From Lama glama (Eukaryota): a stretch of 64,000 bases of DNA. The number at the start of each line of letters is the position of its first letter. Position 1 is the first letter of the stretch. This document shows, piece by piece, positions 1-64,000 of this stretch. Both the position numbers and the translations under genes were made by a program. The notes under the pieces are model-generated. The model saw only the letters and a program-made list of their open reading frames with translations. It had not been told where the DNA came from and searched no databases. The stretch covers positions 62,930,001-62,994,000 of the forward strand of contig CM052838.1 of assembly GCA_028534125.1 (NCBI GenBank), in the 5' to 3' direction.

Positions 1-100
1 CTCAGTGGGAGGATTGTGTGAGTTCTTTTCATTTATTTTTTGTATATATTTAATTTACTTTTTACAATGAACATAAAAAAATGAAAGTTACTTTTAAAAA
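1..100 (+). mobile_element. 3' end of an old L1 (L1M) with A-rich tail
   Basis: Resembles L1M 3'UTR termini (ttttcatttatttttgtat...tttacaatgaacat) followed by an A-rich run; truncated by the window edge. Confidence 0.45.
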
Positions 101-1199
101 TAGATTGAAGCATGGGGTCAGTCTGAGAGCCAGTGGAAGAGTGACCCGAATGTGGCAGATTGTTTGCTTCCAAGCTGGTCACCCTCACAAGTCTGTCTTG
201 CCGTGGACTTGGGCTGCCATGTCTTATTTTGAAGCTGTTTCTGGTCTCTCAGATGGACGTTTTATTAGAGATAAACTTTTATTTTTTTGCTGTGTATTTA
301 AATACCTAGATCTCTTCCTTTCTACATGGAAATTCTGATCTGAAAATAGAGATACCTAAGAGATAAAGAGAGGGGTAAATATACTTAATCTGTTTTTGAG
401 TTGTCCCGTGGTCTACACCCTGAGACACGGGGCTGTGTAAGAAGCGGGGGTGAGGCTGGCGGGAAACAGTGGACAAGTGGAAAGATAACACTCGAGAGCT
501 GGTGAGATTGTGTGCACCTAGGGCTCAGATTATTTTTGGAAAATGTCAGAAAGCTTGGCAAGATCACTTTGTTAAATAATTATAAAAAATGACAAGGCAG
601 CAACAGCAGAGCATTGAACTAAGTGCGAGGGATTTCTAAGGAACAGGGGCCTATACAGTGACCCTAATTCCTGGAGGGTGAATTGGAGGTCAAAGGGCTT
701 CCATCTCTCAGCAGGGAGTGAAGGGGCCAGACGTGGACTTAACACGGAAAGAGCTGGAGCTGAATGCTGCCTGATGTAGACGTGGCCCCTCCTGGCTGGG
801 GACAAAGTGGAGGCAGTGCTGGTCAAGGTTGGATGGCTTGTCAGGGCCAGGGCCACGGCTCCCGGCTCTGTGTGTGTGGTCTGTGGTCGCTGCCACACCC
901 ACTTAGGGGAAGGTATGTCATGTGCTCCGATCAATCCAAATGCCAGGAATGCAGGGGAGGACGGGACAGTGCAGGGAATACGGAAAGTAGTGCAAATCCA
1001 GCTGCACGGGGCGGAGCTGGGTGCGGGGGGCACTCGTGGCTGCTGGGAGAGAAAAAACCAAGTGAAAGAAAATCGTGGAGAAGCCATGTGGAGTGGGCAT
1101 GGCCTTTAGCCCTTTCAGGGGACCCGAGCATGTTCTCAGTCTTTCAGGAGTTTGGCTGTGCCGCTTTCCGATCCCTCTCTCCCTCCGTCACCCGTCTCC

Positions 1200-1500
1200 C
1201 TCTGTTCTCTTTAATTACTGTGTTTGGGCCTCTTCTGGTTTAATCGCACAGTGTCTGTCACGGGGTGGCATCTCATTAATAGGACACTTTCTTCAGTTCT
1301 TATTTAGCAAAAGGTGATCCATGACCCACTCCCAGCGTGAGCCTTTGCAGAGCTGGGTTCTGCTCCGGACGACTTGCTGAGTTAGCAGCTTGGCTGGGCG
1401 AGCGGAGCGTCCTCCCCGAGTCCCGCGTGCGCGCAGACGCTAATTAGCAGGGCGCGCCCTCCACGCGTTCACACAGGGGGACGCCGGGGTCTCGGCGCAT
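1200..1500. promoter_or_regulatory. Candidate conserved non-coding element / enhancer
   Basis: Non-repetitive and locally CpG-rich; near-palindromic MARE-like TGCTGAGTTAGCA (1375-1387), perfect palindrome GCTAATTAGC (1439-1448), several TAAT/ATTA cores. Confidence 0.4.
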
Positions 1501-1834
1501 CTCTCCCATGGCCTGGCTCTTTCCAAGGCCTCTTTCACTTCCTCTTTCCCTGTGTCTTACGGAGAGACTGCTTATTCTTCCGTCCACTCACCTTCTAACC
1601 GCGTCACGGCCAAGGTTTCCATCTGTCGCCAAGTCATCACCTCGCTCTTGGGACACAAAGGCATCCATACAAAACGCCCACTCCAGTGCCGGACCCAAAG
1701 ACGTGCTGTGAGGAGCAGTAGAGTTATCGAGGGTGCTGTGTGGTTTGTGTCATTAGATGAATGGAATTCACCTCTGGGAATCTTAGGAATGTGAAACCAT
1801 ACATGTATATTTTTATCCTTCCAAAGGAGTCTGG

Positions 1835-2558
1835 CCACAATGAGATACCGCCTCACATCCATTACTATGGCTACCATCAACAGAACAGAATAGTAAGTGT
1901 TGGGGATGTGGAGAAATTGAAATCCTTGTGCACTGGTGATGGGATTGTAAGATGGTACAGTTGCTGTGGAAAACGGCATGGCAGCTCCTCAAAAATTTAA
2001 AAATAGAATTACTACGTGATGAAGCAATGGACTTCTGGGTATGNNNNNNNNNNNNNNNNNNNNNNNNNNNNNNNNNNNNNNNNNNNNNNNNNNNNNNNNN
2101 NNNNNNNNNNNNNNNNNNNNNNNNNNNNNNNNNNNNNNNNNNNNNNNNNNNNNNNNNNNNNNNNNNNNNNNNNNNNNNNNNNNNNNNNNNNNNNNNNNNN
2201 NNNNNNNNNNNNNNNNNNNNNNNNNNNNNNNTGCTGCAACATGGATGAAACCTGAAGGCATTATGCTAAGTGAAGCAAGCCAGATATAAAAGGACAAATA
2301 CTCTGCGATGCCACTGATACGAGGTCCCTCGAGTAGTCCGATCCTTAGAGACAAAGCAGAATGGTGGTTGCCGAGGGCTGTGGAGGAGGGGGTTAGGGAG
2401 CTATTGTTTACTGGGTACAGTTTCCGCTTTGCAAAATGAAGACTTTCGGAGATGGAGGGTGGTGACGGTGCAGAACAACGTAGTCAACTGTGCACTTAAA
2501 AATGGTTATGGTGGAAAACTTTATGTTTTTGTATTTTACCACAATTAAAAAGAAAAGA
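1835..2558 (+). mobile_element. L1 (L1MB-like) 3' fragment: end of ORF2 plus 3'UTR
   Basis: ccacaatgagatacc..., gctgtggaaaac, caacatggatgaaacctgaaggcattatgctaagtgaa, gaatggtggttgcc, ending tattttaccacaattaaaaa. Confidence 0.9.
2044..2231. other. Assembly gap (188 N)
   Basis: Run of N inside the L1. Confidence 1.
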
Positions 2559-4149
2559 CACCTGGATGCCTAGAAGTAATCCTCAGAAGAAATACTGTAA
2601 ATGAATATGAATTAGGATGAGTTCGAGAATGGCAGGTTGTTGCTACATCCTAATGAAAATTTGTCTCGTATGTCAGTTATTAATAAAAGCTCCCAGATTG
2701 TCTGTTCACGACCGGGAGAGAACCCAGGAGATCTTGACCAGGGTCATGGGACGTCTGGGTTTGTCAGGACAGAGTGTCCCTGGGCCCTGCCCAGGATGTG
2801 CCCGTGCTGGCTGGTGGCCGTGCGCCCGCACACGGAGGGCACCTGGCAGCCGGGCTTCTGTCTCGCCAGGAGTCCAGGCGGTCACGGAGATTCATCTTCA
2901 TTCTGGCACCTGCTGTGATCACCCCGCCAGCCCTGCGCTTGGTCAGCCCCGGTCGGGAATCCAGCCTGGTTCCGTTTTCAATTTTGGAAGCATTGTTGCG
3001 GATTAAAAACCGGTCAAATGATGGGAAAGAGTCATAGTGAGCAGCTGCTCTGTACCCAGCGCCCTGCCAAAGCCTAAATGAGCCTTCGGGAAGCTTCAGA
3101 GTGATGAGGGCCCGGCTCCCAGCAGGAGTGATGCGTGCCCCAGGAACGGCAGCGTGTGGGGCGGGATGTGCAGCTCGGGGAGGACCTGTCCGCGCCTGCC
3201 AGTCCCTCCCAGAGCCCACGAGTACACACGGAAACCCGAGTGGCCAAGTTTCTGGTCAAACTTTAAGGACTCACCAGTGCAGACACAGGACAACCTGGAC
3301 AGTTCTTAAGTAGTTGGTTCATCTACTCAGCTCTTTGTAAAAAGATCCCCAAGGACACAACACAGAAGAACCACTCATTTTCTATTGCTTGTGTGTCTGT
3401 GATTTCTTCGCTTCTTTTATGTCCATTTCGTACCCGTAACGATCATCTGCGTGCGGACAGCTGGCTGAACCACTGAGCTCTTTGGTGAACAAGTCAAACG
3501 CAGAACGTCAGGGCCGTCTTCTGACCCACTCTGGGGGGGTCAGTTGATCGTTTGGGAGGATAGCAAAAAATGAACTGTTCTTGGTTGTTAAACGTGGGCT
3601 CAGCCTCAGAGCCAAGCCCTGGGGTCCTCGTCTCTGCTGTGGAGGGGACAGTCAGCCAGCCTCAGCCTGGGCGGAGCCCGGGGAGCCTGGCGCCGGGCGG
3701 GGAGCAGGAGCTCTCTTCCCAGGCGCTCTCGAAAGACCTCTGTCCAAGTCCTTCTTTGCAAGCTGTGCGGAGTCCCACGTGGGGGGCCGCTGGCTCAGAC
3801 AGGCCTCACAGCAGAGGAGAAGCCCCCCACGTCCCAGGACAAAGTATCGAGAGGGTCTGTGCCCCCTTACAAGCAGTGCTTCTGTCTCTGGGAGCAGGAC
3901 AACGCAGAGGGGGCGGCAGGCATGGAAGTGCAGGGAAGCTGAGCGAAGGCGGGAGGCTGGGCAGGTGCGGGGAGGGGGCTGAGTCCAGGGCTATGAGCAT
4001 CTGTGGCCAGCAGTGACAGCCACACGTGGGCACTGGGATGCAGGCAGAGTTGTCATTGTTCAGCTCGCTTTTTACAGTAACACTCGAGGATAACTAAAAC
4101 ACGTATTTTTCCGTTCTTTCACACAAAGATGTTCGTTTGGGGTGTTTCC

Positions 4150-4570
4150 TTCTATTCTTCATTCGTACCTTTGCAGGGTGCATAAGTGTTTTGTAGACAA
4201 TGTTTATTATGCTTTCTTATTTAACATGAGACCATTATTAAAAAAATTGCTGTGATGATAATACACACGTAATTTCAGGTGCAAAACTTCTCTCCACTTG
4301 ACATACTGTGTATTTAACCGTTCCCGCTTTGGTGGATATTTTGGGTTACTTCTAATCTTTTAATTATTATGAAAGGTGGGGAATGCTATGTCTTTGGAAA
4401 AGCAGTTTTTCTCATTTTGAATCATTTCCTGACGCCAAGTATTTGTTACTGGCTGAGAGGTAACTTGGTTCTGCTGCTGCTGGCTGCCAGTACCAGCAAT
4501 AGATGAACTTCTCTTTTCCTGCAGCCTCGCCAGCACCGGGTTTCAGGATGAAAACTTATTTTCTGTTTGA
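4150..4570 (-). mobile_element. Degraded old L1 (L1ME-like) 3' fragment
   Basis: tatttaaccgttccc..ggtggatattttgggttacttcta.., cagcctcgccagcaccggg resemble antisense L1ME 3' sequence. Confidence 0.55.
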
Positions 4571-4689
4571 TTTTTATGCCTATCCTTTCAACGAGTACTT
4601 CCTTGCTCAGGGGCTGAGTGGAGCCATGACCCTTGTGTATTTACCACCCCCCCATCCATAACTGTCTGTTTCTGTTGGCATTTGGCACC

Positions 4690-5180
4690 GTGTGGTACTC
4701 AGCTTTGAGTGTACTTAGGTGGGAAATACAGATGAAGTTCTTTCCTTCGCGGGTCCAGTCTAGGAGAAGAGTCAGAGCGGAGGAAGGCAAGCACATAAAT
4801 ACTTACACAGCCACGGATCATGCTGGGCTCCGCAAAGGGAAGCCCATGTTACATGAAGATACACCAAGGCAGACCTGCTCCGGATGGGATTTCAGAGAAG
4901 GCTCCTCTGAAGACGAGTTAGGCTGAGCCCGATGGTGATGGTGAGGTGGTGCCTGTAAAGGGTGAGAAGAAGTGCTTTCCTGCCGAGAGAGGGGGAGACA
5001 TGAGGGCCAGGAGGTGGGGACAGGCCCTCAGACAGCGTGGAGCCAGGGGCTGAGGGACCAGTGAGGGTGGAGAAGGCGGTGGGGCTTCGTGACCTTGCAG
5101 GGTAAGCGCGGCGGGAAGCACCCTTCTCATCAGAGCATGGGCTTCTGACGTTTATATCTTGACCCAAAACACTTTCCCTG
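4690..5180 (-). mobile_element. Degraded L2 fragment
   Basis: gtccagtctaggagaag.., tcagagaaggctcctctgaagacgag..ggctgagcc, typical of antisense L2. Confidence 0.45.
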
Positions 5181-5919
5181 AACCCACGTGGGAGGTGCCT
5201 GGGTGGTCCTCGGGGAAGGAACTCGGGCAGCACGGAGGCCTGGACCTCGAGATCGGTTTTTCACTTGTGATGGTGGCCTGGCGTTGCTGGCACACAGCCA
5301 GCGTCACACCCTCCAGGCCACGCTGCAGACAACTTGAAATGCCTCGCAGGTGACCGCCGAGACCGCTTGCTTTCAGTGCAGGTGGCGCAGCTTAGGGGCC
5401 ACCACAGGGCTTTGCCTGGGTCTCCTCTTCACTTGTCAGAGGCAGGCAGTTACACCAGAGATACTGTGAGAAACTCTCTCTAGACGCCCCGTCGTCTCCC
5501 AGGGACGCTCACGTACTGTGAGCCCCTACTGCTTTTTCACTCAAACCTGTGTATCCACATCTAAACTTAACACTTCCATGAAGGAGGCCACTGGACCTTC
5601 CCGGTGATGTGCCCAGGGGTCTGCAAAGGCTTGTTTCCCTGGGATTTGCGTTCATGATCCTGGACAGCTGTAGGAGTTACCCTGAAAAAGAGCCTGGGCT
5701 AGAAATAAAAATGCAGCAAATAAAGTGCAAATTCTTACAACCATCTCACTGAGTGTTCCTTGGTTACCTGTTACATGCCAGCGCTGCTTCTGGGAAGAAA
5801 TATTAGCCATTTGTCATTTTGGTTTTGGAAAAACACATTGATAAACAACCATATTTGGAATCACTCAGACATCTAATTTCAATAAACATTTATATCTAAT
5901 GTATTTATAATCCTCAAAT

Positions 5920-7035
5920 CTCATTTTAAATTTTAGTTTGTTATGGAGATATAACATATGCAACAGAATGTATAAAATGTTCTGATAATCTTTAATGTAC
6001 AGTCTGATGGATTTTTACATGTCTCCTCCCAGACACTTCCAGCCCTCAGAGGCTTCCTTCACTCCTATTGTGAAGGAAAAGCCGGGCTGGTTTAACAAGA
6101 TAACTCACAAGTCTAGGAATGTGAAAGAGAGGCTGGGCTGGGCTAACAAGATAACTCACAAATCTAAGTATCGGAATACTGATCTGAGTTCTGCTGGACT
6201 AACTTGTAAATCTAAGTTAATTAGTGTTGATTTGCTGTTCATGTTTTTTTGCTAGCCAGCTGGATTTTCAAAGAGACATATCTGGCTTTGGAATGTTGGT
6301 TTGCTGCCTCCCTGCCTCCACTTTTGTGATAATGATGCTACTAAAGCTGTTCCATGCCTATTGGCCGAATACCCCAAGCTTGTACTTTACCCTATAAAAC
6401 CTCACGCGCACATCTTGGAGGTGCTCAGAGCTTCGGAGCAGAAGCCCCTCTGAGCCCAACGGTGTAATACATCTGAGCGCTCCAGCCCTCCGAGTGGTGC
6501 TTGTTTCTTGGCTGGCCTGTTGTTTCCGTAACGCTATTTCTACTCAATATATCCTTCCCCGAAGGACTCTCTATCCTGAAGTCTTTCGCTAGCCATTAGC
6601 TTTTCTTGTTCTTGACACTTATATAAATAGAATCACGTGCTGTGTACTTTTTTGTGCTTGGCTTTTTTCTCTAAACGTAATATCTGAGATTGCGCCTTGT
6701 TGCATGTATCAGTAGCTTATTCTTTGTTGAATTCCACAATTTGTTTATTTATAAGTCTGTTGATGGACACTTGGATTGTTCCTAGTTTGGGGCTATTATA
6801 TGCAGAGCTGCTCTGAAGATTCTTGTACACGTCTTTTTTGGACATATGCATTCACTTCTCTTGGATATACCTGGGAACAGAGTTGCCATGTCATAGGCTG
6901 GATGTGTTTTAGTTTGAGTAGATTCTGCCAAACCTTTCTCTGAAAGTGGCTGCACTGATTTGCACTCCCAGGAGCACTGCATCGATAGCTTCAGCTGTTC
7001 TGCATCCTTGTCAACACTTGGCTTTGTCTCACATT
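5920..7035 (-). mobile_element. L1M (L1MC/ME-like) 3' fragment, split by a solo LTR
   Basis: tatggagatataacatatgcaacagaatg.., tatataaatagaatcac.., ctgttgatggacacttggattgttcctagtttggggctattat; the sequence reads through when 6069-6533 is removed. Confidence 0.85.
6069..6533 (+). mobile_element. ERV1-class solo LTR (465 bp)
   Basis: Starts TG, ends ..GTAACG (CA>CG), exact 4-bp TSD CTAT (6065-6068 / 6534-6537), ATTGG box ~6360, TATAAAA 6393-6399, degenerate polyA signal AATACA 6466-6471. Confidence 0.85.
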
Positions 7036-7048
7036 TAATTCAGTGTTG

Positions 7049-7050
<2 letters not shown>

Positions 7051-7084
<34 letters not shown>
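7051..7084. repeat. (GT)17 microsatellite
   Basis: Read directly. Confidence 0.98.
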
Positions 7085-7086
<2 letters not shown>

Positions 7087-7364
7087 CCAGGGCAACTAGG
7101 GGGAATGAGACACTAAGTATTGAGACGATACTGGGTGCCCTGACTCCTTGGGCCTGTGTCTCAGGAACAGTAGTCAGAGTTTAGGGCTGAGATCTGGAAG
7201 GCGGAGGTGGCTGAGTGTCATAGCTCATCTGGAGAGTAAGATCAGGGGATGAGGCAATCCTGGAGGAAAGTGAGGTGAGGAGTTTTCACGCACTGTTTTG
7301 GAAACCTTCAGAAGGTAACCAAATATGTATAGAAGATATTTAGAGAAATTTTGGTTAAATAGGG

Positions 7365-7840
7365 TTTATCAGATAGGGTCCTGGTAGAAAACAGATTACC
7401 CATTCAAACTGAATAATTCAAGGAAAACATGACAAAGGGATTATTTGGGGAGATGTGAAGATGGTGTAGGGAAATCACAGACACTAATGTACCACCATTG
7501 TGGGTCTGCAGGCATAAGGAAGGGAGCAGTTGCTTGATTTCAAAGAAGACAGTTGGATGGAAAGCACATTGTAACAGAAAGTGTGGTCCTCTGTGGAGGT
7601 CAGCCGACCCATGAAATCCACCAGGAGGGAGGTGGGGCAGAACAGGTCCCAGCTTCACCCTCTTTCCTCAGTTCCTCTGATTTGCTTCCAGTGATCTCAC
7701 GGATGAACCCAACCAGATGCCAAAGGGTAAGGATGCCTGTTTATGTAGACCAACCTAAGTCTGTCTCCTTGGGCCAAGCTAGGGTGGGAGAAGGTGGGAG
7801 TGGACAGCATCCGGGAGCCAGAAGAAAGATTCTCAGTGCA
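7365..7840 (-). mobile_element. ERVL LTR (LTR33-like)
   Basis: agatagggtcctggtagaaaacagattacccattcaaactgaataattcaaggaaa..aaagggattattt matches my recollection of the LTR33 end. Confidence 0.65.
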
Positions 7841-8519
7841 CTGGGTTTGCACAAAGGCTCTCATTTTCCATTAGAGCTTCTTGTAAAACATGTGACCACC
7901 CAACACTGTAGACCCTGTCCCTATGGAATGACACTGAGCTGTGGAGTGTTTCATTTCTGTTTACCTTTATAAAACTTGTTAGTTGATTTCTACCCAAGTC
8001 AGTTAGGACTGGGAAGTACAAACAGATGTCCCGCATGCCCCAAGTCATTCAGCAGCTGACGGGGAGCTCCTGCACCAGAGCACGGCTTCCTTGAAGGCTG
8101 GCGTTGGTCTTCCTCTCTCTGGATCCCCAGTTCTTAGCGCAGCACCCGGCGTATAGCAGATGAGACAGGAGCAACTGCTGAATGGAGATGGAGGAGTGGC
8201 ATCGGGGGGAGACGGGCCTTGAATGGGAAACACACAATCTGGAAATACATGCCTTTGGAGATGACAAATTATAACAAAAATGTCAAGATAGCTCACATAG
8301 TTCTTCAGAAAGTTTAAAAATGAATCTATTAGAAATGACCTGTGAATGTAAGGCTTGGCGAGTGTAGCCCCGATGCCTCTGCAGAGCAGAGAAAGGCGGC
8401 CGGCGTGGGCACTGCTCAGACAGTGGCTTCTTATTTGGTGATGGCTCTTCAAAGCCAGCAGCCCCAGCCCTTTTGGCCACTGGATGTCTCTAGACTGTCT
8501 GCTAGATTGGCCATGTGAG

Positions 8520-9210
8520 CCACAGCACGGAATTTCAGTGATCCTGGTTTTATGTGACACACATGCTCACCATTGTCTCTGTGCAAAAAGCAAAGGCGTG
8601 GCCGTGACTTGTGATGATTTGTTATTGTAACTTGGATTCCTGCTTCAGCTCCAGCTCTGTGTGACCAGCAACCACAAACATGCTTCTCGAGACCTGTCAA
8701 GCTTGCCTCCCAGCAAACCCTTATCCTCTCTCTAGTCACCACATCTCAAACTCTCTTTTGGGTGGATCCACCGACCAAAGCGCTCAGCCAATCTATTTGG
8801 GTGAGACACCTGCCCTGGGCTAAGCCAGGCAGCACATCTCCTCTCCCTGGATGCAAGGAATTCATTTAGGAATAGGCTTATGACACAGTCAGGATGGAGA
8901 GGACCAACAAGACTTACTCATGGGACCCTGGCTAAGGTACTGGCAGACACCAGGGTGTCCCGCTTTCTGAGGATGTGGTCCCGAAGCTGACAGGGACCCT
9001 GTGGGGAAGCTGAGAATCCAGTCAACCCAGGGAAGTAGGACTGAGCGAGGTATCCTGGTGGCATCAGCCAAGCCCTGGGCCAGCCACATGTACCCCTGCA
9101 CCCTCCTTTGTTTAGCCTAAGCCAGTGTGCATTTTGTGTTCTCTTGCTTGCAGTCAGAAGCGCCGACACTAAGGCAGACACAGCTGGAAGCTGGGCAGTC
9201 AGTAGTTGAT
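8520..9210. mobile_element. Old MaLR (MLT1J/K/L-like) fragments
   Basis: cacctgccctgggctaagccagg..ctccctgg..ggaattcatttaggaataggcttatgacacagtcagg; tttgtttagcctaagccagt. Confidence 0.45.
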
Positions 9211-9619
9211 CACTGTGTCTTCTATTTCCCATGTTTTATGATCTTAATTAAACATCGGGTACAAAAGGCATGCTCCTCCCTCCTACCAGTGGATGGGGTT
9301 GCCCTGGATGGAGGTTAGCGGTTTTGGTTTATACCCACTCCTCCACTTGCAGGTCGGTGATGACACACTTGTGAAGGAGTTTGGCTGTGGCCACAGACAA
9401 GAATAAAGACCATGTGAGGGAAGGCAAGGCTTTGGTCACATGATATTCTAACCAGTCAGCACCTCCAAACTCTCATATTGGAGGCTGGCTTTAAAGAACA
9501 CAGCCTGCACTGAGCATGAGGCCAGACAGAGCCAGGGCAGCATGCGAAGGGTGAAGGGCAAGCGTGCAAAGAGGCAGGGCGTGGTCCAGGTGAACAAGGC
9601 TCCGCGTTTAAATGAGAAA

Positions 9620-9740
9620 GAGCAAGGCTCAGGTTCTTCCCAGTTCTGTGAGCTCCCAGACCTCAGTCAGTTCTTTCACCAGAAAATGGACAGTAATGAC
9701 CTTATCGTGAAGATTTGAGGATTGTGAGAATTCAAGTTAA
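9620..9740 (+). mobile_element. MIR fragment
   Basis: cctcagt..ttctttcaccagaaaatggacagtaatgaccttatcgtgaagatttgaggatt (MIR core). Confidence 0.55.
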
Positions 9741-10015
9741 ACGCGGACTCTGTCTGCCATGAGCGCAAAGCAGGTCTCCCGCCCACAGCGCGGTTTGCAG
9801 GGGGCCCCCTCGTGCCGCTTCTTTGCCGTGTGGTTCTGCTTTATTTTGTTTGTACTTTTATCATCATTCTGATTCTCTCTCTTGCCTGTAGTTGACTTTG
9901 CTAGAGGGGCTGATGCAGTTTCATTTCCCCCAACTTCTTAGATCTTTAAGAGTTTGCTGGGGATAAAGATACTTCCGTGGTGAGTCACAGGCTTCCTGGG
10001 TGAGAGAAAAGTCTT

Positions 10016-11967
10016 TTTTTCCAGTTTTATTGAGAAATAATTGACATCCATCACTATATAAGTTAAAGGTGTACAGCATGATGGTTTGATTTACGTATAT
10101 TGTGAAATGATTACCACAATAGCTAACATCCATCTTCTCACATACGTACAATAAAAAGAAAAGAAAAGGAAACGAATTAAGGAAAAAGTTTCTCCCTGTG
10201 ATCAGAACACTTAGGGTTTACTAACCTCCCTATGTACCATACAGCGGTGCTAACCATGTCATCCCGTGGTGCATTCCATCCGTAGCACTCATTTATCTTC
10301 TAGCTAGAAGTTTGTACCTTTTGACCACCTTTCTCCAATTCCCTCTTGCCCCCAGTGCCCTGCCTTCAGTACCCGTAAGATTGATCTCTTTTTCTATGAG
10401 TTTTGTTTCAAGACTCTACATATAAATAGAATCATACAGTGTTTGTCTTTCTTTGTCTGGCTTATTTCACTTAGCAGAATGCCTTCAAGGTCCATCCGTG
10501 TTGGTGCAAATGGCAGGATTTCCTCATTTTTATGGCTGAATAATATCCTATTGTATACTGATACTACAGCTTCTTGGTCCATTCACCCACTGACGGACAC
10601 TTAGGTTGCTCCCATGTCTTGGCTATTAGTAATGCTGCTGTGAACATAGGGGTGCAGATGTCTCCTTGAGTTAGTGTTACACTGTCTTTGGATGCATTCC
10701 CAGAAGTGAAGATGCTGGGTCATATGGTGGTTCTACTTCTAAGTTTTTGAGGACCTTCCACACTTTTCCGCAGTGGCTGCACCAATTTACATTCCCACAA
10801 ACAGTGTGCCAGAGTTTCCTTTCCTCCACATCCCTGCCAAGACTTACCTTTTTGATAACAGCCATTCTGAGAGGTGTGAAGTGCCATCTCACTGTGGTTT
10901 TGATGTGCGTTTCCCTAATGACTAGTGATGCTGAGCATCTTTTCAGGTACCTGTTGGCCTTCGCTATATCCTGTGTGGAGAGATGTCTTCTCAGGTCCAT
11001 TGCCTGTTTTTCAATTGGAGTTTGGGGGTTTTTGTTTTTTTTCGCTATTGAAGTGTATGGGTTCTTTATACGAGTTGTGTTGAATATTGACCCCAGTTGG
11101 ATATGTGGTCTACAAATCTCTTTCCCACTCTGTGGGCTCCTTTCACTTTGCTGATGGTTTGCTTTGCTGTCGTCCATTGTGTTTACTGTTGCTTTTGTGG
11201 CTTGTGCCTTAGGTGTCATCGCCAGGAAGTCACTGCCAGGACCCAGGTCAAGGAGCTCTGCTCCTAGGTTTCCTTTTAGGAATTTCATGGTTTGGGGTCT
11301 TACACGTAAGTCTTCACCCATTCTGAATTAGTTTTAGTGAGTGCTGTACAATACGGGTCCAGCTTAATTCTTTGACATGTGAATATCCGATTACCCCAGC
11401 TCCGGTTACTGAAGAGGCTGTCCTTCCTCCGTGGAGCATGCTTGGCTCCCTTGTCACATGCTGGTTGGCCGTGTATGTTTGGGGCTATTTCTGGGCTCTC
11501 TTCTGTTCCGCTGGCCTGTCTGTCTGTTTTCATGCCGCTTCCACACTGTCCTGTGCCTGCAGCTTTGTGGTGCAGCCTGCCATCGGCAGGCGGGATGCTT
11601 CTTGCTTTGTTCTTCTTTGGAAGGATTTCTTCAGCTATTCGGAGTCGATTGTGGTTCCACACACATTAGAGGGACAGTTTTTCCGTTTCGGTAAAAAATG
11701 CCGCTGGGATCTTGATAGGGATTGCATCAAATCTATAGATGGCTTTTGATAACGTTGACTTTCTGACAAAGTAAATTCCCCCAATCCATGAACAGAAGCT
11801 GCCTTTCCATCTCTGTGTGCCTTCCTCGGTACCTTTCATCAGTGTCTTGCGGTTTCCAGCGGACAGATCTTTCACCTCTTTAGGCTTATTCCTAAGTATC
11901 TTACTGCTTTTGAGCTATTGTAAGTGGGATCAATTTATTTATTTCTTTTTCAGAAATTTCATCATTA
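10016..11967 (-). mobile_element. 5'-truncated L1 (L1MA9-like): ORF2 C-terminus plus 3'UTR
   Basis: Minus-strand ORFs 11666-11875, 11300-11662, 10677-11321 and 10394-10582 translate as L1 ORF2 (CSWIG..KAIYRFDAIPIKIP, SLFxxxSWGN, KRCSASLVIRE..IKTTVRWHFTP, WCSHCGK); poly-T at 10014-10020; candidate TSD gaaaagtctt (10006-10015) / ggaaagtgtt (11968-11977). Confidence 0.95.
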
Positions 11968-13354
11968 GGAAAGTGTTAGCAATACGACTGAGGGCTGCGC
12001 TTTCAGTGCACACACTTTGCTGCCATCCAGTCAGCCTTGCGCAGGTGCGGACGGTCTGGCCTCCTAGCTGGAGCGCCCCAGTCCATCTTCCTGCTTCAGT
12101 GTGGAATGTTGATCTGCCTTTCAACTCAGTTGGGCTGCAGGTGATGCTCCGTTTGCCTGTTCATCCTCCTCGTGGTGGCGAAATGCAAATGAAGTCGTCC
12201 CTGGTGCATCAGAGGCCTTGTAGCCACTGATGCCGTTCTCTCCCGGAGCCAGGGTCTCCCCAAACCCCAGTACCAGGGAGACGGGCTCAGGAGTGGTGCG
12301 GGCCGTGCAGGGGCCTGGCTGGTGGGCGGGACGCCGTTTCTACGAGGGTGCGTTTGTTACCAAATTAGACTGTCAGCCAGTGTCCGTGAAACTCCAGGAC
12401 AGAAGAGAAGGGATTTTTTTTTTAAAGCAGACAGAAAGTTAGAAAACAATTAGTATGCACTAATTGAGAATAATAATAATAACATTTTGAATTTGTGCCT
12501 AGAATGAGAGTTAAGGTGGGCCCCTTGCCAAACCTGGTATCTCTGGCTGCTGTCTTCAGATTGTCACGCATCCATTTTGAGAGATGACAGTGGTGCTCTG
12601 TTTTGAAACATTAATTGCTGACATTTTTTTTTGAGAGATTTTTGTAGCCTCACTTGGGCCTCTAATTTCACACAACATCTGCTATTGATGTCATCGATTT
12701 AAGTATTTAGAAACGAGAGAGGAACATAAGTGAAGAAAATAAAAATATACGTACCTCATTGCTATGGAGGGACAAGGGTTTCACTTGGACATTGGATACC
12801 TTGAGCCATCGTGTGGGTAATCAAATGCGTGCCACACTTTGCCAAGTATCCAGGGCTGTCACATCTGCTGTCACCACCTGTGATCATTTTCTTCCTCTTT
12901 TGCACTAAATAATCAATTACAAGATTCTGGGTTTTTCTCCCCTCACTCATTTATTACTGGCTCAAGACCTTGCTTCTGGTGGTGCCAGGGTGAGAGCACG
13001 AGAGCCTTTCTGCTTCAGAGGACAGGGTGAAGGATTTGTGAATCATTATTAGCTGAGCTCCGGGTGAACACAGCCATTGACAAGGTTCTTGAATATCTGT
13101 TGGGAGAATGGTTTCAAAAATGTAGAAACTCATAAAACTTAATGCTGATGAAGGCTTAGGGTTGAGCCAGGTTCTCTGAGCTACTGTGGGGAGTGTAACA
13201 TTGTCACGGACCTTCTGGACATAATTTGGTATATGCACCTCTTTAATGTTTAACTCAATATTTCCTGTTCTAGAAAGCTGTCCTAAGAAAATGTGCAGCA
13301 CCTAGCACATTCTAGAGTCTCAAACTCAGTTAACTGAATGAAAATGTAAAGAAT

Positions 13355-13380
13355 TATATATATATGTTACATAATTGTTT

Positions 13381-13427
<47 letters not shown>

Positions 13428-13428
13428 G
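13355..13428. repeat. (TA)n-rich microsatellite
   Basis: Read directly. Confidence 0.9.
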
Positions 13429-13429
13429 C

Positions 13430-13725
13430 ATTAACCCCTGCCAAAGGAAGCAACCTAAGTGTTCAGTAAAAGGGGAATCATTACATGATAATGGAGTATT
13501 ATGCAGTCATGAAAAAGAGCCATACTGAGTTTCTAGTGGGGCTGATACAATTTCCAATGGTACTGTACTGATAAAACGTTAAGTTAAAAAGGAAGAGTAT
13601 ACAACTCTGTGTACTGTAACCTCAAGATACATGTGCATGGAAGAGAGAAGAGTGGTGAAATCACAGATGATTCTTATTCTTTAGACCATTCTGTACTTTA
13701 AAAAATTTCCACAGTGAGCACACGG
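13430..13725 (+). mobile_element. Old L1 (L1ME-like) 3' fragment
   Basis: ggaagcaacctaagtgttcagtaaaaggggaat..ataatggagtattatgcagtcatgaaaaag; ends tttaaaaaatttccacagtgagca. Confidence 0.7.
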
Positions 13726-13741
13726 TCTATAGGTGTGTATT

Positions 13742-13769
13742 TGTGTGTGTGTGTGTGTGTGTGTGTGTG
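13742..13769. repeat. (TG)14 microsatellite
   Basis: Read directly. Confidence 0.98.
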
Positions 13770-16700
13770 ATAACATAACATTTTAAACATACATGCAGAA
13801 AGTAAAATACTCTTCACAAAGTTCTCATTATACTGGGCAGTGTAAAAGATATCAAGTCCTCTGTTATTTTCAGGTCTGTCCTTATTAACAGCTGCTAGAT
13901 TTTTCTTAGACAGAAGGTAGGCACCGTAGCTGATGGTCCTTGTGATATACACCTGATCCTAGTTGCATGTAAGGCAAATAGGAAATAGGATCAAAATACT
14001 GTCTGGTCCTGTTGGGTATCTTAACAGGTGCAGCCTGAGGTCAGGTTGGGCCAGCAGAGCCATTCACAGAAGTCTTTGGCATAAGATAAACTTGGGATGG
14101 AAGCTATCTCTGATGTAGGGGGGTGTGCTCCAACCTTAGGTGTTGAACATTGTCAGGAAGCTCCTCATAGATGCTACGTATCAGGCTCCACCCTGACCTA
14201 CTGCATCATTACCTGCTATCAGTAAGATCCCCGGGGAGCCCTGAGGATAATGCCACTGAAGAAGGTGCCTTGGGAGGATGGATGGCAGGACTTGGAACCC
14301 TGGGAAGAGTGATGTGTGTGCAGCCCCTCTTTCTGAGGAGGGGAGTTGGCGGTCACGGTGATTGCCTTTCTGTAGGCGGCAGGAATAAGCTTCACCAGGT
14401 GTGTGCAACCTGCATCAGACCTGTTGGGGGGATGTGCGATTCAGAGTTCACTGAGTTGGTCATGAAGTGAAGTCTGGTTGAGGGGACCCAGGGGAGAGCC
14501 GAATAATCCTGAACATCCCTTCGAGGGGTGTGTGGCTCCAGAACCCGAGCTGCAAAGGCGAGCGCCTCAGAGGGCGGAGCCGCTGGAATTTGTTGGCGGG
14601 CCTGCTTGCCTCAGGATGATGAAACTGGCTCAGCTTCATATTTTTTTTCTAAAGAAAGAAGTTGACAAACTCTGCCCAGTGGGAGTTTCATGTGCCCATC
14701 AGCCAGGAGTCAGCTGAGCCCTCATCCCTTTAATTTGAGGTTTCTCCTTAGACAGCCCCTGTCGGATGCCCCGTGTGTCTGACCACATGCAGCAAACCCA
14801 TCTGTGGATCCAAGGCAAGCTGGGGGGTAGCCGCCACCTGTCCTCAGACCCGTGCTGGTTCCAGTAGACGAAAGCCAGAGAACAAGAACGGTCTGCGAGC
14901 CTTTTACAAGGAATGAGCGGACTCCATCTAAGGGCAGAACGTCAGCGATACTAAGAGCTTCCTTTTCGCTTTTGACATTATTTTTTTCTTTTCCGATGAT
15001 GACTTAGTTTTCTTTGAATGTTCCTGGCTCAAAAAGAGTGTGAGTTAGGTACCTACCCTCTTTGACTTTTTGCTCAGGTCTGTCTGAGGGGCCTGTGTTT
15101 TTAAAGAAGTTGATGTTTCATCCTGTTGGAGACCCGGTCCAGGCTCCGGGCACAGAACCGCTTGCTCGGGGAGCGACGTGTCCACATTCCTTCCTAGAAG
15201 GTTAACTTGTGTCAATAGTGTTCTAACTCAGCCCTCACCAAGTACACCCACCACCACCCTCACCCCGGACATCATCAGCCAGAAACCCCTCCAGGGCAAG
15301 CTGAAACTTGACCTGTTTCTAACTGACTTAAACAACAGAAGCCACACACTGTCTTCCATTAACTCTTGGAATCTAGAATCAGCAGCGGGGGTGGGGTGTC
15401 GCTGGAACCCAAAGCGGTATCAGTAGTTCTGGCCCAAACACTCCTCCACCCCATGCTTGCTGGAAGTCTGAACCCCTCCAGGAGGACAGCACATCAGGGC
15501 TGGGGGCTCGAGGCCAGCTTTGTTGGCCACCCCTCCCAGTTCTCGCTTCTGCCCTCCCTGAGTCACTCTGGTTTGGACGGGGTCACTATCCTGCACACAG
15601 CTGTCTCCATCTGCACCTCCTTTCCCCTCATCTCTGCTCACTCTCCCCACCCAGCCTCCCCGGAGCCTCCGACTCCGCCCACAGGGACTCACAGATGCCT
15701 TCTAGTGCCCGTGATCATACGGCTCTCACCCTGGGACACTACTGTTAGCAAGGAATTACCTGCGACACTTCGCCCCTGACCAAAAAGGAAAAAAAAGAAG
15801 TTTGAATTAGTGGTTGTCACCTGGGCCTGGGGCCTGGAAGCTGTGAATCCTGCAGGCCTGGCCGTGGCCTGTCGGAGCCCAGCGAAGTGAGCAGTGGTTC
15901 ATGCCTGACTCTGCCTGGAGCTGGGCTGGCTGGGCGCGGCAAGGTCTGGGTCCCCGACCGCATTGGACCGTCCCAGGTGTGGATGAGCGGACCCGCTGTC
16001 CACAAGGGCTGTGTGTGGTTCCCGTAGGTCTGGAGGGAGACCTGGATCCCGGACGGACGCGGCCTCTGCATTTAGGCTTTGGTTTTCCGAGGGCAGGGCC
16101 GGCGGTCTCACTGGCACCTTTGCCTGATGCTCAGAGCTGCTCATAACCTTTTCCAGTCACACAGGCTTCTGTGTGGGAGGCGCTCCTCATCCCTCAGTGT
16201 CCCCGTCACAGAGAATAATGTCACGGCACAGCACACCGCCCCGGGCAGAGCCAGGAGCCCGCCCGGCGTTTCAGAGCCTGGCTCCTGCCGGTCCCACCCC
16301 TTCTCCCTGGGTAGGCCTTTGTTACCCCGGGGTCTCCATTTCCATTGTGCTCGTGGCACAGACAGAAGAAGGGAAGACCTGTAACTTGAATCACAAACAC
16401 CTTGACATTTTGTTCCAGCGTGTCCCCGAGGCTCATGCCAGGGAACAAGACAGCCCGTTCGGATATCTTAGCAGGTGGCGTCTGCGGTGCCTGAGGGCCC
16501 GCGTTGTGTGGGAGCAGAGATGGATTCCGCTGGTGGCTGTTAGGGCCTGTCCTCAGAACTAGGTCCTGCGGATAAAGAGGGGGACTAACAGCAAGTGAGG
16601 CGGACACATGAGTGCTTAGTGTGCGATTCGTAAGTGTGCGTAAAAATGCTCCGGAAATATAAGGGGAAGCAAACTGACTCAGGCAGGAGGTGCAGAGGCG

Positions 16701-17299
16701 GGGAAAACGGCCTCTGGAGCGTAGGGTTGTGCTGGGCTGGGCCGGCTTGCGCTGCAGTGACGGGCCGGCCCACATCTCCGTGGCTTGAACTGTAAAGGCT
16801 ATTTGTTCATCTACAAACGAGGAAAGGAGGCTCGCCTTGCTGAGGTGTGCTGGGTCCAAGAGGACAGTTATTTAGGAATGACTGACGTGTTTCCTGGTGT
16901 AATGATATCTCTTGCCAGAACACCTTTGCTCGAGTGCCTGTGGGGCACTGGGTCCCAAGAGCAGACGCTTAAGACAATAAAGCCAGCCTCCTGCAGGGCG
17001 AAGGGTGGCAGGGAAAACGACCCCAGATCACAGTGCACTTTCAAGTGGGGAGGGGCCCTGAGGGTCACAGCTGGTCTTATGTGCCCCTTGTCCCTGCCCT
17101 GTCAAACTTTCGGCAGATTTTGTGGCCAGCATGAGTTCTGAGAGCTCAGTGGGTAAGAGGATGTGCTGCCAGGGGAGATGGGCTGAACTTGAGACCCCCC
17201 CACCCCTCCAGAGATGCATTCAGTTAAACCACCTGAGCTCCTTAATCTTAGTCTTGAGTGAAGGAAGCTGCATTGGGCCAGTGAGCTAGTTTGGAGTGA

Positions 17300-17592
17300 C
17301 AAATAGCTGAAACTGATCAGCTCATGACAGTGGAAGTTGGCTTCTTGCCCATGTGACAGTCTTGAGAGGGTGCCTTGGATAGCCAGATGTGACCTCTAGG
17401 GGAGGGCTGTACCTCGGCAGCTCCATGTCTGGGCACGGAGGTCACATCCGACCGGAAGGAGCCAAGCGCAGAGGAACACAGAACACAGGTTTATTGCCAA
17501 GCCCAGATGTCGCCCGCTGGGCTCATGTTCCACAGCAGACACAGAGTCACATGGCTGCACCGACGTGTAAGAGGGGCCGGGAAATGTAGCCT
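17300..17592 (-). mobile_element. Old MaLR LTR (MLT1J/K-like)
   Basis: gctcatgttccacagcagacacagagtcacatggctgcacc..aagaggggccgggaaatgtagcc. Confidence 0.55.
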
Positions 17593-18339
17593 CAAATGTG
17601 CCAAAGAAGGGGCAATATTGGAGCCTTGTGAGGGGCACCTGGACCGAAAGGGCTTCATCAAAGTCACAGGCTATTCTGGAATCATTTCTTTCTTCCCTGC
17701 TTGTCTAGGAAAATAGTGAGCTGGACCATTCACGGCAGACAGACAGAACATGGAATCATCAAGAATGCTGCCGAGATTAGGGTGAGCACGTTCCCGTTGG
17801 AACCAGGCCATGTGTCTGCTCACGAAAGCCACATTCCACAGGAAGCGGTCATCACTTCCCAAGAGCAAATGCACCCCCGGAGACTGAGCGCCACCTCTGC
17901 CCTCTGGGGCGCCTCATCCACATCCGGGCAAGCAGAGGGCAACGCCTCCTCGATCCTGTGGTCACCCCTGCCAATGCCAGTGTGCAGGGCTGGTGCAGGG
18001 CTCCTGGAATCTGCAGGGACTCAGCACCATGTCGCCGACTCCAGCCACTCCCCGTTGTCCACACCAGAGCCCATCTGGCCTGTCAGAGGAGCCACTTGAC
18101 CATAAATCCACTTCGTGGAGTACAAACTTCTTCTCATACTAGCTGACAGTCATCAGTGCTTGACTTTCTATCCAGTGATTCCATGAACAGGTGTCTTTAC
18201 AGAGCAACAGGAATCACTGTATTTGTTGAATCTACTTGGGTTTACTTTAAAATATTGGTTGTATGCATGGGGACGCAGCTGGGCTTGGGGTCTTGCTGCC
18301 TGTGGCTTGCCTCTGGAGGTCCGCCAACGGCCCCCCGTG

Positions 18340-18640
18340 TGACATCGCCCAGCCGACTAATTACGGCTGAGACGGCAAGTACCACAGCGCTACCTGACTC
18401 TGTCTGTGTTCCCACTTGTCTAACATCATCCGTATTCCATTGAACATAATCACGTAAGGTAGAATGTGTTTAAACTGCTAAAGGACTGGGTCATTGACTT
18501 TAACAATGTTCTCAATACAACATTTAATTACTGTGCAAGCTCTTCTTCAAGGGCGCATTTCCAGGGATCCGCTGGAATTATGTTAAGTGTACTTCGGCAG
18601 ACAGTAATGCATGAAACAGCTCTTTCATAATTTAGGAGAA
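18340..18640. promoter_or_regulatory. Candidate conserved non-coding element
   Basis: Repeat-free AT-shifted island in GC-rich context; CTAATTAC, TTTAATTAC, AACAAT (SOX), TGTTTAAAC, TAATGCAT, TCATAATTT. Confidence 0.4.
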
Positions 18641-19615
18641 GAACACGGTGCTTCTATGGTGAAGAGGAAGAGGCAGGTGGCCCTGCACGCACACACAGGC
18701 ATACAGCCATGCTGACAGCAGTCCCGCGCCACTGGGAGGCATTCAGCGATGCTCGGGAGAAGATGCGGGTGCCCTGGCAGCAGGTGGTACCAAGTTGTGC
18801 AGCACCGGGGCTGGACACCACGGGGAGCACCCTGGAGGGAAGGGCTCCAGTGGAAGGGGCTGCTGCTCTTTCTGGGAAGAACCTGAGGAACCCAGGCCAC
18901 CCTTCTAGGCAAGAGAGGGATGCTGAGCTGGCCCATCAAGAGCCCCGTGTGGGGCTTGGTGGGGACACATTCAGTCTGGGGAGACTGAGCAGAGTTTAAC
19001 AATGGGACTGTTTGCCTGTTGTGGGTGGGACATCAGGGAACCTAGGGACAGCGACGTACCTCTGGGCTGGTCGCCAGGGTCATGGCCACCCTTAGACTGG
19101 GGTGCAGGGAAAGTGGCCAACAGAACTGGAGAGAGAATGTCACGGAGAGGACGGCCCGACAGAAGCTGTGCCTGATGGTGGAGGGAGGCCTCCCTCCATG
19201 GCGACCTGACAGCGGGGAGGCTGGGGGCCCCACTCCTCCTGCACCTCTGAGTCTCCTGCAGGGCTCCTCCTGGGTGAGCCCCACTAGGAGCTGAAGGAGC
19301 CCGGGATGCATCCAGGCTGGTCTGCCTCCCGGGCACCGGGCAGGGGGTCGGGTGGGGGAGGAGAAATGAGGCTGGCGTGATGGGGAGGGAACAAGAGGCC
19401 TGATCAGAGGGCAGCGGGCGCTGAGCCTCGGGGGAGTTCACACTCTGCCTTGCAGCCCAGGGAGACGCTGCAGAGCTGAGCAGCAGGAGGCGGGGCTCAG
19501 CCCTGCCAGTGGCGAGAACAGGAAAGGGCCTTGAAGTGGAAAGAAACTCAGTGAAAGGTGGTTGTGATGATCTGTTTCCACTGTCAATGCTGAGAAGGTG
19601 GGAGTGGGTGGGTCT

Positions 19616-20133
19616 TGTATTCGTTACCTAGTGCTGTGTGACAGTATTACTACAATCTTAACAGCTCAAAATGGTTTATTAAACCTCACAGGTTCTGTTC
19701 ATCCAAAGTGAGACAGAGCTTAGCTGGGCTCTACTGCGGGTGTTGGTGCCAGGACTGTGTTCTCATCCGAAGGCTCAGCTGGGGACGTTTCTGCTTCCAA
19801 AATCATGTTTGTTGGTAGCATTCATTCTCTTGCAGTGGAAGGACTGAGACCCTAAGTTTCTGGCTGGCTGGAGACCACCCTCGGAGACTTGCAGTGTGGC
19901 TCTCTCTGTAGGTCATCTCACAAAGCCAGCAAGGGAGAGCGTGTCCCAGCAAGGCCAAGGCTACAACGATATGCAACATAGTCGTGTGTTCATAAGCCCA
20001 GGTTTCCGGTCACTTTGCCGTGTTCTGCTGGCTGCAAGTAAGTCACAGGTTCCCCCACATCCCAGGGGTGGGGAGGGGTCCTACACAAGGGTGTGAACAC
20101 CATCAGGGAGAACCGTGGAGTCTGCCCACCACA
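19616..20133 (-). mobile_element. MaLR solo LTR (MLT1E/F-like)
   Basis: tgtattcgttacctagtgctgtgtgaca..gaaggctcagctgggga..ctgcttccaa..gtctgcccaccaca; TG..CA ends. Confidence 0.8.
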
Positions 20134-20269
20134 GGCCCCAAGACACACGCCAAGGGTTGTCATTAAAAACAAACAAACAAACACAAAACAAAAACTGAAC
20201 ACCCAATATAAGCTTTTATGTGTGTGTGTGTCTAAATCTTCTCTTTTTTCTTCAAAAAAGGAGAGTCAT

Positions 20270-21030
20270 GTAAGGATTTCAGTTGCATGCAGGGCCTGTT
20301 GGTTTGAAGTACATTATTTCCCTAAGTTGTGGCATCAGAATCCAATTATGTTTCCCTAAGAAAAAGAGCCATGCAAAAATCCCCAAAGTATATTTGAGAC
20401 CCCCCTGGGGTTTCCACTGGCTTCAGTAAGAGAAACAGTCACTTCAGAAACTGAAATTTTATTCCATAGACATGGCTTTTGATGGGAACTTGTGGTAAAA
20501 GAGAGGTTTTTATATTACAAAAATAATTTTTTTTTAGGTTTGCAGCCAAATGACAACAGAAAAAAATTAAAAATCTTCAAGTAACTTACAAAACTCCCTG
20601 AAATACATCTGTGAACCTCCGGCCTTGGACACTATTATGAGAAATGTTATTTCAACCATTAATCTCACTGTGCACAATTCTAATAATGTCAGATTTATAG
20701 AGATCATAACATTTATGTTTTAGGATATGTAAAGAGAATTGTGAACAAGTTGATTTTTGGCTTACAGCGTTGTCCAGGTTGAACCACAAGTAGACCACGG
20801 GAAAAAATGTAGATAGTAACTAGATATTTTGCTAGTTGTTTTAAAACTGAATTTCAAGCATCTGTCTACATGCTTTTATGTAACTAGACACCAGGGCAAT
20901 TAGTTGACCCTCTAATTTTTTCAGCTTCATCTGAACTTTTTAATAAAACATACTCATTATTTTCTCAGCTATTTGATTCACACATCTGCAAGGCGCATGA
21001 GTTAAACATGTTAACTGTGATAAATAGAAG
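20270..21030. promoter_or_regulatory. AT-rich non-repetitive block, candidate CNE
   Basis: No recognisable TE; CCAATTATG, CATTAATC, TAATAATGTCAG, GATTTATAG, CAATTAG, CTAATT. Confidence 0.3.
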
Positions 21031-21649
21031 AGAAGAGAAGCAGCAGGTGTTCCCTCCCAGGTCCCGCAAACAACCTGATCCTTTAAACGGCTGCAGCGTT
21101 TTGGCTGCCACTAGGCCAGATTACAGGCTCTGCACGGCGACCCTGCCGGGGCGTTGTCTCTGAAAGGTCCGCCAAGTATGTGGCGCTTTGTCCTGGGAAG
21201 TCTGGGGAGATGGGGGTGACCCTGCCACTCCCTGGCCAGCTGGAACCCAGACAGATTCCCAGGCAACTCTGAGGTCGAGGGAAAGGGACGTACTTGGGAA
21301 GAGAGCTTGCTTGTCTGGAAGAGAGGAGGCACTCACCTGCCCAGCCCAGGGACGAGGGCCGCAGGAGGGCGGGCCGGGTTGCCAGGGCCCAGGGCACCAG
21401 CTCCCTTGCGCCAGGAGCCCCTGGAGCTCCTTCCTCCGTGCGCTGGCAGGCCCACCTTCTGTGACTTCAGAGCATCTGATCCTTTCCTTCTCAAACCTTT
21501 GCATGTCGACTTGAGAGAACCAGTTGAAACAAACCTGAGGGAGACGGCTAACCAAAGAGCGTTTTAATTACTTGTCTGCATTTAGACCCACTCGGAGAGC
21601 TGTCCAGAGGGCCTGTTGGAGCGAAAGGCTCCATGTGGTGCCTTTGAAG

Positions 21650-22150
21650 ACCTGCAGTTTTGCTGGCTTTTCTAGAGATTTCTCTTTATTTTACCTCTTT
21701 GGGATTATCTTGACCTCCTGACTCTGTGGATTAGGGTTTCTACTGGTTCTGGAAAATTCTCGCTTATGATCTGGTCAAATAAATATTTCCTACTCTGCCT
21801 TCTCCTCTCTCTGGGGTTCTGACCACATATACGTGCGGCTGTCGAACTTTGTTCCCCACGCGCCGGACCCTCCCTTCCGAGCTCTGTGTGTCTTTCCTGG
21901 GTCTGTGCTGAGCTCTGGACGTTGGGGTCTCGTTTTCTGCTGGCTCACGGGCTTTCTCGGTCATTGTCCGTTCTTCTGCCAAGTGTGTCCGTCGGTTTTG
22001 TTAAACTTTCAGTCACTGTGGCTTCCATTTCTAGAAACTCTGTGGTCCTGTCTTGAACCTGCCACGTCACCTCTTCCTGTTTTTCATTCTCTGCAGATTT
22101 CAAGCCTGTGGCTTATTTCTCGTGCCTGTCTGAAGTTCAACAGCCAGGTC
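21650..22150 (-). mobile_element. Old L1 ORF1 fragment
   Basis: ORF 21764-21982(-) ..NKVRQPHVYVVRTPERGE.. resembles the L1 ORF1 RxxNIxxxGxPExE motif; ctggaaaattctc..aaatatttc. Confidence 0.65.
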
Positions 22151-22699
22151 TGCCAGGGCGGGTTCTGCTGTTGATTGTCCCTGTTCTTTCTTGCCTAATG
22201 CCCCGTGTGGCCCGCGAACATTTACTCAGCAGTCTGTGGGACCGTGCCCTCCTGGGACAGGTGCCAGCTGGGGCCCACGTTCATGTCTGAGCTTCCCTGT
22301 CTCACCTAGGTCTGGGGCACAGCCACGCACTTGGCTGCTCTGGGGTCACAACCTCTGAGGGACAGGACGCTATTCCTGTCCCCAGGGTGCCTCTTCTGTG
22401 GTCCCCTGAGATGAGGAAGGGAAGGGCTGTGTTGGTGTTTGCCTCACACCGTCAAAAGCAGCCCACGCCCAGAAGGGCAGGCTCCGCCGAGGTCCTCAGG
22501 GTTCATAATTCCTACTTCTCTGGGTAATTCCAGAACATGATCCGGGACCTCCATTACCTTTTCAATCCTTCTCTTCTTTCAAGGGGATGGCTACTTTGTG
22601 AAGCATTTTTTATTGTTTTCAGTCGGAGCTTGTCCCAGTAATACAGCTGCCATCCTTGGTACAGGACCTTCCCTGTTGACTGATAGACTTTAGGTTCTG

Positions 22700-23660
22700 G
22701 AAGGGGCTATGTTTTTCAAATTTCAAATGAAAATGTTTAATTAAATTTTTATATTTAAATTTAAATTTAATTTAATTAATTTTAAAATGCATATTTAAAG
22801 CATAAAACACTGCCTCTTGATTTCCAGTTGTGTAGTAATAAGACGTCAATTAATTGTAGAATCTTTTCTGTACTCCTGGGATTTCAAACCCCTCAAAAAA
22901 TACAGACATTTAACGTTGCAAAGGAGAAATCTGAAGCCAGCCTGACTTTGTAAGCAACTTCTTTTCATTTTCGCTTTTGTTTTTGTTTCCTGCATGGATG
23001 CTGGCCATTTTTTTGTTACTAATTCTCAAAACTTGAGACGTCAGTCAGTGTATGTCTATGAGGTTTATTTAGTGCAAACCCAGTTTTTACTAGTGCTGAG
23101 CCCGTTTCAGACTTTAGACTCAAGGTTTCCTGCCTCCTCCATCTTTAGGAAGATGTGTCTGGCTTCTGTTCCATTTATCCTGGGCCCTTCTTCATGGAAA
23201 GCGAGCGTCTACGTGCCCCAGTCTCGTTCTCTGCTCTTACTGGTCGTGTTCTGTCTCACAATGGATGTTAACTGTTTTGCTCTCCTCCTCTCAGGCCTTG
23301 GAAGGTCATGAGTCATGTCTTGATCTGATGTTTTCTCGTGGGATCTCTTGCCTCGTTTAGAGCCTCCGGCCCTGCTTTACTCAGTGTCAACCTCATTTTT
23401 TCTTTAATTTGTTCTTCATTGGCTCCCTTTGAATTCTTTACCGCCTTTCACCCTGTTTGTTATTTGTTCACCCTTCATCTCTTGTTTCTGAAAGTTCTTC
23501 TGTTTTTTAAACATGCTTTTGAGGGTTCCAATCAATGCTATTCAACTTTCCTGAAGTTTATTTTGTACTTTTTTAAAACATATTTTCAAAAGCGCTCTTT
23601 TTCTGTATTGTAAGTATTCCTTGTTTTTTAATGTCACGAAATCGCTGGGGTTTGTTCTCC
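22700..23660 (-). mobile_element. Old L1 ORF1/5' fragment
   Basis: gttgcaaaggagaaatctgaagccagcctgact; T-rich antisense L1 composition. Confidence 0.55.
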
Positions 23661-26600
23661 CCTCTTATGACTGAATGAGGACAGGTCTCTCCAGGGCTGG
23701 TGCGTGGCCGTGAAAAGACTGGGGGCCCCCACCCTCCCTGTGACACTGACGCTCCCCTCATCTGCTGGCCAGAGCATCAGAGGACCAGCCGTGTTCTAGG
23801 AGGTCCGCACCCCACCCAGAGGGGTGGAGGGGGGTGCGGGCCTTCCCGGCGGACAGGCCCCTCCCTTGCAGATCCCCCCACGCTGCTCATCCCTGTACCT
23901 GTGCCCTCACCAGTGTGGACCCTGCACCCTCTCTGCGCAGCGGCTGCACGTGGTGCGGAGCTTGGAAATAAGGCAGTTGTGGCTCCTGCCCGTGTGGACC
24001 TGTATCACAGGAGGAGAAACAAACACCCACAACTAACCCCAGAGTTCAGTTCCCCAGCTCAGCCTCATGAGAGCTGCAGGGCAGCCCCGGGGCCTGGGTC
24101 TTCCCTCCCCGCTGGCTTCTGCCGCTGGACAAGGTGTGAGTTCTCGACGGAAACAGGATGCCCTCAGTGCCGACAGGGTGCCACTTACATTCTGCCTGCT
24201 ACTTCAGGTGGGAGCCACCCCCCTCCGTGGAATCTTGCTTGGTGAGTGGCTGAATGAACCAGGGGGCCTTCCAGTGGGGGGTGTCGCTCCAGTTTTGTTC
24301 CCAGGAGGAGAGGCGCCTCCCGGATGGGACGCTCCCTGTGGGCCCGCGGTCCGCGCCCGAGCCCCCTGGCCGGGGGCGGGGGGGCGTGGGAGGGTAACCC
24401 CCCCCCCAGTGTTTTCTTAGCTGTGTTTGGTTTCCTTCTGTACTTTTGTTAGCGTTTTGGTGAGATGAGAAGTTAGACAACCTGTGCCGAGTTCACTGCT
24501 TTACTGAGGTTTGCTGAGGTTTTTAAAGCTTGGGGACCTGCAGGCTCTGTCTTCAGTGTTACTAAAAGACAAGGCTCTTCCACTGGAGATGCCTCGGCGT
24601 TGTGTAGCGGAGCTAACTGTGGACTCTGACTCCCCCGCCTTCCTGCACTGGCTCTGTATCTCTTCTCCTTGGGTCTTGGTTTGCTCACTCATACAAGAAG
24701 GACCGTGGATCTGGGCATTAGGGCTAGAAGGGGTCTTGGATGCTCTGTAAGTTATGTGAGAAGAGCTTCTATCAGAATGAAGGTGCCATTCTGGGAGAGC
24801 TGGAGAGGAAGAGCGCCACCAGAGGACGGAGAAACGTGAGAGGGGGCAGGAGACGCGATGAGCAGAAGCCGTCGGCAGCACGTGGCAGGTGAACGGCGGT
24901 CCGGGGGCAGTGCCACACGGAAGGGCTTGCAAAGCAAACAGCGGCCCTCCAGCTCACGTACCTGGCCGGCTTTGCATGGAGCGTGGAACAAAGACCCCAT
25001 AGCTCCCCGTTCTGAAGGCGGGCGCCTCTGCACCCCCGGTTCCTGTTTCTGGCGTGACTGCCGGGGGCCCAGTGCGAGCCATGCCAGCGTGCGTGTGCGC
25101 CCCCCCCCCACCGCCTTGCTCGGCGCTTGGCGGGCAGCGCTGTGCGCCGGGACGGGGAGGGCGTGCTTTCCGCTTGGACTCCTTACTCTTGTCGGTTCCG
25201 TGAGCGTTTTCTTGACTCTCGTAGATGTTGATATTTATTCTGTAGAAACTATGAATTTTGAACCAACATTTCTTTTAACCCAGTGAGCTCCAATTCAATG
25301 TGCTAAGTATTCATTGCACTTTAATGGGAAATCTTGTTTGCTAAGAATGTTTGGGGGGAAAAAATAAAAACTTGTCCTGGAGTCTGTGTATCTGCTGTTT
25401 TTCTGGTGCTGTCTGCCTGGCCTTCCCTGGGTGGCTGCTGGGTGCGCCTTTGCAAGGATCGTGGGGAGAGAGAGGGCAGGGTGGTCCAAGGGGCGGCCCT
25501 GGTGGTCTCTCAGGTCGGGTCAGAGTGCTCAGAGCCCTCACAACCCAGACTGGCGAGCGGTGCATAGACGCATCACGTTCACGTCTCCAGCCCATGGGGC
25601 ATGCCCTCTTCCGTGGCTGGCTGCTTTCTCGCAGTGCGTGCCGCAGCCCAGCCCCAGGTGTGCATGGGTCAGTGGCCCTCCCGCTCCCAGGTGGGTCTAG
25701 ACAGAGAGGCAGAAGGTACAGGGACTCATCCTGACACGCTCCACGGCTTGGCCTTGGCGGGAGGCCTCCCATACCTCTCTTGGTTTCCTTTTCTTCATCT
25801 ATAAAAAAGAGGAAAGTGGTAGAGTGCGGTGTGTCCGGCAAGGCTGGCTGAGGGCTGCCTGTTGACAAAGCCAGCTCTCTGCTTGGGGTCACCGCTCAGC
25901 GAGGCAGCTCCCTCCCATGTGTGACAAGAGCACTGTAAGGAGATCTGAGCAGTAAGAAGGCGCGAGAGAAAGAGAATTAAACATACGGAAAATAGAAAAG
26001 GCTGCTGAGAGAGAAGTCCATTGAAGTCCAACCAGAGCTATACACAACTTACCTGGTCCCTAGATGAGGGGCTTTCTCGGTTTTAGGGACATTTGTATGC
26101 AACCAGCTCACGTCAGAATCTTTAAAAAGCCATTAATTTTGGCATTATTTTTCTGTTTCAAAACCAAAGTGAGGGTTATAAACAGTTTAAAGAGCTCGAA
26201 AAGGCTAGCACCATCCATCTGAGACCCCAGTGAATACCCAGAAGAATGTGAAAATGGACAAGGTTCCGTTTCATTCCTGAAAGCTCCCTGAACCGTCCAC
26301 TTTTTTCCTGCCTTGATGTTTGGTGCCTATGAAAGGCATCTGTCTCCTGAGGGCTCTGCAAGTGGGTTCATGGGAAGTAAAGCAGACTGGGTGAAGGAAC
26401 TGACTTGAGTTCTTTGTGTGTGTGTGATGGTAGGAAACTGACTTCTAGATTATCTCACAAACACATAGAAAACATAAAAAGAGGCAAAATTATGCAGAAG
26501 CACATAAATTATGTAGCTGATGCAAAGCCTATGGAAAACATGATATGTGCACATAATAGCGTGTTTCCCGAGGGGCTAATTGCATCCTTTGGGCACCTTT

Positions 26601-26968
26601 TGAAGCATCTGAATATTCAGAAGAAAGCAAATTTATTATAATTTGAAAAATACCACAATAAATAAGGCTAAAAAAATAATGCATGTTATATTGGAAACTA
26701 GAAACTCACAATCTGGCCATTTCCCCCAGTTTGACCAAAGCTCAGAGCTCCCGACTGTAACCTCAGTAACACATTTCGTGGTAGTGTTTCATATTCTTCA
26801 ATAATTCTTTCTTCTCCCAGATATACAAGTTGTGCAAAACCCATTCATTCATTTAAAAATATTTATTTGTTGTCATGACAACGTTCATTCTTTTTTTTTA
26901 AACCATTCAGAAAAGTATTTTCTGAAACCTATAACGTGCTTCCCCACCTTGTGGAACATGTGACTTAA

Positions 26969-27428
26969 TGTGGGGGTCAGACTGTGGAAGTAAATGGAGA
27001 CCACCCAAAGGAGAGCACATGGAGGCTCCTGGTTCAGAGGCTGCTCCAGCAGACGGCCTTGGCCTCCATCAGCTGCATTTGGCAGAGACTCAAAGGCAGG
27101 CAGAGGGGCGGGAATGCTTCATGGTGGAAAAAGGGGAGGGTCCAGCTGTGCTCTGATTGGAGGCCGCTGACCTGGGGAAACTAGAGGCAGCTGGCTGGAA
27201 GCTGAGCATCCAGTGTGAGGTGTTTAGAGAGTCGATTTGGCTTTCTGTAGTTGGCCCTGCAAAGATGAGGGAAGCTGGCTGCTCCTGGCCCGTCCTGACC
27301 GCTCTGGGCTGATTATGGCAGGGGCTGTGGTTTGACTTCCTGGGCTGGCACTGCTGAGCTTGTGGGTCAGAGTCCACTGTCATCCTCGGTCTGGCCATTG
27401 TCTGTTTGTATAGTCAGTCTCCTGAGAC
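26969..27428 (-). mobile_element. ERV1-type solo LTR
   Basis: tgcatttggcagagactcaaaggcaggcagagg..tggaaaaaggggaggg..ctgattggaggc..ctagaggcagctggctggaagc resembles laurasiatherian ERV1 LTRs; boundaries approximate. Confidence 0.65.
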
Positions 27429-27564
27429 TAATCACCTAATGATTATACCACAGAAGTTCAGGGGCCTTGAGGACACAGGAGAGAGGCCCGCACACAGGAT
27501 ATAGAAGCAACCAGGACCTGCCAAAGGCGAGGCTGTGACAAGGGGGTAGACCCTTCAAGTACCT

Positions 27565-27957
27565 TGTATTAGTCAGCTCAGCTGCCGTAACAAATACCAC
27601 AGACTGGGGGCTCACACAGCCAAAACGTGTCGTCTCACTGGCTGGAGGCCAGAAGTTCACAATCAAGATGTCAGGGGGTGGGTTCCTCCTGACGCTGAGG
27701 GAGACTCTGCCCCAGGCCTCTATCCTGGCTTCTGGGGTCCTCCGGGGTCCCTGGCGTGTGGCTGGCTGTCTTCTCCCCGTGCCTTCATGTTGTCTTCCCT
27801 CTGTGCACGTCTCTCTCTCTGTCCATGTTTCCCCTCTTCATAAGTGGTCAGGGCCCATCCAATGACCTCATCCTCACTTGACCCTCTTCCTCAGTAAGGT
27901 CACATTTGTAGATTCTAGGGGTTAGTACTTTGGGGGGACATCATTCAGCCCATGACA
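27565..27957 (-). mobile_element. MaLR solo LTR (MLT1A-C-like)
   Basis: tgtattagtcagctcagctgccgtaacaaataccacagactggg..ggaggccagaagttcacaatcaagatgtc..ggggggacatcattcagcccatgaca. Confidence 0.9.
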
Positions 27958-30409
27958 CACCCAAAGGAAGTTCTGTCTAGTTGGAGCCTGGTTTTTTTTT
28001 TTTTAAGAAAATTTTGTCTCTACAGATGACACTCAGTTCTAAGCCTGCTGACTTCTTCAGGACTGTCTGAAACTGCACCAGTAAGAGCTAGACTCCCTCT
28101 TCCCTTCCTTTAGAGTGATTTGTGGGTGACCATGACAAACGGTCACAGTCGTGACTCCTGAGAACACTGAACTAGGAGGCGGCTGATTTCCTATCCGCGG
28201 GGTCTCCCCGGTCCTTACAAAGAGCAGCAGGCCCCGGCAGTGGCTTTCCCTGTGTCCTCCCGCTCCAGGAAACTGGTCCTTGTGACTGAGTGACACACAC
28301 CCTAGATTTAGAACCACCCCATGAATTGCCTCCCAGGAATGGCGGAACCCTGCCTTGCCAGTTGATTTTAGAGCGATTGTAAAGAGAAGCAGAGACCTCA
28401 GAGAGAAGCCACCTCCTACCAGAGTTCCCCACTGCCCCCCCACCCCGGGGAGGAAGCCGTGGGTACTTCCAGGGTCAGAACCCAGGCAAAGATCCCGGGA
28501 CAGTCAAAACTGTCTTCAACCACCTCCTCCCTGCTGGCATATGTACGTACAAATGCAAGTACATGACCATACGTGCAGGCGTGTTTACACACGTGTGTGT
28601 GCACGCACACACACACAACGTCTTTGCTGATTTAAACTTGCATCAGAAGCTTAAGTGAAGCAATAGGAGGATCTAGACAAGCCACATTTACCATCACGCC
28701 AGGACCACGGGCTTCTGCCGACAGCATTTTCTCAGCTCGGGTAAGTGATGTCTCCTTGACAGATTCAGGGGGGTGGCTCTTCCAGGCAGGGGGTTCCTGA
28801 CACTTCCCACTGGACACAGAGACCTCTGACAGCCCCACAAACAGGCAGTGGCTTCGTGCCACCAGTGCTCCTGCAGGTGGTGGCATTTGTTTTGGCAGTG
28901 AGTGTGGACAGGCCCTCACTGTCTGAAGAGCAGACCATTTTCTCTAAGCCAGGAGCCATCAGCTCGTGTGGTTCAGTTCCACTCATCCTGGAGAAGGTGT
29001 CTACTGGCTGAAGCCAAGAGTCAACTTCCGTCTGGATGTTCACACCCTCGGGGGCCTTCCCACTCTGGAGCAGGGTCGGGTGTGCCCGACGCCCTGGGCA
29101 GCGGTGCAGGGGCCTCCATCCCACTGCCTCCCTGGGGGGACCTGGGGCACAGAGCCTCAGCCCCGAGTTACTGATGACACACTTAAAACAAAGAGGCAGA
29201 AGCCATCTCTTTCCTCCCTCTGAGGAGCTCAGATGTCCCCAAAGTAAAAAGCTTGACGACTTCTTCCTTCCCAGTCGTGATGAAAACAGGGATTAGCGGG
29301 ATGTTGGAGGCGAAGCCTCATGTATGAAGTTACGAATGAATAATTCTGATTTCTTCCTGAGTTGGGGGAAATCAGTTTGCTTTACATAGAAATGCAATAT
29401 GTTCTTGACCTCTGTGTACGCGATTAGAATTCCTCCCTCTACCTTGTATTTGTTTCATTACGGAATGAAATTTTGAGCTTATATTTTCAGATATCTCTCA
29501 CCTCATGCATTTCAATATCTATTTCCCCCAAATCTCTGCTTCTGTTGACTGTATCATCCCTATCTTTCTTTTTTCCATATTAGCTTTAGGATGTGGAAAA
29601 GTAGGTGGAGATGCTTTCTTTAAGATTCTGACTCTCATTGGAGTAGACACCCAACCTTCTCATGAATGTATTTGGAGGAATGTGCCAATTTTTAAGATAA
29701 ATGATGATTGCTCAGTGCTGCTGAGAAAAATGGAATTGCCACGCCAGCCCCAGCATCGCCAGGTAAATGAAGCTCCTCGTGTGCAGCGTGGTGATGTTGA
29801 AAATACCCCTCCAAGAAGGGCGGTCAAGGTTATGAGTCCAAAACACATGCAGGTTTCAGAAGGGAGTAGAATTTCTGGTTTATGGAGAGGAATCAGACTT
29901 CTCTGGGACTGGAAGAGACCAGGCAGAGGGGGCAACGTGACCAGAGTGGGGAGGAGCAGGTGGTCAGCGCAGGCTCTGCACACTCTCCAGTGGGGCCGGA
30001 GCTGGGGGTGCGGTGCAGGTACCCACGGGCAGACCGGCCCAGGCTCCAGGCACCGCAGAGCTGGGGGCACAGCAGCAGACAGACTTCAGCTCTGATGAGC
30101 TTATGAATCCTTCTAGATGCGTTTTAGGAAATGTGGAAGCATCGTGAATTTTAATGTCCGCACATGTGTGTTCTACTTTTTCTTTTTTCAACGCAAAGGG
30201 GATCTGGAAAGGGTGGAACACTACCTTGTTTTCAGGTCCTGGCACCCACAAGGGTAGCGTCGGGGGGCTGGGCGTGGAGGTGAGGACAGAGGGGTGAAGG
30301 AAGTCCCCGGAGACTGAGAAGCCTGGGTGTGCTGGCGGTGGAGGATCAGGGGGCCTGTTGGGTCGACGGGCTTTGCACAGAAAGCATCACGATCCACTTC
30401 ACTGTTGCC

Positions 30410-31050
30410 CAGAGTTAGATTATCCAATTTGTGGCTTCCCCAAATCTATTTCTTCCCCCACCGCTCTCTTCGGCCACTGCCCTGTTCATTAGCACCTCTG
30501 CTGGCGTGATGGGGAGTTGGGAGGCGGCAGCTGATTTATATTTCAGCAGCCTAGTTGGCTCGGGATGAAAGCACTGTGCTAATGAAGCCGGGGTCAAAGG
30601 TGGGAGCCCCAGGTGGGCCAGTTAGCTGGGCCTAGAGCCCCGGCCTGGCTGACTGGCCTGCGCGTGCGTCTCTGCTGGTTGAGAACAGCAGACAGGCGTC
30701 GGCATAAATCTGTTTGCGCCGTCGGAGAAATGACCCGATGCTGGTGGCTGGTGCCTTCGTGGGGCAGGCAGGTGTGGCTGGGTGTGATTTGTAGAAAGCA
30801 TGTATTTTCACTCACCACTGATGATTTGGACTCTGTGGTCAGTAGACCTTTCTAAAGAGTTTCAATATTTAATAAGCTGTGTGCAGGGTGTATCAACAGG
30901 ACAGCCTGATGGCGTTCTCTCACTACCATTAACTTATTTCAAAATGACCCTGCCCTTTGCACTGGGATGGAGGAGATTTCATTTAGGGGATGGAGTGGAC
31001 ATTTTTATATTTACGCAGCTTTTTACTGAAGAGGAATGTGTTTATTAAGC
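30410..31050. promoter_or_regulatory. Candidate conserved non-coding element
   Basis: PBX-HOX-type TGATTTAT (30532-30539), CATAAATC, TTCATTAG, CTAATGAA, CCATTAAC. Confidence 0.4.
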
Positions 31051-32379
31051 AGTTAACTATGTAGCAGGCATCCTATGTGAATAAAGGCCTCAACAGTTGA
31101 AAATTGGTAAAATCTAAAAAAACAACAGTTACTTTGGCAACCTTTCCAGCATTTTATATGGGTTGGGTCTTACCAAGAAAAAACACAGATTCAGGTTTGA
31201 TATTCAGGGACTGTGATGAACCCACGGAAGACACAACGCTTCTGAGTTTGGGCGATGGAGAAATGTTTGGCAGTTTTAGACGCGGTTCCCCCAAGTTGTG
31301 TCAAAGCCCAGGTGGTGACTGCACACACGCAGAGCCTTGGCAGGAAAGCAGCGCAAAGCAGGCGACGCGGTCAAACGCCTGAGTGTTTAAAAGACAGCCA
31401 GTGACTCTCGGCTCAGCACCTTTTGTGCAGAGAGATATGCGGAAAGTGAGCTGTTTCCTGAAAATGTCTTTGCTCCAATTGGATGGGGCTACAATTATGT
31501 CTTGCTTATTCCAACTACAAATAAACCAGGTGTGTTTCTTAATCCAGCCGCATATACAAGTAGTCTGGGTATGCAAGCCTGGCTCAGTGACACGCCAAGG
31601 TCTTAAGACTGTCCTTTAAGATCCTAGAAAAGACCATGTAAGTATTTCATATTTAGGTGAAGCGATTAACCAGAACTGGGCAGAAGAGACATCGTGTTAT
31701 CAGGCAAAGGGAGAAGAGTTTGTCACCTTTTTGCTGGAACTTGGCTCACTACTGGGCAGTGTCTGGGAGGTGAGGCCCCTTGTTTGGAGCTGTTGGGTGA
31801 GATGAAGGAGCAGGGAGGAGCGGGGAGACTGAAGGGTGATGGGTAGCACTGCCTTAGACTGAGTCTGAATGAGTGAGGAGAACGGACCCCAACTGGAGTT
31901 TAAAAACTGAGCACAAGTAGTAACGAGGTGAGGGCTGCACCGTGCTGCGGACCATCCCGTCGCATGGGCCCGAGAGCTCCCTCGGGAGTTTGTAGGGTCA
32001 GTTGGTTGGCAGCTCTCCCCACCCAAGCTTCCTTGAGTCTGTGCCAAGGACCCCTTTGGTCTGGCTGAATAACCTCAACTCTTGAACAAGTGGGGCTGTT
32101 CACTTCTAAGGCTGACCAAGGAGAGGTGTCCAGGGGTCCAGCCCCAGAGGCAGCACGAAGCCTCATTTTCCTCCCAGAAAACCTGGGAAGTGACTGGGGC
32201 CAGGCAGTGATAGATATGAAACCAGCTCTTCCTTCCCGCCCGTGAATTTGGATCCGAGGTCAAGCCTGCAGCAATCTGAGCACCAGAGGAGTAACAGAGA
32301 TGTGTCTTTCTTCAGGAACGTTTACCGTTCAAAGACTCACAAAGAAGCAGGTTACGCAGTCCAGGCCGAGAAAGGGAAG

Positions 32380-32773
32380 GGAAATGGGTCATTTTTTCCG
32401 CCTGATGGGGAAAAATACAACAAAACGTCCAACAGGATTTTCATTTTTCTTTCATAGACATTTCGTTTTTTCATTAATCGTTTTCTCCAGGGAGGCAGCA
32501 AGAGTGGGCAAAGGGAAATGTGTAGGGAAATGGCCTTGCTGAGATTAAACAAATCTCTGTCACCGTGTGTCCATCTGCCCGTCCATCTGTGAATAACCTG
32601 TAATTATTAATAATATGAGTGATGTCATGAGCATTCTGGCAGAAGCGAGGAGCCCCAGAGACCACTCTGGAGCCAGCCAGCGCAGGCCGGAGCTGGAGGC
32701 TGCTCAGCCGTGTTTGCGCTGGAGCTGCGGGAAAATCTGGCTAGCTGGCTCGCGCCCGCGCGGCAGTAGGACC
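32380..32773. promoter_or_regulatory. Candidate CNE running into a CpG-rich stretch and an assembly gap
   Basis: CATTAATCG, GATTAAACAAAT, CTGTCA, TAATTATTAATAAT, TGATGTCA; CpG-dense last 100 bp. Confidence 0.35.
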
Positions 32774-32936
32774 NNNNNNNNNNNNNNNNNNNNNNNNNNN
32801 NNNNNNNNNNNNNNNNNNNNNNNNNNNNNNNNNNNNNNNNNNNNNNNNNNNNNNNNNNNNNNNNNNNNNNNNNNNNNNNNNNNNNNNNNNNNNNNNNNNN
32901 NNNNNNNNNNNNNNNNNNNNNNNNNNNNNNNNNNNN
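32774..32936. other. Assembly gap (163 N)
   Basis: Run of N. Confidence 1.
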
Positions 32937-34124
32937 AGAGTTTAAAAGAGCACGGGAGAGAGGCATCCAAGAAGATGACAGAGGAGGGGGGCAAAAATAT
33001 TAGAGCTGTCCCTCTGGGCCCAGTTTCTGTTTCCCATTAAACTACTCATGAAGTCATGTCAGGGGCAGGGGAAAAAAAAAAGAAATTCTCAATAAGAGCC
33101 GCCTCCTACAGAAACTAGGATCCCAGAATATTCCAGAAAGACTTGATACCTGTGACTGAGCTGAAGAATTGGCACTAGTGCAAACCAGTGGTCCAGGCTG
33201 TGACGTGAGAAGTGTGTGACCAGGGAAGTGTGTCACTACAGGTGTGCCCTGGATACGGACAAATGGCCAGGTACTGGCCAGGTGTGGGCCTTGGGCCAGC
33301 GTAGGGTGCAAGCCACTGGATCCCAGTGTGGCTTCAGCACGAGACCCCAGCTAGTTACGTGGAGGTGTGCGACAGCAGGGGGTTTTGTGGGCTCTGTTCA
33401 CTGGTGACAGCCCGGCTCCTAGAATGGGGGCAGGAGAGTAGGCGCTCAGTAAAAATGTACTGAGTGCATTGCTCCGAGATGATGCTGTTGCAGGTCCCTG
33501 GGAGCATATCTGCACCTGGTCCGCGGGCCAGCCCAGTTCTGGGGGCTGCTGGCCAGGGGCTGGATGGCTGGTCCAGTGGCATTAGGGAGAGAAAGCACCT
33601 CTTCCAGGTGATGTGGGCGTCACGCCTGGCCCTTTCTTTGGGCCGCAGAAGCCCTGGAACTGTCCCTTCAGCAGTGTCACCGCCTCACTGCACCGGGGAG
33701 CCTTCCTTGGCAGCTCACCGTGTTGACTGAGCAACAGGAAACTTCACAGCCCCCCCCCGGACAACCTGCTTCCTTACAAGTTGGAAAAAATAGATGATCC
33801 AATCGCAAAACTCTCCTTGTTCAAAGAAAAAAAAAAAAACCAGAAAAAGTGCAAAGGCTGATCTCATCCCAGAATTGATATCCCTTGCGAAGCCTAAGAA
33901 GATTTTGGCAAAGGGCTCTGCTCCACTCCCAGGAAGGGAGGAGAGAGTTGAGAACTTGCCGGGCCGGAGCCGTCCTTCTGGGCTCAGGAACACGAAGTCA
34001 TGGCTGGTGCTGGCCAGCAGGAGACGGTCCAAAACACCCCTAACCCTGCGGGCAGTGAGGGTCGGACGCGAGTGAAACTGAAAGTGAGGACGGCGAGGTT
34101 TCGTTAAGCAGCTGCTGTTGTTGG

Positions 34125-34300
34125 CATTTTATGTACATTATTTCATTTCATTCTCACAGCAACCCTACAAGGTCAATGCCATTATTGTCCCAGCTCCACA
34201 GATGAGAAAACTGAGGTTTAGAGAGATTGAATAAACTGCCAGTGTCACAGGCTAGGGAGTGGTGGGGCTGGGGCTGAACGCAGGTCATTCTGAACTTCAA
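34125..34300 (-). mobile_element. MIR
   Basis: attctcacagcaaccctacaagg..cagatgagaaaactgaggtttagagagattgaataaactgcc..gtcacag. Confidence 0.9.
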
Positions 34301-35719
34301 GCGGGAGGCTCTGCCTCCGGAACACAGAAGGAATGAACAAAGAGATTAAAACGTGAGAAAATACAGACGTGAAGAAGAGAACTCCGATGTCCTGGGAGAG
34401 AGGAAAGAGAAGAATTTATTATCAGGGGAAACTATTCAGTTCTAAACTTACTAAGATAAAATAAAAACTGAGCAACTGTTCATCAAAGAAAAATTTGAAA
34501 AAGAAAGAGTAATAATCCAGGTAGATCTGACAAAAAATGCAGCCAAGGTCCTGAGACCTGCTCTAAATCTTGCTGATTCGGTGTCTTTTATGTTCTTGAG
34601 TCCGACTGGTCCTCCTCCAGAAGACCCTGGTGCTCCCCCTGCCCTCTGACCTCCATGTTGGCGTTCTCCCTCCTTCTGTGCAGGTCGGTGTCTGCTCGCT
34701 CCCGCGGTCCTTAGCTTTCGCTGGAAGCCGCCTGGCCCAGCCCCCAGGGCCACCTGGATGACTGCAGGCAGAAGGCACACTCCACCTCCGACCACGGTCA
34801 CGGTCAGCAGTGGGCATGGGGCAAAGAAGTCTGCCAGGTGACCCTCAGGCCCGGAGCTCCTCACCTAACCATGAGGCTCCGCCCAGGGGAGGGTGGGGCC
34901 AAGGGCGGAGGAGGTAAACGGGGAGAAGGCTGCTCCTGGCCCTGCCCCACCAGCACAAGCACAGCTCCTTCTCGCCGAAGCCAGGGGAGCTTGGCTACAG
35001 ATCTGCCAAGAAGGAAACCCTCCCGATCCATTCCTCCCCACGGCAGCCGGTGTTTGGCAGGACCAGTGTTTCTGTGTCTGAAGTGCAAGTCTGACCGCCG
35101 TCCACCCCAGCTGCCAACCTGCTCAGCTGCCTGGCCAGGCCCGGGGCCTACCATGTCCCACGACCCCGCCTAGGCCAAGCCTCGCTTCGGTTTGTTTTTT
35201 TTCATAACTTGAGCGTTTGTGAAAGGTTCCTGTTCTTAGACACCCTCTTTATCCTCACCCCACCCTGTTGGAGGTACCAGGGAATCCTTCCCGTATGTCC
35301 AGACAAAGATCTCCCCAGGTTCTCACTCCTTAAGTCGGATGCCCAGCTCTGTCTCTGCATCCCTGGGTACCGGGACCTTCCCCTGCGAGGGAGCTTCCCT
35401 CACTGCGTGTTCCCACATCTGACCCCCGCCAGACCATGAGCTTCTCCACAGGGCCATGTCTGTTTCCCTTTACAACAGTTACACTTTGCAGAAAGCTGCG
35501 GATAGGGGAAAAGGGCTTGCTAGCCATATGCTGGATTATCCTGAATGACGGTAACATTCTTCAAGTGCCAGGAAAAAAACGAAAAAGAATTCTCCAGGTT
35601 CTCCAAAGGAAAAATGGAACACATTCACAGGGACTAAAACCAAGCCAATTTCAACTTCTCAGCTGTAACAAAGAAGGAAGGGAGTCAAATAATGGTCCCA
35701 TAATTCTTAACGAAGACGG

Positions 35720-36129
35720 GCGTAAACTGCGGCAGCTTGGTGGGGCCACTATACCCAGTAGTGCAGGCTGGCTGGTGGGATAACAGACGCTTACTCTGGT
35801 GCAGTTATGGAGGCTGGAAGTCCAAGGTCAGAGTGTCGCAGGACTGGTTCTCCTGAGGCCTCTTCCTTAGCTTGCCCACGGCCTTCTCCTCCCTGTGACC
35901 TCACATGGCCTTTCCACCGTTTGAATGCACCCCTGGTGTGTCTCTTCGGGTTTAAATTTCCTCTTCTTACAAGGACACCAGTCAGGTTGGATTAAGGTCC
36001 ACCCTAGTGGCTTTGTTTTAACTTTATCATCTCTTTCTGGGCTTTGTCTCCAAATACAGTCACATTTTGAGGTGTTGTGGGTTGGAGCTTCAGCCTGTGA
36101 ATTTGAGGGGTAGGATTCAGCCCATGACA
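35720..36129 (-). mobile_element. MaLR solo LTR (MLT1A/B-like)
   Basis: ggaggctggaagtccaaggtcag..cttcttacaaggacaccagtcaggttggattaagg..tctccaaatacagtcacattttgagg..attcagcccatgaca. Confidence 0.9.
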
Positions 36130-36429
36130 TAAGCCACACCATCTCTCTCCCGGGAAGGCAGCAGAAGGACCTCGTAAGACTGGCCCTTCCCAGGACTTAC
36201 CTCCAGCTTATCTTTTCTTCTGAGATGACAAAAGGCTTAGATATGCCTGAAATAAAGAAACCTTAAGTAAATAAATAATTGTGAGAAAACACGTTTGCTG
36301 ACCTGTGAAATGAGCAATTTAAGAGAAAAATAAGATCTTCGACTGTTACCGATAGAGCAAAAGTGAACAACCCACTCAATGGGGGGCTGGCTTACCAGTA
36401 TGTCTGACTGACTGTTAGTCTCTGGAGCC

Positions 36430-37200
36430 ACCAAAGAGGACTCAAGTACCTCAACTTCATCTTTCTCTCTCCTCACATCCAGCGCATCAGCAAATTGTTA
36501 GCAATGCTTGGAAGCATCTCCAGGGCCTGCCGATGCCTCGCCACCTCCTGCGCCACCAGCTGCCAAAGGGCCTGGACGGAGCCACAGCCTCCTGCCTGCT
36601 CTCCTTGCAGCCTGACCTCCACTGAGTGGCCAGAGGGATCCTTTAAAAATTTAATCAGACCACTTAAAATTCAAATTACTTCTCTGCTCAAAAACTTCTA
36701 GAAACTTCTCCAAGCTTCCTTTTCTCTTCCAGCCCTTTTGCTCCCCAACACACACACCTGACCTCACTGATCTCATCAACCCCCCTCTCTCCCTTCTCCA
36801 GCCCTATTCACTTCCTTGTGGAGCCTGACAAGCCACACGTGCCCCAGGGCCTTTGCACTGTCTGCTGGCCCTGCCCAACTCTTTTCCTGCCAGCTAGTCA
36901 TGTGACTTGTTCCCTCTCTGCATTCAGGTCTTGCTTCAAATGCCAGCTTAACTCGTCAGCTTCCCTGACCACCACAGAAAACAGCTGTCTGCTGGCATCT
37001 CTCCTGCCCTCAGCTCCCACTTTACTTTTCTCCGTGGGACTCACTGCCATCTCTTGTTCTCCACTATTGCCTGCCTTCCTCTGCTCGGATAGTGGAGCTC
37101 AGACTGGACACTCGGGGGTTCTTCTCTGGGCTGTATCTACCGTGCCTAGAACAGTGTTTGCCGAGTGTCGACTGAATACATATTTACCAATGGATGAACA
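36430..37200 (+). mobile_element. L2 3' portion
   Basis: gccagagggatcctttaaaaa..tcaga, ccccagggcctttgcactg, gtgcctagaacagtg..tgaatacatattt..tggatgaa. Confidence 0.85.
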
Positions 37201-37319
37201 AAGTCACAATGCCAAGTACCAGGCACCGGAAATAAATTCCCAGGATTTGAGGCTGAAGTAAGGGAAAAGAAGGATGTCTAGAAGAGAACAGCACCCTGGT
37301 CTTCCATGAGGAAGTCAAA

Positions 37320-38330
37320 AAGACAGCGTCAATGGGATGGTAGTAAGTAAAATGTTAACTGGCTAAAAATCTACGTATGGTGTTTTGAGATCACAGTAGT
37401 AGTAAGAATGGAACATTTGCTTTCCAGATAATTTAGTGTTAGATCCAGGTAGATTATGGTTAATGCATCAAAAACCATAAGTGATAAAGCTTCTCAAAAG
37501 GCCAGCAGCAGACTGTGGTCGTGATTACATCAGTGACAGCAGTTTAATAAATTCACCCATCAAAACAGTCAAGTCCTGCGTGGATTAAAAACTAACAAGA
37601 CATTGCCTACTAGACATCCTCTTATACAAAAAGAAAGAATTAAAAATAGACAAGGAAGACAGATAAAGCATGCTTAATTTTTTAAAAATTAGATAAAAGA
37701 TCAATTTATTTTGATAAAATATTGAAAAGAATGAATGCATGACATTAATTAAACTTCTTGAACAGGGTCAGATAATATAGCATCAGGGTATTTTAAATAA
37801 AATCTATTTTAAAAAAGGCAGTGGAGATGGTTGGGTAATAAAAAACCGCAATTACAAGGAGAGACATTAATTTACTATTAGTGGGAAAAACAGATAAAAC
37901 GAGGGCAGAGGGAAAGTTGTTAAAATAAATAATAAGAGCAAACAGACATGCAGGCCTCTTTTACCAAACAGGAATTACTCGTATGTATGAACAATTTTCT
38001 GTAACAAGGGAGAATATAAATAAAAATGGTAAAATCATCCAATTAAAAGATTACCCTTTGATCCAAGTATAAAAGCAGATGGACACTAAACAAAGCCCCA
38101 AAGAAAATCTAAATGAACTTCAAAGAACAGAAGCTTCCAGAGACCTTATTCTTTAGTAGACAGAGGAAAAAAAAGAACTCAGAAATGCTAGAAATGAGAA
38201 ATACATCCAAGAGCTAGTTCTTTGAAAGTAAGAGCAAAAACAACAGCATTTACACATCACTGGCAAGCCTGGCCAAAGCGGAAAGGGAGGCAAACACACA
38301 CCACGTTAGAAATGAAAGGAGGGGATAAAT
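37320..38330 (+). mobile_element. Very old L1 ORF2 (endonuclease-region) fragment
   Basis: A-rich sense L1 composition; agagctagttctttgaaa..ctggcaagcctgg. Confidence 0.7.
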
Positions 38331-38721
38331 AATAATAAACTAGTTTTTGGAGGCTTCTCTGCTCTGTTGTTTCTTCCGAGACCTGGACTGGGGCTCCCAG
38401 CTTCTGCAGGGCTCACGGTTTGGGGGTCTTTCTCAGTTGGATGTGGGCGGGTCGCAGGTCCTGATACTTGGGTGCGGGTTCTTTCGGGGGCCAGCGCCAT
38501 CCCTGGTTCCAGAAGGAGCAGAAGGTATGTGTCTGGGCAGGTGTGTTCCAGCTGTACGTGGGGTCAGCTCAGATAGCTGAGTTTGGAGAAGGGAATATTT
38601 GATGTTGTTAAGAGTGTCTCTCATCTTCCACCCTGGAGCAGAAGGGAACCCTCCTGATGTCAGCCTGTAATCTTTCTTAAATGTCACAACGGGCCAACTC
38701 TAGATTTCACCCTTGAGTGTG

Positions 38722-39070
38722 TGGCGATAGTCAGGTTGGGCTGCCACAGCAAAGGGCCGCAGGCTGGGGCCTTGAACAGACTTCCTCTCCTCACAGTCCT
38801 GGAGGCTGGAAGCCTGAGATCGAGGTGCCAGCATGGGCAGGTTCTGGGGAGAGCTCTCTCCTCCAGGCCCACAGAAGGCCGACATTCACTGTGTCCTCAC
38901 GTGGAGACAGACTGAGCTGCCTGGTGTCCCTTCTTGTAAGGGCACCCATCCCAGCAGGAGGGCCCCGTCCTCCCCGCCTCATCCACATCCAGTCACGTCC
39001 CAGAGACGCCATCTCCTAGCCACCTTGGGAGCTGAGGCTTCAGTGTGGGAATCCGGGGGACCCAGTTTGG
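38722..39070 (-). mobile_element. MaLR solo LTR (MLT1A0-like)
   Basis: ctcacagtcctggaggctggaagcctgagatcgaggtgccagcatgggcaggttctggggagagc..cttcttgtaagggcacccatccc. Confidence 0.85.
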
Positions 39071-39149
39071 ACGACGGCAGGTGGGTTCTGCCATTCTGGC
39101 TTCCAGACACGTCCTGAACTGCATGCTTCAAACGGCTGTGACAGTTCAG

Positions 39150-39345
39150 CCTAGATTTATGACATGAAAAGTAAGAAACAAATAGTGAAAATGGAAGAAA
39201 ACAAACAGAAGGGGATTGTTTGTAGATGACAGAAGTATTTAACTAGAAAATCCAAAGTCATCATAATTTAAAACTAATAGAAATAGGGAAATGGTTAAAT
39301 ACGACCACCAAAAAATCAAATGAGCGCCTTTCCTGCTGCAACAAC
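39150..39345 (+). mobile_element. Old L1 ORF2 RT fragment
   Basis: ttt gta gat gac (FVDD, cf. FADD) at 39219-39230, followed by ctagaaaatccaaa (LENP). Confidence 0.6.
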
Positions 39346-39691
39346 TGGGTGGATTTCCCCCTCCCCAAAAGCCATCCCACCAAGGAAGAAAATCAGAAGA
39401 ATGTTGTATGTCTCTCGGGGTGATGGTGCGAGTGTGTGCGTGTATGTGAGTGCATACACGTGCCTGTGTACGCCTGTGCCGTGCCAGACCTTTTTGTCTT
39501 CACCACTGCCAGCAGCAGGGGCCACTAGCACGGAGAGGCCTGGGGGATCCCAACTCGCTTCTCAGGTGAGTGGCCGTGGGCCTCAGTGCCCACCTGGGTG
39601 CCCCCTTGGAGCCATAAGCCAGGCTCCAGTCCTTCCCAGGGAAGGTGGCTCCTGGCCATTGGGCTCCCAATGCTAGGAAATCACCTGCTTT

Positions 39692-40183
39692 TGAGGTGGG
39701 AAGCCCCATAAAAAGACAGGCAGGACCCCCAGGCAGGGCCACTACTCTCCTGCCGGCACCATCCGGTTCCCTGACCCAGAGGCTCTATCTCACTTTTTGC
39801 CTCTGAAACAGCTTACTTCCCCCTAAAAGTCTATTGGTTCCCTGAGCTCACTTCTGATTGGTTATTTCCTTCACTCCTGATTGGTCCATTTCCTTCACTC
39901 CTGATTGGTTATCTCTCTCCCTCCTGATTGGTCCATTTCTACAAAGCTTGTTCCTAATTAGTCAACTTTTGTTACACCTTATTTGCAAATGATGTTGCAA
40001 AGTGTAAACTGGCAGCTTATAAAAGCCTGTGTAAACCTACAGATGGGGTCCAGCGCTTGGAGTGTTAACTGTTCTGGGCCCGCTGGCATAATGAACCTGA
40101 GTTCTCCAACTCTGAGTGCTGCTTGGTCTCTCGCCGGGATCCAGGTTGCTGCCACAACTGCGCTGTAATACTGAGCTGTAACA
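39692..40183 (+). mobile_element. ERV1-class solo LTR (~492 bp) with tandem CCAAT array
   Basis: TG..TGTAACA ends, candidate TSD cttt/tttt, five ATTGG boxes, TATAAAA 40018-40024; R/U5 similar to LTR 6069-6533. Confidence 0.8.
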
Positions 40184-43079
40184 TTTTTTCTGCAACGCTT
40201 TGACCCGTTATGGTGAGCACGCCATGTGCGCCTTCCGCTCTCAGGAGGACAGAGTCCACCACGCGGTGAAGGAGAACAAACCAATTAAAAACTGGAGGAA
40301 GTGCCAAGTGGGGTTCTGGGTGGCACGTTCCCCCTCGCTGCTGGCACCCCCCACGTGCACAGGCCCTGAGCACACCGAACGTGGGACTCGAACTGCATTC
40401 TTGGGTGTTCCCCTGCCCCATCACCTCTCTGCAGAGCCCGACCCGCCTCCCGGGGTCCGGGTTTGCGTGTGCAGGGGCGGCTCGTGTCAGCTCTGTGTTT
40501 CTCCTCACTCCCTCTTTGCTGACACCGGTGTCAGGGCGGAAGGGCAGGAGGACTTCAGTCTCTGAGCCATGTTTCCCCCCCAGGTTTCCTGAGAAATAAT
40601 GTACACACACTGCACGACCTTTAAGAGCCTGGAGCAGGAGGCGCCCGGCATGGCTTTCCGCCCTGCCGCCTGCATTCTGCACCGCGTCGTCTGTCCTGCT
40701 ACAACCCGCTGGGCGGGAGGCTGTGGTGCAGGAGAGCACCCCAGGCCTTCTCTCCGTGCCGCGAGGAGGAGCCTTCCCGCCGGCACCCGGCTTCATCCTT
40801 CTCCCCCTGCCTCTTCTGCTCCATTCCTGTCTGCTGCTCACACCTCCAGCCCCATCCATTTATGTCGGGGCTCCCGGTCCCTGGCGCCCCAGTCCAGGGC
40901 CAGGCTGATGCGTGACTTTGAACTCCCCACCCCGGGGCCCTTGTTACCAGTTGACAGCTCACTTGACTGACCTCCTTTTAAGTCTCCCAAGTTTATCACG
41001 GCTCCACGCGCCAGCTTGATCATTTTTCTCCTGCCTCCCTTGTCTGCCGCCGTTGCTTCCAGGGCATTTCCAGCAAGTCACTCTGCAGACCCTCTGTCAT
41101 CTGAGGGGGAGCAAGGCCGGCAGCTTGCTGAGCTGACATTTAAGTGCTGTTTGGCTGACAAGAATCCCCAAAGGTGAAACACGAGCAAGAACGTGCCCCA
41201 GTGGGGGTGCTGGGGCTCTGTTGGCAAAAACTTGCATCTCGTCTGGCCGCCGGCATGGGCCCGAATCTGCCCGCCAGCCTCCCCTGCAGGTGGAGGGGTG
41301 AGAGTCGAGGCCCACTGAACACCAGGAAGTGTCCTAATGCATCACAATTACAGAAACACCTGTGCTAAATACCTTTGTGTGGGTCGGGTGTGCGAATTCA
41401 CGGGGTGTTCAGTTGCCTCGGAATTTCTCATTTCTGTGCCGTCAACAAGCCGCAGGTGTGCACGGCATGAGCCGGCGAGGCTGGGGTTCGGAGGTCTGTG
41501 CTGACAGATCTGCTTCCAGCGTGCATTTGTCCTCACCGACGCCGACACCCCATTACACTCAGTGTTTACACAGGGCTCGGAGGAGATCTGTCACGTTGGG
41601 CCCTCTTGGCTCTTGGAGTCCCAGGAAGGGAGGGGAGAGCAGAATCTGGAGGCGTTGAGGGGATGGCGCCCCTTGGGCACTCAGGTGGGCCTGCTGCTGG
41701 TGGAGGCTTATCTGGTGGAAAATGGGGAGCCAGGGCTCGTTCCACAAGCAGCATCTGGTCCAGAGAGCAGACAGCTGAGGAGAGACAGGCCTGTGGCCAC
41801 ATCTGGCCCATGGACATAATTTAAAAAATATTGGCGATCATTACTGACATTAGATGTTAAGAAGGTTCACCTATTAAATCTAGATTTCTGGCTTTTGTGG
41901 AATAATCAACAAGACACTCCAAGGGTCTAAATCTCCCGTTAAAGCCCGAGCCTCGGCCCCTGTGGAAGGTGTACCCACGCTGGCCTGTTTCGTGCGCCTC
42001 GGTCCCTTGAGGGCCCCCGCAGGTGGCGGAGGACTGGGTGCTAACCGGCTAGAGCACCGTCCTCTCCACACGCGCGCCCACACGTTTTCTGTGTGTCCTA
42101 CATCTTTGCTCTGCTTGCTGTTAAATCTGGCAGCCCCGCTTATATTTCTAAGGATGATGCCTGAGTTCTCAAGGTTTCTCTGTGCGCCCTAGTTTCCTGG
42201 GCAGCGGTCCAGCTCGACACACCTGGATCAGGCCCCAGGCGCTGGACGGGGCTGTCAGGGGCCTGGGGTGGCATCCCCTCCTCTAATTGGCCGTCAGTGT
42301 TCCCTCTGGGCACCCCTGAGCTCCACGCAGCTGCTGGCCGTGGTCTGGCTTCCTGACGAGAGAAACGCCATCCCTAGTGCATGGAGCTTCGGCCACTTTG
42401 GTAACGGAGGAGGTTCCACGGGCTGCTGGAAGGTGTGATGGCCTCAGCGCGCCATGAGCTTGTCCTGATGGTTCACACACTCAACAAGTCCAGTGACGTC
42501 CTTCTAGGTGCATCAGGTACCACAAAGGATAGAATAAATGTTCATTTATTGAGCATCTACTGTGTGCTGAGAGCCACACTGGACGCAGCAGCACAGTGGT
42601 GAGCTGATCAGCTGTAGATTCTGCCCTTGAGCTTCAAGCTCACTGACAGCGATGGAAGCGGGGCCCAGGGGCTCTCGGCAGGAGGGGTGCTCGAGCGAGG
42701 CCGTCAGAAAATGCTTCCTGGCCATGGTGCCACGTGAGGCCTGGCAGGACATGACCATTCCAGGCGGGGAACGGTGGCCGCGTGGCTGTCTGGAGGCCAG
42801 AGGCTCCTCAGGAGGTTGGCCTGGGCGGGGGGCAGGGTGGATGAGCTCCCCGCCTGAAGGAAGAAGGGCGACCACCTGGCTCGTGCCTCTTCCTCCTCTC
42901 CTCTCTCTGGAGGGCACTGTCCCCAGTGGGTCATTTGGTGACAGTTCTTCGTTTGACCTGTGCACATGTCCTCTGCCCTCGCTGCCTCTCCATCTCTCTA
43001 TGAGCAAGGCAAAGCCACAAGCCTGGTTCCTATAATAGTGACATAGTGATAGGTCTACAGAGGTTCCTAGAAGCCTGCA

Positions 43080-43420
43080 GAGGGATGGCTTTGAGCAGCT
43101 CAGGAACGCTTGTGGCATAAATGACAACCATTCTATTGCCCACCATGGTTTTGTGGGTAGGAATTTGGGCAGGGATTGGCTAGTTGAGTCTCCTCTTCTA
43201 CGGTGTTGAACAATGTTACCCAGTGATATTCAGTTGGAGGGTCCAGAAGGGTTTCATTCACACACCTGGCTTTTTGGCAGGGATGGGCAGAAGGCTGGGC
43301 TTAGTGGGGACTGTGACCAGTGCCTCCATGTAGCCCAGGGCAGGCGTCCCAGAAGAACAAGGCAGCAGCTGCACGGCCCTTTATCACCTAACTTTAGAAG
43401 TCACAGAATGTCTCTAGGGC
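43080..43420 (-). mobile_element. MaLR LTR fragment (MLT1G/H-like)
   Basis: atggttttgtgggtaggaatttgggcaggg..ggagggtccagaagggtttcattcacac..aaggcagcagctgcacggcc. Confidence 0.65.
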
Positions 43421-43544
43421 ACAGGGATGGATGGGCTGCAGCTGGTCAGGTAGAAGTTCTCCAGGTACCTCGGATTCCCCATCAGCTTCATGAATTGCCA
43501 GTTCATTTGCCATTAGAGAAAGTGAAGAAGGAAAACTGACCAAA

Positions 43545-43788
43545 GGGATGGAGAGAGGCAGGAGTGGCGGGGGAGACAGGCAGAGGCTGGAATGGAGCCA
43601 GGAGCGGCAGGGGTGGCCAGCTGCCGCTGGGAGCGGGGAGGAAGGCTGGGGAGGTTTCTCCCTCCGAGCCCCAGGAGGAGCCAGCACTGCCCACACCTGG
43701 ATTTTGGACTTCTGGTCTCCAGACTGTGAGCGCACACATGTCTCTTGTTTCCAGCCACCCACATTGTGCTGGGGTGGAAACTGAGACA
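43545..43788 (+). mobile_element. MaLR LTR fragment (MLT1C/D-like)
   Basis: ggagccagcactgcccacacctggattttggacttctggtctccagactgtgag..ttgtttccagccaccc. Confidence 0.8.
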
Positions 43789-43809
43789 ACGGCCGGGAAA
43801 TCAAGGGGT

Positions 43810-44480
43810 TTAGCAGCATGGGATTCATTAGCATAAAATAAATAAGCAGAGTATTTAATTCTTTAAAATTTTATTGCATTTGGACCCATTGCCCGGTCCG
43901 TCTTACTGTTGACTAACTGAACAGATACATGAAGGCTGTTTTTAATAAACAAAGGTGAGGCGCTTGCAACACCGCTTGTGGGACAGCCGAGGGCGGTCAC
44001 CCCCAGCTGGAGCCCGCGGGCCACGCAGAATCCGGCGTTTCCAAACGGTTCCAACTTCCGCTGTGACTGGAGGCTGGAGCCCAACTCTTTTGCAAATCTT
44101 GCTTCTGAATCATCTTCACAAACTCTGTTTTGGGTAAAAGACAGAAATCTATCAAACACCGCGCAGATTAACTTATCACAGAGCTAAACGGGCTGTCAGT
44201 GCGGGGAGCGCGTGCTTGGCCCAGTGAATTCAAATGCATGTAAATTTCCCCGGTGGCAAAGTTGAGGACGGTGGAGCTGTCAGACGGTGACATGCGGAAA
44301 TACATTAACAGTGTTTAGAATATATTTGAAGGGGCTGCCTCATATTTTGATAACATGTTCACCAACAGATGATTTGTGGAAGCTTGGAAATTCTGAACTC
44401 ATCGTCTGTTCCAGAGGAATCTTGGTAATGAGCCACCTCCCAGGATGTTGGGGGTTTTAGAGAAGTTCTAAAGCAATTAA
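43810..44480. promoter_or_regulatory. Candidate conserved non-coding element
   Basis: TTCATTAGCATAAAAT, GATTAACTTATC, CTGTCA at 44193 and 44277, CATTAAC, CAATTAAC; retained CpGs. Confidence 0.45.
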
Positions 44481-45696
44481 CAGTGCCAGCCCAGCCTGGT
44501 GAAGGTCCCCCGTGCCACTGGCGGGCGGAGCCGGGGTTCTGATGGCTCTGCTTGCGGCTGCTGCTCCAGCTCACGGAGAAGGTGACTGGAACTTAAAGAG
44601 AATCCGTTGTGTTGTGTTGTACACTGGTGCTGCGCTCCCCAGCAACAGAAAGCCGCCAGGTCCTCCGTTCTGCACCTTGCGGGGCTTGATGTTTTTGTCT
44701 TGTGCGTTTACTTGGAAACTAGATGTCCCTGACTTAATGTAATTATTCTCAGTGTTGAAGGAAAGAGCATTACTAAGAGCTGTCTGCTTAAAGGAACGGG
44801 GACACATCTGTTCATGATGCGAGTCAGTTTTAGTTCTTACAGACTTGCTGGATGTCTCCTGAATTTTCAAGTGAGGCCACAGAGATACGTAATTCTTGAA
44901 CGGTAAATGTGGGTTCCGTGTATCCTCCAGCTTCCCTGAATCAGAGGGTCAAGTCCTTCTGCAAAGACAGCTGGCTGTCTCCTGCCGTGTCCTAGGTCCT
45001 TTCATCTGCCACTAGCCACACAGGATCCTAATTCCCTTCCAGTTCCAAACTCCCCACCTCCCCTTTCATGTGCCAGCCTGTCTTCAAACTTGACTCTCCA
45101 GGGTCAGCCTTACCTGATGAGGAAGAGGTGTGATGGGGCAGCTGCCCTGCCTGGAGCAAGAAGTAAATGCACCAGTATCCACGGGCTACACAAACAGATT
45201 GTAGCTTCTTTCTTGATGTATTCTTTTAAAATCATACATATTCATGTCTGCATTTATTTGACATGAAATAAGTCTTGTTTCCTGTCTTACTAGCTGTGCA
45301 AACACAATTCTAAAACTCCATGATGAGGGTCATGGTGGCAGAAGGTACAGAAGGCTCTGGGAGCATAGAGGAGTGGTACCTAGTAAGCCGCTGGAGAGAC
45401 ATGAGGGCAGGCGACTGCCAGAGGCCGGGAGCTGGCCGGGTGCAGACGGCTCTGAAGGGTGATCACGGCAGAGACTCACAGGTTTAAAGGAATGAGAGAC
45501 TGACTTTCATTATGCACCTACTCTGTGCTACATCCTGGTAATAAGTTTGAGGATTTGGAGAGAAAAGATTAACCTCTTTTCTCAAGGAGGTCACTGGAGA
45601 TACGTGCTGACTGATATGTGAACCGTCCGTCACAAAGGCAGCACTGAAAACACCTACCTTTCCAGCGTTAAGTGTAAGGTAACCAGCCCTCTATAG

Positions 45697-45901
45697 CAGG
45701 GGTCCTCAGCCTGGGCGCTGCTGGCATCTGGGGTGGGGAGATCTGCACTGGGGAGAGCTGTCCTTTGTGTTGCTGTTTTGCCATATCTGAGGCCTCTATG
45801 TAGGACATGCTGGTGGCAACCCCCAGCCCCCAAGTTATGACAAAAATACATCCAGAAATTGCCAAGGGACATTGCCAAATGTCCCTGACTGAGAACCACT
45901 A
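45697..45901. mobile_element. MER20 (hAT-Charlie MITE)
   Basis: caggggtcctcagcct..ggacattgccaaatgtccc..tgagaaccact; 8-bp TSD ctctatag (45689-45696) / ctctacag (45902-45909). Confidence 0.88.
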
Positions 45902-48099
45902 CTCTACAGTCAGAAGAAGGGACAGTGACAAAGCTCTTTATCTTCCTTGTTCAACTAGGGCATGGGGGCTATACAGAGGAGGGCTGAAGTTTTAATGGCT
46001 CAGACAAGCAAGAGAGTATTACTTTCTCACAAGACGGTGCAAAGTCACTGGGCGCCCCAGAGTTGGCAGGCTGTACCACTCCGTGAGCTGTTCAGAGTCC
46101 CAGGTGTTTTCACCCTGCTACTCTAGCCTACGGTGTGGCCCCAGGCTGCAGGTGGGACCCAGATCCCCCACCGGGTCTACCACCAGGCTCCAGGAAAGAG
46201 GAGAAGGGCAAGTAATTACAAGCAGCAATTTCCTTATGAAACTGTCATCAGGAAGCTGCTCACCTCACTTCTCAGTGGCTCAAGCACAGCCAGGTCACCA
46301 CACCTGTGTGGGTCAAGCGGGGGAGAGCAGGCTGCGGCCGGGAGGCCGGGGCCCCAGGTAGAATGCAGGAGGAAGTGACCGTTACAGGAGGAAGACGGGG
46401 GTGTGGGTCCTGGGGAAAGTGCGGAGTCTCTTCCACCTTCAGCAGAGCCTGACAGGGGAGTGCTGCGCACAGGTGCCGATCTAGGTCCCAGGCACCGGCA
46501 GGGAGTGAGACGGGCAGTCCTCATCCACATGGGACTTGTGCTCTAGCGGGGAGGGGAGAGGCTCACAGGTAAGCAAAGAAATGAATACAAGTTACGGTAA
46601 GTTCCTCGAAGGAATCCATCATAAACAGAGAAGACCTGGGTGGAGGGAACAACTTTGTGTAGAGTGTGTTGTTACATAGTACGTTATCATTCAGGTGCTG
46701 TTTAAAAATCCAGTTACATAGGCAGCAGGGTAGATGAAGCCAAAATGATTAAGATCTTTCCTCATCCAGAAAAGGAGGTGTTAGTAACACAATGGTGCAC
46801 GTAGTAGAGTAACCACTACATAGTGTCAAAAAGGAGCAGTGAATGAATGAGAACTGACAAAATACTAGAATGAAAAAAACGAACAAATGAAAAAATAAAA
46901 ATACTTAATCCCAAAGCAAGCAGGACAGGAAGGGAAAGAAAATTGAAGGTCGTAGCTAATGTAGGCAACAAAACTCTTGTAATAAGATGTTATAGTCGGA
47001 AGCAATAGATCAGTAATTGCTTAAATGTAACTGGGTTAAATACTCTTCGTTGAAGACAAAGATTATCAGGTTGTATAAAAAATTGTTAATTATGTGCTGT
47101 TTGGAGGAGACACCCTTATATGCAAGGACACAGAAATTTGGAAAGTAATCTGATGGTAAAATAGTCAATGAAAATACAAATCAAAGAAGACTGGCGGTTA
47201 TGGTAACAGGAGACAAAGTAGATAGTAAGGCATTGTCAGAGATAAAGTGGGGAATTGAAATAATAGATGAGTCACTCCGCCAGGAAGATAAAAAATTTAA
47301 AAATTGTATGTATCAAATAAGTTCAAAATTTGGCATAAAGGAGAAATAGTCAAATGTAAAATAAGTGGAAGATTTAACACACATTTTTCAGTAAATAATT
47401 GGATAAATAGACAAAAAATAAGTTTGGTGATTTGAATAACATGATTTGTAAATTAGATCTAATTGATGTATTTCAAGTTACAAATCTCAAAATATTTTCT
47501 ATGAAGATACAGATGGTCAGACAGACAGATAAATAGGTAACACTGCGCCAAAGAACTGCGAAATACGTATCTTTTCAAGTAATCAAGGCACATTTAAAAT
47601 TTACATAGTGGGTAGTAAAGTAAGTCAATAAATGTCTGCTGATTAAATTCAGACAGAGAATGTTCTCTGGCTGGAGGAAACCCCACGGGCTGGCAAATTA
47701 AGGGATATGCTTTTAAACTGCTGATATGTCAAAGAAAAAAAATAACAGTAGAAATTAGGAAATATTTCAAACTAAATAATAATGAAAAATCTACATATAA
47801 AAGCTTGTGGGATACATACAAAGCCATGATTGGGAGGAAATTTGCAGCCTTAATGTCTTGTATGATAAAAGAAGACAAACTGGCCATGAGCCACCAAGTA
47901 TCCAACGAAAGAAACAGAAAGTAGGAAAATAAAGAAATTAGGAAATAGGAAAATAATAAATTTAAAGGCAAAATTAAGGATTAGGACACAAAGTATGACA
48001 GAGAAACAACAAAGCCACAAGTTGGTTCTTTGAAAATTTTTATAAAATTTATTACTCCCTGGCAGAAAACTAGAAGACAAAAATACCAGTATTTGGAGG

Positions 48100-49310
48100 G
48101 AACTTTGATCTCTACCTCGCACGTAGACAAAAGTTAACTCAAAGCACTCATAGGCCTAAACATAAAACCTAAAGCTGTAAAAATTCTAGAAGATGACATG
48201 GAGAAACATCTTTGTAATTTTGGGTTAGGGCAAGATTCCTTCGATATATGTTCCATTAAAGAAAAATGACTGATAAATAGGACTCAATACTGAGAACACT
48301 GGCTCTTCAAAATAGGATGAAAAGATAGGTCACAAGTGGGAAAAATATTTGCAGGTCATATACTTTATTTATATACATATAATATAAAGTCATGTACTTT
48401 ATATTAAGAACTGTCAAAACTTAATGATAAGAAAACAACCTAATTTTTCAAATAAGCAAAAGATTTATACAAACACTTCACCAAATTATATATACAGATG
48501 TCTGAAATGCACTTGAAAAAAATGTTCAGCAATACTAGTCAATGGGGAAATGTAAATTAAAACCACAGTGAGGTACTACGTATTTATTAGAATGTCTATG
48601 ATTAAAAAGACTGTCCAACTCAGTACTGATGAAGGTTTGGAGCAACTGGAACTCTCACACTGTTGGTATAAAAGAATAGTTTAATTCTTGGAAAATATTT
48701 TGGTAGTTGCTTAGAAATTAAACATATACCTTCCTTCTACATAATTCTTTGGTATTCACCTAACAGAAATAAAAGTGCATGTCAGTACAAAGACTCATAT
48801 GTGAATGATCACAGAACCTTTGTGGTGACAGCCAAAAACTGGAAACAACTAAAATGCTCATCATCAGGTGAATGGATAAAGGAAAAGCAACACGCCACAC
48901 CATGGGATACTACTCGGCAAATAAAAGGGAAAGAGTTATTGGTACGTGCAAAAACATAGATTGATAATTACATGGGTGAATAGTCTTAAAGTACTCAAGC
49001 GGAGTAAAAAAGGCCAGACAAAAAGGGTATACCTAAGCTACAATTTCAGTTGTGTAAAATTCTAGAAAATGGAACTAATTTCCAGTGACAGAATGTAGAT
49101 CAAGTTTGCCTAAGGATGGAGTAGAGAAAGGCTAGGAGAAAGGAGATTAAAGGACATAGGGAAATTTTTAGGGATGATGGAAAAATATGTTATCTTGATT
49201 GCGGTGATTGCTTCACAGTATTTACATTGTGTTAAAACTTATTAAACAGTACATTCTAACATGTCCAACTTATTCTATGTCAATGACATATCAATGAAGC
49301 TGTTTAAAAA
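48100..49310 (+). mobile_element. L1MC/MD-like 3' end inserted in the L1 cluster
   Basis: ggcctaaacataaaacctaaagctgtaaaaattctagaaga..aggtgaatggataaa..tatgtcaatgacatatcaatgaagctgtttaaaaa. Confidence 0.85.
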
Positions 49311-50141
49311 GGTTAGGGAAAGAACAGCCAAATAAATCCAAATAAAATACAAGGAAAGAAGCAACGTAAGGAATAGAAACTTCTGAAATAGAAATAGAAA
49401 AGTAGAGAAGCTTGGTAAAAACCAAAGCTGTTTCTTTGAGAAGACAAAATAGAGAAAATTCTGATGACTGAAAGAAAGAAAAAGCACAAAAAACAGTATC
49501 AAGAGGAAGAAAGAGAAATATTATTAAACGAGTTCATGGCAATACATTTGAAAACCCAGACAACAGAAGTGATTTCCTAGAAAACATTATAACAGCCCTG
49601 ACTTAAAATAATTTAATAGACCTATGGCTATTAAATAATTTGAATTATTAGTTTAAAGTAGATCTGAAAAAACATCTGCTTGGGTGATTTTACAGGCAGA
49701 AACATTTTTGTCTCTAATTAACTCTGCTTCCATTTTCTGATTTCTCTTCTGAGCATGGACTGCATTTCTCTGCTTCTTCCCAAGTCTGGCCATCTTTTGT
49801 TTACATTTGCTCACTGTAAATTTGGTGTCGCTGCATACTGGGTTTTGTTGTCTTCTTTTAAAGAATGTTTGAACTTTTTCTTTTTTTCTCACAAGAAGTT
49901 AAGTTACTTAAGAATCAGTTTGATTATTACAAGGCTTGTTTCTAAACTTTACTAGAGTTGTTTTAGCGTCTGTTCTGCCTTATCTCTGCTCCATAGGTGT
50001 GACGCTTCTGGAGTCTTCTCTGAATACTCTGAGACTTTCCAGTCTCCGTCCTTGCAGCTCTAACATCTGCCAGGCATGTGTGAGTTCTGGGCACAGTTCA
50101 GCTCATGGCTTCTCAGTCAGTCCTTGACTGTCATTGTGGAA

Positions 50142-50262
50142 TCTGTCTGTCTGTCTGTCTGTCTGTCTATATGTATGTCTGTCTGTCTAGCTATATGTCT
50201 GTCTGTCTATCTAGCTATATGTCTGTCTGTCTGTCTATCTGTCTGTCTCTGTCTACCTACCT
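50142..50262. repeat. Compound (TCTG)n/(TCTA)n microsatellite
   Basis: Read directly; it explains the CLSV-repeat ORFs. Confidence 0.95.
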
Positions 50263-53200
50263 AATGGAGCGACACATGCAAGGGCCCTGCTGTGCAGAGT
50301 TCTGGAGGCTTTCTCAGCCCCTTGGTCTCTGGTTCCTTGCCCACACTTGCCAGCTGCCTCAGCCGCATGAGACTCTGATCTTGGATGGCTCTTCCCTGAT
50401 TAGCATCCCCTTTTCTATATCAAACTGAAAAGAGCCTCAAGGTAGGAATTCAGGGGTTTGTGGGGACTACCTTCTTCCTTTCTCTCAGGGTTCACGGTTC
50501 TGAGACGTCTGTTACCCAGGGTCTGAACCAGTTGTTTCATCCATTTTGCCCAGTCTTCTAGGGCTTTTTTTTTTTTTTCCCCGAGGGAAGGATTTCTGTT
50601 GTTGCTTTCATGTGTGATTTTTAAGCAAAGTTTCTGAGATTAAATAAAAGAAATATTATAAACATGCTTTATAAAATTGTATATTTTAGAGTTTGCGCCT
50701 CTGTTACCTGAATTGAGTTTCATCTTCCAGGTGCCTAGTTGCGATGATTTTCTGTTTCTGGGACCTTTTCTGTTCTAAGGTTCTTAAATATAAAAGAATT
50801 GGCCTTGAGGTGACAATCTGATTAAACTGATCTGATCATTTCCAAGAATAAAATCTGAGTCTTCTAGTTTGGATATGTTGAAAGGATACATACCATCCAG
50901 GTTGCTCCACTACATCCTTATAAAAATGCTTTGACTTTAGGACACTGATTTGTGTATTTCCCTATACTGACAGATTAAAAAGAAAGAATGCATAACAATT
51001 TCAATAAATGCAGAGAACGTTTTGATAAAAACTAATGATAAAGATGTTTTATCAAACTGGTAACAAAAAAGGATTCAACTAGAAAATGGCACCTATCAAA
51101 ATCATACAGTAAACTTCATGTTTAACAGGTAACCGTTCTTTCAGAAACACGAGTAAGAGAAACATGCCACCGTCCTAATTTCCACTAAACGTTGCAACTA
51201 ACACAATCAAACAGAAAAGTATGAGGCCAGGAGACATAAGAATCGGAAAGGAAGAAACAAAACCGTCATTATTTGCAGATGATATGATTGTATACATAGA
51301 AACCCCAAAAACTCTATAGACAAATAATTAGAATAAAAACCATGGCAAATTTACTAGAAATAAGATCAATGTACATAAATCAGTTCTTTCCTACACACCA
51401 GCAATAAGCAACCAAGAATGTAATTTTCAAGGTAACATTTATTAATAGCACAAAACTATAGTGAAGTCGGCAGAACAGAAAAGTAAAAAACCTTATTGAT
51501 TAAATGTTACCCACTAAAATGAGCTAGCCTTCTTTGAAAAATTGCCATTTCTTAGTCTGAGGAGCAGATGGTTAGAACAAATACAAGAAAAGCCTAGAAG
51601 AGTGTGTTGTTGTCAGAAATCATATAAATGGTCAAAATTATTAGGACAGATCAGCAGAAATGGGAGGGAGCTTAGATTTAAAGTTGTACAAATGTGGGTC
51701 AGTTTGAAGGTCACCAAATGTGCCATTTTTACTTTCAAAAAGTATCATCTTTACTTACTTTTTGTAAAGATGGGAATGGATTGTAACAGTTGGGTCAAAA
51801 AAGAAACTCATGTGTTCATGATGATAAGTAAGAAAAAGAGGCAAGTTAGGAAAGGATCCAAGTTCCTCAGCACCAACGATGGCCAGCTAATAATGGCAGG
51901 AAGAACCCTAAAACTAAGCACAGTGTTTTGCAACCACCAATGCAACCGACGCGGGCGAAGACCGTGAACGTATACCAGAGGGTTTGGGTACAGGTGTACG
52001 GTCAGGTGGCTTAGAATATCATCCCACACGTTGCTTCCTAATTAAAAAGAGGACGACGCTTCTTTCCAAGAACTAGAAGTAGCAAACTAACTTAAACAAG
52101 TGGTCAAACTTAGCATCACTAATAACAAAGCAGGCTGACTCTTTGTGGCTCTTTCTGTGTCATTTTCCAGCCAACAAAGTTTAAGCTAATCATGAGGAAA
52201 TCATCATAGATTGTGGGACACTCAGCAGTACCACTGGCCTGGACGGGGACACACGGAAAGCATTAGTGCCACGAATGGCAAAAGGGAAATACTAGTACCG
52301 GAACGTTGTAGTTTGAAATAAGCAAATACCATGTTAACCCAAATGCAATGAGTAATACTTGATTAGATGCAGGATGAAGGAAAGCAGCTCTTGAGGGCGT
52401 GTTGTGGACAATAGAGAAATGTCACCACGAACTACATATCAGGTAATATTTAATTAGGTTCAATGTCTCGGTTTTGATAACAGCGCTGTGAATATGTAGA
52501 AGAAGGTTCGCTTTCATAGGAAATAAGTGCAGATCATCTGGGGAAAGACGGGTCATGATTTCTGCAACTTGCTTTCTGATTGTTCGTTAAAAGTGAATAT
52601 ATGGTCAAATTCTGATAATTGATGAATTTGGGTGGAGACTACGTGAGTATCCGTTATACTATTTTTTTCAGTTTTTCTGTATTTTTAGAAAAATTGGAAA
52701 TGAAAGACTTAGAGAAAAGGACATAAAACTGATAGGAAAAGAAAACTCAGTCTTAATGAAGAAAATAATCAAACTTATTGGAAGGCATAAAAATAGAACT
52801 AAATATTCCATATTCGTAGATGGGAAAACCCAGTATCTTAAAGGCAGCAAGTCTACCCAAATTATTTCTGAGAAAAATTCTGGTATGATAGTTTGTGGGA
52901 GCCGGTTAACCTGATCCTAATGTTTATAAAGAGAAACGGCAAGGTAGTGTTGAAGAAGAGCAATGTAGGACTCCCTCTGCCTGCTTTGAGACTGCTGATG
53001 AAGTTTTGGTAACTAAGGCTCGGAGGCAGGTCCTGAGGGTCCGTGCGGAGAGCCCAGAGCCCCCCCTGTCCTGGGGACCTTCTGCACTGGAGTGGGGTGC
53101 TGTGAACTAGCTAAAGAGATGGCTGCATACCTGGAGCTGTGTCCATTGGCTCTTCCCAGGGAAAACAAATATGAAATTAGATCCGTCCTTTAGACACATA

Positions 53201-53849
53201 CAAAGATAAATTCCAGCAGAATTAAAGACTCCCATACAAAAACTGAAACTTGGTAACTTCTGGAAGAAAATCTTGGGACATGTTTTCATGGCTTTGGAGC
53301 AGGAAAGGATTTCTTAAGCAAAATATGGAAACCACAGGCCAGAAAGAAAGCAACGATTGACACATCCATTTGACCAATGTTTTTGAAAGAGTAGGATACT
53401 GCACTATAAAGAAAATAAAAGCTAAGACAAAGACTAGGAGCAAACACTTGTAATGTATATACCAGAATGCTTAAAGAATATCTAAAAAACAATTACAAAA
53501 ATATGAACAACCCAATCGTAAAATGGGCAAGTGGCCTGAAGAGATCATTTGTTGCAAAGAAATACAAATCACGAACACACCTGTGGAAGGTGTTAGGCTG
53601 GAAAGTGGGTGATGCGAAGGGAAACGCTGAGACACTGTGGGCACCGAGTCATAGCGCGGAGTGTTGGGGAGGCAGGGAGTGAAGGAGGCCCTGGGGCAGT
53701 GTAAATTGTTACAGCCACAGGGAAGAAAAATGTGGCAGCAGGTAGCCCTGTTGATGATACATGCAGAGGGGAGGCGGTGGCCAGGAAGGCCCACTTCTGT
53801 ACAGAACCCAGAGAAGCTCGTCCCGTGGCCCGGGATGGGCACAGCACAG

Positions 53850-54305
53850 ACTTGGAGAACCCCAACAAATGTAAGCGAAAACCACTGTTAACACAGAGTT
53901 TATAAAATGTACGTGTCATGGACATCCGCACGGCAGGTAGGGAACTGGCAGAGGTCCCGGGACCTGCAGTCGGGAAGCTGTAGACCCGTGGAGCACACAC
54001 TCTGAGTGTGAAGGCCTGAGCACAGATGGCTCCAGTCCAAGTCCAACCCAAGTCCAAAGGCGGGGGAGGACCACCATCTTGGCCGCGAGACAGGCAGGCA
54101 GAGAGGGCGTTCTCTCTTCCTCCGCCTTTTCCTTCTATTCAGACCTTCAGTGGGTTGGATGCGTCCCACCTACAATGAGGGCTTTACCCGACCTACCAAT
54201 TCAAAGGTTAGTCACGTCCAGAAACACCTTCACAGATGCACCCGGAATAACGTTTACCCAAAGAGCTGGGCACCAGGCAAGCTGACATGCAGAGTTACCG
54301 ATCAT
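53850..54305 (-). mobile_element. ERVL LTR (MLT2C/D-like)
   Basis: ttctattcagaccttcagtgggttggatgcgtcccacc..ccaattcaaaggttagtcacgtccagaaacaccttcacaga..caagctgacat. Confidence 0.85.
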
Positions 54306-56199
54306 TCTGTCTGTCTGTCTTTCTTCTACCTGTCTGTCTCCTTCTATCTACCTGCCTACCTACCTACCAAGCCATCCCTGTGATGAGCACCATACAGAGA
54401 GATGGCGCCTTGTCCTGCCAGTGCGGCAGAGGATTCGGGCCAGTGAGGCTGTCAGCAGAGCCTCCCGGGGAGGGGCGTCTGCACCGGGAGGGGGGGCGGG
54501 GGGGCTGAGAGGGAAGGGAGTGAGCGCTTCCCAGGAAAGGACCGCAGGCAGAAGGATGGGAGTCCTGGCGCCTCCGGTGGCCCTTGCCTTCATTCCTGAG
54601 CATTCAAGGTGAGCGTCTGACAGCTGTTTTTCTCCTGGGATCCCTGGGTTGCAGAGTGGAGCAGCCCTGGGCGGCTGGCTGGATCTCAGTGTGCGGAGCA
54701 GCCCCTGGGCTCCCGGGCACCATGGCGGTGTCGGAAGGACCCCCTTTGTCTGCGGCACTGAGTGGTGCCACCTCCTTGCCTGGGGAGCAGTCTCGGCTGT
54801 GTGGCTGGCTTACTGCACATTCTGTTTGCAAGGCCGGTCCTCTCATGGCCTGAAACAAAGGATGAGGGTGGTGCTGGCTCTTGTGCGGGGCGGTGTCTGC
54901 CTCCCACACCCCACCAGGAGCACAGCACCTTGCTGTTTGGCGCCTTCTGTAGCGCCTGCTTCGACATGGAATGAAGACACCTCAACACAGGAACCCCTAA
55001 AACCAGCCATTGCATTACGCTCCCCAGTGTCTGCAAAACAGCCCTGATTCTCTCACGGTTCATAGCAGACTCTGCAAACAGAGGCCTGCAAGGAATTCTT
55101 CAGAGCTGACTTGAGTTCATCGTCATGACCCCTGCTTCCTTTTATTGTAGTTCTGCACAAGGTCCCCTCCGTGTCCGGCTGCAAACAGGTGAGACCTGTG
55201 CTGGTCTAAGATGATGCTTTCTTTCTGAGAAGCCCCTTTGGTTGGCCTTTATACGAGAGCAGGAGGTACCTGGCAGCCAGCACGTGGCCAGTGAGTGAAA
55301 ACAACAGACCCCTTTCTGGGCCTGGGCTCTGCTTCCAGCATCAGATCCACCCCAAGACCTGGAGGACGCTGGGGCTGTAAGTTGGAGCTTGTCATTTTGC
55401 TGGGAAAGGGATATGGTGAGGCAGCAGTTAAAGAAAAAGGGAAGTCCCCCCCCAAGACCTTAACGAGACACAAGCGTCTGAAAACCTCACTGAAGAAGCT
55501 CACAGACTCGACCTTTGCTCACAAGCCGTCGGACCTTCAGAAGATCTCCCAGGTGGAGGAGGGTCTGGTCCCACGTGGATCCTCTTGCGCATCACGTGGG
55601 TATCATCGTTGGGTGAGTCACTCCACCTCTGTGAGCACAGAGTTGCCATCCACAGAGACGGAACACGAAGACCCACTGGGACCCCGGGACACTAATCAAA
55701 TTGTCATCAGTATCAGCCACGTGTCCACGTCCGTGGAATATTTTCCTCCTTTGCTTGTCCTTTTTTTTTTAATCCAAAGCAACTTCTGGTTGGACAACAG
55801 ACAGTTTGCAAGGATATATTCAGGTGAGAGCTTAGGAGACAAAACATTTCTCGAATGAGCCCTGACCCCCGGGTCTTCCCCCTGGAACATGCCCAGGAGT
55901 TGAACGCCCTCCAGGACCCACGCAGCTCTTGCGGGTAACGCCAGGCGCTCTCTGCAGTGGCATCTGTGGTCCCTCTCCTTCATGTCCTTTTTCCTAATCG
56001 AAGATCTGCTTGCAATGGCTGCTGTGAGTCACATCTGTCACCTTGTCTGACATCCCAAGTGGAGGAAATGGGAAATCCTTTCAAAGAGCTGGGACTAAAC
56101 TCCTCTGACAGCCCCCACCCGCTCTGTTCTAGCTCCCAGGAGCCCCCCCTTCCTTTCCTGGTCCCCCTGAAAGCTTTGAAATCAACTGCGAAACCACAG

Positions 56200-56700
56200 A
56201 TGGCAGGGGAAATAAAATATAGTTCTAATTTTCATATTTATTTATAAAGATTTAAACTTGTTTTCCTGCAGCCCTGCAGCAAGCTTAACTCTGTTCTCTA
56301 AAAACTACTGGAAAATGACATTTTAATTTTTTTTTGAAAAACTGGATTATGGATAACAGAACATGCAGCGAAAGGAGTCATTAAAATGCATATTGTAAAA
56401 TTGAAACTTAAGTGTCAAGTTTTTATAGCAGTCTGTCAAATGCTTGACAATTAAAATAGCTATTTTTAAAATTTTAATGAGACACAATAAGGGTGAAATG
56501 TGCAGGGAGATTGCACATTTTCAATACTGCGCATTTTTAGCATAACAAGTCCATTCTATATCATTACTGTAATGCCCCATTTGTAAAATTCACCATCCAT
56601 TTTTAATTAAATTAGTGTATGTCATTTATTATGGGCATTATATTTATTAATCTTTAATATTTAATTTAAGATGACTTATCTGAGTAAAAGACAACTTAGT
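56200..56700. promoter_or_regulatory. Strong candidate conserved non-coding enhancer (AT-rich, TALE/homeodomain motifs)
   Basis: TGTCA 56413, inverted pair TGTCAA-atgc-TTGACA 56434-56449, TCATTAAAA, TTAATTAAATTAG, TGTCATTTATTATGG. Confidence 0.5.
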
Positions 56701-58629
56701 GCAACCAAGGAGACCCCTTAGAAGTGATGGCTTTGCTGTTCTGAAGGCAGTGAATATGCTTCAGTCCTCATTTTTTATGGCTGAAGCTTGGGCCAGTTTA
56801 GACGTGTCCCTCCCCTTCTGTTCCAGGATACAGGCAAGTGGGCCTCAGGACTTTTCAGCTTCTGTTGTTCCGAGTCCTGCTGCTTGTGTTTGTTTGAAAT
56901 AACCAGAATCCCTCATTCTCTTCTCATTGGTAAGTTTCCTAAATTCTTCCATGAGCAACGTCTCACCTTTTCTGTCCTCTTTTGCATCGAAACGACTGTT
57001 CCGTTTTTGATGGTCAGAGGGCGGTTCATTGAAGACTTAACATGACAGCCTGTTAGACGTGTCGTTTTGTTGCAACCTGGCTTCAGGGGCTCCTGTCCGT
57101 GCAGCAGAGAGGGCCTGAACTGACCCTTCCAGCCGCACGGGGGACAAATGGGGTCATCCTTCAACACCAGTAACGTCTCTCCTTGTCAAAGAGGTTAGAC
57201 CCTGGCTCGTTACTTAGAAATGCATTTAGAATCCTGGCTTGGTTGAGGTGAAAATGATGGGAAGATTCAGTGGTGGCTGGTAGGATGCTGTTGGGGAACG
57301 AGTCGAATGAAGATTACATTTACTTCTCCTTCCTTATTCCTTCATCTGGTAAACAGAGGAGAACGTGTGCATAGGCATGCAAAAGTGTGTGCACGTGTGT
57401 ACGCATGTGTGTGCATGCATACATGTATGCGTGTGCCTCTGTGATCTAAAAGAACCACAGAGGCTGGGGACATCCAGGGTCATCTGACTGTGCTGCAACC
57501 CCCACGGGTGTGCTGCGGAGTTCCCTGGGGAGGTCCTGGGGCTGTACCCCTGAGACCACGGTCATGCTTGAGACCAACTTCAGATTAAAGACAGAACCTC
57601 GGTACCTTCGCCTCAGCGTCACGTGGACCCCTCAGCACAGCTCCTGCTCCAGGTGAAGTGGTGCTTCACAACGTAATCATCTCCGTGAAGGAACGGCACA
57701 GGCCAAGGAGCCTAAGGAAGCAGAGGCCTCACGTTCACGAAAATACCGGCAGGCTACCAAAACCAAGGGGGCAGGCACACCCGCAGCCAGTGCCAGCCTC
57801 CCGCCTGCCGTGTCCAGTGACGCATCAGACTGAGGTCTCAGACTTTGCCGACTTCACTCAGGGAGCTGAAAGCACACTGTAATTATTTCCAAAGAAAGGT
57901 AACTTATTTTGTAAATATGATCATTAGAGTGATTTGCATTTGCTGTGTTTAACTCAGCACATTAATGGATAGTTACATATTCATTTGCTTCCAGGGAAAA
58001 TGTTGCACTTGCAAACTGCCATTGTTCTCTGAATCTGTGAATAGCTCGGGGTTCGCAGGAGCCAAGATTCCGCGTTTATCTTCAGTTTCATTTCCTCTGG
58101 GTAACAAGACTCCCTGTGAGGGAGTGAAGGTGGAAAGTGGTTACAGTTTGTAACTGGGCTTTGGTGTAAACGGGAAAGCTGACTATTACCATCTGCAGCG
58201 CGACTGGGACACTCCAGGCCTCTTCGCTGGGGAGGAGCTGAAAATAAATAATCGCGAGGCCGGTACGCTCACCTCATCTCTTCATTTCTGGCTGGTGACT
58301 TTTGGGTCAGATCCGTGGAGGGCCCGTCAGTCCCATGTCAGCAGCAACGATACCTCCAAGTATGGCCTCCAAGACCTGGTGGCCCGCCACGTGCACAGAC
58401 TTGAATCCTGGATCCATCTCAGACGTTCAAGCACAGAACTTTGGCCACGGGGACGTGCAGAGCGGGCTTCTGCATAGGACTTCGGCGTGGGTTCCAGGCA
58501 TTGTCCATTGGAGGAGAGACCTGGAGGTCCCAGGGCTGAGCGACAGAGAGAAAACCAAGTGAGAAACCGAGTGCGAGCAGGACCCAGTGACGGCGTCAAG
58601 AAGTCTCAGCCACTTGTGGAGGAGGGAGG

Positions 58630-58910
58630 CACCAGACAAATTGATAATGAAAAAGCATAGCCAGAGGAATTGGGAAGATAAAACAAATGGGGCCATCTTG
58701 TGCGGGGACAAGGGGCCCCACCCACGGCAGCAGCTCCTGAGCGCGCCCTGCAAACCGCAGCTCAGCGCGCTGATCGATGGGCCTAATTGCGGCCTTGTCA
58801 TTAGGGGCAGTTGGATGATGTTCATACTCCGCTTAATTATGTTGTTCTTTGTAGGGGCACATATGCTACCTTTTACAAAGTTTCCCATACAAATGGCTAC
58901 AATGGTCTAA
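58630..58910. promoter_or_regulatory. Candidate conserved non-coding element
   Basis: AATTGATAATGA, GATCGAT, CCTAATTG, TGTCATTAG, TTAATTATG, CTTTGT/ACAAAG/ACAAT (SOX-like). Confidence 0.4.
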
Positions 58911-59109
58911 GTTCCGGATGTTACTCAGAAACCTCAGTTATCCAGAAAACCAATTTCTCTGCCCCACCTCCTTTCCCAGAGAAGACACATGAAAGAGACC
59001 TCTTTGGAGCTCGGTATGAATTCATTGGCTCTGGACAAGCATCAGAGGGATGAGAAGGCTCTGCCAGTGGGCAGAGACAAATGTTTCAGGGGTCGCGAAA
59101 TACCACCCA

Positions 59110-59572
59110 CATCAATCAGCCCTTTCTTAGCAACAGAACCCAGATTTTATTTAGGGTGACAATGTGCCCAGGTGAAAAGCTATTTTCTCAACTTTTCTGT
59201 TCCGGCTAATGAGATACACGTGGTAGTGTTGGGAGGGAAGGCTGTTAAAGAGTGTTGACCTAGCTGGGAGATGAGTCTGTGTTTTCTCTTTCTCCTCTTC
59301 CTCTTCCTCTTCCTGATCATTGGAATGTAGACGTAAAGGTTGGCACTCTGGCAGCCATGTGGGACCACTAGGTGAACTTGAAAATGGAAGCTAGGTGCTG
59401 AGGATGACAGCAGAAAGACAAGATCTTAGGTCCTTGATGGCTTTAGGAATCTGTCGAACCAGTCTTGAACTGCTTTCTTTTCAACTTAAATAAGAAACAA
59501 AAAACTCATGAATTACAGCCCCCAGTACTATGGATTCCGTTTTCACTGAAGCAGAATCCAATCCTAACTAAC
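59110..59572 (+). mobile_element. Old MaLR LTR (MLT1H-J-like)
   Basis: tagcaacagaacccagattttatttaggg..ggaatgtagacgtaaaggttggc..gcagccatgtgggaccac..gcagaatccaatcctaactaaca. Confidence 0.75.
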
Positions 59573-61299
59573 ATAATAAGTCACTGGATTCGTGGCCTCT
59601 CTTACGTCTTCTCTGCTTCTAGGAGCAGGTAGAGAGGGGAGGCACAGAGGGGGCTGCTGGATGCTGGTGCTCCCAGCAGTGGTAGGGACGAGAGAGCACG
59701 AGAGAGCTCAGGAGCACAGATGAGGAGGCCAGAGGGCGGAAATCTGGGCAGAAGACTCTGGAAAGTAGGACCAGAAAAAGATTGAAAAGGAGGTGAGGGA
59801 GAGCATGTGGCAACTCCCTCTGAGCGGAACAGGGGCTCCCTGGGGACATTAGTCCAGGGCTCTGGGGCATCCACCCACAGGGGAGCAGATCTGAAGCAGG
59901 GAGCCTGCCCGATACTTGCGTTCATGTTGAGTAGAGAGGTCTTTTTCTTCCCCTTCTCATTTATTCAGAGCAGTCACACGTGCATGAGTTCATTTACGCT
60001 CATGTCCACGCTGTTAGAGTAAGGTGGGACTCAGAGGGGTCAAGTGTTTGGTTCAAGGTCACACGCGCCTTCTGCTGTAGGCCCCGCGTCCCTTCCTCTC
60101 CGTCCCCACTGCCTCATTCATTCACGAGGCTCAGCTCTGCGAGGACTTCCCACTGGAGAGGGAGCCAGCAAGCGCTCCCAACAAATCGTTTTTTGATACA
60201 GGTAGAGGGAGAGGGCGCGATTCACCCGACTTTACACCCGAGCAGAGCACAGGCTTTCCGGTCTGCAGAAACCCGACCCGGAGACGGAGAGGGCACTGCA
60301 GAGCTGGGGCCGCCGGCACAGGGCAGGCCACTCTGTCTGCTCTCCTCGTGTCCCGGGCTGTCCTCAGACACGGGCGGACATCCTGGGTGACCTGCAGGGG
60401 CCAGGGTGAGGAGAAGGAGAGGGCCTGGGACGTCGGCACCAACCTCCCCCCTGGGGGACCCTGGAAGGTGTCTGTGCTGGTGAACCAGGGTTTAGGAAGA
60501 CAGCCCAGCTGCCACGGGGTGGTGTTTCTGGGCACAGGTTTGGAATTGAACATGCACTTAGGAGCCCTCCCAAGAGAAGACGTGGGCAGAGAAGCACTTG
60601 CTAACAAATTGGTATGTGAGTTTATTTATTTATTCATCATCCCACTTACTGAGCACCCATCCTAATCAAGGCCTAGGGGGCACAGGAGAGAGAATTCTGG
60701 CCCGTCACCTGCTCCCCAGGCAGCTTTGGGTGTGTCACCTTCTGTGGACCTCAGTGCCCCATTCTTCCAGCCTTGATTCTCTGCAAAACCCCTGGCACAA
60801 ATAACGGTGAGTGCTTTGAGCACTCTGTCCCTGGGACTCTGTATTGGCCACAGGGACGCTGGGCCTCAGCTCAACTCCACCGGGGGCCACATTGCCACCT
60901 CACCACCCCAAGAAGGAGGCACCTTCCACCCTCTGCTCTCCCTGGTCCATCCCCAGAGAGGCAGTGAGAAGAGGTCTTGGGGAGGAGGAGGGCCTGTGTA
61001 GAGGGGCCCTGACCCTGACCTTGTCCTTGTCAGGCCCAGGGATTATGGGAGGGAAACGCCAGGCTGCTTTAAGTAGAGCTCTTCCTCCTGGGCCATAGGA
61101 AGGTGAAGGAAGACAGCAGCTCTGTGTGTCGCTGGCCGGTGCCGGACCCTGTCACACAGCCCTGCACAGCGGGGCTAAGCACTAGTCAGCTCGGGTTCTG
61201 ACGCTGATACTGTTTAATAGGTTAAGGAATGAAAACCAGAACATTTTAAAAGACAGGCTCGACGGAACAGAAGGATTGTGTGAGTGAAGGCTGAGAGCA

Positions 61300-61485
61300 G
61301 AGGCTGGCAGGGCCTGAATCCCAGCTGCTTCACTTCTCTGGGCCTGCCTCTAACCTGGGGGGATGACGATGACAATGAGAGCAATGCCAACAGCCTTGCT
61401 GGTCATAAGGATTTAAAGTGTCATCAGTGTAAAGTGTTTAGGACAGGGTCCCAGCATAGCGTATCAACATGAGCTGGTTGTTGTC
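61300..61485 (+). mobile_element. MIR
   Basis: ctgaatcccagct..cacttctctgggcct..ataaggatttaaa..tgtaaagtgtttaggacagggtcccagcatag. Confidence 0.7.
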
Positions 61486-61564
61486 ACCATCCTCAGCATC
61501 ACCATCCTCATCATCACCATCCTCAGCATCATCACCTCACCATCATCCTCAGCAGCAGCATCAT
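61486..61564. repeat. (CAT/CAC/CAG)n trinucleotide repeat at the MIR tail
   Basis: Read directly. Confidence 0.9.
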
Positions 61565-63639
61565 AGTCTTTGGTGGGGCAGCTCTGAGGCTAAGGGGATT
61601 CTTGGATTCATAAGACAGAGGTAAAGTCTTGTCTTGAACAAGTTTAGACTTAGATCTTGCTTTTGTTCTAGTTGCTTCTGGAACAGCTGAGCTGGGATCC
61701 TGGTACCAGGGTCTGCTGGACACAGGCTGTCATCCCAGTGAACTGGCTTCCTCCCTGAGGTCTCCTGCTCTTTGTTCCTCCCTCTGGGAACGTGGTCCTC
61801 TCCTGCTTCCACTCTCCTACCTCCCTTGTGTGGGGAGGCCCCTCTCTGGCCACTCACCAGTCTCATCCAGCCTGCACATCATCATCACACTGCACTGTAT
61901 CTGGAGGCACCCGGGGCAGGGTGGGAGTTGTCACACACAAGCAGGTGAAGCTGAGTGTCCGGGCAACCCCTCTCGGACGCCGAGGCTGCCCCTGGCAAGC
62001 ACTGCCTGCACACACCCCAGCAGGCGAGGCAGATGGGGCCGAGAAGAAGAATAATTAGCCTCCGCATCACTGGGTTCAGGCTGATACTTGGAACCAAGTA
62101 TGACATCAAGTCATTTCCAGGGGGACAGAAAATGTCACGAAGATGGGGATTCTGCGGAGGCTGCTGCTGGGAGCAAACAAGAGAAAGGTATTAACTCTTG
62201 CAGAGGTGTGCGGCCCTGAAGGTGGTTTTTCTTAGCTACAGGCTGGAAACTGCTCCTTTCTGAGGCTGCCACCCTCAAAATCAGTCCCTGGGGGGCTCGG
62301 GGAGCCCACCTCAGGCCTAAAGATTTGTTTTCCTTTTCTACAAAGTCTGCGATTTCAGCGTCTATTTGTGTCTGTTATGCAGAAAGACATTCCTGCCGGC
62401 TGCAAAGGCCTGGGATCCCGGGCTTAGAAATGGAAATTTCCCCTTCTCCTCCAGCAGCCACCAGCCCAAGTGATCCCCGAGGGGGCTGTTGGAGCATGAG
62501 GCCCCAAGACAGGAGGTCTGGCAAAGCACGGAAAGCGCGTCCTTGGAGTCTTGATCACGTAGCAGACACCGAGCTGCTGCTGGCATGGTTCTGACGTCCC
62601 TGCTGACTGTGGGGAGACGCGCCCAGCCCCTCTGGCCGAGCATCCCCAGGGAAGGCACCCGGGTGGTCCCTGCTCCCCGGGCACTCAGCTCGACCCCCAG
62701 GGGACCTGCTCCAGCAGCAGCGGCCCCCTTTCAGTCCCAGGGAGCAGCTGGGGAGTGGGCCGCCCGGCCCGGCCTGCGTGTGGGTCCTGACCTCACTCCT
62801 GCTGGGGACACGTCCCCTTCCTCGGAACCACCAGCCTTTCAGGTTCATTCAGCTACAGACCTGTGTGTGTGTCAGGGAGAGAGCGCTCCAGCAAAACAAA
62901 ACAAAACCCCGAACGGAGGCTGAATCTGCTCTTCAAAGTGTGGTTCCGATTTCCCGTTTGGTGGCTGCTCTGTAAGCTTCACTCTCAGCTGGGCCCCTGC
63001 CCTCGTGCGTCTGTGTCAGACTTTCCCCGCAGTTTGGGGGAGCTATGAATGCATCAATTGAGATAAACACCCTGTCGGGCTGACACATTTGGGAGGCTTA
63101 TTAAGGACTGGAAAGTGAGTGCTGCTTCAGAGTCTTCCCAGAGTGAGCCAAGCACTCCTTCCTTCCTTACGGAGAGGACCACAGAAACTTGGTGAAATTA
63201 TCCAAAACCCTCATCAAAGGAGCAGAAGCTTTCAGTCAGAAGCAGGATGCTGGGCAGGCAGGTGCTTAAAAGCGGCAGCTTTTAATGACTGGGACGGACC
63301 AGAACCCCCATCGCTCAGCTGGACAAAGCGACCAATTAACTATGTAAAGCCTGGCGATGGGGCCACCCCGCGCGGCTGCCGTGACTGCGATCTCAGGGCT
63401 CAGCCCCAAGTCCGTGTATCCAAATGTTGTAATATGTAGCTGTGTACATGCATTCGCAGTTTGTGCTGGGATAAAACAATATTTGATGCTTTTGGAGGCT
63501 GGGAAAATATTGACGGCAGGAGCTCTGTGATTTTAAAATTTCATTATAGAGGTTTCAGCTTTCTCTTCTCTTTCCCTAATCTTCTCTCCTTCTGCTCTGA
63601 AAAGCTGTACAAGACAATAATTCGGCAGAATGTACGGGC

Positions 63640-64000
63640 GTGGGTCCTCGGGAGCGCGGGGGCCCTGGGAGCCTCCTAGCAGGGGTGCAGGCAGCGGGGT
63701 GGGGCGGGGAGACCGCCTCATCAGACTCCGCCTGCGGGACCCCTCACAAGCGGGGCCTGGGCTCCACTGGCCTTGGTGACAGGACCAGCCTCCCTTCTTC
63801 CTGACCTTGCTCCTCAGTCACGGGGCCACCCAGGGGAAGGGCCGCATCTCACGTCCGCTCAGCCTGCCCACGTGCCCTCGGCTGGGCCGCGGAGGGTACC
63901 TGGGCTCCAGGGTGGCTCGGCCGCCAGGACTGTGGGGCCAACTCCTCCTCTCTTCTTGGTGCTCGTGAGGTCAGGACCTAGCGACTCTGGACTCAGGGCG
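63640..64000. other. GC/CpG-rich stretch at the window end (possible edge of a CpG island)
   Basis: High GC, many CpGs, GGGGCGGGG GC box; truncated by the window. Confidence 0.35.

What the first reader, a model, noticed from the sequence alone, without database searches (positions are those of the whole stretch)
12520..13175. Catalytic core of a Kolobok-type DNA transposase preserved as a fossil in a mammalian genome
Seen: on the minus strand, short peptides in shifting frames occur in this order: RTWLNPKP (13175), LSMAVFTRSS (13083), HHQKQGLEPVINE (12984), GRKTQNLVIDYLVQKRKKMITGGDSRCDSPGYLAKCGTH (12941-12825), KVSNVQV..HSNE (to 12755), INSRCCVKLEAQVRLQKSL (from 12689), NVSN*CFKTEHHCHLSKWMRDNLK (TEHH at 12601), DTR/LARG (12541-12520). 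Known (recalled consensus): Kolobok transposases of fish, amphibians and invertebrates read RxWxSQP..LSAAxxFxGxS..HQxxYLxPxIxxxWxxxQ..GGDxRxDSPGHSAKYGxY..KVxDxQLVQSNEVxxSxxMExEG..VTDRHxQIxKWxRE..DxWHxxKG. The three catalytic Asp lie in GD, TD and DxWH. Eight motifs match in order and roughly correct spacing. As far as I know, Kolobok is represented in mammals only by short non-coding relics such as UCON29. Inference: this is either a very old autonomous Kolobok copy or a once-domesticated transposase gene that was later lost. Only one 62-aa ORF in the track shows the signature clearly.
Basis: partly seen in the sequence, partly recalled or inferred. Interest (0 to 1): 0.92.

Follow-up and report, generated by a model that had tools for sequence, protein, structure and literature searches.

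The report
Dead Kolobok transposase gene remnant
This stretch is a real but broken, single-copy leftover of the cutting-enzyme gene of a Kolobok "jumping gene", shared with other mammal-like genomes; it is a rare kind of fossil in mammals, though not the first reported.

Summary
The core observation holds. On the minus strand, window 12984-12528 (weakly to ~12394) aligns colinearly, across about four frameshifts, with positions 251-377 of a 629-position profile of THAP+DDE transposases. Those proteins carry the Kolobok signatures: GDxRxDSPG, TDRH, DxWH, then an H2CH zinc finger. Scores far exceed controls: z 17-19 for the ORF, 7.6-9 downstream, 4.6-5 upstream, and 31 against shuffles.

Two of the eight motifs (RTWLNPKP, LSMAVFTRSS) are not above chance. 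The last motif lies in another frame (YQVWQGA). DxWH is not a third catalytic Asp. No THAP, C-terminal zinc finger or catalytic E survives here.

The locus looks single-copy and vertically inherited. About 20 short ORF clusters from other genomes carry it. A metagenome contig (L001) holds a distant ortholog, 69% identical in DNA, with a colinear conserved anchor 5.5 kb away. L001 still has TDRH and WHGAK.

Differences between window and L001 favour synonymous sites (omega 0.39; permutation p=0.02). That hints at coding constraint after the split. A shared in-frame TAA in a 65/72-nt insert without a canonical acceptor argues against it.

Frith 2022 already lists one Kolobok-T2 protein fossil in human; whether it is this locus is untested. 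This scan has not noted it on other DNA.

The parts
12946..12984 (-). HHQKQGLEPVINE, matching profile 251-263 (consensus kiqkkYLfPvIne), the segment just upstream of the first catalytic Asp. It is separated from the next block by a 1-nt frameshift at 12945. That frameshift is absent in another species' ORF (P0004).
   Evidence: Alignment. Controls z 4.6-5, 0/462. Shuffles z 9.3. tblastn QKQYLFPVVNE-type hits. P0004 reads WHHLKQGLEPVINEQGRETQNLV in one frame.
12762..12950 (-). 62-aa ORF. Residues 3-52 match profile 264-312 and include the invariant GDxRxDSPG box (GGDSRCDSPGYLAK). The first catalytic Asp codon is 12872-12870.
   Evidence: phmmer against 1.84e9 proteins. tblastn best E 1.9e-10. 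hmmsearch E 2.9e-7, the only significant piece among 3,566 window pieces. Controls z 17-19.
12752..12792 (-). NVQV-KPLS-LHSNEV in another frame, matching profile 314-323 (fqvvQvNEV). The frameshift near 12793-12795 is specific to this lineage. The extra 21 nt (GTGAAACCCTTGTCCCTCCAT, 12781-12761) sit exactly where many Kolobok genes have an intron.
   Evidence: Alignment. P0268 (94% identical) reads LITRMMALKVFNAQVKPLSLHSNEV in one frame. Intron at profile 320 in 16 of 44 other Kolobok loci. Run-on ORFs ending after LVQV.
12687..12751 (-). 65-nt insert with no counterpart in the profile. It starts GTACGT. Homology resumes at ATC AAT AGC (I N S) with no AG before it. An insert is present at the same place in L001 (72 nt, partly alignable) and its sequence is read through by other species' ORFs. 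It contains a shared TAA in the downstream reading frame. Intron or ancient insertion: unresolved.
   Evidence: ORFs P0004, P0269 and P0271 read through it. No Kolobok locus has an intron at profile 322-324.
12528..12686 (-). Block matching profile 324-377: NSRCCVKLEAQVRLQKSLKKK, then, after a frameshift, TEHHCHLSKWMR, where the second catalytic Asp is now Glu (12598-12596). After another frameshift comes YQVW(QGA), the decayed C/DxxH signature (Q 12536-12534, W 12530-12528).
   Evidence: Alignment. Controls z 7.6-9, 0/272. Shuffles z 8.1. The ortholog L001 still reads TDRHCQVSEWMRGH and WHGAK.
12394..12518 (-). Weak possible continuation (profile 378-402: HLNSHSRHKFK .. SVCFKKKIPSLLSW). The DNA alignment with the ortholog ends at 12383.
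   Evidence: Lenient alignment only. Controls p about 0.02-0.035. DNA alignment.
13914..14003 (-). Tentative: DSILILFPICLTCN*DQVYITRTISYGAYL, resembling the CxxC region N-terminal of the core (profile 160-188). It is colinear and on the same strand, but about 740 nt too far upstream.
   Evidence: Several weak tblastn hits, E 3.6-5. Controls z about 2, with 5-10 of 234 reaching it. Not seen in L001.

Best explanation
Window 12984-12394 (minus strand) is a non-functional remnant of a Kolobok transposase gene. It covers about 130-150 codons of the RNase-H-like catalytic core, from about 35 residues before the first catalytic Asp to just past the C/DxxH signature.

The intact ancestor would have had three working parts:
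- an N-terminal THAP domain that binds the transposon ends;
- a DDE active site that cuts and pastes DNA at TTAA sites;
- a zinc finger between DxxH and the catalytic Glu.

What survives here cannot do any of this. It has about four frameshifts and several stops. The second Asp is Glu, and DxxH reads QVWQ. No THAP, zinc finger or catalytic Glu is left.

The remnant sits at a single locus that was inherited vertically. Related genomes carry the same piece with their own private lesions.

Shown: the homology, the colinearity, the lesions, and presence in other genomes with one syntenic anchor. Inferred: that the source was either an autonomous element or a host-retained (domesticated) copy, and when it died.
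For: Homology:
- ORF against transposase fragments at database scale.
- tblastn E down to 1.9e-10.
- Profile alignment z 17-19, 7.6-9 and 4.6-5 for three independent blocks, and z 31 against shuffles.
- Family spacing reproduced.

The reference family is Kolobok-like:
- 600-840 aa proteins with THAP (PF05485) plus a core weakly hitting PF20700, in fish, amphioxus, sea urchins, ticks, corals and sponge.
- Invariant GD.R.DSPG, TDRH and D.WH.
- An HxxxxxH...CxH finger after DxWH. This finger is the feature that separates Kolobok from MuDR, P and hAT, and it is listed as H2CH in Xenopus Kolobok.

Single locus, vertical descent:
- Only one copy in 64 kb.
- About 20 ORF clusters from other genomes, each looking like one locus.
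- L001 aligns at 69% over window 12998-12383, with a colinear conserved anchor at 18446-18618.
- L001 retains TDRH and WHGAK.
Against: - No piece reaches any Pfam model on its own.
- The Kolobok-specific zinc finger, THAP domain, catalytic E, terminal repeats and TTAA duplication are all undetectable in the window. Superfamily assignment of the fossil therefore rests on sequence similarity of the core to proteins that do have those features.
- Pfam calls the relatives' core 'Mutator-like'.
- Orthology of L001 rests on one good anchor plus two weak colinear hits. The alignable DNA does not run past the transposase-derived part.
- The organisms are unknown.
Confidence: 0.9

Rival explanations
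1. Refinement A: the gene was already dead when the sampled lineages split, and it has decayed neutrally since. On this reading it is an ordinary old transposon or pseudogene relic, kept recognisable only by luck and by lying in a slowly changing, repeat-poor region.
For: - All sampled lineages share a TAA, in the downstream reading frame, inside the 65/72-nt insert. The insert has no AG where homology resumes (GAC|ATC in most, GCG|ATC in L001), so it is hard to read as an intron.
- No other Kolobok locus has an intron there.
- Catalytic residues vary freely among lineages (GGD to GGG, GGN, GGA; CDSPG to CDGPG, CDDPG).
- N- and C-terminal parts are missing in both species.
Against: Differences between the window and L001 are enriched at synonymous and third codon positions in the Kolobok frame only: omega 0.39 against 1.06 and 1.15 in the other frames; codon positions 25/21/40; permutation p 0.022. 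All frameshifts seen are lineage-specific. The inferred common ancestor had about 95 open codons with near-consensus motifs.
Confidence: 0.55
2. Refinement B: it is the unitary pseudogene of a host-retained (domesticated) Kolobok transposase gene. That gene stayed under protein-coding selection after the two sampled lineages diverged, and was then lost independently in each.
For: - Omega 0.39 in the transposase frame, in both halves (0.36 and 0.41), with bootstrap CI 0.21-0.68 and a third-position excess at p 0.008.
- Single copy with a syntenic anchor.
- Private, non-shared frameshifts.
- The invariant motifs were intact in the inferred ancestor and partly still are in L001.
- Kolobok transposases were domesticated many times in Xenopus.
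Against: - The permutation null that keeps base and CpG mutability has mean omega 0.68, giving only p 0.022.
- There is ascertainment bias towards copies that kept their amino acids.
- The shared in-frame TAA in the insert needs a non-canonical intron.
- No intact copy, no THAP and no C-terminus were found.
Confidence: 0.3
3. Refinement C: the relic has been exapted as a conserved non-coding element (for example an enhancer), like the pre-amniote protein fossils described by Frith 2022. DNA-level selection would then explain its preservation.
For: - It is one of only two alignable islands in 7 kb between the window and L001. The other is a TAAT-rich element with 84-88% identity.
- A 60-nt core is 87% identical.
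- The 64-kb window is almost free of repeats.
- Frith reports one pre-amniote Kolobok-T2 fossil in human.
Against: - Overall identity is only 69%, with 52-55% stretches and many indels.
- The core motif varies among closer relatives.
- DNA-level selection does not predict an excess of changes at third codon positions.
Confidence: 0.1
4. The resemblance is due to chance, or to a different DDE superfamily (MuDR/MULE, P or hAT) rather than Kolobok.
For: Pfam names the relatives' core 'Mutator-like transposase' (PF20700), with weak MULE hits. The window pieces hit no Pfam model. phmmer also returned spurious bacterial repeat proteins at E 1e-13.
Against: - Three separate blocks each beat all or nearly all real-sequence controls.
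- The ortholog restores TDRH and WH.AK.
- The relatives combine THAP, C/DxxH and a zinc finger between DxxH and E, which the literature gives as Kolobok-specific among these superfamilies.
Confidence: 0.03

Closest known systems
Kolobok superfamily transposases of the THAP/T2 type (Xenopus XKol, Kolobok-1_XT, fish and invertebrate families; Hikosaka & Konishi 2018, Kojima & Bao 2022)
   Same: The core sequence is the same: YLxPxI, GDxRxDSPGxxAKYGxY, VQ.NEV, TDRH..KW.RE and DxWH, in the same order and spacing.
   Different: Only about a fifth of the protein survives here, and it is frame-broken. No THAP, H2CH finger, catalytic E, terminal repeats or TTAA duplication can be seen. It is single-copy rather than a repeat family.
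[quoted passage not shown]
   Same: The same kind of object: a short, degraded stretch matching a Kolobok transposase, found in a mammal and missed by RepeatMasker.
   Different: Its coordinates are not in the text, so identity with this locus is untested. That fossil is dated before the amniote split; no non-mammalian counterpart was examined here.
UCON29 (the only Kolobok entry among human Repbase repeats; Kojima 2018)
   Same: An ancient Kolobok trace in mammals.
   Different: UCON29 is a non-coding, multi-copy consensus. This is a protein-coding remnant at one locus.
ATF7IP Crypton relic and THAP9 (transposase genes kept by hosts and lost in some lineages)
   Same: They are models for refinement B: a transposase ORF kept by the host for a long time and later decayed in particular lineages.
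   Different: Those cases have intact copies in some species and demonstrated constraint or activity. Here no intact copy is known, and the constraint signal is weak (p about 0.02).

Membership tests
Kolobok superfamily transposase (origin of the relic) | First catalytic Asp inside the conserved GDxRxDSPG box | tested here: met
   GGDSRCDSPGYLAK, Asp at 12872-12870. The box is invariant in 18/18 relatives.
Kolobok superfamily transposase (origin of the relic) | Second catalytic Asp (TDRH) about 66 residues downstream | tested here: met
   The position is found at the right spacing. The window reads TEHH (Asp to Glu), and the ortholog L001 reads TDRH.
Kolobok superfamily transposase (origin of the relic) | C/DxxH signature between the second Asp and the catalytic Glu | tested here: met
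   Found at about 21-22 codons after D2. The window reads QVWQ (decayed), and L001 reads (I)-WHGAK. The signature is defined.
Kolobok superfamily transposase (origin of the relic) | Zinc finger (H2CH) between C/DxxH and the catalytic Glu, absent in MuDR, P and hAT | tested here: inconclusive
   Not detectable in the window (z about 0). Suggestive in L001 (VTNCH..C..SH..KKKKWL; z 3.1-4.4, with 1-4 of 394 controls reaching it). Clearly present in the intact relatives.
Kolobok superfamily transposase (origin of the relic) | Third catalytic residue (Glu) and C-terminal region | tested here: not met
   No significant match anywhere in the window. An L1-like insertion and GC-rich DNA follow the relic.
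Kolobok superfamily transposase (origin of the relic) | N-terminal THAP domain (C2CH, PWF, AVPTIF) | tested here: not met
   A THAP profile built from 19 relatives scores below the control mean on 13900-15000. A lost domain does not argue against the origin.
Kolobok superfamily transposase (origin of the relic) | TTAA target-site duplication and 5'-RR..YY-3' terminal inverted repeats | not testable with these tools
   The ends of the element are unknown, and no Repbase/Dfam library is on hand.
Domesticated (host-retained) transposase gene, now a unitary pseudogene | Single copy at a syntenic locus in several species | tested here: met
   One copy in the window. One ORF type per cluster across about 20 clusters. 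L001 has a colinear conserved anchor. Genome-wide copy number was not countable.
Domesticated (host-retained) transposase gene, now a unitary pseudogene | Purifying selection on the reading frame (dN/dS below 1) between orthologs | tested here: inconclusive
   Omega 0.39 against 1.06/1.15 in the other frames. Third-position excess p 0.008. Permutation p 0.022. Countered by a shared in-frame TAA in the insert.
Domesticated (host-retained) transposase gene, now a unitary pseudogene | Intact ORF or expression in at least some species | not tested
MuDR/MULE transposase (Pfam PF20700/PF10551 naming) | Match to the Pfam model above its cut-off, with no zinc finger between D2 and E | tested here: not met
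   Window pieces give no Pfam hit at E up to 10. Relatives hit PF20700 only weakly (19-38 bits) and carry the zinc finger that MuDR lacks.

The most novel reading that the evidence does not exclude
Mammals once had a host-retained Kolobok transposase gene, and none is currently known. It stayed under coding selection after major eutherian lineages split and was then lost independently. It could therefore still be intact in some mammals or in other vertebrates. The closest intact exon-like ORFs, P0013 and P0016, come from unidentified eukaryotic contigs.
Probability: 0.3. Interest if true: 0.75.

Novelty: new member of a known kind. Interest (0 to 1): 0.45.

Why it matters
Kolobok is regarded as essentially absent from mammals. 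Repbase lists only the non-coding UCON29, and one protein fossil has been reported in human.

A well-supported remnant of the catalytic core at a syntenic locus shows that a coding Kolobok transposase gene was carried into, or persisted within, the mammalian lineage. Its motifs were near consensus in the common ancestor of distant species.

If the weak synonymous-site signal holds up, this would be the first Kolobok-derived catalytic-domain gene retained by mammals, lost repeatedly. That would add to the catalogue of domesticated transposases.

If it does not hold up, this is one more old protein fossil in a repeat-poor region rich in conserved elements. It would still be useful as an age marker, but ordinary.

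Tried and rejected
- Pfam on the four window ORF pieces gave nothing.
- hmmsearch of all stop-to-stop pieces found only the 62-aa ORF, so I wrote a frameshift-aware profile-to-DNA aligner. Its lenient settings over-extend, so only control-calibrated blocks are reported.
- The giant phmmer hits P0003, P0007 and P0014 are bacterial Ig-repeat or ankyrin proteins and are spurious.
- The THAP remnant at 13900-15000 is rejected.
- No C-terminal half was found anywhere in the window.
- The anchored extension to LSMAVFTRSS and RTWLNPKP is rejected.
- No intra-window repeats overlap 11000-15000. Rfam found nothing in 10600-16000.
- Pfam on L1-like ORFs and on the ten longest window ORFs gave nothing.
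- The Hikosaka and Frith supplements hold no usable sequences or coordinates.
- The ESM Atlas gave only generic PF20700 look-alikes.
- The look-up of sequencing runs returned coded organisms only. The RNA runs hold at most 0.18 of the sampled words.
- I take protein cluster P0011/P0030 (443 contigs) for human or primate DNA. I fetched no contig of it and made no analysis of it. One script listing printed its members in passing.
- I do not take L001 for human. Its ORF is of the P0005/P0020 type, not the cluster-8 type.
Pieces were searched apart, and joins exist only inside the local alignment.
- The 65-nt insert as an intron is not settled. It has a GT start but no AG where homology resumes, and it lies at no conserved Kolobok intron position.

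Full report
**What is there.**
The 62-aa ORF at 12950-12762 contains ITGGDSRCDSPGYLAKCGTH. On its own it finds no Pfam family.

A phmmer scan of 1.84 billion representative proteins gave two groups of hits:
- Short ORFs 59-89% identical, which turned out to be the same locus in other genomes.
- Fragments 41-45% identical that read GGD(G/A)R(A/C)DSPGYSAKYGTYSL..KI.D..LVQ (E 1.8e-5 to 9.5e-5), one of them from the tick Ixodes scapularis.

Three high-ranking giants are bacterial Ig-repeat or ankyrin proteins and are spurious.

**Which family.**
Starting from the tick fragment, two word-index searches recovered several hundred proteins. Many are 600-840 aa, from ticks, sea urchins, amphioxus, teleosts, corals, an oyster and a sponge. 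They have an N-terminal THAP domain (PF05485) and a core that weakly matches Pfam PF20700 'Mutator-like transposase'.

In 18 aligned members the residues GD.R.DSPG, TDRH and D.WH are invariant. TDRH lies 67 residues after the GD.R.DSPG box and D.WH 89 residues after it. An H..H...C.H finger follows.

The literature ties these features to Kolobok:
- Hikosaka & Konishi 2018 list DDE, H2CH, C2CH/PWF/AVPTIF (THAP) as the conserved motifs of Kolobok transposases.
- Kojima & Bao 2022 state that Kolobok shares C/DxxH with hAT, P, MuDR and Dada, but alone has a zinc finger between that signature and the catalytic Glu.

I therefore treat the reference family as Kolobok despite the Pfam name.

**Extent and significance.**
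No tool offered a frameshift-aware alignment, so I wrote one (profile log-odds against codons, with frameshift and DNA-gap states). I calibrated it on real controls, meaning all other same-length segments of the window on both strands. The profile has 629 positions and was built from 61 full-length proteins.

| Block | Window | z against controls | Controls reaching it |
|---|---|---|---|
| ORF block | 12950-12762 | 17-19 | 0/624 |
| Downstream (SNEV, TDRH, DxWH) | 12830-12400 | 7.6-9 | 0/272 |
| HHQKQGLEPVINE | 12984-12946 | 4.6-5 | 0/462 |

Against 300 dinucleotide shuffles the whole core gives z 30.8.

The strict alignment joins profile 251-377 to window 12984-12528. Its lesions and features are:
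- a 1-nt frameshift at 12945;
- a 3-nt insertion;
- a frameshift near 12794;
- a 12-nt and a 65-nt insert around SNEV;
- two further frameshifts, one before TEHH and one before YQVW.

The first Asp is kept. The second is Glu.

A further 125 nt down to 12394 may belong (p 0.02-0.035). A CxxC-like piece at 14003-13914 is only suggestive (p 0.02-0.04).

Not supported:
- RTWLNPKP and LSMAVFTRSS;
- a THAP remnant upstream;
- any C-terminal part in the window.

**Other genomes.**
About 20 clusters of short ORFs from public assemblies carry the same sequence. Each aligns to the Kolobok profile.

They show that the window's lesions are private. P0004 reads WHHLKQGLEPVINEQGRETQNLV... straight through the 12945 frameshift. 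P0268 (94% identical) reads ...LITRMMALKVFNAQVKPLSLHSNEV through the 12794 one. Several lineages have replaced the catalytic Asp (GGG, GGN, GGA).

One cluster seen on 443 contigs I take for human or primate contamination. I left it alone.

**The ortholog L001.**
The one metagenome scan returned mostly invertebrate Kolobok genes. It also returned L001 (contig Ga0065711_1004342).
- Its DNA aligns to window 12998-12383 at 69% identity. Identity is 87% over 12894-12835 and 77% over 12612-12554.
- 3.6 kb further along in L001 (5.5 kb in the window) a TAAT-rich element aligns colinearly to 18446-18618, at 84-88% in its core.
- The rest of the 7 kb does not align.

L001 is also a pseudogene, with two stops and private frameshifts. 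It is better preserved, scoring 191 against 132. It keeps GGDGRCDSPGYLAKYGVYLITDLDAS in frame, TDRHCQVSEWMRGH and WHGAK, and perhaps part of the zinc finger (z 3.1-4.4). The common ancestor therefore had the invariant Kolobok residues.

**Transposon relic or lost host gene?**
I took the 112-114 codons that can be compared between the window and L001.

| Frame | Nei-Gojobori omega | Sd | Nd |
|---|---|---|---|
| Kolobok frame | 0.39 | 27.8 | 56.2 |
| Other frame 1 | 1.06 | 17.0 | 62.0 |
| Other frame 2 | 1.15 | 13.8 | 62.2 |

- Both halves agree, at 0.36 and 0.41.
- Differences fall 25/21/40 on codon positions 1/2/3 (p 0.008).
- The bootstrap interval is 0.21-0.68.
- A permutation null that keeps base and CpG mutability has mean omega 0.68 and gives p 0.022.

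This hints that the frame was still under selection after the two lineages split.

Against it stands the insert after SNE(V). It is 65 nt in the window and 72 nt in L001, and ORFs of other lineages read through the same sequence. It contains a TAA in the downstream frame in all of them, and it has no AG where homology resumes. In 44 other Kolobok loci the conserved introns lie at profile 320 and 381, not at 322-324.

At position 320 the mammalian copies instead carry a 21-nt in-frame, GT-initiated, pyrimidine-rich segment.

I therefore rate 'dead before the split' at about 0.55, 'host gene lost independently' at about 0.3 and 'exapted non-coding element' at about 0.1.

**Known or new.**
- Kojima 2018 lists UCON29 as the only Kolobok repeat in human.
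- Hikosaka & Konishi found no domesticated Kolobok orthologs outside Xenopus.
- Frith 2022 reports exactly one 'Kolobok-T2' protein fossil in human. It is older than the amniote split and new to RepeatMasker, but the text gives no coordinates.

So the kind of object is published. Whether this locus is that one is open. This scan's index holds no other Kolobok note.

**Limits.**
- The organism names are coded, so 'mammal' is not verified and neutral divergence could not be calibrated.
- N runs at 2044-2231 and 32774-32936 were left untouched.
Pieces were searched apart.

**Verdict.**
This is a real, well-supported Kolobok transposase core fossil, non-functional today, at a single vertically inherited locus. 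It is a new member of a known kind, with an unresolved and testable possibility that it is the remains of a host-retained gene.

Noticed in passing
window 18446-18618 (and L001:1269-1433): A TAAT-rich non-coding element about 5.5 kb from the relic is 84-88% identical in its core to the distant ortholog contig. It is far better conserved than its surroundings and looks like a conserved regulatory element. It served as the synteny anchor.
   Followed up: partly
whole window: The 64 kb are almost free of interspersed repeats. No long ORF hits Pfam. This is typical of conserved, gene-poor regions.
   Followed up: partly
window 12761-12781 (minus strand): A 21-nt in-frame segment (GTGAAACCCTTGTCCCTCCAT) lies between VQ and SNEV, exactly where 16 of 44 other Kolobok loci have an 84-318-nt intron. 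L001 has a 21-nt segment at the same place. It may be a collapsed intron.
   Followed up: partly
loci L002-L059 (marine metagenome contigs): Many intact-looking Kolobok transposase genes share two intron positions (profile 320, before SNEV, and 381, after DvWHlaK). Others are intronless. This explains the many database ORFs that run on after 'LVQV'.
   Followed up: partly
window about 10600-11990 (minus strand): ORFs here resemble the C-terminal part of LINE-1 ORF2 (judged from memory; no Pfam hit). The insertion abuts the 3' side of the relic and may have removed or displaced its C-terminal half.
   Followed up: partly
window 13381-13427 and 13733-13769: There are (TA)n and (GT)n microsatellites between the core and the tentative CxxC piece.
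   Followed up: no
one search hit list: phmmer of a 62-aa query gave E 1e-13 to bacterial 4,600-5,200-aa Ig-repeat proteins through 10-14 weak repeated stretches. This is a reminder that summed multi-domain scores on giant repeat proteins can outrank true homologs.
   Followed up: yes
window 13909-14149: This is the place of another first-stage note (THAP-like remnant). A THAP profile from 19 Kolobok proteins scores below the control mean here. The weak similarity that exists at 14003-13914 is to the CxxC region after THAP, not to THAP.
   Followed up: yes
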